From the NCBI GenBank assembly GCA_951406725.2, contig OX597818.1, forward strand, positions 124,310,001 to 124,374,000: DNA of 64,000 nucleotides, read 5' to 3'. Below the pieces are notes generated by a model. The model did no database searches, had not been told where the DNA came from, and saw only the letters and a program-made list of their open reading frames with translations. Origin of the DNA: Octopus vulgaris (lineage: Eukaryota). This document shows positions 1 through 64,000 of this stretch, one piece after another; the first letter of the stretch is position 1, and the number at the start of each line of letters is the position of its first letter. A program made the translations under genes and the position numbers.

Positions 1-212
1 TCGGTTGTCAAGCAATGCTAGGGTGACAAACACAGACTCACAAACATACACGCACACATATATACGACGGGCTTCTTTCAATTTCCGTCTACCAAATCCA
101 CTCACAAGGCTTTGGTCGGCCCAAGGCTATAGTAGAAGACACTTGCCCAAGGTGCCACTGCACCCGGAACCATGTGGTTGGTAAGCAAGCTACTTACCAC
201 ACAGCCACTTCT
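1..212 (-). mobile_element. tRNA-derived SINE, family B (5' half; truncated by window)
   Basis: Reverse complement of agtggctgtgtggtaagtagcttgc...accttgggcaagtgtcttc...aagaagcccgtcg, repeated more than 10 times in the window. Confidence 0.85.
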
Positions 213-678
213 GTAGTATTATAAATTGCATCGTTTAATTTACCATATATTTAACTTGGATAAATATTTAGCAATATTAGTTATGGTAGAGTATGCCAGT
301 TTAACTATGTGGCTATCGAAAATTTTATCATGCCGGCTAGATTTAAAAAGTGTTTATCTAAAGGTTGACATGAGTCACATCAGAGGCAACACTTAGACTG
401 AAGGTTGGATTGAACGACAAAATATTCCCATGCAAACTATTTTTATTTTTATTTTTAAGCATATTCAGATTAGATGTGTTAGGGTAGAAAATAATACAGT
501 TCTATATTCAAGAGATGAGGAATTATGTGCATTATTTACATTATTTACATTCGACGGATATTTGTCCTCATCATGTTCGTTGTTTGACACAATGTTTCGG
601 CTGATATACCTCCCAGCCTTCTACAGGTGTCTTGGGGAAATTTCGAACCTAGGTTCTCATTCCTACGGTATTTTTCGA

Positions 679-707
679 TGTTATTATTATTGTTGTTGCT
701 GTTGTTG

Positions 708-793
<86 letters not shown>
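679..793. repeat. (TTA)n/(TTG)n microsatellite followed by TA/CA tracts
   Basis: Read directly; explains the poly-Y/L/N/I ORFs. Confidence 0.98.
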
Positions 794-808
794 TGTAGTA
801 GTAGTAGC

Positions 809-843
<35 letters not shown>

Positions 844-898
844 CATATACATGTGTATATTTATATATACACATATACATGTGTATATTTATATATAT

Positions 899-934
<36 letters not shown>

Positions 935-995
935 TCATACACAGACACACGCGCGCATTCATGCATATATGTATATATACATATACATATATATG

Positions 996-1062
<67 letters not shown>

Positions 1063-1094
1063 ATATTCTTGGAATATATATATATATATATTCA

Positions 1095-1300
1095 GGGAGA
1101 GTTTACGAAAAAAAAGAACAAAAGACGAAGACAGGTGGTGTACAAAACAAACAGATGTATTAGTATAACGCTCAAGAATAGAAAAAGTCTTTTATGTTTC
1201 GAGCCTACGCTCTTCTACAGAAAGGGACACAGAAAAAAACAAGGAGAGAAACAAGGAGAGAGAAAAATGTGTGTAGTGGGTAACGATCTATCATGGCGAC
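1095..1300 (-). mobile_element. Penelope-like terminal-repeat fragment (family F) with variant minimal hammerhead at 1189-1224
   Basis: Homologous to 17481-17677, 22145-22350 and 39395-39580; minus strand reads cttt CTGTAGA a gagc gtag gctc GAAA ca TA aaag. Confidence 0.6.
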
Positions 1301-1316
1301 TAGTCATATATAGTCA

Positions 1317-1350
<34 letters not shown>

Positions 1351-2089
1351 GCGCATGCGATAGTGTGGTCCTGGGCTCTATGCACAAAGGAAAAAAGGGT
1401 GGGATAGTCACGTCTGGAATGCCTTCCTTTAATTTAAGCTCCGCACGACCAGGGTTGACCTGGTGCTTGAAACAATATCGAACAACAACGATAACTACAA
1501 CAGCATTGCCACCAGCAGTAGAAACCAATATCATGTTATATTCCCCTTCTTTCAATACACTTTATCTAAATCGAAGCTGCCGATCGATATTTATTCATTC
1601 AGTTTATTTTTGCATTTATTTGTTGTAAGAGTTCATGTATTGTTGTTCGGTTTTGTACGTGTGTGTATATGCGTGTGTATGCGTGTATGGGTGTATGCGT
1701 GTATGCGTGTGTGTGATTGTTTGTGCGTATGTGTGCGAAAATGGTGTGTGCACGTGGGAGTGTATATGCGTATAATTGTGTGTGTGTGTGTGGATGTGCA
1801 TGTGTATCTGTGCATGTGTGTAGGTGTGTGTATGGAGTGCTTGTGTGCTATTGTAATTAAACTGCTCTTGCAGGATGCAAATTTAGGTTGGGCGGTAACG
1901 GTATTAAGCTACGTTATGTAAATGTTGTGTGTGTGTATGTGCGTGTATGTGTGTGTGCGTGTGTGTGTGTGGTGCGTACATGTATCCATACACACACATA
2001 TGCATATATACACATATATGAACACTTATGCGTACAATTAAATACGCATGTATGCATATATATGCATATATATATATACACACACACAC

Positions 2090-2172
<83 letters not shown>

Positions 2173-2334
2173 CAGAGAGGGAGAGGGAGAGAGAAAGAGA
2201 GAGATAGAGAGATAGAGAGATGAATCTATGCACACACAGGCGAAAGTCTTTGCCCATATATGCATGAGTGCGCGCGCGCGTGTGTGTATGAGTATGTGTG
2301 TGTGTGCATATATATAAATATACACATGCATATG

Positions 2335-2377
<43 letters not shown>

Positions 2378-3048
2378 CCACACACGCTCACATATATACT
2401 GAGTAATTTACTAATGAGTGAATATTAAATGAGAACACGCAAATAAACAGAGAAAAAAATATATTTGTGGAGGTACAAATAGGAATAAGAGAATCCATAT
2501 GATATATATCTATCCATTCTCGGTGCGTTCCGAGAAATGTCATCTTGAATATCTGATCGGAGATCACTGTTGTTTTCCGTCAGCGGAGAATATCTCCTCT
2601 CTTTGAAAGGTGTGCGTTCATAACGCTCGAAGTTGACCAATGTAAGAGAAAAATGAGGTCTTCCGACCATGTGTGTGTGTGTGTGTGTGTATGTGAGTGT
2701 GTGTGTGTATGTAAGTTTGTGTGTGTGTATGTTGGAACTGTGCAATAGCGTGTATATATTGAGTTGAAAAACCATTTTGAGCAAGTAAAGTAGTAGGCTG
2801 ACTTGGAACAAGCACCGACATCTCTTTTACCTCTTTACACGTTTCGAGATCCACTGTTCGAAAGAAAGAATAATTTAACGTTCTCTCGAAAGTTTATAAA
2901 TTCTTGTATGTATATCTGTATATATATGTATGTATGAACGGTACAAGAAGACATATCTATGTTTTTTAGCCAGCATTGTATGTAATAGGTACACAACTTC
3001 TATTCAAGGTTTGTAAGAACTGTCTCTGAGTATAGTGAGAAAGCGGAC

Positions 3049-3096
3049 TTAGTTGCTGATGAAATCCCAATATAGGAGCGAAACTAGCCCGGTTGA
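3049..3096 (+). ncRNA. Degenerate minimal type I hammerhead ribozyme motif
   Basis: ttagttg CTGATGA aatcc-caatata-ggagc GAAA ctag CC cggttga; stem I pairs over 7 positions including GU wobbles; U16.1 replaced by C. Confidence 0.55.
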
Positions 3097-3516
3097 TTTT
3101 TTTTTTTCTTCTGCGTCCAAGAAGATATTATTTATAGAGAGAGGATGTTTATATATTTCACTATTACATGTCATATTGGATAAAATCTATAAATAAATTT
3201 TGTGGTACAGCAAAATGGCAGTTGCTAAAAAGCATTCGTGAAGTAAAATCATGTAGCAACACCAAATGGCGGTGCCCCAGCATGGCCACGGCTCGTGAGC
3301 TGAAACTAGATAAAATAAAATAAAATAAAATAGTATTGAAACAATACCATAATATGTATGTTGAGTGTACATAATTAGATTCATATATGCATCCATGTAA
3401 TATACATACATACACATAAACGCACATGCACACATGGAAACAAATATACGTCTACTGCCATAAAACAGTTAAGTGGGTTGTACCGTTGAATGTATTTATA
3501 CAACCATAAACAGCAT

Positions 3517-3556
<40 letters not shown>

Positions 3557-3659
3557 CAGTATATACACGACAGGCACATTTTTATACAGATGCTTTTACA
3601 TACATATATGTCTGTGAGTGTGTTTGTGTATTTATATACATATAAACACTATATATATA

Positions 3660-4445
3660 TATTTATTTATAAGAGTGAATTAAGATTTATACACAGAGAG
3701 AAGACCCTTGACAGGACTTCTTACATGCTAAACAGAGCAGTTAAACCCAAACTATGAAGAAAGAATTCTAGGATACACTGTTAATGGCACCAGAGTGGAC
3801 AAAATAAAAAATGAGTTAATCTCATACTCAAGTTTCGCTACTAATGACCAAATAAATTAATTTGGCATCCGTAGCTTGTCAGTGCGGTCGCTAAAGAATG
3901 CATAATTATATAGCTTTAATACGTACTGAAAACACGCACGCAAGACAGCCCCATCAAATTCAAATTTAGTGCGCAAGCGTAGTCAAATAGTTCAGCAGTA
4001 AATAAATTTAAACTGTACTATATGGCTTTCGAATTGGAAAATTTTGCAGTGTAAATATGAGAGTAAAAAATTTTAATAATGCATTACCAGTGGTTACCAT
4101 GTGTAATAAAAGTCATGAGACATAACTTATATTTATATATAAGAATGTATACAGATTTATACACAGGGTGAACAAAATAATAAAAAAACTCGAGTATGGG
4201 ATTAACTAATTTTTTATTTTGGTCGCTCTAGTGCCATTAACAGCGTGGTTTAGAATTCTTTCTTCGTGGTTTGAGTTTTAACTGCCCTTTTTATCTTGTA
4301 AGAAGTCCTGCCAAGAGTCTTCTCTATGTGTATAAATCTTTATACACTCTTATATATAAAAATGCGTTGTCTTATGACTTTTATTACGCATGCGAATGAC
4401 TGGTAATAAATTGCTTTAATTTTTTAGCCTCATATTTACAGAGTG
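3660..4445. repeat. Nested diverged inverted repeats (unclassified element)
   Basis: 3670-3835 is inverted relative to 4185-4355, and 4055-4165 is inverted relative to 4330-4440. Confidence 0.7.
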
Positions 4446-4456
4446 TATGCACACAG

Positions 4457-4541
<85 letters not shown>

Positions 4542-4652
4542 TTACTTTATAGGATCGTTTGTAGAAATACATAAATCCGAAGGGAAAGCACACTGTAGAG
4601 CGGTTAATATTATAGAGCAAGAAACCGGTTTATGGGGTTACTCCACTATAAT

Positions 4653-4694
<42 letters not shown>

Positions 4695-4715
4695 CTTACA
4701 TGGATACACACACAC

Positions 4716-4766
<51 letters not shown>

Positions 4767-5018
4767 TTTATATATCAATATTACCATTTCATGGATTTAC
4801 AGGAAATAAAATATCTTCCAATAAATTAACTCAATTGCCAGAGGTTAGAAGCGAAAGTAGAATATGGTACACTCACGCACATACTATAATGGGATGTAAT
4901 GAATAACAGAATGATACCTGCTGTATGACGACTATATATTTTAAATATTCCACTTCACACACAACACGTAAATTTAATACCGTTATTTGTGGCATACATA
5001 TAATATATATATACATAT

Positions 5019-5049
<31 letters not shown>

Positions 5050-5109
5050 CAAATAAACAAATAAAACTGCTTGGGTTTGATATACAATATGTATTTATAC
5101 ATATATATA

Positions 5110-5405
5110 TCACGTGACCAACCAGATCATCAGATGTTGTTACACATCGCTGGTCACAATGCGTTTGCATTGTTTTAGCCTTCGAATGACGCCACCCCGC
5201 TGGCTAAGCGAGCAGGCCAACAGAAGAAAGAGTGGGAGAAAGAGTGGTGAAAGAGTACAGCAGGGATCACCACCCCCTGCCGGAGCCTCGTGGAGCTTTT
5301 TTAGGTGCTTTCGCTCAATAAACACTCACAACGCCCGGCCTGGGAATCGAAACCACGATCCTACGACCGCGAGTCCGCTGCCCTAATTACTGGGCCATTG
5401 TGCCT

Positions 5406-5409
<4 letters not shown>
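5110..5409 (-). mobile_element. tRNA-derived SINE, family C (tail type 1)
   Basis: A and B boxes on minus strand (tggcccagtaatt, ggtttcgattccc); homologous along its length to 20822-21129. Confidence 0.85.
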
Positions 5410-5470
<61 letters not shown>

Positions 5471-5696
5471 TGGAAATAAAAAGAAAGCAAAGATAGAAAA
5501 TTTTCATCGTGCGTTTTCTTTCTATTTACATGTATACCTGTATATATATTTTATATATCAAACCCAAGCAGTCTTATTTGTTTATTTGCCTATTTGCCTC
5601 CATATCTGCTCCCCTGAATTCTTCTTATAACCACTCGTTACCCCGCAGACTTGGTTACTAAGCGTTTTCTATATTGAAGTTTTCTACTCTCATTTG

Positions 5697-5764
<68 letters not shown>

Positions 5765-5869
5765 ATGTATATATATATGTACACATACACACACACATAT
5801 GTAAGTGTGTAAGTCGTCTAAGAGTCCATAAATCGATCCGAAGTTTACAGTATTATATATCCATTACGA

Positions 5870-5951
5870 TTTTACCAATCGGTTTCACGCTAGGGATTCA
5901 ACGGAGTGTTAGGTAACAATCCAGCCATGTAACCCTGCGCTCACCAGAGGG
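5870..5951 (-). ncRNA. Hammerhead-like motif with long stem II
   Basis: Minus strand: CTGGTGA gcgc-aggg...ccct-a-gcgt GAAA ccga-ttgg TA; stem I is poorly paired. Confidence 0.45.
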
Positions 5952-6229
5952 CTTATATGCCCCAGTATTAGACTATTTTCTTATGTCAATACACAGTGAT
6001 CGCTTATAAGCTTTAAGCTTATAAAATATTAATTGCAGAATATATATATTAGGTTAAAAGTGATGGATAATTGCCTGTTTCTAAAAGCAAAATAATCATC
6101 CATTTATTAAGTTATACAAGTATTGTTTTTGCAAACAAATTGAAAATAATTTGCTTTATATATCAAATAGTTAATATTTATAGTAATCAGTTTGTATACT
6201 ACTAGTTATATTGTCGTAGGACACGTCCA

Positions 6230-6565
6230 TACATGCATACATGATGATTATGGCTGCCCCCCTCATTATCGAGTTTGGCCATTGTCCATTGTACGAAGCT
6301 TAACTGTTATTGGTGCTGTGATCGAATGTGACTTTTTAGCCCAGCTAAAGATCTACAATGTCTTGTACAGAATTGGCAGCTAAAACCTTTACTGGTAATA
6401 GCCGGCTGTAGTTGTAACTGGGCTTCATGTACCTTTGCATGTCGTTTAAGTCCTCCTGCCGAATTACTCTCTCTTCCACATGCCTGACAGATATGATTAG
6501 TATGGTGTGTAACACCACCACCAGTGGCCAGGTTGTCACTCATCTGTCTCGCTTTATGACTACGA
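6230..6565 (-). mobile_element. RTE-like LINE 3' fragment encoding two C2H2 zinc fingers
   Basis: CQACGRESNSAGGLKRHAKVH and [22 protein letters not shown], then a short 3' tail; about 90 bp repeated at 18121-18210. Confidence 0.7.
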
Positions 6566-7854
6566 AGACATACATACATACATACATACATACACACATA
6601 CATACATGTGTGTTTGTATATATCTACTATATAGATGTGAGTGTATGCGTGTATGTATGTGGATATGTCACACATCAAATCCGTTTGATTTTCGCAATCT
6701 GCGTTCCAACGACAAGTTTTCCGTTATAATTAACCCCCAAATATTTTTTCTTACGAGATATAACTCAACTTTTAGATCGTCAATTCTTACACTTTCTATC
6801 TGTCTCTGTACAGCTCTCTCTGTTCCCCCACCTCCTCTTATATATTTACAATATGTTTCCAAACTTTTTTTCTGGAATAAAGAACGACAAAATAGGATTC
6901 AACCTAAAAAAGTACTTCAATATACCAAATTTGAAAATTTTCACTTAATTTCAAAATTTAAATATCTGTGACAGCAATAGATTGATCCCACTTTACTACA
7001 TTCTCTCTCTCTCTCTCTCTCTCATTATATTTAAATTGCTTACGCTAAGTGTATGTATATTTGTGTGTATATGTGTGTGCGTGTGCATGCGAGCGTGCGT
7101 GTGCGTGCGAGCGTGCGTGTGCGTGCGAGCGTGCGTGTGCGTGCGAGCGTGCGAGCGTGCGTGAGCGCGTGCTTGTGTGTGCGTGTGTGTGTACTTGCAT
7201 GCTTCCGTGTGTGTGTGTGTGCGCGCACTTGCCTCTGTGTGTCCGTATAAATAGAAACATACGCACATACCTGCATACATACATTCATACATACATGCAT
7301 ACATACACACACGCACACACATATGTATGTGTGTATGCGTGTATGCGTGTATGTAATTAAACTTTTAAATTGTTGGCAAACTCATTCTTTGCTTCTTTTT
7401 TTTTATTCTTTACTCTTGTCATTTAATATATATCATGTAACAAAAAATTGGAAACTTATAATATTTTCCTGCGCGAGCACATGTCAAGTGTCATTTTCTT
7501 GTCATTAGAAAATTTCACTCTGTCAAACTCTTATATTAGGTATACTTATCAACTTAGATTTAATTATAGTTAATTTTTTTTCAGGTCAATTATTTCCATA
7601 TGTATGCCATATAGAAATAATCGGCAAATAGTTGTAACATTGCCCACGGGAATCGAACTTCGTTTCTGATGTAAACTGTACACCTGTACTAAACCCCGCA
7701 ACAACGCAATATCGTCATTTCAACTTCCAAATTAGAAGTTTCAACCCAAAGATTTCTAGCAACAGTTACACGTTTCACTCTCATACCAGAAATACCAGAA
7801 ATTTCAAAGAGGCGTCAGTTTGCAACGACAGTCTCAAAGGTGCCAGTGAAGGGC

Positions 7855-7925
<71 letters not shown>

Positions 7926-8714
7926 CTAAAAAGAGAAAAAAGAAAGAAATTAATATAGGGATGAAACTTGAAATAAAAATAAAATAAAATAAAATAAAGA
8001 AACAAAGAGGTAAAATAGGTATACAGAAAACTAAAATCATGCACCATCTGACTACTCAAGTCTAGGACATTTGGATATCTTTAATTAAATTAAAATCGAC
8101 ATTACGTTAAAATTAAATTAAGTACATTTGTCAAGGAATGAATGATATGTCGGTTACATAAGAAATAATTCGACTGGGAGTTGAGAGAATTACAAGGGCA
8201 AGAACGCTACCATTAATACTATTTGAATCAAGTAAGTTTCCTAAAGTAGCTAAGTGGAATTTTTAAGTGGAAATTTGAAGCAAATTCTATTTTGGTAAGT
8301 GGGAGCAACGGATCAATAATTCATTTTGCTAACATATTAAATCACACCTACAATTGAGAATTTCTAACTATTCAACTAAGCACAAATTACAGTCACTTCC
8401 ATCCTTTTGTATGGAAGTGCATCACCAATAATTGAGTGATCGAAGTGCATCACCAAAAATTGAGTGATCGATATTTTTCTCCTTGATGAATTTAGCCAAT
8501 AAGGTACTGTTTGCCTTTTATACTTAAGGAAGTGTTTATGATTATGAACCTAAGTTTGAAATCAGATGTCATCACAACTGTGTAATAATGGGCGTAATAA
8601 GGTCTTTCATTAGAGCATTTATACGTTAAATTATTCCTAACGCATTGGTTACTTACATGAACTTTTTCACGATTCCTAGTTATATATATCAAGTCTATCC
8701 TCAACAGGGTCCTC

Positions 8715-9686
8715 ACTATTATTATTTTATGTTTGATTTTTGCTTTGCATTTGTACAATTTGGCTCCAAGCCTCACCCAGAGACCTCAAGAGACAACAAG
8801 TTAGAAGCTCATATTGGTGTTATGCCTAGGGTACCATATATTTGGTTTTGTACATAGTGTTGTTTAAGAGAATATTTAAGAAACCATAAGAAAATTATGC
8901 ATTTGTTTTAAAATTTGAGATTACATAGACAGTATTTTACGTAGGACATGGGCAGTTCCCATGAGCACTATCTTTTGAATTTCTGCCATTTTGGGGTTCC
9001 TGGTATCTGAACTAGGTAGCAATCAGCCCCTTTTGCTATCATTCCCAGGGCACCTATGACAACAGGTATTGTTTTAGTCTTCAGGCTCCACATTTTGCTA
9101 ATTTCTATTTCAAGATCTTTATACTTGCTCAGTTTTTGGTAGGTCTAGGTAGATATGCTTATATCGATTGGGACAGTCATAAATGAGTAGGCATGATTTT
9201 TGTCTGAAGTCTTTCAATATGATCAATATGATGTCTGGCCTATTTGCATCTATCTTTCTGTCAGTTTGAATGGTGAAGTTCCAGGGGAGTGAGATGTGAT
9301 CATTTGTAAGCACTGGAGGTGGTTTGTGTTCCCACCAGTTTTTATCATGAGGCAAGTCCAGGTTTTTGCAAATTACCCAGCGAATATATTGTGCAGCTCT
9401 ATAATGCCTGTTGAAATACTCTGTAGGTGCAAGAAAACTGCACACGGAGACAACATAATCAATGGTTTCATTTTGTTGTTGACATCCATGGCATATTGGG
9501 AAGTTGCCGTTCTTTAATATGTTGGCCTTGTAGTTCCTTGTAGGTAGGCATTGATCTTGGGCTGCTATGATAAACCCTTCTGTTCCTGATTTTAAGCCAG
9601 AAGCTATTAGCTATTGATGGGTAAGGGCTTTGTCAACATCGGCATTATTCGCTCTCATTGAGAGGTTTTTCTTGACATTTATCAGT
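8715..9686 (-). mobile_element. R4/Dong-like non-LTR retrotransposon, 5'-truncated and degenerate
   Basis: TEGFIIAAQDQ, zinc-knuckle region, WNFTIQTDRKIDANRPDII (restriction-like endonuclease motif); short TAA tail near 8720. Confidence 0.85.
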
Positions 9687-11615
9687 CGGGGTAACGATGC
9701 TGGCGCGGGTGGGGCTTTGATCAATTTAGATCAGAGTAAAGCCTTCGATAGGGTCGACCATCGATACCTGGCAGCTGTTCTCAAGGCAGCCGGTTTCGGT
9801 CTAGTCTTCCGCGGGTGGATCGCTGCTTTATACAGCAACATCTGCTCGGTGATACGGGTGAACGGTCACCTTTCGGAGCCGTTTGACATCTCGCGTTCGG
9901 TCCGCCAAGGATGCCCTCTCTCCTCCCTCTTGTACGTATTGACTCTCGAGCCATTACTGCGCAAGTTGGAGGCTTTGAGGGGTATCCCGCGCGATCTAGG
10001 AGGTGGAAACAGCTTGTCTGCCTATGCCGATGACGTCACCGTGATGGTGTCGAGCCACAGGCACATTGACCTGATCGGCGAGATGCTAAACGAATACGAA
10101 GCAAAAATTAACGCGGAAAAGTCCGTGGGCTTGCAACTAGGCACCTGGAGAGGCTAGTCCATGCCGTCCAACAGCGTCGTAGGGCGCTGGACAGACGGAC
10201 CCGTTAAACTGCTCGGGGTCTGGTTCGGTGGATAAAAACTGGGAAGAAGTGACGAGCAGAGTGGCCAATCTCACCCAGAAATGGGCCGAGAGGAAGCTGT
10301 CTCTGAAAGGTCGAGCGGAGGTGGCGAATGCGTACATCGCATCCGTCATCCTTTACCGCTTGACCGTCGTCCCTTGTCCCGACCGCTGGTTGGCCAAGCT
10401 GGTGCGCTTGCTCTTTGACTTTTTGTGGAAGGGTCGGGTACCACTGGTCAGGCGATCCATCTGCTGTCAACGACCGCTGAACGGAGGCCTTGGCATGCCG
10501 TGGTTGCTGATGCACAGACATGCGCTCAGGCTACGACATCTCAAGCGTTTCCTTGATGGTGAACAGGTGTGGTCGTCTTTTGTCAGACGCGACTTTCCGC
10601 AGCTCGTCTCTTTGACAGAGCTGCAAACCTGGATCAAACGCAGACCGAGAAAGGGCGTTTGGCACCTCGAGTGCCGTCAAGCCCTCTCCGCCCTCCGCCA
10701 GGCGGGCAATGCGATCGGTAGTGGTTCCATTCTAGCGTTCTATAGAGGGTTAGTGGAAGAAAAGTGCGACGACGTTCTCGGGGTAACTCTAGGCGTTGAC
10801 GATAACGAGCTGAGCAGTCTGTTCGGAAGAACTTTCGGGCCGGGGCCAATGGATAATTTCCAAAGGTCGCTCGCTTGTCAGTGCTACCGAGGGGCTCTGC
10901 CTGTTCGAGATAAACTCTACCGGCACAGAAGTACCGTCAGCCGGGCCTGCCCGAGGTGCTGCCAGAACGACGAAACTGTTCTGCACGCTCTCGTCCAGTG
11001 TCCGAGTATTGCTGAACTATGGGTTTATGTCGAACAGCTACTATCGCGTATAGGACGGATCCGGCTATCAGCTGAATCCATAGTGAAGATTGCCCCGCCG
11101 ACCTCCTTTAACCGGGAGGGCAAGGCAGTTTTCCTTTGCCTAGTGGCTGTAGCGAAAGAGGAGGTATGGTGGACCCGTTTGAAAGGGCTAAGGTCAGACA
11201 CTTTCCTCTTTGGCCCAGGCCTCATCAACTTTTTCAAGTTTTACTTGAAAAGGAAGGTGAGAGTAGAGAGGGAAGTGCTGTCCGATAGCAAGTTTATTGA
11301 ATGGTGGATAAATGTCGCAAGAATGGCCAGTGTGAAAGAAGCCATTCTGAGGATACACCTGTAAAAAAAAAAGGTTTTACAAAAGGAGAAAGGGGCTCCC
11401 TACCCCCCTTTTGACCAGGCTCCCGTGGCTTTTATGGGTTTTTCCTTTCGTAACGCCTCCCCCTATTGGGAGTTTTTCGTTGTTATAATTTTTCGTTGTT
11501 ACACTGTTTTTACACGGATTTTTACGAACGGACAAAACCCCTTTGTAACCATTCGTCCTGTTTTGTCCCTTTATATTATAATTAATTTTTGTCAGCCCTT
11601 GTGGCCAATAAAAGA

Positions 11616-11618
<3 letters not shown>
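9687..11618 (+). mobile_element. Tx1/L1-clade LINE, 5'-truncated ORF2 (RT plus C-terminal CCHC) and 3'UTR
   Basis: LDQSKAFDRVDH, SVRQGCPLS, AYADD, CPRC..ETVLHALVQC; stop at 10155-10157 and a frameshift near 10228; AATAAA followed by (TTA)n. Confidence 0.92.
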
Positions 11619-11693
<75 letters not shown>

Positions 11694-11705
11694 CATTATT
11701 ATTAT
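11619..11705. repeat. (TTA)n tract between two convergent LINE 3' ends
   Basis: Read directly. Confidence 0.95.
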
Positions 11706-13856
11706 GTTTTAAAAACACAGCTTATTTTGCTGGGTTTGATGGAAAGTGTCAGCTGTCCACAGCCAGCAGACTAAAGTGATACTTGTTTACTGGTCATGCT
11801 TCAAGAACTCTGTGAAGAATTCTTGCAGTTCCAAGCAATGCTAATTTTTGTAGGTGTTCTACCTTCATACTTGCACCAATCTTTTTTTAGCCATGTTAGT
11901 AGTTAAGTGCTGAAACTTCCAAGTGACTCAGTTACTATTGGTATCATGTCTATTCTCCTCCTTGACCACAACCTTCGTATTTCCCACCTCAAATCGCTAA
12001 AGCTGTTTATTCTTTTCTTCTTCTTTCACATTGATCCTGTTGTCACACATGTCGATTATTATGTATGTTCTTTCTTTTTTTATCCTCCGCAACAATGCCC
12101 GGTTTCCGATATCTAGTCAGGTGATCTTACTGGATCATTGTATCCCAGAGGATTTTGTAATTCGCCTTTTCAGTAACACCTTTGGAGTTTTCTCATACCA
12201 CGTCTATGCTCTTTGTAGGCCGTGATTTCCACTGAGCTCTCTATGGATCATTTTTGCCATATTGTCATGGGATCTTTTATATTCGCGTTGTGTCAATTTC
12301 GGGATCTCACTAACGATGTGCCATACCGTTTCACTTCTCTCACCACACGTTCTGCGTTTGTCGCTCTCAGTTGTGTTTTCTATTCTACACTTCACATAGT
12401 TGATCCTTAACGCTTGTTCTTGAGCTGCGCATATGAGTGCTTCTGTCTCTATCTTCAGATCACTCCTCCTCATCCAAAGCCACCGGTCCTCTATATCTGT
12501 TTTCACGTTCACACCTCTTGCAAACTGACCGTACATTTTCCTTCTATGCTTTTTTTCTTTTTTCGTTGTTTTTTTCATTTGTTCATTTCATGTTTCAAGT
12601 TTTCTTTCATTACAATTTTCAATTTTGATGATGCCAGCCTTCTTCACATGTTTTAACAATGGCTTCACGACATTTTTCTATATACCACCCAAAGCTGTTT
12701 TCCTCTGCTTCGATACAGTTGTGGCAATTGATCAAACCTCTCCCGCCCTTTCTTCTGGACAAGTACAGCCTATCAGTGTCACTCTTAGAGTGGAAGTCTC
12801 CGTGTATTGTCAACATTTTTTCTGGCCTTGGTGTCCATTTTCTTCACTTCTCTCTTTTGCCATTTTATGAATTCTGCTCCATAATGAAGTGATACTATCG
12901 CTCACGTATTAACTCCTTGGATTTTATTACAGCCAGTCAATTTTGAGCGCAACACCAACCTAAGTCTTCGGAAATACTCCATTCTCAGTTGCTCTTTCAT
13001 TTCCTTCTCCATTATCTCATGAACTCTAGTACACCAAGATATCTGTAGCCTTCCATTTCAATTTGTTTAATCAAATCTTTATTCGGTAATTCTATCCCTG
13101 CTAAGGACTGCACCTTGTCTCTTTTTAAGTAGATTATTCTGCACTTCTTGAGTCTGAATTCCGTTCTAATACCAATACTAAAACAGTGGACCGTGTTCAC
13201 CATGGAACTCACTTGTGTCTCATCGTTGCCATACAGTTTCAAATCATCCATGAAGAGGAGGTAGTTGATTTTTGGGATTTTCCCTTTACTTGGTACCCCA
13301 GGTTCATATTCCTAAGTACCAAGGTCATACAGAGAACAAAAAGCAACGGAGATAGGATATCACCCTGGAAATTCCATCTTCTGACACCCAAGATGCCTAA
13401 GCTTTTTTCTGTTAGATTTCAGCTCAGTTTTCCACCTCACCATATTTCTCTTCAGGGAACACGTTACATTCCTCGCAATTACAAACAGATCTAAGCACTC
13501 GATGATCCTCGAATGTGGAATCATATCATAAGCTTTGCGATAGTCAATCCAAGCCATTCCCAAATGTGTTCTTCGTTTAAAAATTTGCATTACCATTTTG
13601 TCTATCAATAATTGATCCTTGGTACTTTTGCATCTCCTTCTACAGCCTTTTTGTTCCGTCGGTAATATATCGTTCTCATCAAGAAATTTGGACAGTTCTT
13701 CTGCAATTCCTCCTGATAGTAACATCCACATTGATGGGAGGCAAGAAATTGATCTGTAAATGTCAGCAACATTTCCCTATAATGTATTCTTCAGACACAA
13801 CAGTGTTCGTCCATTTCTGAACCAACCCGGAGTTGCTTCTTCTCCATTAATCGATG

Positions 13857-13857
<1 letters not shown>
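11706..13857 (-). mobile_element. R4/Dong-like non-LTR retrotransposon (RT plus RLE), 5'-truncated and frameshifted, inserted in (TAA)n
   Basis: [43 protein letters not shown]; TAA repeats on both flanks. Confidence 0.9.
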
Positions 13858-13954
<97 letters not shown>

Positions 13955-14003
13955 CCACCACCACCACCACCACCACCACCACCACCACCACCATCATCAT
14001 CAC

Positions 14004-14038
<35 letters not shown>

Positions 14039-14126
14039 ACACCACCACCACCACCACCACCATCACCATCATCACCACCACCACCATCATCATCATCATT
14101 ATCATTATCATCATCATCATCATTAT
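13858..14126. repeat. Compound triplet microsatellite (ATT)n-(ATC)n-(ACC)n
   Basis: Read directly. Confidence 0.97.
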
Positions 14127-14889
14127 TGTTAGATACTGTAGTATTTTGGTCATCATTTATATCGGATACAGTTATATAGCAGACCTAGGTTGTATTTGCT
14201 ATCTGGATAACTTAGAGTATATTCGTCATTACCACAGTTTTTGATTTCTTACAGTTTGATTGCTACTCTACTATCAACTAAATGTGTATTTTGCGCTGTA
14301 TCTACTAAATATCATACTATATCTACAAGAGGTGAGGAAATGCTCACCCAATACCCTAAAGAATATTCCTGACATATCTGAGGCTACAGGAGTTTCGAAG
14401 AGGACATTAAACCACGTGATATTTCTCTTAGGTAATCTGCTTCTACTGGTTTTGTTATCAAAACCAGTAATCTAATTTTATTGTCTTTGATGCTATTAAT
14501 TAAATTACAATAATGTTCCAAAGATATAGAAAAGCCTCTATATTTAAAGAGAATTATAATTAAACTTGTTTTCTTATTTCTTCCTGTTCTACGTAACTAG
14601 ATTCACTGGTAAGGAGTTAACAGTTGTATGATGATCTCGCTTATTTAGTTAACATAGATCAATTGACAAACACACACACACACATGTATGATGTATATAT
14701 ATGTATATACACAAACACATACATTCACACATACATATACATGTATGTATATATGTGTTTGTATATATGTATATCTACATCCATATTTATATATATATAT
14801 ATTATATTACACGTATATATATACATACATATATACATACATACATATATATGTATATATATATATACACACACACACACATATATATA

Positions 14890-15123
14890 CTCTTTACTCT
14901 CTTGTACTCTTTTACTTGTTTCAGTCGTTTGACTGTGGCCATGCTGGAGCACCGCCTTTAGTCGAGCAAATCGACTCCAGCACTTATTCTTTGGAAGCCT
15001 GTTACTTATTCTATCGGTCACTTTCAATGAACCGCTAAGTTACGGGGACGTAAACACACCAGCATCGGTTGTCAAGCGATGTTGGGGGACAAACACATAC
15101 ACACAAACATATACACACACATA

Positions 15124-15172
<49 letters not shown>

Positions 15173-15335
15173 CGACGGGCTTCTTTCAGTTTCCCTCTAC
15201 CAAATCCACTCACAAGGCTTTGGTCGGCTCGAGGCTATAGTAGAAGACACTTGCCCATGATGCCATGCACTGGGACTGAACCCGGAACCATGTGGCTGGT
15301 AAGCAAGCTACTTACCACACAGCCACTCCTGTGCC
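14890..15335 (-). mobile_element. SINE family B, full length
   Basis: Head, internal TA/CA microsatellite and tail ending in agtaaaag repeats. Confidence 0.88.
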
Positions 15336-15413
<78 letters not shown>

Positions 15414-15414
<1 letters not shown>

Positions 15415-16110
15415 ACATAAGGGACATTAGCCATTTGAATGTGGCTAGGGACAGGGCAGGGTGGTGGGGGTGTTACTGATGCATTTAGCCCCAGGCGATC
15501 ATCAACGTCACCAGATAGGCTGACACCATCACGGTGTCCTCTATCCTGCAAAGGGAGATCATTCCCCGAAGAAGCGGATGCCACATACGGACCCAGGTTT
15601 CAAGGTATTTGCCTATCGTCAACGTATGGCAGGCACCGCTCCTCGACGAACAACTTCCTGTGCAGGATATTTGTCTCTAGCAACATTCAAATGGCTAATG
15701 TCCCTTATGTGATGGAGCAGTTACTGTCTATATCTCGTTTAGAGAATTATTATTGCTGTCGAACAGATTTTCGAAATCAGTAAATGTATTTACGTGAAAA
15801 TCTATATTTAAATATCCTGCACAGGAAGTTGTTCGTCGAGGAGCGGTGCCTGCCATACGTTGACGATAGGCAAATACCTTGAAACCTGGGTCCGTATGTG
15901 GCATCCGCTTCTTCGGGGAATGATCTCCCTTTGCAGGATAGAGGACACCGTGATGGTGTCAGCCTATCTGGTGACGTTGATGATCGCCGGGGGCTAAATG
16001 CATCAGTAACACCCCCACCGCCCTGCCCTGTCCCTAGCCACATTCAAATGGCTAATTTCCCTTATGTGATGGAGCAGTTACTGTCTACATCTCGTTTAGA
16101 GAATTATTAT
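15414..16110. mobile_element. Unclassified 357-bp terminally redundant unit with a 259-bp inverted copy, embedded in (TA)n
   Basis: 15414-15672 is the reverse complement of 15810-16068 (3 mismatches seen); 15672-15753 is repeated at 16029-16110. Confidence 0.85.
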
Positions 16111-16127
16111 ATATATATATACATATA

Positions 16128-16293
<166 letters not shown>

Positions 16294-16574
16294 GTACAGG
16301 ACGTCACAAAACGTAAAAAACATGAAATACGAAAACAACATGAGATACGAAGACAAACTTGGATATGCAAACAAACGAGAGAAACAAATGGAAAACAAGA
16401 CAAGTAACATAAAGGACGACCCTTCATAAGTTGTTGGCTATCCATCTACTCCTTATTTCGAGCATTTAACGACAATATGAGGCTTCGAAAGGCTGTTGCT
16501 CACGCGAGCCAAAATGAAATTTGGGTTTGCTGAGGGTCAAAGTTGGTAACACAAACAGGGCAGGGCCTAGAAAT

Positions 16575-16753
16575 TTTAGTCGGATGAAACGACTCCAGTA
16601 TTTTTTTTTTTTCAACCTGGCATTTATTCTATTGGTCTCTTTGTCAAACCGCTAAGCTACGTGGACCTAAACACACCAAAAACTGGTTGTCAAGCGACAT
16701 TGGAGGGCCAACGCACACACAAACATACACACATACACACATGCGCGCACACA

Positions 16754-16800
<47 letters not shown>

Positions 16801-16968
16801 ACACATGACAGTCTTCTTTTAGTTTCGGCTTACCAAATCCACTCACAAGGCTTTTGTCGGCCCGAGGCTATAGTAAAATACACTTGTCCAAGGTGCCACG
16901 TGGTCGGACTGAACCCGGAACCATGCGGTTAGGAAACAAACTTCTTACCACACAGCTGCGCCTGCACC
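16575..16968 (-). mobile_element. SINE family B, diverged
   Basis: Homology to other B copies. Confidence 0.75.
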
Positions 16969-17364
16969 TGTGCACATAGACTATGAATCTGGTCGGGCAT
17001 ACCAATGCAAATGGCCAATTGTTGAAACCCAGTATACTTATACATAACAATAAAACATCAAACCAGTACAGCGTATAATATCAATAAAAGCCACAAGATC
17101 AGGAGTTACGTGACAATTTTCATTAGCCTACAACTGTCAGCTAATATAAGCTAAGTGTATTGCGTAACTCGTGCTCTTATGTAATTCGTTAATTAAGATA
17201 AGTATAAAACTGGAAAATTTTGATATTATTCATTCCACATTACATATGTTTCGTTACCAGTAGGAGTTACATTGGGTTACATGTAGAAAACCATGTAATA
17301 CAGCTCTTATTAGCAGTTCATTAGAGAGAGAAATAAAATAGTACATGCTTACATTGGATGGTGC

Positions 17365-17439
<75 letters not shown>

Positions 17440-17443
17440 ATGC

Positions 17444-17475
<32 letters not shown>

Positions 17476-17480
17476 GTATA

Positions 17481-17677
17481 GGGGGGAGAATTCACCAAAA
17501 ACAAAACAAAAGACGAAGACAGGTGGTGTAGACAACAAACAGATGTATTAGTATAACGCTTGGGAAGTGAAAAAGTCTTTAACATTTCGAGCCTACGCTC
17601 TTCCACAGAAAGGAACACAGAAAGAAACAAGGAGAGAAAATAAAGAATGTGTAGTGGGTAGCGATCGATCATGGCGA
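17481..17677 (-). mobile_element. Family F Penelope-like fragment with variant hammerhead at 17577-17612
   Basis: Minus strand: cttt CTGTGGA a gagc gtag gctc GAAA tg TT aaag; TA-rich flanks. Confidence 0.6.
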
Positions 17678-17729
17678 AAGATATATATACATATACACAT
17701 ATATATATACATACACACATACATACATA

Positions 17730-17784
<55 letters not shown>

Positions 17785-18274
17785 TGAATATTAATTAGGA
17801 GTCGTATAGCTAGAAAGGAATATAGGGAAGAAATAGTAGTTATATTATCAATGAGAGAGAGTGTATGTGGGGGTGGTGGGGAGAGCATGTAGGCGCGTGT
17901 TATAATATATGTATGTAAGTTTATCTCTATAGATTTTCAAGAGAATTTAGAGCTAGCACTGAGAGTAACGACCTTTCGTATGCGAATGCGATCGAAGATA
18001 GAAAAATGGGTAATGGGTGCATTATGCATATTTCATAAGTTATTGCTCCTTCTCCAGTGTCACATGCAACCCATTAACTATCCACGAACACATTGCTTAA
18101 GTAGCCACAAAGTTTAGCGATTTTTTAGCCCAGCTAAAGATCTACAATGTCTTATACAAAATTGGCAACTAAAACCTTTACTGGTAATAGCCGGCTGTAG
18201 TTGTAACTTTGCATACATGCATACATACATACATACATACATACATACATACATACATACATACATACATACAT

Positions 18275-18717
18275 AGGCGCAGGAGTGGGTGTCTGGTAAG
18301 TAGCTTGCTTACCAACCAAATGGTTCCGGGTTCAGTCCCACTGCATGGCACCTTGGGCAAGTGTCTTCTACAATAGCCTCGAGCCGACCAAAGCCTTGTG
18401 AGTGGATTTGGTAGATGGAAACTGAAAGACGCCCGTCGTATATATGTATATATATATGTATATATATATATGTATGTATGTGTGTATATATGTTTGTGTG
18501 TCTGTGTTTGTCCCCCAACATCGCTTGACAACCGATGCTAGTGTGTTTACGTCCCCGTTACTTAGCGGTTCGGCAAAAGAGACCGATAGAATAAGTACTA
18601 GGCTTACAAGGAATAAGTCCTGGGGACAATTTGCTCGATCGACTAAAGACGGTGCTCCAGCATGGCCACAGTCAAATGACTGAAACAAGTAAAAGAGTAA
18701 AGAGAGTAAGAAGAGAG
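18275..18717 (+). mobile_element. SINE family B, full length
   Basis: ggcgcaggagtgg... through ...gaaacaagtaaaagagtaaagagag. Confidence 0.9.
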
Positions 18718-18755
18718 TATACATACATACATACATATATACATACATACATACA

Positions 18756-18831
<76 letters not shown>

Positions 18832-18846
18832 CATATATATATATAC

Positions 18847-18892
<46 letters not shown>

Positions 18893-18893
<1 letters not shown>

Positions 18894-19102
18894 TTTTTAG
18901 TCGAAGAAAACTACTCCAGGACTTATTCCTTGTAAACATAGTATTTATTGTATCGGTTTCTTTTGCCGAACTGCTAAGTTAGGGGACGTAAAAAAACAAC
19001 AACCAACATCGGTTGTCGAACGATGGTGGGGAAACAAATATTAACACAAAGACACACATAAACACACACACACATACACACACACACAAACACACACACA
19101 CA

Positions 19103-19137
<35 letters not shown>

Positions 19138-19278
19138 GACGAGCTTCCTTCAGTTTCTGTCTACCAAATCCACTCACAAGGATTTGGTCATCCCGCGGCT
19201 ATAGTAGAAGACATTTGCCCAAGGTGCCATGCGGTGGGATTGAACCCGAAACCATGTGGCTGGAAAGCAAACTTCTTA
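18893..19278 (-). mobile_element. SINE family B, diverged
   Basis: Homologous to and inverted relative to 18275-18717. Confidence 0.8.
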
Positions 19279-20002
19279 TGGATGGATGGATTGATGGATG
19301 GATGGACGGACGGACGGACGGACGGATGGACGAACGGATGATGTACGTATAACCCCTGTATTTCGAGTCACGCATACTCTATTGTCAGAGGCACCAGACA
19401 TATATTTTGCTCTTGATGATATCCTATGAGCAACCCAGAATCGACAAGCCACGTGTTAAGCCAATCTTCAAAGAATTAAGTTTTATTAACTTTACATTGC
19501 TAAATGCATTGAGTGCTACATTCCATAATAGTACCCAATGGTTATATAAACAGGTAATTTAATATCTAACTTTTTTTATCAATATATCTATCAGGAACGT
19601 GCCGAATGGATAGACAAGGTAAGTAGTATCCACCTAAAACTATAAATATTTATTCTTTGGTCAAAGAAATAAGTGGTTTACAATTCATTATAAAATTTCT
19701 AGTTCTAAAGCATGATTTTCGGTGCACAATCCGGTAAATGACTATTATTTTGATATCAGATAGACACGATTTCCGCTGCCTTTCAATTTCATTGTATATA
19801 CTAAGCGTAACGATAATAATCGCGCATGCCGTGAGTTCGGATCTATAAAATATATAAAATCTAATTGACATGCAAACAGAAATTTCAACTGCTTCCGTAG
19901 GTTTCGTAACAGAATGAAAGTGCCCAGCTTGTATTACGTTTCACGGTGTGCTGTCGGTTTCTAATGATGAAGCTAATTACATGTCGTTCCATGTGAGCGT
20001 AT

Positions 20003-20040
<38 letters not shown>

Positions 20041-20299
20041 TGTGGTAGTGGCAGCAGCAGCAGCAGCATAGAAAATGGTGGTGGTAGTGGTGGCGGTGGT
20101 GGTGGTGGTAGTTGTAGTAGTAGTAGTAGTAGTAGTAGTACTAGGATGAGAGACAACATTCCCTGTTCAACCTCACCTTCAAGCGAAACTCGAATGATCT
20201 CTGAATACTTGGCTGAAGAAGAAAGTAGCTTTGAGTTTTCAATCTTGTCCATCACACAACCTTTTTTTTTTTTATATCATAGTTACCAATCAGATAGAG

Positions 20300-20592
20300 T
20301 GAAAGTGCGTGGCTTACTGGTTAGGGTATTCGGCTCACAGTCGTAAGATCGTGAGTTCAATTCCCGGTGACGTGTTGTGTCCTTGAGCAAGACACTTTAT
20401 TTCACGTTGCTTCATTCCACTTAGCTGGCAAAAATGCGTTGTACCTGTAGTTCAAACAGACCAGCCTTGTCACATTTTATGTGACGCTGAATCTCCATGA
20501 GAACTACGTTAGGGGTACACGGTCTGTGGAGTGCTCGGTCACTTGCACGTCAATCGGATCAACTGAAAAATCGTCGATGTAACCGACAGTGC
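20300..20592 (+). mobile_element. tRNA-derived SINE, family D head with tail type 2
   Basis: tggcttactggtta and gagttcaattccc boxes, gtccttgagcaagacactt core; tail shared with 46110-46297. Confidence 0.75.
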
Positions 20593-20632
20593 TTCTTAGC
20601 AGATAAAAACCGCCCGATTTTTCCGACCCCAG

Positions 20633-21206
20633 CAGTGGTTCTCGACCAATTTTGTCTGTGGACCATTTTAATTCCAGTTTTACACTACTGGACCTCTATA
20701 GCTATTCAGTGTTTAGAAAATCCTCTTATATTTTTACAATGAAATAATATTAGCAATTGTATAAAAAAAAATTGTTAAAATATTTTACGTATTGTAAAAT
20801 TATAACCAATATGTTGCACATGTGGAGGCGCAATGGCCTAGTGGTTAGGGCAGCAGACTCGCGGTCGTAGGATCGCGGTTTCGATTCCTAGACCGGGCGT
20901 TGTGAGTGTTTATTGAGCGAAAACACCTAAAAGCTCCACGAGTCTCCGGCAGGGGATGGTGATCCCTGCTGTACTCTTTCACCACCACTTACTCTCACTC
21001 TTTCTTCTGTTGGCCTGCTCGCTTAGCCAGCGGGGTGGCGTCATTTGAAGGCTAAAAGAATGCGAACGCATTGTGACCAGCGATGTGTAGCAACATCTGA
21101 TAGCCTGGTCGGTCACGGTGATCACGGTGATATTGCACATGCATTTTAACAATAAGATCTTATATGGGCCCACAAGGATTATATGGATCCCCGTTGAGAA
21201 CCACTG
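20633..21206. mobile_element. hAT-type MITE interrupted by a SINE
   Basis: TIRs cagtggttctc / gagaaccactg; related copies at 58017-58670. Confidence 0.7.
20822..21129 (+). mobile_element. SINE family C (tail type 1)
   Basis: tRNA-like head gtggaggcgcaatggcctagtggttagggcagc; flanked by the TSD ttgcacatg. Confidence 0.88.
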
Positions 21207-22041
21207 AGAACCACTGAGTCCTACAAAGAACTCAGCCGGTAATCGGATCCGTTCTACATGCGATACCTGCTGCTGAACAAAGCTCCACGAGTCACTATGC
21301 ATAGACACCGAAAGAGTACGTGCAAAACGGTTTTTTTCACTCTACACGCATCTTCTGTGCTTATAGGATTTGTACTGATCTACTAATGATCCTCATAGAC
21401 ACCGCCTGGCAAGAAATTCTCCGGAATAGGTGAGCCTGTTTGTCACTGACACCCAAGATCTCTGAGACTGTCGACGCACGTTCCCATAACAAATTCTCTA
21501 TACCGTGCCGCCTTAAGGTATGGACATACTGAACAGTTGCTCAGAAGTCTCACGGGTTTATGGGCCCGTATGTATGCTGTGGCTTGTTGCCAATGAATAA
21601 ACATTATAGTGTCCAGTGCACTGATTCGCCCAGAGGCCTGTAATGTTGCTAAGAGAGCCCTGCCTCCAAAGAATTCCAACGTAAAACTTCCAGGCAGCAT
21701 TGCATGACAGACAAAGGGTTATGAGCACTTGACAATATTCTCGATCTTTGCTTGATCCAGGATTGCAGCCCATTAAGGAAACAAACCAAGTAAAGACGTG
21801 CTTGACAAAGGGCAATCACACGTGTCGAGGAATATTTGTAGCTGTAGCAACAATATATTCTGTCCTTCATGCAAATGATGTTGACAACTATTGAACCATC
21901 TGATTAGGGAAACACATCTATACATACACGCACAAGCACATACACGCACAAGCACATACACGCATATATTATACATACATACATACATACATACATACAT
22001 ACATACATACATACATACATACATACATACATACATGCATA

Positions 22042-22125
<84 letters not shown>

Positions 22126-22144
22126 TGTCTGACCACCTCTGTCA

Positions 22145-22350
22145 GGCCATCGCCATTATTGACCGCTAGCTACTAAAGCTTTCTTTTTATTCTTTCTCTG
22201 TTTATTTTCTCGTATTCCTTTCTGTTGAAGAGCGTAGACTCGAAACGTAACACACTTTCTCACCTTCCCGAGCGTTAAACTAATACACCTGTTTGTTTGT
22301 TGTTTACACATGTCTTCGTCTTTTTTTTTTTTTTTTGTAAATTCCAACTG
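22145..22350 (+). mobile_element. Family F Penelope-like fragment with variant hammerhead at 22218-22253
   Basis: cttt CTGTTGA a gagc gtag actc GAAA cg TA acac. Confidence 0.55.
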
Positions 22351-22790
22351 TATATGAACTTGGCCTGACGAGTAGCCTGCGGTATACACCACACTTTGAT
22401 ATTTACCACTTTCGAGGTTCCGCTCGCTATGAAACATATAGAGCCTAGATCTTATCTTCTCCCTTCCTTAACTCTTGTATATATATATATATATACACAC
22501 ATACACAAACACATGCATATATGGGTACAGGACGTCACCAACAGTAAACAACATCAAATACGAAAGCAAATGAGTGGCTGTGTTTAAGTAGCTTGCTTAC
22601 CAACTACATTGTTCTGGGTTCAGTCTCACTGCGTGGCACCTTGGGCAAGTGTCTTGTACTATAGCCTCGTGCTAACCAAAGCCTTGTGAGTGAATTCGGT
22701 AGACGGAAACTGAAAGAAGCCCGACGTATGTGTGTGTGTGTATGTGCATTTGTTGTGTATACGCATGAATAGCTACAATCTTCTCAACAA

Positions 22791-23043
22791 TGGGATTACC
22801 CTGGGTTTCACTTCCATAAAGCGCTCAGCTTTACGGCGTTTCTTCAGACCCTAATGGCCAATGGCCTATAACTTCTGCTCAAAGTGGAGGGAGAAAAAAC
22901 GTCGTAGCTAGTTGTTGAACGCACGGTAAAACTAAGCACCTTATGAACGTGAAATCCAGGTTAAACCAATAGAAACTGTGTTCAACAACTAGCTACGCTA
23001 TAAAGCTAAGCGCTTTATGAACGGGAAACCTATGATAAACCCA
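22791..23043. mobile_element. MITE-like nested inverted repeat
   Basis: Imperfect outer arms of about 43 bp (22791-22833 / 23001-23043) and perfect 18-bp inner arms (22903-22920 / 22980-22997). Confidence 0.6.
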
Positions 23044-23325
23044 TAGATCGGCCATTACTATCTGTATCTAATTACTCAAGAGTTCTATAACTTAGAGTGT
23101 GCTACTCTTTCGGATTTATGATTTACTGACGATATATATATATATATGTTGTTTAGAAGTTTTTTTCGCTCTCTATAAATGTTACGGTAACATGCAGAAG
23201 CATTCGTTATGGTAGTTGAAACTCTTGCACTTCCTTCAGAATTTGGATCTTGAACTTGAAAAATAAAACTCGTAAACATGGGGTTTCGTTAAGCGGGTCC
23301 TCGTAAAGTGAGGTATTACTGTATA

Positions 23326-24686
23326 TATATACTACATGTGTGGAAAAATCAGTGTGTGTTTGTTTGTGGCGTTGTTAGCTAACTCCTCCTACATCGTTTT
23401 ATTGATTTTGATGAAACTTGACACATAAGTAGAACTCATGTCTGGAAACCTCGTGACATACTTAGATTGTTGACAGAAATCGATAATACGGCCCCTGGAA
23501 AGAATCTTTATATCTGTCTCATATAACTATTTTTTTAAACACTCAAGGGAAATAACCCGTAGCACCTGCATTTACAGTTGTTAGTTTTTAGCGAAGCGAT
23601 CAATATTTGATTTTCACGATCTGTGGACCTAATTCTGCATTTCACTACTCACAGTTTTCAACTGCTATACCTTATTATTGCACTTTCTTGATGCGTGTAC
23701 ACTTTTAATGCTCATAACTCCGATAATTCTGCATTTTTCCAATTAAAATGTTTCAATGACACTACATAAATTTTTGATTCCAGAACGTATTTAATAAGTG
23801 TGTCCCAATACAATGAACTCATACTTTGAATGCTTAAAATTCTTAAAAAATGAAACCAAAATTCCACACCACATTCAGTTGGGACACCCTGTATCACTTA
23901 CACTTATTTTACAAATGGTAATATTTATTGCTTATTTACAGTTCACACAACGTTTTCATGAAACGAACTGAGCCATCGAATTTAGAAATATTTTACAGGT
24001 TTCATTGTTTATGTTCGATTACTTTGAATATCGATTTTTTGTGTCCAATTTCTAATTTTTGCAAACAATATCACTTTTATACTTTATTTGACACGTGAGT
24101 AGAAGTCATGTCTGGAAACCTCGTGACATACTTAGATTGTTGAAAAATATCGATAATAGGCCATTCTATGGATCCTTCTATCTACTACATATTACTAATA
24201 TTTTATTTAAACAACCCAAGGGAAATAACTCATACCACCTGCACTTTTTAGCGAAGCGATCAATATCTGATTCTCACGATCAACAGACCTAATTCTGCAT
24301 TTCACTATTCAGTTTTTACCCTGCAAGACTGAAATTTTGGAACAAAGGTACTTCTCCCTCCGAAAACCTCTCTTGCCAACCTACGACAACCTCACTCGCC
24401 AACCCCCGATAACCTCTCTCGCCAACCTCCGACAACCTTTCTCGCCAACCTCCAAAAACCTCTCTCGACAACCTCCGACAACCTCTCTCGACAACCTCCA
24501 AAAACCTCTCTCGATAACCTCCAACAATTCTCTCCTTCCTAAAGCTGACAGTCTTTTTGTACATTTTCGCGACGGAAAATATATCTTTTGTGGCAGTTAT
24601 AATGAAATTGCTTTCTTATATCAGTGTAACAAGACGTTTCGATAGAACGTCTTTATCCCCGTGAATTTCCGGGTACAACAGCTAGT
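23326..24686 (+). mobile_element. Non-autonomous Helitron-like element with internal duplication and minisatellite
   Basis: 3' GC hairpin cccg..cggg followed by tacaacagCTAGt; gtttgtttgt near the 5' end; 23420-23660 duplicated at 24089-24316. Confidence 0.65.
24355..24530. repeat. ~23-bp minisatellite (acctctctcgccaacctccgaca), 7-8 copies
   Basis: Read directly. Confidence 0.85.
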
Positions 24687-24895
24687 ATATATATATAAAC
24701 TTAGATAAAGTTAGATATGTTCTGACCAAAAGATTGGTCCAGGTCATGTCTAACTTAATAGCACCAACTGATAGGATTATCTAAATCCTGTTTAAGTCAA
24801 GTTTTGTTTATGGCCCATTCAAGTAGTGAGTTCTTCTTGAGTGAGTTGTATCCAGGTATGGGTGGCTTATCCGATATTCCTTGGAGAAATCTGTC

Positions 24896-24940
<45 letters not shown>

Positions 24941-24947
24941 ATGTATG

Positions 24948-25028
<81 letters not shown>

Positions 25029-25206
25029 TATGAGAGGTAATGGTGTCAGTGAGACCCAAAGGTGTCAGGTAATACTGAATAAGTGCTATAGATAGACCAT
25101 AGTTAAGTTCCAGCTTCGGTGATTATGCAAATAAGGGGTCATATATCAGCAGGTTTGTTATCTCATTACGGAAAAAAAATCTGTTATATATATATATATA
25201 TATATA

Positions 25207-25565
25207 CTCTTACTCTTTAACTCGTTTCAGTCATTTGACTGCGGCCATGCTGGAGCACCGCCTTTAGTCGAGAAAATCGACCCCGGGACTTATTCTTTGT
25301 AAACCCAGTACTTATTCTATCGGTCTCTTTTGCCGAACCGCTAAGTGACGGGGACGTAAACACACCAGCTTCGGTTGTCAAGCAATGCCAGGGGGACAAA
25401 CACACGACAGGCTTCTTTCAGTTTCCGTCTACCAAATCCACTCACAAGGCATTGGTCGGCCCGGGGCTATAGCAGAATACACTTGCCCAAGATGCCAGGC
25501 AGTGGGACTGAACCCGGAACCATGTGGCTGGTTAGCAAGCTACTTACCACACAGCCACTCCTGCG

Positions 25566-25567
<2 letters not shown>
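25207..25567 (-). mobile_element. SINE family B lacking the internal microsatellite; partial copy also at 25680-25812
   Basis: Homology to other B copies. Confidence 0.88.
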
Positions 25568-25662
<95 letters not shown>

Positions 25663-25871
25663 TCTTTCTTTCTCTTTTTCTCTTTTACTTGTTTCAGTCA
25701 TTTGACTGCGGCCATGCTGGAGCACCACCTTTTAGTACTTATTCTATCGGTCTCTTTTGCCGAACCGCTAAGTGACGGGGACCTATCGGTTGTCAAGCAA
25801 TGCTAGGGGGCACCACAACACACAAACACACACACATATATATATATCATATATATATATATACTTGCCCA

Positions 25872-25936
<65 letters not shown>

Positions 25937-25951
25937 TATATACATATATAC

Positions 25952-26052
<101 letters not shown>

Positions 26053-26202
26053 GTAGAAAAATACAACATGGACAAGAACGTATAACTCTTAGAAGACGAC
26101 ACAATAAACACGGACAGGACATTCGAAACCCTCAGTCTTCAGTCAAGAACCGGATCATCGTAGTAATTTCGGCTGATATATGCTTGGATTAACTATATAT
26201 AT

Positions 26203-26610
26203 AGGAGTGGCTGTGTGGTAAGTAGCTTGCTAAACAACCACATGGTTCCGGGTTCAGTCCCACTGCGTGGCATCTTGGGCAAGTGTCTTCTGCTATAGCC
26301 CTGGGCCGACCAATGCCTTGTGAGTGGATTTGGTAGACGGAAACTGAAAGAAGCCTGTCGTATATATGTATATATATATATATATGTATATGTGTGTGTG
26401 TTTGTGTGTCTGTGTTTGTCCCCCTAGCATTGCTTGACAACCGATGCTGGTGTGTTTACGTCCCCGTCACTTAGCGGTTCGCCAAAAGAGACTGATAGAA
26501 TAAGTACTGGGCTTACAAAGAATAAGTCCCGGGGTCGATTTGCTCGACTAAAGGCGGTGCTCCAGCATGGCCGCAGTCAAATGACTGAAACAAATAAAAG
26601 AGTAAAAGAG
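26203..26610 (+). mobile_element. SINE family B, full length
   Basis: Near-identical to 42466-42876. Confidence 0.9.
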
Positions 26611-26852
26611 TATATATATATATATATATATGCTTGGATTAACTATATATATATATATATATATATAGGCCTGGGGCATCGCCATCAAGAGTTTAGTGCA
26701 TTATATCGATTTACTTTTATATGGTATATATTTTGTTGATATCTGTTTATCCGACTGCAAAAGTACACATTGAGGTGCGCGTGCGCACTCACATACATGC
26801 ACACACACAAACACACACGTACATACATGCACACAAACATATATATATATAC

Positions 26853-26920
26853 AATGGCTCAAACGGTAGAGTTGTTGCTTAGCATACGCGAAACAGCGAG
26901 ATCGATACCCGGATTCTCCA
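26853..26920 (+). pseudogene. tRNA-Ala(AGC) pseudogene
   Basis: gctcaaacggtagag..gcttAGCat..gagatcgatacccggattctcca matches the eukaryotic tRNA-Ala layout; 5' acceptor strand lost and anticodon stem broken. Confidence 0.75.
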
Positions 26921-26985
26921 GGTTACTATTTCTTTTTAAATAGTGGTTCCTCAACATTGCCACGGCTCTCAAACTGAAATTAACA

Positions 26986-27023
<38 letters not shown>

Positions 27024-27163
27024 ACGCAAAAAGTGCAAGAGAGACAGAGGAAGGAGAAATGGAGATAAGAAATAGAGAGAGAGCAGACAGTCCCTGCTTG
27101 CTTTACTACTAAACATTCGTAAACATAGCTCGTGTTTCCTGCATCCCGTGAATAATGCAGCTT

Positions 27164-27228
<65 letters not shown>

Positions 27229-41900: not shown

Positions 41901-42465
41901 ATTTAATGCAAGAATGACTTCAAGAGTCTGCAAGACAAGCCTGAGTTCACAGCTCAGAGTGAAGCAGATTAGAAATAAATCTTCAAGCTCTATCACAGGT
42001 AACACTCCCTGGTGATTGGTATCCATTACCTACTGCTAGGGCATGAGCAAATGTTAAAACTTCTGAAGTGGGCCATTACAAAAAGAAGTTGCTTATTTCT
42101 GTACTTGGGGAACTGCGGAAATTTAGAATAAAATGTTCTGCTCTGAAATTTATCAAAATTTCTATAGTGGATTGGAACACCTGACTCACGAATAAATAGT
42201 TCGATACCTTACCCACTTGTTCATTTCACAGAATAGCATCTATTAAATTTTTTTCAAGTAAACTTAAGTCATAAAGATAACTTATCAAATACAAAAGGAG
42301 TGTCCTATGTACTTCTGGATATGCTACATAACTCATAGAATGTCTGGTATGTTGCTCATAGTTGTACTTCTTCATTCAATTTGCATTCAAATCATGGATA
42401 TTTTATCATTGTTGATGGACATGCTGCTTGAAAATCTATGTTCATTAGCAAAAAAACCCAAAAAA

Positions 42466-42876
42466 GTGGCTGTGTGGTAAGTAGCTTGCTAACCAACCAC
42501 ATGGTTCCGGGTTCAGTCCCACTGCGTGGCACCTTGGGCAAGTGTCTTCTGCTATAGCCCCGGGCCGACCAATGCCTTGTGAGTGGATTTGGTAGACGGA
42601 AACTGAAAGAAGCCTGTCGTATATATGTATATATATATGTGAGTGTGTGTGTATATGTTTGTGTGTCTGTGTTTGTCCCCCTAGCATTGCTTGACAACCG
42701 ATGCTGGTGTGTTTCCGTCCCCGTCACTTAGCGGTTCGGCAAAAGAGACCGATAGAATAAGTACTGGGCTTACAAAGAATAAGTCCCGGTGTCGAGTTGC
42801 TCGATTAAAAGCAGTGCTCCAGCATGGCCGCAGTCAAACGACTGAAACAAGTAAAAGAGTAAAAGAGAGTAAAGAG
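42466..42876 (+). mobile_element. SINE family B, young copy
   Basis: Near-identical to 26203-26610; CpGs retained. Confidence 0.9.
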
Positions 42877-45136
42877 CAATGGAAAGAAGCAGTAAGGACT
42901 TTGTTGTGTAGATATTTTGTTATAAGATTATAAGGTGAGTGACTACATAGCTGCTCAATCACTGGTTTGTAAATACTGGTAATGTAATCTAAATGTTTCA
43001 CAAGTTTTAGTTGCTAGGTTGTTGCTGAGTTGTCACCGTTGTTTAGTCTCAGGTCAATCCTGATTGAGGAATCATGGTCTCACCTGTTGTAGATGACAGA
43101 TGAGGGCTTTGTAAGTAATTTGTTATTGAACAACCTGCACAAATTATTTGTTTATAGTGATCAAATGTTTGTGCTGTACATTGACTTCCTACCTCCATCA
43201 AATCAACATTGCTTGTACAGGTGCACAGCATGCCTATGTCAGACGTTGAAGTTGTTATTGCAGAGAAATGAGAGATGACGGGATTTGCTCAAGAACACAA
43301 TGTACCGCCTGGTCCTGAAATCAAACCCACGATCTCACAGTTATGCATACAACACTGTAGCCACTTGGCCACACACCCTCATATTTGAGCAATAGCCTTG
43401 AGGGACTAGTAGAGTGCTGAAAAAGCTGCTTTGTGGCATCTCTTTCTGCTCTTTTCATTCTGTCTTGGTGCCAATGTCCAGGACTAACCATCTGAACATG
43501 AAAGCACTCCATTCAACTTACAGTTGGTCACTATGGTCAGGTAGGCCTGCAACTAGAATATAGATAAGCTGGTAGCAGTATGCTAAGGTTTCATCCAGAA
43601 GGGGATTAACAACAGTTGATTGGACTGTAATAAAGAGAAAATGTACTCTGATCAATGTCATTCAATGTGTTCCCCACCTTTTATTTTTTTTACCCTTTTA
43701 AGACAGTAAGTTTTGGTTCCAGAGTTATTTATCAGTTATTGCTAGCAGTTTGAATGACCACATAGAGATTCCTTCCCTGGTTTGTATGTTAATCAGATGA
43801 GAGAATTTAATCTACCCCTTTACAGAATTCTGTCTATTGTTGGTAATACACCTAGATAAACTGGATTAAGAGAACTAGAGTACATTAAGAGTATAATGTT
43901 CTGTACAGAAACACAATCATATACTCACAGGAGATTTGAACTTGTTATCTATGAGTTTATCATTATACCTCACTGATTTGGCCATATCAGAAGTTCCACA
44001 AGCCAATAAGGTGGCCTGCATGTGGATTCCAAATCTCTCTCAAATCACACCCATGCATTCTTTAAAAAACAAAGAAAGAAACATATTGAACAATATAATC
44101 CTACGTATATAAATCGAAGAGGTGGTCATGGTTAGAGAGCTTGGATTATTGGCTTACTCAATCAACACAGTTTGAGGTTAAAAAACAAACATGACATACA
44201 ATAAAGAAGCCTCTACACAGTCACTCAACCTACGATAATTATTACCCTATCATTTCAAAAAAGGACATGCTAGATAATGTACTCCAAGACACATTATTCA
44301 TGAAAATATGATAGGTTAACCATGTCTTGAATATCTTTGGTTATAGTTCTGCCTAATCAGTGCTGACACAGCCCCAAAACCCCACTGAGGTTTGAGTAAG
44401 TTATATTTTCTCCCTTGTGAACACAGTATGGCCAAATGGTTAAAAATGCTCGCTTTGTAATTACAAGGTATATAAATCGAAGAAGTTCAGTTATGCTATG
44501 TGCATCTCAAATCGAAGAAGTTCAGTTATGCTATGTGCATCTCAAGCAAGTGTTATTTACCATAACATCAGAATGACCCAAACCCTGTGCATGAAATGGA
44601 GTTGAAAGAAACTGTACTGGAGGCCATCTGGTGGCTTTTACTTGGAATTTAAATGGTCTAGCCTTGTCACACTATATCATGCTGATACAGCTTGAGGGTT
44701 ACATGATAAGTACATGTGTCTGTGGAATACACAGCCACTTACACATCAATTCAATTATTCAGATAATCAAACAACAAATTACTCATTGTAGAAATTTAGA
44801 GAGATCCACTTGCTTAAATATTTTCATCAACACCTTACAAGAAAGTTACAAAGCCTAGAGATTCTTCTTGTTATCATTGTTTCACCCTGGGTCAACCATG
44901 ATCAACCAAACCTATATGCAAAGGTATTTCAACTAAAACTCTCCAATTTTGGGGGGGGGGTGAATGTGTAAGACTACATTATCTAACATGTCCTTGTTTT
45001 AGTTAAGGTTGTAGAGTAAATTATCTTATGTGTACTTGCTTTATTTAAGATTCTAGAATGTCATTTGATAGAGATTTGGCTGCTTTTTCTAGTATGTCAA
45101 GTTACCACATAAAGGTTCTTGTGACAGCTTATTATT

Positions 45137-45351
45137 ATTATTATTATTATTATTATTGTCTTGCAAACAACTGATCTAGCAAGCGGGGCCTCATATCAGT
45201 GAGGGGGGGGGGCGGTGCACATTGATGCCGTCGAGAGGTAGGCCCCAAAACGGCGCGCATTCTCTCCTGATGACCCCATACACTTGCTGGCTTCCGGTAT
45301 ACGGAGCTTTTGACTGGTAGCACTTGCATGTGCAAGTTGTTTGCAAGACAA
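45137..45351 (-). mobile_element. Fold-back GC-rich element with (TAA)n tail, flanked by a 117-bp direct duplication
   Basis: 17-bp perfect inverted termini at 45156-45172 / 45335-45351; 45020-45136 repeated at 45352-45468. Confidence 0.8.
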
Positions 45352-45914
45352 ATTATCTTATGTGTCCTTGCTTTATTTAAGATTCTAGAATGTCATTTGA
45401 TAGAGATATGGCTGCTTTTTCTAGTGTGTCAAGTTACCACATAAAGGTTCTTGTGACAGCTTATTATTGTTGTGGTATGTATCATTATTATTATTATTGT
45501 TTGTAGGGAGATGGAGTAACAGAAATGATAGAAAGCAGAACAAAATAGCTTGCAGTATTTAGCTATAGACCATTACATTCTGAATTCATATCCCACCAGA
45601 TTTGACCCTTGCCTTCGATCATTCCAGGGTTGATAAAATAGGTATTTGTTTGATATTAGGGTCGACTGTAGCAACTCCCCCTTCCATTGAAAACAGGTGG
45701 CCTTGTACCAATTTTATACATGTTGTTATTGTTATTGTTATGGTGATGACTTCACAGTAAAATGTATTTGTAATGCAGCCTCATTTGCTAGTCAGATACA
45801 TCTCCTTTCATTCCATTGCTGTTGCTTTTCATATTCCTTGAGAAAGGTAACAAACATTACAGCTTTCACTTCTTTCTTCAGTCCTAAAGATATGAGACTG
45901 TTGTTATAAATAGA

Positions 45915-46316
45915 GTGGAGGCGCAATGGCCCAGTGGTTAGGGCAGCGGACTCGCGGTCATAGGATCGCGGTTTCGATTCCTAGACCGGGTGTTGTGAGT
46001 GTTTATTGAGCGAAAACACCTAAAAGCTCCACGAGGCTCCGGCAAGGGATGGTGGTGATCCCTGCTGTACTCTTTCACCACAACTTTCTCTCACTCTTAC
46101 TTCCTGTTTCTGTTGTACCTGTATTTCAAGGGGCCGGCCTTGTCACTCTCTGTGTCACGCTGAATATCCCCGAGAACTACGTTAAGGGTGCACGTGTCTG
46201 TGGAGTGCTCAGCCACTTACAAGTTAATTTCATGAGCAGGCTGTTCTGTTGATTCGGATCAACCAGAACCCTCATCGTCGTAACCGATGGAGTGCTTCTT
46301 CTTCTTCTTCTTCTTC
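45915..46316 (+). mobile_element. SINE family C head with tail type 2 and (CTT)n end
   Basis: 10-bp TSD tataaataga at 45905-45914 / 46317-46326. Confidence 0.9.
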
Positions 46317-47279
46317 TATAAATAGAAATCTTTATTGTATAGTTTTGTGATGGCCATGAGGTAGCAGAAGTAGTTGGTCTCTTTATCAAAATACCTTTCA
46401 GTGTATAATTCTTAGCATTTTATCCCAGCAGACCCAGCAGACAGTATGGCCAAATGGTTGAGAAGTTCTCTTCTCAATCACATGGCTCATGGTTCAATCC
46501 CACTGATTGGCATTTTGGATAAGTGTCTTTTACTATAACCTCAAGTTATAGTCTTTTAATATAACCTCAATGTCTTGTGAGTGAAACTGGATTGTTGGAA
46601 ACTGTGTGGAAGCATGTCCAATGAATTGTATGTATACTTTAAATTCTGGCTTTGTCATACTGTGTCACACCTATGTGTCTATCAACCCCACTGATACAGG
46701 TCTCCTTAGCTAAATATGTCCGTGGAGTACTTAAGGGGATAGGCAGTTCAGTTGACCAAATAACTGAAGATTCACACTTGGAAATTCAAACTGAGATCTA
46801 TTTTCCCCACTAGATCCTGTGAAATACATACCAGTTGTGTATTGAAGTGAAAGACTGGTAAATACTCCATCAATGCCACATATAAAAGTGGAATCAGCTG
46901 AAAATTTGTGAAAGGGGTTGTGGTCCACTTGGAACAAATGGAAATGTTAAAGGAACATAATATAGAATTGTTTTTTTGTGGTTGACAGTCCAAACCATGA
47001 ATCACTTTCTATAAAAATGTGGGAAGATTTGATAGAGATGCAAAATAATTCTTTCTGATTTTGACACAAGGCCACCAAATTTAGAGGGTGGGGATTAGTC
47101 AATTACATCGATACCCAGAACTTGACAAGTACTTATTTTATCGACCCCAAAAGAATGAAAGGCAAAGTTGACCTCAGCAAGATTTGAACTCAGAATGTAA
47201 AGAGTCACAAGAAATGAAGCATTTTGTCTGATGTGCTAACAATTCTGCCTGCTCAACACCTTATAGAGGCACAAAATAA

Positions 47280-48460
47280 CAAAATTCTTTCTTTATTTTT
47301 GTTACAAAGATGACAATTAAGAAGGCATTACAAAGCAGGTTACAAAAGTGTAGGGATTTTATATAAATTGAATGAAATAGTAACAATATATATATACACT
47401 TATGATAAAGTTTTAATAGCAAGACCACTACTTAGGGCCAGTCAACAAACCCCACGGATTCAGGTTTAGTCAGGCTACCAAATATGAGTACCTTCCCCCA
47501 GCAGTATTTGCTGATTCATAGGCATGTGCTTTGAGTAGGTCCATTCACTTGAACCATATTCACCACTATCACTCAACATTTAACAAATTTACTGAAGAGT
47601 AGTATCTCCCAACCATCCCCACCTTCTCTTCCAAATGAATCTTGGACAAATCAATGAAAGCTGAAGAGAACAGTCTCAGTTGGCAATTCTTCCAGTCTTG
47701 CACACTATTCAATATCTTTCATCATAGCCACCAAACAGAGGAAAACTGCTTGCTCTTCTCAGGCAATGGCAGTGATCTTCATGATGGAGTTGTCTGATTA
47801 CTAGAGCCATCTCACTTGCAACAACAGCTGATCAACATAAAATCTACATATCAGTGATATTCAGACAGTGATACAGAAGAGTGTTGTTGCTTTAAATGTA
47901 TCTTAGATAGGCTTGCTAATGGCACTCTTATGACTATAGTCTATCCTGAATTGGCATTGCCCCCACCCCTGCCACCACCACCACCACCACCACAGGTAAC
48001 AGTGTCAGGTGAGAAACTTCTGGAAGTTATCCATAGTTCCAGGGCTGAAAGCCCACTGGAGCAAATCATCCAACTGACTCTCACTGACATCTAAATTTCT
48101 CTGTTCTTCATCACCACTAATCATTGAGGAAAGCTAACATGGAAGTTCCTCAGGTCATATAGTTCCACTGGTAGAAGCTTTAAGTACCAAACAACACCCC
48201 AAATGCCAGATACCAATTTTGGATTTTGTATGATTCAGGACTGCCGCTCCAAAGAGACATGCTATGGAAGGATGTGCCTAACAAAGAGCAACTGCATCTA
48301 CTTACTAAGAGAGAAGGTCTGCTGTTACCACAACCTCGTCACATGTCCAGCATAATCAACCACTGCATGCTAAGCTTTCAATATATAAAGTGTTGGCAAC
48401 AGATAAGACACCTGACCAGTGGAACACATCCCTTTCATAAGATGAGAAAAGCCACAAGCT
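47280..48460 (-). mobile_element. Old Tx1/L1-like LINE 3' remnant
   Basis: Minus-strand peptides resembling PLVR..ICCQ and YVDQLL..AVFLCLVA align with the element at 10228-11364. Confidence 0.7.
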
Positions 48461-49139
48461 CATATTAATGTACTGAAGTCAACTTAACACATACATAGCC
48501 TTCTGCCAACATAAGAGATTATAATAAAAGCTTAGAAGGTCACACAGCAGCAGAAATTGTTGAGTACCAGACTAAATGTCCTACAAAATATACCTTATGT
48601 TCTGAATTCATATCAGAATCCTTCTGTGGTCAATAAAAAAATACTAGGGTCAATTCTATTGACCATATGCTTCCTTCCCTACTAATTTAAAACCCATGCC
48701 TATATGATAAATGTTGTGCTAGTTTAGCCCCAGATCTACTTCAGTCTACCAGTGTTATAGTTAAAGGTTCTATAATCATGACTATCCTCTTTTTTAATTT
48801 TTCAGATCCCCTGTATCTAGAGTGCAGGTGTGTGTGGCCTAGTAGATACCAAGTTATGGTATCAATTCCTGGACTGGGTGGTGCATTGCATTCTTGAGCA
48901 AAACACTTCATTTCATTTTGTTCCTGTCTACCCAGCTGTAAATGGGTAACCTTTCAATAGGCCTGGATCTCATTCAGTAGGGTATATTGTGATCTCTGTC
49001 ACTTAAGCACCATAAAAACTGGGTGACTGACCCTTTGATTCCTTGGACTCAAGACAGTATTTACTACACCTTGGACACATCATACAATATATGCTCCCTT
49101 TTTTGGGGGTATGAAAGGACGTAACTTGAGGGATAAAGG

Positions 49140-49470
49140 GTAAAGAACCCCTTCAGTCATGAATGACCATGGGATTGCACCAAGAAAGCTCTCCTCCAAG
49201 GCACAAATCTGGGCAAGATTGTTTGTGGAATGGCAACAGTTGCCATGCATACCAGCCTCTCCTCTTCTCTCCTCTCCATGCCATTGATGTTATCCAAGGG
49301 AAAGGCAAAGACCGATAGAGCTCGGCACCAGTGATGTCACAACTCAGTTCTGCAGCTGAATGAACTGGAGCAATGTGAAATAAAGTGTCTTGCTCAAGGA
49401 CACAACATATAGCCTAGACTGGGAATCAAACTCACAACCTGAGAATTGTACACCTAACACCCTAACCACT
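49140..49470 (-). mobile_element. SINE family D head with a different tail
   Basis: aaataaagtgtcttgctcaaggacacaac is the reverse complement of the family D core. Confidence 0.65.
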
Positions 49471-50021
49471 GTTTACCTTCCTTCAATTAATTTGAAATTA
49501 TTTTTTCTGAAATTGCCTGAGAGGGAGAGAGAGAGAATTATTAACTCTTTAAATTTGATGTACTTCATTTTATAACTTATCTCCAAAGAGTAGATGTTAG
49601 TTAGATCTACTGCCCTAAGGACTTTAGAAATTTACCTTTAACTGATGTTGTTTCTTCAAATTATTTGCAAATGGATCAAAATAATACAAAACCTTCCACT
49701 TGACTTCTTTCATATTTACTCATTGATCTTTCGTGGAAGTTATTTGCACTTGAAAATTGTCTTAGCCACAAGGAAGAAAATAAAAGTTAATCTCTCTCAG
49801 TAAATAAATAAATAAATAAATAAATAAATATATAAATAAATAAATAAATAAAAAGTAATTCTTATTTTCATTGAAGTAACATACATATAATCTCGTTAAT
49901 CTGTTTTAGGATTAATTGGGTTGATAAAAAGTCTATGTCAGTGTTTTGTTTGTTTATATATTTATTTACTTATTTAACTTCTGATTTGGGTTTTTTTTGT
50001 TTTACAACCTTTTCCTAATGT

Positions 50022-50052
<31 letters not shown>

Positions 50053-50087
50053 TGGTGGTGGTAGTGGTGGGTACAGGGTAGAAGGTG

Positions 50088-50125
<38 letters not shown>

Positions 50126-50226
50126 AGTATATTTATTGGCCTTAAAGATTATGTAAGGTGAAAAATGATCAAATAGATAAGATTCTGAGTTACCATTTCA
50201 GAAAGCTGCAGTTCTTTTGTTTACAT

Positions 50227-50266
<40 letters not shown>

Positions 50267-50359
50267 AGCTGCTACTACTACTATTACTGTCATTGATAAT
50301 AATATATCCAAGAAATGCATCTAGACGAACCAGTACCTGAAGAAAATGTGTCCCCTACA

Positions 50360-50760
50360 GGCACGGGTTGGACGGTTCAACTGGGGTCTGGGAAGCCAGA
50401 AGGCTGCACCAGGCCCAGTCTGATCTGGCAGTGTTTCTACAGCTTGATGCCCTTCCTAACGCCAACCACTCCGTGAGTGTAGTGGGTGTTTTTTACGTGC
50501 CACCTGCACAGGTGCCAGATGAGGCTGGCGAACAGCCACGATCGGATGGTGCTTTTTATGTGTCACCGACACGGGGGCCAGACGAGGCTGGTGACGGCCA
50601 CGTTCGAATGGTTCTCTTACGTGCCACTGGCACTGGTATCACAGCTACAATTTCCATTGATGTTGATCGATTTCGATTTTGATTTTCACTTGCCTCAACA
50701 GGTCTTCACAAGCAGGGTTTGTGTCACAAGAAGGAAAGATATGCATAAGTGGGCTGGCTA
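50360..50760 (-). mobile_element. SINE-like family E; also at 54718-54882, 54970-55130 and 61140-61385
   Basis: Shared gatgcccttcctaacgccaaccact motif. Confidence 0.75.
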
Positions 50761-50799
50761 CGTCCCACGTAGAGGTCACGGGTATGCTCATTATATCAC

Positions 50800-52970
50800 A
50801 TATACAGAGAGCACCCAGAGGCAATTGACCACTGGCTCTTTTCTGGCCAGACTACCGATGGCAAGCGCCAACCTTTTCGCTAATACCTTGGCCAAAATCT
50901 TAAACTCTGTAGAATTATGGGCTGAAAATTCCCAAGCACGTCCCCATTGTCAGCATCCTTTCTCAGCAGTGTTACCACACCCTGGCTAACAGCACTAGGG
51001 ATTCTCCCATTTAGCTGTTAGTTATTGTAGATGTCTTCCAAGAGGCTGCCAAACAAATCTGGCATGAATATATAGAATTCGTAGGGCAGACCATCCAAAC
51101 TGGGTGATTTGTGACTTGTGCAATCGCTGATTGCCTCCCATATTTCATTGGCTGTAATTGGCTTGTCGTAGAATCTCACATAAATAACTGAGAGCCATGT
51201 AGTCTATCCAGGTACAAAGTAAAGTCTGCTACCATTGTCAACCCATCATCCTCCCCAAACAGCCATGCAAAGTTCTGCTGGAAAGTCACACACATCTGCT
51301 CAGAACCGAGTAGCACATGTCCATCTTGATCCATCAAAGACTTGACTGTGGTTTTGTTTCCACGTCATGCCTCTACTATTTGGGCCCATTGGACAGCTTT
51401 AATTCCTTTGTGTTTTAGCTCATGGACCTTAGCTCTGACAACACACACTTCATGTTTCAACTCAAAGATATGATCTAATCTATTTCTTTCTGTCGCTAAA
51501 TACAGTCTGATAAATAGTCTTGATTTTTGAAGGTTCATAATTGGTTGTTTCTGTGTTTCTGTGATTTCATGCTGTTGATGATCATGTTGCTGTTTTTGAA
51601 GTTGTTGTTGTTGTTTTTGTTGGTGTTGTTGCGAATTATGTTGCAGTTGTGGTTTCAGTATATCCTTTTGTTGAGTTCTTGGAATAGAGCTACATACTCT
51701 CCTCTTTCGCCTACCCACTTTTGTCACTGTGATCCATTGATCTTCAGTTCTTTTTCCATGTCATTGCAGTTGATGTTGATGTTCAGAAGGTGGAGCATTC
51801 AGGAGAAGCTTGCTTTTCTATGGCAACTGGGGTACACTCCTTCTTTGTCTTGGTTTGGGAGTGGGTGTGGTCGTGGGTATGGGTGTAGGTGTAGGAACCT
51901 TGAGCACTTGTTCATGATTTTGTGTTTGTGGTGTTTGTAGTGCTGGCAGCAGTGGGAGTTTAGTTTTTTTTTTGTTTCAGAGCAGAAAGCCTTTAAGTGA
52001 CTTACAGATCCCCATATGTGGCATCTGGACTTTCTGCCCTCCACTGACACTGACAGGTGAGTACCATCTAGGAGATCATTAGATCAGGCAGCTGGTCAAT
52101 ATGGTCCTGCTTACATTGTAAGGTCAGTTCCATACCTATACCTGACCAGTTTTGCCTAGGTATTTTCTTGACCTCCAATATCATCACTTCATCTTCTCCT
52201 AAACCTACCAAGACAGCTGCCACTAACCAGGTGACGGGTATTTTGGGTGGCACATTCAACACCCTAATCTTGGCAAGGCGTTGACTGCGGTGGTTGGGGA
52301 TTAAGAAGTTGTCATTCCTCAAAATGGTTGTGGAATTACATCTCGCTCCTCCTCTTGCTGGCCCAAATCTCATCTCAATTGTTCCAAACTTCTTTCCTCG
52401 GGTGATGTGGGTCTTTTGATCCTACACACACCCAAGGCATTTTTGCATTTTGCTCTCAGGAGCAGGAGAATTTTCCACCCAGTGTGACCTAACAGCCATG
52501 CAGCAGTATGTGACTGTTTATCTTAAGATATTTTCTATTACATCAGATGGAGGGTTTAAAGAGACGCTTCTCCCGTTCCTTTTTACAATTTTCCTGGCCA
52601 TTTTTTGGATCATCTTCATCTATGCAGAAATCCTCCAAATTTCTCACTGCAATTGCAAAAGAAACCTACTTTACAGCGGAGGCCATTGTGGAGGTGGTGG
52701 AAATGATGATATTCACATTTCTAAATTTCACTTTGTTAGTATCGTTGTTGATGTTGTTGTTGTTGTCACTGCTGCTGCTGTTACTGTTCTTCTTGTTGTT
52801 GTTGCCATCACCGAAAATTTCGACATTGCTTAGAGACAAAACAGTATTCACCTCAGTGACGTCATTAAGTTTAGGCCATTCTATATTTTTGTTCTCAGTT
52901 TTCTCTCACAAGGAACATATTCCTTTGTCAAACATTATGATGGCTTCTTTATCAGCCATCTTTAACTGAA
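50800..52970 (-). mobile_element. Degenerate Tx1-like LINE: ORF1 with CCHC knuckles plus partial ORF2
   Basis: KSPSLDGLPYEFY, GVVTLLRKD..FKILAKVLAKRL; VEGRKSRCHIWGSVSHLKAFC. Confidence 0.75.
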
Positions 52971-53193
52971 TAATGAAAACAGCAAAATATTTTTTTTGTG
53001 GAAGTTGTTAAGATTAAAAAAATATTGATATGCACCCCCTGCAAAACAGAGGTTGTTTCTACACAAAAATACTATCTGCACAGTCTGGACAATCTCAGAA
53101 ATGCAATGATAACAATAATATGAAAATATGGGACCTTAGAAGACCAAAAAGATTACAGAGCTTCAAATTTCCATGACTTGCAGCTTGGCAGCC

Positions 53194-53244
<51 letters not shown>

Positions 53245-53357
53245 GTAATGGTTTCAAATTTTGTCACAAGGGCAATAATTTTGGGAGAGGGGATGAGTCA
53301 ATTACTTCAACCCTAGTGTTCAACTGGTACTTATTTTATCAACCCAATTTCATAATA

Positions 53358-53426
<69 letters not shown>

Positions 53427-53685
53427 TGGTGTTGATCTTGCCTATTTAATTCAAAATTCACTTTGAAGGCTACCACTTCACTGATGTTGTAATCAACTAA
53501 CTACCAAGCCTGTTATTCCACCACCTACACCAAAGATATGATATAGAATGTGTAAGACAGAGAGATGGGAAGAAAAAAATTGCTCATTAGCAAACACTTC
53601 TGGACAGAAAGCTGACACATGTCTTTCAGCCTGCTAAAAGTAGCAGCCAAAATTGTCCCAATATAACCGTTATAAGTAATGGTTG

Positions 53686-54137
53686 TATTCTTTTCTACTC
53701 TAGGCACAAGACCCGAAATTTTGGTGGAGGGGGCCAGTCGATTGCATCAACCCCAGTGCGCAGCTGGTATTTAATTTATCAAAGGTGGCGAGCTGGCAGA
53801 ATCGTTAGCACGCCGGGCGAAATGCTTAGGCAGTATTTCGTCTGCCGCTATGTTCTGAGTTCAAATTCCGCCGAGGTCGACTTTGCCTTTCATCCTTTCG
53901 GGGTCCATAAATTAAGTACCAGTTATGCACTGGGGTCGATATAATCGACTTAATCCGTTTGTCTGTCCTCTCTGTGTTTAGCCCCTTGTGGCTAGTAATG
54001 AAATAGGTATTTAATTTATCGACCCTGAATGGATGAAAAGCAAAGTTGACCTTGGCGGAATTTGAACTCAGAGCATAAAGACAGACGAAATACTTCTAAG
54101 AATTTTGCCCGGTGTGCTAATGTTTCCGCCAGCTCGA
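53686..54137. mobile_element. SINE A (+, 53781-54005) nested in an oppositely oriented SINE A variant
   Basis: 15-bp TSD ggtatttaatttatc at 53766-53780 and 54006-54020. Confidence 0.88.
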
Positions 54138-54428
54138 CACCATAAGTAATGGCTATATTGAACAATGTAACTATTGATATACAAACAACAGGGTTGTCAT
54201 GACAGGAGTGCCTTTCATCATAGTTTTGTTTGACTGATTGACAAAGGAATAAACAATAAGAACAAAGTTTCCTTTCAACCACTGAGGGAAAATCACTGCA
54301 CATGTTGTCACACTGCTAGATAAAGCAAGTGAATTTCTCACATATCATCACACATTCAACGTCTGAAATTAATTAGGAAACGATTACTTACAAAATATAG
54401 CCCTATGTATATATATATATATATACAA

Positions 54429-54463
<35 letters not shown>

Positions 54464-54466
54464 AAT

Positions 54467-54501
<35 letters not shown>

Positions 54502-55301
54502 CATATATGCACGCAAACGAGATAAGACACGCACACGCACACACTCACACACATACACACACACATAAGCATACACACAAATGTAGCATTCCCTGAAGGA
54601 GGATGAAATGGTTATAAAATCTAAACCTTGACCTAAAGCCTCAACCACTGGCTGTTTTGCTGTGCTTGAGAAGACATATCATCATTATCATCATCATCAT
54701 CATCATCATCATCATCGTTTAACATCCGTTTTCCGCGCTAGCACGGGTTGGATGGTTCGACCGGGGTCTGGGAAGCCAGGGCTGCACCAGGCTCCAGTCT
54801 GATCTGGCAGTGTTTCTACAGCTGGATGCCCTTCCTAACGCCAACCACTCCGCGAGTGTAGTGGGTGCTTTTTACGTGCCACCTATGCTATTTAAAACTG
54901 TGTTTGTCTTTGCATACTGACATGTCACCTGTATCCTTCTTTATCTGAGTGAACCCCAATCTTGCAGGCCCTGGGGGTGCTAGTGCCATGTAAAAAAGCA
55001 CCCATGCCAGTGTTATGTAAAAGCACTCATCCCAGTTCTGTAGAAAAGCACCCAGTACTCTCTGTAAAGTGGTTAGTGCTAGGAAGGGCATCCAGCCATA
55101 GAAACCATGCCAAAACTGACATGGTACCTGGCAGAATGCTTAGCAGTATTTTGTCTATCTTTTCGTTCTGAGTTCAAATTCCACGGTGGTCGACTTTGCC
55201 TTTCATACTTTTGGGGTCGATAAATTAAGTATCAGTTGCATACTGGGGTCGATCTAATCAACTGGCCCCCTTCCCAAAAATTTCGGGTCTTGAGTAGACA
55301 A

Positions 55302-55353
<52 letters not shown>

Positions 55354-56854
55354 GAATGTATGTATGTTGCTTAAACATCTACTTTTCTTTGCTTGCATGG
55401 GACAAATAAGGCTCTATGAAGCAGATTTTCTACATGTTGGATGCCTTTCCTGTTATCAAGCACATGCGCATACACACACACACACACACATGCACATGCA
55501 TGCATACACGCGCATGCACAATAGACTTCTTTCAATTTCTCTATCTACCAAATTCACTCACAACGCTTTGGTTCAACCAAGAAGATTTGCCCAAAGTGCC
55601 ATAGAGACAAATGCTCTGAGAATATTGTCGCTGCTAGAATATAAATATATATATATATAAATTCATTATATTTAAGGCTTCATGCAGTCAAACTTTTGTT
55701 TGACAGTACTCCTCTATGGGAAATAGATAGCACACTCTTTCAATTCTAAAGATTGCCACCAGCATAGTCAAGCACTCAGTAAACCTATTCTTTTCCCTGG
55801 GCATAGAAGAAGCTAATGTATCTTCTCTCCATACTAACAATCTCAACAATAAAACTGGTTAATAAACTCTCTGGTTGTGGTATGGATTTAATGAAGCATG
55901 CTGATGCATATGATATTGTTTTCGTATATCTTTTGTTGTTTTTTTCTCCCTTTAGCACCTATCACATACCATAGATTAATTGAAACTGCTTAAAGTAGGC
56001 CATGCTATTAATTTCATTATTTTCAGTAAGCCTGTTTGTTACCTTGGTGTATAATATTGGATTTTCAGCAGTCAATGAATCTGATAATTAATTAATCTAA
56101 GATTATTTCATAGTAATTGCTATTTCAACAGAATATTGCCATATCTACTATTATAAATCTTTCAGTTTTCCATATTCATATAACGTAATAAGCCATTTTG
56201 TTGCTTGAGTGGTGAGCAAAGAGTTTTACATGCATAACTATTAGCACATAGTGTAGATGTCCAAAAACAGCTCCTTTGCCATTGTTACTTTCACTCCTCA
56301 AGGTTCTGAGTTCAAATCCCATGATAGTGTTGATGGTGGTGGTGGTGGTGATGATGATGACGACGACAGTGATGATGTTGATAACGATGAGGTTGGTGTG
56401 ACGATGGTTGTAGTGATAGTGGTGGTAATAATATCAATGATGATGACAACAACAACGGTGGTGGTGGTGGTGGTGGTGGAGTTGATGGTAATGGTTCTTT
56501 TTTTAATACCACTACCAGGTCATTGAGTGCTTTTAGTGAAGTTCAGCTATGGCAAGCATTTGGACCAGATTTTCAGTCTAGGAATTTCTTCTCCCTTCTT
56601 GCCAGTCTACAAAAAAGAAGGCCCTTAAAAAGGATTTTAGGTGTTGTATTTCTTTCACTTACTGGGCCATAAAAAAATACAGTCGTTTTAATCGACACCA
56701 GTACTTACCAGGTTCTTTTATTTCATAAACCCCAGAACAATGAAAGGCAGTTATCCTCAGTAGGCATTTGAACTCAAAATCTAAAGCGACACAACTAAAT
56801 ACCATAAAGCAGTTTGTTTGATACTCTCATAGTTCTATCATGCTACAACCCATG

Positions 56855-56886
<32 letters not shown>

Positions 56887-57274
56887 GTTTCTAGCATGTG
56901 CACAAGGTCTCTGGGATGCTGAAAACAGAAACAATGTCTGCGTCCTGAGGGTTTTCAAAAGTGTTTTTTTAAATGCAAACAAAAGCCCCAGGACTTACAA
57001 ACATACATAATAAATAGAAAATAACACCACTAGCCACTAGGCACCACACATATTTCATAGAACACTTTTAATTCAATAAGCCATTTCAAACCATTGCATA
57101 TACTGAAGGCACACAGAATTGCACATTCAAAGTAGAGTAGTGAAAGCGCTCAATAATAATAACAATCCATTCTGCTATAGTGTAGCATGCATTTGTGCAG
57201 TATTATAAGCTTTTAAGACAATTTAAGCTCCCAAAATCAATATGCCTATTATACATGGTTACATATTATACATT

Positions 57275-57672
57275 GGTGCAGATGTGGCTGTAAGAAGTTT
57301 ACTTCTAAATCACATGGTCTGGGTTCAGTCCCCTGGTGTGACACCTTGGGCAAGTATCTTCTACTATAGACTATGGTTGGCCAAAGCCTTGTGAGTGGAT
57401 TTGGTAGATGGAAACTGAAAGAAAAGTTTCACATATATGTGTGTGCATGTGTCTGTGTTTGTCTTTCTGTCTGTTTCCCCCCACCACCACCACCACTTGA
57501 CAACTGGTGTTGGTGTGTTTACATCCCCCATAGCTTAGCAGTTCAGTAAAACAGACCAATACAATAAATGCCTGCCTTAAAAAAAAAATACAAGTATTGG
57601 GGTCAGTTTGTTTGACTAAGATACTTCAAGGTAGTGCCCCAGCATGACCACAGTCTGATGACTGAAACAAGA
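57275..57672 (+). mobile_element. SINE family B, old CpG-decayed copy
   Basis: Homology to other B copies with many CG>TG/CA changes. Confidence 0.75.
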
Positions 57673-58016
57673 AAAATGATTTCAAATTTTGGCACATGAC
57701 TGGCAATTTTAGGGGAATGAGGTAAATCAATTACATCGATCCCAGTGTTTAACTGATACTTATTTCATCTACCCTGAAAGGATGACAGAAAAAGTTGACC
57801 CCAGTGGCATTTGAACTTAAAACGCGAAGCTGGAAGAAATGCTGCTAAGCATTTTTCCGACGTGGTAACAATTCTACCAGCCGACAACCTTACGAAAGCA
57901 AGTAAAATATAAAAGATAAAAGCTAGCAGTGTAATATACATGGTTTCATATCATGTATGATTGTATATTACACAGATCACTGTATAATGCAGGGACAGCA
58001 TTTTATCTATCTTGAG

Positions 58017-58670
58017 CCAGACTTCTCAATCATTTTCTATCTATGGCTTCCTTTGATTACTTTTTTATCCTGTTGGATCTCCATAGTCATTTGATGTTTA
58101 AAAACTAATTTTGTAGACCCTTCTTTCAAAATTTCTTCTTTCAAAGTTTCTATTTTGTTTTTCACACATTAGCTTGTGTAGGTTGAATTATGTAAACCGT
58201 TTGGGAAAGAAACTTGGCTGCTTCTTGCAATAAATCATCTAAGATAAAATTTCTTTCATTTGACCCTTGATGAACTCTTGTGGATTCCCAATTTGCTATT
58301 TTACTTGTGTGGACTTCCTAAAGATTTGCGTCAGGAGTTCTCAACCATTTTTTTTTTTTAACTATGGACCCGTTTCATTACTACTTTTCTCTGGTGGAAC
58401 CCCACAGCTATTCAATGTTTAAAACTAGTTTTATAGAAAATTCTTTCAAAATTCCTGTTTTGTTTTTTTTTACATATTAACTTTTGTAGATTCAATTATA
58501 TGAGATGTCAGAGAAAGAAACCCTAGCTATTCCTCGCAATACATACTTCTAAAGCAAAATTTTTTCACAAAATACTATTGTGGATCCCCAATTTACTATT
58601 TTGGTGTGTGGATCCCCCAAAATCTTATATGGACCCTCAGGGGCCACATGGACCCCAATTGGGAACCACT
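58017..58670 (+). mobile_element. Two tandem degenerate hAT-type MITE copies
   Basis: ttctcaa.cattt starts near 58023 and 58338; ends gggaaccact; related to 20633-21206. Confidence 0.65.
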
Positions 58671-59642
58671 AATCAAGAGGGATAAATGGTTAAGTCAAGT
58701 CCAAGAGGTTTTTAATTCAGAATGTAAAAGGAGGAAGTTACCTAAATAATACAAGACATTCTAACCTGGCTCTTAATTTTGTTTGTACTTCAGTCTATCC
58801 ACCCACTGGGAATAAATACCAGATCTTCTCGAAATGTTATTATCTTCCATACTCTGTAAGTGGGAGTTTAGGAATTTAGTGAAAGGATTTACTTCATGCC
58901 AATTTACTGTTGTAAAGTAAACCAAAAGCAATAAATTTCATGAAACCCTTGAGGTTTTAAGGACATTTACAATTTACTGTGACTCAAAACAAATTTATTA
59001 ATTTTTATTTAATTTTAATTTCTTTTTTTTTTTTACATCTGTATTGCAGAAAACAATCCTCTTCCACCGTTGGCACAAACCATGCTATAAATAAAATCAT
59101 CTCTACAAACATTGCATTACTTTCAATTTACCTGGAAGCACTATATTTTCACAATTTTCTTTTTCTTTCCTCTAAATAGCAACAAACTGAAATAGACTAC
59201 CCACACACAACAATTTTTTTCCTCCTCTTCATACAGGCAGAAGGCTGGATTGAGTCTGTTCCACTGTCTTTAAAAGCCTTAACAGCCAGATTTCTTCATT
59301 TTTCCAATATGTAACAAAATAATAGCACATTATTCCATCCTTCTAACAATCTGCCAGCTTGTCATCCTTTTCAGCCCACTCATCCAATTTCATTTAGCTC
59401 AAGGGTAGAGAAATGTGTCAGAGTTAAAAAGAAAAAAAAAAAATAATAATAATAAAATTGAATACATAAATGGCATTTCAAATTACTGAGCTAAGACTGC
59501 AACATAATTTCAATTCCTGGTTGAAGCTACTGCACTTTCCTCATTAAAGACCTAATTAATATCCATAGGAAGGATATGAACATGCAATGATATCACTTCC
59601 TCTCTTCTAAACATCTGAGATAAAAGACACACACATGCACAC

Positions 59643-59697
<55 letters not shown>

Positions 59698-60352
59698 CAC
59701 GCACACATGTTGTATGTGTGTGTGTGTGTGTGCATGTCTTTGTTTATGCATGTGTATTTAGGTACATTTACCATTAAGATACATTGCTTTTTTTTTCTGT
59801 TTTTAAGCCTGCATTCCAGTCAATATCAACAATCATCAGTCGTTAACCAAACACACAGAAACATTAGTACATTCACAATCACATAAAATCACAGAAATAA
59901 TAAGGATCAAGTCAGCAAGGGAAACTTTATATAGCCCCCTCAGTCTGCTAGAAATAGCAGCCAAATTTCCATTATACAGTATATCTAACACTACATTCAT
60001 TCCAATGTATTCTTCCTTTAAATATATATATATATATATTATAAAATGAGATAGGGGTTGTGAGTGTAACCCACTATGGGATTCATTTATAACCGCATAT
60101 TACCTTAATACATCTGGCTAATATGAGCATAATGAGTTACTCTTATCTACAGGCTGAAACAGCTGTAAGATCCATTTTATATTTATATGTATTGTTCTTA
60201 TGGTATTATCTTACTCATTGATGTGTACTGTTTTATTCTGTATTATTCTGTTTGATCTGGATGTTCCTAAATAATTAGTTAATAAATTATATGAATTGGT
60301 ACTATCTAGTAGTTGATGATTGATAGAAATCTATTCCTCCATTTTCTTATTT

Positions 60353-60387
<35 letters not shown>

Positions 60388-60772
60388 GGGTGTGGTTTGA
60401 TGGACACCCAGCTGCTATTTTTAATAAGTAGCTCAATCAAGTGTGTAGAAGTTACTTTGATTACTCATAATGAACTACTCTTCATTCAGACTAGTTTAAG
60501 GTAGCGAGCTGGCAGAGTCATTAGCACACCAAACACAAATGCTTAGCAACATTTTGCCTGTCTTCATGTTCTGAGTTCAAATTCTGCTAAGGTTGACTTT
60601 ATTTTTCATTCTTAAGAGGTTGATAAAATAAGTACTAGTTGAGCACTGGGGTTGATGTAATCAACTTACACAGTGCCTCGAAATTGCTGGCCTTGTGCCA
60701 AAATTTGAAACTAATATATTCAGAATGTTTTACTCCCTGACTCATCAAATCTCTTTATCTTACTCTCTAACT

Positions 60773-60991
60773 CAGTGCTTTTCAAACTTTTTGCTGGAGC
60801 GGAACCCCAAGGAAACATTCCACTGGCTCAAGGAACCCCTGTGCAATAATTTAATAGTCTTATGCACACATATCTGCACAGGAGAATTAAAAATTACTGC
60901 CGATTTTAGCAGTTTTGTAACTTCTTACAGAACCCCTGGACTGTACTGGTGGAACCCTAAGGTTCCGCGGAACCCTGGTTGAAAACCACTG
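60773..60991. mobile_element. hAT-superfamily MITE (219 bp)
   Basis: TIRs cagtgcttttcaa / ttgaaaaccactg with a perfect 8-bp TSD ctctaact (60765-60772, 60992-60999). Confidence 0.9.
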
Positions 60992-61391
60992 CTCTAACTC
61001 ATCCACCTTTCTTTTCCAACTAGGTTATCCGTGTATCTACTCTGCAGCAAGACATCTATTCCTGTCCTTTTATATCTTTAATCTTTCATCAACTTGCACA
61101 AAGCTACCACCATTCAATACCACCTTCCCACTCCCAGTTGAGGGTTTTTTTGTCTTGCAGGTTACTTGATGACGCTGCTCATGCTGGTACCATGTTAAAA
61201 GCACTGGTGCTGGTGCCACGTAGAAAGCTCCCAATACACTCTATAAAGTGATTGGCATTAGAGAAGGCATCCAGCTGTAGAAACCATGCCAAAACAGCCA
61301 ATGGAGCCTGCTGAGGCTCCCAGCCCTACCAGCTCCTGTTGAACCATCCAACCCATGCCAGCATGGAAAATGGACTTGAAACAATGTTGAC

Positions 61392-61622
61392 AGCGGCGAG
61401 CTGGCAGAAACGTTAGCACGCCGGGCGAAATGCTTTGTGGTATTTCGTCTGCCGCTACGTTCTGAGTTCAAATTCCGCCGAGGTCGACTTTGCCTTTCAT
61501 CCTTTCGGGGTCGATTAAATAAGTACCAGTTACGCACTGGGGTCGATATAATCGACTTAATCCGTTGGTCTGTCCTTGTTTGTCCTCTCTGTGTTTAGCC
61601 CCTTGTGGGTAGTAAAGAAATA
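61392..61622 (+). mobile_element. SINE family A, full-length monomer
   Basis: Head gcggcgagctggcagaaacgttag, B box gagttcaaattcc, central gcctttcatcctttcggggtcgat..aagtaccag (resembles the MetaSINE core); TSD gaaa(c/t)aatgttgac. Confidence 0.9.
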
Positions 61623-62199
61623 GAAATAATGTTGACGATGATATATCGTCATCGTCATTATCATCAACTTCATCGTCGTCATCATTTTAAGGGCCCGCTT
61701 TTCCATACTTGTACAAGTCTGACCAAGTTTATTGAGACAGATTTTCTACAGCCATATGCCTTTCATGTCACCAACCGTCCCCTGTTTCCAAGCAAGGTAA
61801 TATTTCCCCATGGCCAGACATATTTTCAGAGAATATTGGAAATGAATGCCATTTCTTACCTGACCGTGACAATCATTTACAACCATCATGTGATGCCAAG
61901 ACAAGGAGACACAAACATGTTCACTCACACAAACACATGTACATACATACATATATATATACTGTGTTCTCAATAAGTGAATTTGTCACAGTTAATAAGA
62001 TTGCAAAGAGATTAAGAAATGAAAACGTTAACACTTGTTAAGACTAATTTTAACCTTTCCAAATGTAATTTGCTTACTAACACCTACAGCCAGAAACCAA
62101 TCAAAACATTGATTGATTGAACATTATGATGAGAGCCTAATGGTTCCTTCCTTCCTTCCTTCCTCCTTTTTCCAATTATGTATTCAATTTCATGCAATT

Positions 62200-63140
62200 G
62201 AAAGATTATTGCTGCTCTGCTATGTTCTGAGGCCAAATTCTGCTGGAGTCAACTTCAGTAGAATTTGTCCTTTTAGGGTCAGTAAAATAAGTACCAGCCA
62301 TGTACTGAGGTTCATAAGACTGATTTACCCCATCCTCTAAAATTGCTGGCCTTCTGCCAAAATTTGAAATCATCATTATTGTTGTTGTTGTCATCATCAC
62401 TGTCGCTGCCATCACTGTCAAAGCAGGAAGCTGGCAGAAGCCTTTGCACATCAGACACAAAATGCTTAGCAACATTTCTTCCATCTCTTTACGTTCTGGT
62501 TTTGAATTCTGATAAGGTCAACTTCGCCTTCGATACTTTCAGGGCTGATAAAATAAAGTACCAGTAAAGGACTCCTCCTCCTTAAATTATTGGCTTAATG
62601 CCAAAACATGAAACAATTATCATTATTGTTGTTGTTCTTGTTGTTATTAAGGCAGTGAGCTGGCAGAATTGTTAGAGTGCCAGAAAAATGCTCTTTACAT
62701 TCTAAGTTCAAATCCCACTGAGGTCAACTTCGCTTTTCATCCTTTTGGGGTTCATAAAATAAAGTTCCAGTTAATTGCTTGGATTAAGGGTATCAGCTAA
62801 CCCCATCACCTCCAATTTCTGGCCTTGAGCTGGCAGAATCATTAGCATACTGGCCAAAATGCTTAGCAGCATTTTAATGGTTTCTACATTCTGAGTTCAA
62901 ATTCTGCCAAGAACAACTTTGCCTCTTGTCCTTTCAGGGTCAATAAAATAAGTACCAGCTGAGGCAAAATGCTTAGCGACATTTCATCCATCCTTACATT
63001 CTGAGTTTAAATTCCACTGAGGTTAACTTTGCCTTTCATCCTTTCAGGGTCAACAAATTAAACACCAGTCAAGTATTGGGGTCGATGCAATCAATTGCCC
63101 CTGCCTCACAAAAATTCAGGCCTTGTGCCTAAGCACAAAG
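62200..63140 (+). mobile_element. Head-to-tail cluster of about 5 old SINE A copies
   Basis: Recurrent B box and central domain, all in the same orientation. Confidence 0.75.
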
Positions 63141-63695
63141 GATTATTATTATTATGTGAGAGAGCTGCGCATGCCGTCAAACTGACACTGGGGTACAAAT
63201 ATACAAAGTACAATATACCCATCATGACTACCCGTCTGATAAGGGTACATTAGGCACATGAATCACAACCATGTGTGCGCAACATGGTGATCTCATGTCA
63301 AGATAAACAGCAGTGGGGCTCAGTTAGAATTTTCTTCAGGTTGAGTAGCCCATCCTGCTCAAAAGGTCCCTGAATAAGTTTTGCTTAAGGATGATGAACA
63401 AAACACCCATGTTTCCAGAGGTGAATTATTCAAACACCAAAGAATTCCTCTCAATACATAGCTATGATGCTCCCCCACTACTTCTGCTCATGATCAGAGA
63501 TGCACATATTGTCAGCCACTAAGGGACATTAGGAGAATATTGGTGGTATTGAGGAGAATATTTGCTGTAGCCCATCTTTTATACCAAGACAAAACAATGT
63601 ACATGATAACACTTCCAATCATTTAAGATCAAAAGCCATGAGAGCTTATTATTATTATTATTATTATTATTGTTATTATTATTATTATTATTATA

Positions 63696-63740
<45 letters not shown>

Positions 63741-64000
63741 AATTATTACCTACAATTAGAATAGTTACATATGTAGTTACATACGAAGCCATGTGCGGTT
63801 AAATGTTTTCTTAGCAACCACATGGTTTTAAGTTTTGTCCCATTGGATGGCACCTAGAATTAGTATCTTCTACAACAGCACTGGATTCACTAATCCAATA
63901 TGAAAGATGGAAACTGCAAGAGGCCCATTGTGTGTGTGTACTAGTATGTATAAATGTACATGAATATTGATATCCCATGTTTGTCACTGCTTGAGTGAAA

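What the first reader, a model, noticed from the sequence alone, without database searches (positions are those of the whole stretch)
45020..45468. 196-bp fold-back RNA-like insert with TAA tail and a 117-bp target duplication
Seen in sequence: a GC-rich insert (45156-45351) with perfect 17-bp inverted ends, a one-sided (TAA)n tail on the minus strand, and flanks duplicated over 117 bp (45020-45136 = 45352-45468, 3 mismatches). The minus-strand RNA appears to fold extensively: closing 17-bp stem, hairpins cttgca-ca-tgcaag and gctccg..cggaagc, and a long arm agcaagtg/cgcttgct, ggggtc/ggcccc, atcag/ctgat, gccgtt/gacggc. I see no tRNA boxes. TIR-like ends suggest a MITE, but a simple-repeat tail and a very long TSD point to target-primed retroposition (very long TSDs are known for some RTE-clade elements). 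Inference: a retroposed structured ncRNA or a new non-tRNA short retroelement.
Basis: partly seen in the sequence, partly recalled or inferred. Interest (0 to 1): 0.72.

Follow-up and report, generated by a model that had tools for sequence, protein, structure and literature searches.

The report
Jumping-gene tail hiding rewired hammerhead ribozyme
The insert is the broken-off tail of a common jumping gene, not a new short element: its mirrored ends and long flanking duplication likely come from one botched insertion, and the tail carries a conserved RNA fold that is likely a self-cutting hammerhead wired in an unusual order.

Summary
The features are real; the reading is wrong. The insert is a 5'-truncated copy of the 3' UTR of a high-copy, restriction-like-endonuclease (HERO-like) non-LTR retrotransposon on the + strand (1,106 exact 3'-end matches; an intact 1,099-aa ORF stops 10 nt upstream in a sister copy). 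The 17-bp inverted ends occur only here in 2.8 Gb, the (TTA)n lies at the 5' junction, and no other copy checked has a duplication above 29 bp. So it is not a MITE, SINE or retroposed ncRNA. Likely history: the cDNA snapped back on itself, the second nick was missed, and repair duplicated 118 bp; both outcomes are described for R2. The strong fold is mostly the private stem (z -5.5 falls to -1.2). Prompted by earlier scan notes and tested here: the + strand holds a full hammerhead core with covarying stems in 15 of 30 relatives (0 of 930 shuffles), but stem II does not follow CUGAnGA, which fits none of the six published permutations. Six copies start at the predicted cut, and 22 of 38 long copies run past their own start, as an RNA circle would give. 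Cleavage is untested, and this copy has G12 mutated.

The parts
45019..45136 (+). left copy of the 118-bp target duplication
   Evidence: 3 mismatches to the right copy
45129..45158 (+). (TTA)9 TTG at the 5' junction: the end of the duplicated target ((TTA)2 TTG in the right copy), likely expanded by slippage; not a 3' tail
   Evidence: no shared tail at 118 family 3' ends
45156..45172 (-). inverted copy of the element's last 16-17 nt (likely cDNA snap-back); its first 2-3 bases are shared with the target, its last 2 with the element
   Evidence: junction unique in the genome
45171..45350 (+). 5'-truncated 3' UTR of a HERO-like RLE non-LTR retrotransposon; about 97% identical to its nearest copies
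45178..45288 (+). hammerhead-like fold: P0 5' 45178-88, hairpin 45189-204, stem II 5' 45209-13, extra stem 45214-20, stem III 5' 45227-30, UC 45231-32 (predicted cut 45232/45233), stem I 5' 45233-37, stem II 3' 45242-46, GAAA 45247-50 (G12 is A in this copy), stem III 3' 45251-54, extra stem 45255-61, stem I 3' 45262-66, CUGAUGA 45267-73, P0 3' 45274-88
   Evidence: stem II 5' and extra-stem limits read from the sequence
45351..45468 (+). right copy of the 118-bp target duplication, starting exactly at the element's 3' end
   Evidence: element-to-flank contig in runs X6 and X7

Best explanation
The insert is a 5'-truncated, dead copy of the 3' UTR of a HERO-like RLE retrotransposon, whose inverted end and 118-bp duplication likely arose in one aberrant insertion, and whose sequence forms a conserved fold that is likely a rewired hammerhead ribozyme. 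Steps: (1, shown) the element reads on the + strand and its 3' end abuts the right repeat. (2, inferred from the established TPRT mechanism) the protein nicked the bottom strand at 45018/45019 and copied about 180 nt. (3, inferred) the cDNA end annealed to its own start (4 of 5 bases) and copied back to the element's end. (4, inferred) no second nick was made nearby; the strand joined 118 bp downstream through 2-3 bases of microhomology at the TTA tract, which expanded. (5, inferred) later deletion between the repeats gives single-copy alleles. At family level (inferred), the hammerhead cuts read-through RNA, which would be ligated into a circle and reverse-transcribed from a fixed internal start, sometimes for more than one turn. 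This copy's ribozyme is likely inactive (G12 to A).
For: Identity: 2,327 first-look candidates; 1,106 exact 3'-end matches; fixed 3' end with variable 5' truncation in 120 loci; intact ORF with RVT_1, CCHC and PD-(D/E)xK motifs read by eye, best PDB hits R2 proteins. Private junction: 1 match genome-wide. The two bases where the copy differs from the family at its 5' end are those the inverted arm predicts. A second inverted 3' end, L155, folds on the element's own terminal hairpin. Precedent: R2 snap-back 5' junctions (PMC11371274, passages); loss of second-strand nicking gives large duplications, and R9 makes a 126-bp one (PMC13486585, abstract and passages). Ribozyme: full architecture in 15 of 30 relatives, 0 on the reverse strand, 0 of 930 shuffles; several pair types at most stem I and III positions over 12 lineages; present in 12 of 12 long copies chosen as recent-looking and 51 of 105 ordinary copies; 6 copies begin exactly at the cut against 0.6-1.3 expected. 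Circle: 22 of 38 long copies carry an upstream 3' piece, joined without extra bases in 20 of 20 junctions, and 16 of the 22 cross the cut site a second time.
Against: One junction cannot separate snap-back from twin priming. No clean pre-insertion allele was found: the single-copy contigs in X1, X2 and X3 carry the window's left-copy A at 45034, which looks derived, so they are probably secondary deletions or contig collapse. The element-to-flank contigs in X6 and X7 bridge with only 25 + 29 letters, under the tool's 31-letter rule. The cut-site pile-up is modest: the upstream control gave 4 true truncations over two positions among 9 matches. The downstream control was mis-designed (it let the native base pass), and only 30 of its 44 hits were inspected, none truncated. 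15 of 30 relatives lacked the full motif, one being a near match (L208) and several cut short or more distant. The UTR consensus alone does not fold better than shuffles (z +0.1 on +). The descriptor was written after I had seen the relatives. HERO membership was not tested by phylogeny.
Confidence: 0.75

Rival explanations
1. Twin priming: the top-strand target end primed a second reverse transcription on an element RNA 3' end, and the two cDNAs joined by microhomology. Same element, different origin of the inverted arm.
For: The target end (TTG) can pair with 2-3 bases at the RNA end. Inversions of internal element sequence occur at other 5' junctions (L019, L068, L194).
Against: L155's inversion is centred on the element's own terminal hairpin, as self-priming predicts. 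Snap-back is documented for the related R2 protein. The cDNA fold brings the two ends together.
Confidence: 0.25
2. The 118-bp duplication is independent of the insertion: either an older host tandem duplication hit at its seam, or a later unequal exchange between filled and empty alleles.
For: The region is duplication-prone (35-bp exact tandem at 44474-44545, degenerate 42-bp tandem at 44971-45057). No other copy shows more than 29 bp. No pre-insertion allele is proven.
Against: The right repeat starts exactly at the element's 3' end. Repeat divergence (3 of 119) is similar to the flank divergence (13 of 457) from a haplotype group that also seems to hold the insert. The family does make duplications now and then (9 bp or more in 8 of 105 copies against 0 of 105 mismatched controls).
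Confidence: 0.15
3. The UTR fold is a protein-binding structure for TPRT, not an active ribozyme, and partial tandems come from end-to-end template jumps or from read-through of a tandem master copy.
For: Stem II does not follow A9 (canonical stem II length 0 in all 15 hits), which Eckert et al. assumed to be required. Most copies run straight through the predicted cut. No copy with a second full unit was seen in the four longest upstream pieces (0.9-2.0 kb).
Against: All catalytic core bases recur with changing stems in 12 lineages, and H17 is never G. Junctions have no added bases. Copies are enriched at the cut.
Confidence: 0.3
4. One reading: a new non-tRNA short retroelement or retroposed ncRNA on the minus strand with a TAA tail and long TSDs, or a MITE.
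For: The single locus looks that way.
Against: No sibling shares the TIR, tail, length or TSD. Siblings are continuous with an RT ORF on the opposite strand.
Confidence: 0.02

Closest known systems
HERO clade of RLE non-LTR retrotransposons (PMC4640811 passages; Hero families listed for Octopus vulgaris in PMC13282606 passages)
   Same: Single ORF with RT and C-terminal CCHC/RLE, non-specific insertion, 5'-truncated copies; homologues in Aplysia, lancelet and sea urchin.
   Different: Clade assignment rests on recalled motifs and domain order, not on a tree with named references. No hammerhead or circular template for HERO turned up in the searches.
Zebulon (pufferfish RLE element with partial tandem structure; recalled, paper not held)
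   Same: 5'-truncated 3' piece in front of a full unit.
   Different: From recall only; I could not check whether a ribozyme or circle was proposed there.
R2 snap-back junctions and large duplications after a failed second nick; R9 126-bp TSD (PMC11371274, PMC13486585 passages)
   Same: Inverted cDNA at the 5' junction; long duplication; later deletion between the repeats is expected.
   Different: There the events are site-specific and engineered, with duplications around 1,000 bp, and R9's is fixed. Here it is a natural one-off of 118 bp in a family that usually leaves no duplication.
Type-SGC hammerhead / HRIMA-1 (Eckert et al. 2023, PMC10085705; abstract, sections 13 and 15 read, supplements not read)
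   Same: Order S, G, C; all core bases; pseudoknotted stems.
   Different: Stem II's 5' strand lies upstream of block S instead of following CUGAnGA. A9 continues into a separate stem (P0), linked to stem II through an inserted hairpin.
Penelope-like elements and retrozymes with hammerheads and circular RNAs (PMC4209133, PMC7229834; search listing only)
   Same: Hammerhead in a repeated end, partial tandems, likely circular RNA.
   Different: Those have classical permutations and GIY-YIG or no endonuclease (recalled). This is an autonomous RLE LINE.

Membership tests
HERO (RLE non-LTR) | single ORF with RT, CCHC knuckle and restriction-like endonuclease | tested here: met
   1,099-aa ORF, RVT_1, R2 best PDB hits; CCHC and PD-(D/E)xK read by eye, no Pfam hit for them
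HERO (RLE non-LTR) | fixed 3' end, variable 5' truncation, no fixed target | tested here: met
   120 loci, not de-duplicated
HERO (RLE non-LTR) | RT phylogeny groups with named HERO references rather than R2, R4/Dong or NeSL | not tested
   no labelled references among 120 listed homologues
MITE | TIRs shared by many copies | tested here: not met
   1 locus genome-wide with exact arms 4-400 nt apart; junction unique
MITE | short fixed-length TSD | tested here: not met
   79 of 105 copies have none of 6 bp or more; lengths vary
SINE / retroposed ncRNA | discrete 5' end and 3' simple-repeat tail; known RNA head | tested here: not met
   lengths from 23 to over 1,500 nt, no shared tail; no tRNA or Rfam match
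RTE clade with long TSDs | AP endonuclease ORF; long TSDs as a family trait | tested here: not met
   no APE domain; long duplication only in this copy
Hammerhead ribozyme | core bases CUGAnGA, GAAA, UH with stems I and III | tested here: met
   family and relatives; not met in the window copy itself (G12 is A at 45247)
Hammerhead ribozyme | stem II directly continuing from A9 (intact block C) | tested here: not met
   canonical stem II length 0 in 15 of 15 hits; a 4-5 bp stem II forms with an upstream strand
Hammerhead ribozyme | site-specific self-cleavage | not testable with these tools
   indirect only: 6 copies start at the predicted cut against 0.6-1.3 expected
Type-SGC hammerhead | 5'-3' order S, G, C with unbroken blocks | tested here: not met
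   order met, block C broken

The most novel reading that the evidence does not exclude
HERO retrotransposons carry in their 3' UTR an active hammerhead ribozyme wired outside the six block permutations (stem II split from CUGAnGA and bridged by two extra helices). They use it to cut and circularise their RNA, and reverse-transcribe the circle from a fixed internal start: an RLE LINE with rolling-circle target-primed reverse transcription. This locus is a natural fossil of the same enzyme skipping its second nick.
Probability: 0.55. Interest if true: 0.8.

Novelty: new variant of a known kind. Interest (0 to 1): 0.55.

Why it matters
The locus itself is an ordinary dead LINE fragment with a rare, explicable junction: a natural example of outcomes shown experimentally for R2. 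The family-level feature matters more. A hammerhead with a split catalytic block would extend the known topologies of a model ribozyme, and a LINE copied from an RNA circle would break the usual rule that TPRT starts at a linear RNA's 3' end. Both can be tested with a roughly 115-nt in vitro transcript and a divergent RT-PCR. The ribozyme idea has already been reached by other agents of this scan at other loci of this genome, so this finding adds a test, not a first sighting.

Tried and rejected
MITE and SINE/ncRNA readings rejected. Rfam: nothing at the insert or over the tandem junction. A canonical hammerhead or HDV-like ribozyme, looked for by eye, was first rejected because stem II does not follow CUGAUGA; I returned to it only. 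L141's apparent 145-bp duplication is two 84%-identical host repeats, not a TSD. My first reading of the single-copy contigs in X1 and X2 as the pre-insertion allele was withdrawn. The first count of intact motifs in the family's genomic copies (16 of 105) was a scoring artefact from a competing pairing; corrected to 51 of 105. Wobble-compatible subfamily changes near the 3' end are too few to use. No RNA holder is on record, so expression was not assessed; X3's RNA label is a guess. Literature: 0 papers for hammerhead + HERO + retrotransposon; none of 11 listed describes it by title or abstract start. The library lacks most subscription journals and Repbase Reports, and supplements of PMC10085705 were not read, so 'not in print' is limited to these searches. 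The host is probably an octopus (my inference from genome size and repeat content; not tested).

Full report
Observation. The described anatomy is present: 17-nt perfect inverted arms, a 119-nt direct repeat with three mismatches that shares one A with the insert end, (TTA) x 9.7, and a minus-strand fold with z -5.5. No tRNA or Rfam family matches.

What the insert is. A search of the own genome (2.8 Gb) gave 2,327 candidates; all 39 other scored copies match from query base 10 or later. In 29 fetched siblings the right end is sharp and the left end runs on for variable distances into a + strand ORF. L031 holds it intact: 1,099 aa, with an N-terminal C2H2-like finger, RT (RVT_1), CCHC and a restriction-like endonuclease motif read by eye; the best solved relatives are R2 proteins. 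Its stop lies 10 nt before the matched stretch, so the insert is almost the whole 3' UTR. An exact 21-mer of the 3' end occurs 1,106 times; 10 of 38 long loci keep a frame above 1,000 aa. I call it HERO-like from domain order, non-specific insertion and recalled motifs. HERO is described as the largely non-specific RLE clade (PMC4640811, passages) and is reported from octopus (PMC13282606 and PMC10294476, passages). No tree was made.

What is private to this copy. The arm-element junction occurs once, and exact inverted ends 4-400 nt apart occur once. Among 118 non-tandem 3' ends there is no shared tail, and the TTA run is at the 5' junction. Junction-anchored duplications of 9 bp or more occur in 8 of 105 copies against 0 of 105 mismatched controls; four of the eight lie in microsatellites and the longest is 25-29 bp. 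Removing the 9 private bases drops the fold to z -1.2.

How the junction likely formed. The two bases where this copy departs from the family at its 5' end are those of the inverted arm, leaving a 2-nt exact, 4-of-5 microhomology between the cDNA's end and its start. Self-priming there and copying to the element's end gives the arm, and 2-3 bases of microhomology join it to the TTA tract 118 bp downstream of the first nick. L155 is a second copy with an inverted 3' end, centred on the terminal hairpin. For R2, snap-back junctions (PMC11371274, passages) and large duplications after failed second-strand nicking, with expected deletion by recombination (PMC13486585, abstract and passages), are described. 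Twin priming remains possible.

Empty site. Contigs of X1 and X2 skip exactly 332 nt and hold one copy, as does X3 by its three differences. But X6 and X7, whose flanks differ from the window (13 of 457 letters in X6), hold a 54-nt contig joining the element end to the right repeat (25 + 29 letters, under the 31-letter rule). Unitig ends at 45047 and 45379 imply that both of their copies have C at the first diagnostic site (inference). The window's left-copy A would then be derived, and the 'empty' contigs that share it are probably secondary deletions or assembly collapse. The insertion thus appears real and old, but the pre-insertion state is not shown.

Family-level structure. Of 38 loci fetched by the ORF start, 22 carry a 5'-truncated 3' piece in front of the 5' UTR (two of these, L060 and L077, are duplicates of one insertion). 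All 20 distinct junctions lack added bases, and 3' ends run 0-7 nt into the 5' UTR start, so the template is continuous across the junction. Earlier scan notes (unchecked AI notes) proposed a rearranged hammerhead in HERO UTRs, and I tested this. Of 80 metagenome relatives, 39 reached the ORF end and 30 with over 150 nt of UTR were scored (three shorter ones above 100 nt and six tiny ones left out). 15 of 30 have the architecture P0 - hairpin - stem II - extra stem - III/UH/I - II/GAAA/III - extra stem - I/CUGAnGA - P0, against 0 on the reverse strand and 0 of 930 shuffles. L031, scored alongside, fails through a stem I mutation. Over 11 distinct relatives plus this family, stems I and III show 2-6 pair types at the paired positions, stem II 1-3, and H17 is A, C or U. 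The motif is intact in 51 of 105 genomic copies but not in the window copy, where G12 is A. Block order is S-G-C as in type-SGC, but stem II does not follow CUGAnGA, which Eckert et al. assumed fixed (PMC10085705, sections 13 and 15). Six copies begin exactly at the predicted cut, 118 nt from the 3' end, against 0.6-1.3 expected from the length distribution (P about 4e-5 to 2e-3, assuming even truncation). An upstream control gave 4 over two positions, so the pile-up is modest. Since most copies cross the cut, and 16 of 22 partial tandems cross it twice, an active ribozyme implies a ligated circle; uncut read-through RNA or template jumps are the rival.

Verdict. Real features, wrong class: a dead HERO-like 3' UTR with a one-off junction, low interest by itself. 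It carries a decayed copy of a likely rewired hammerhead that I did not find in the papers searched and that other agents of this scan have already flagged. Interest 0.55.

Noticed in passing
L066:770-920 (family 5' UTR); also L227, L249, L272, L281, L213: Five short hairpins with different stems but the same G-GAAAGA-C loop open the 5' UTR; similar hairpins occur in five of eight relatives checked. Possible protein-binding or translation signals; unexplained.
   Followed up: partly
L272, L245, L252, L229, L226: Metagenome contigs of relatives repeat their first 37-92 nt at or near their end, as circular or tandem templates assemble.
   Followed up: no
L155; L019, L068, L194: A 40-bp palindromic copy made of the element's 3' end, and three copies with inverted internal pieces at the 5' junction.
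   Followed up: partly
L058, L064, L073, L080, L087, L088, L089: Internally deleted copies that keep both ends, several joining about 4,000-4,150 to 6,400-6,700 of L031; possible non-autonomous derivatives.
   Followed up: no
L197-L202 and 5' junctions: 5 of 6 copies starting at the predicted cut are preceded by AT, and AT is the commonest dinucleotide before 5' ends; a weak AT target preference or 2-bp duplication is possible.
   Followed up: no
window 44474-44545 and 44971-45057: Exact 35-bp tandem duplication and a degenerate 42-bp tandem overlapping the start of the left repeat.
   Followed up: no
window 45059-45092 / 45391-45424: Part of the duplicated target is itself a fragment of a high-copy repeat (depth and loose ends).
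   Followed up: no
window 45917-46100: tRNA-like SINE head with apparent A and B boxes, read by eye.
   Followed up: no
window 29083-31090: Tandem array of a 186-bp unit, 10.8 copies, 94% matches; the unit looks SINE-derived (recalled resemblance).
   Followed up: no
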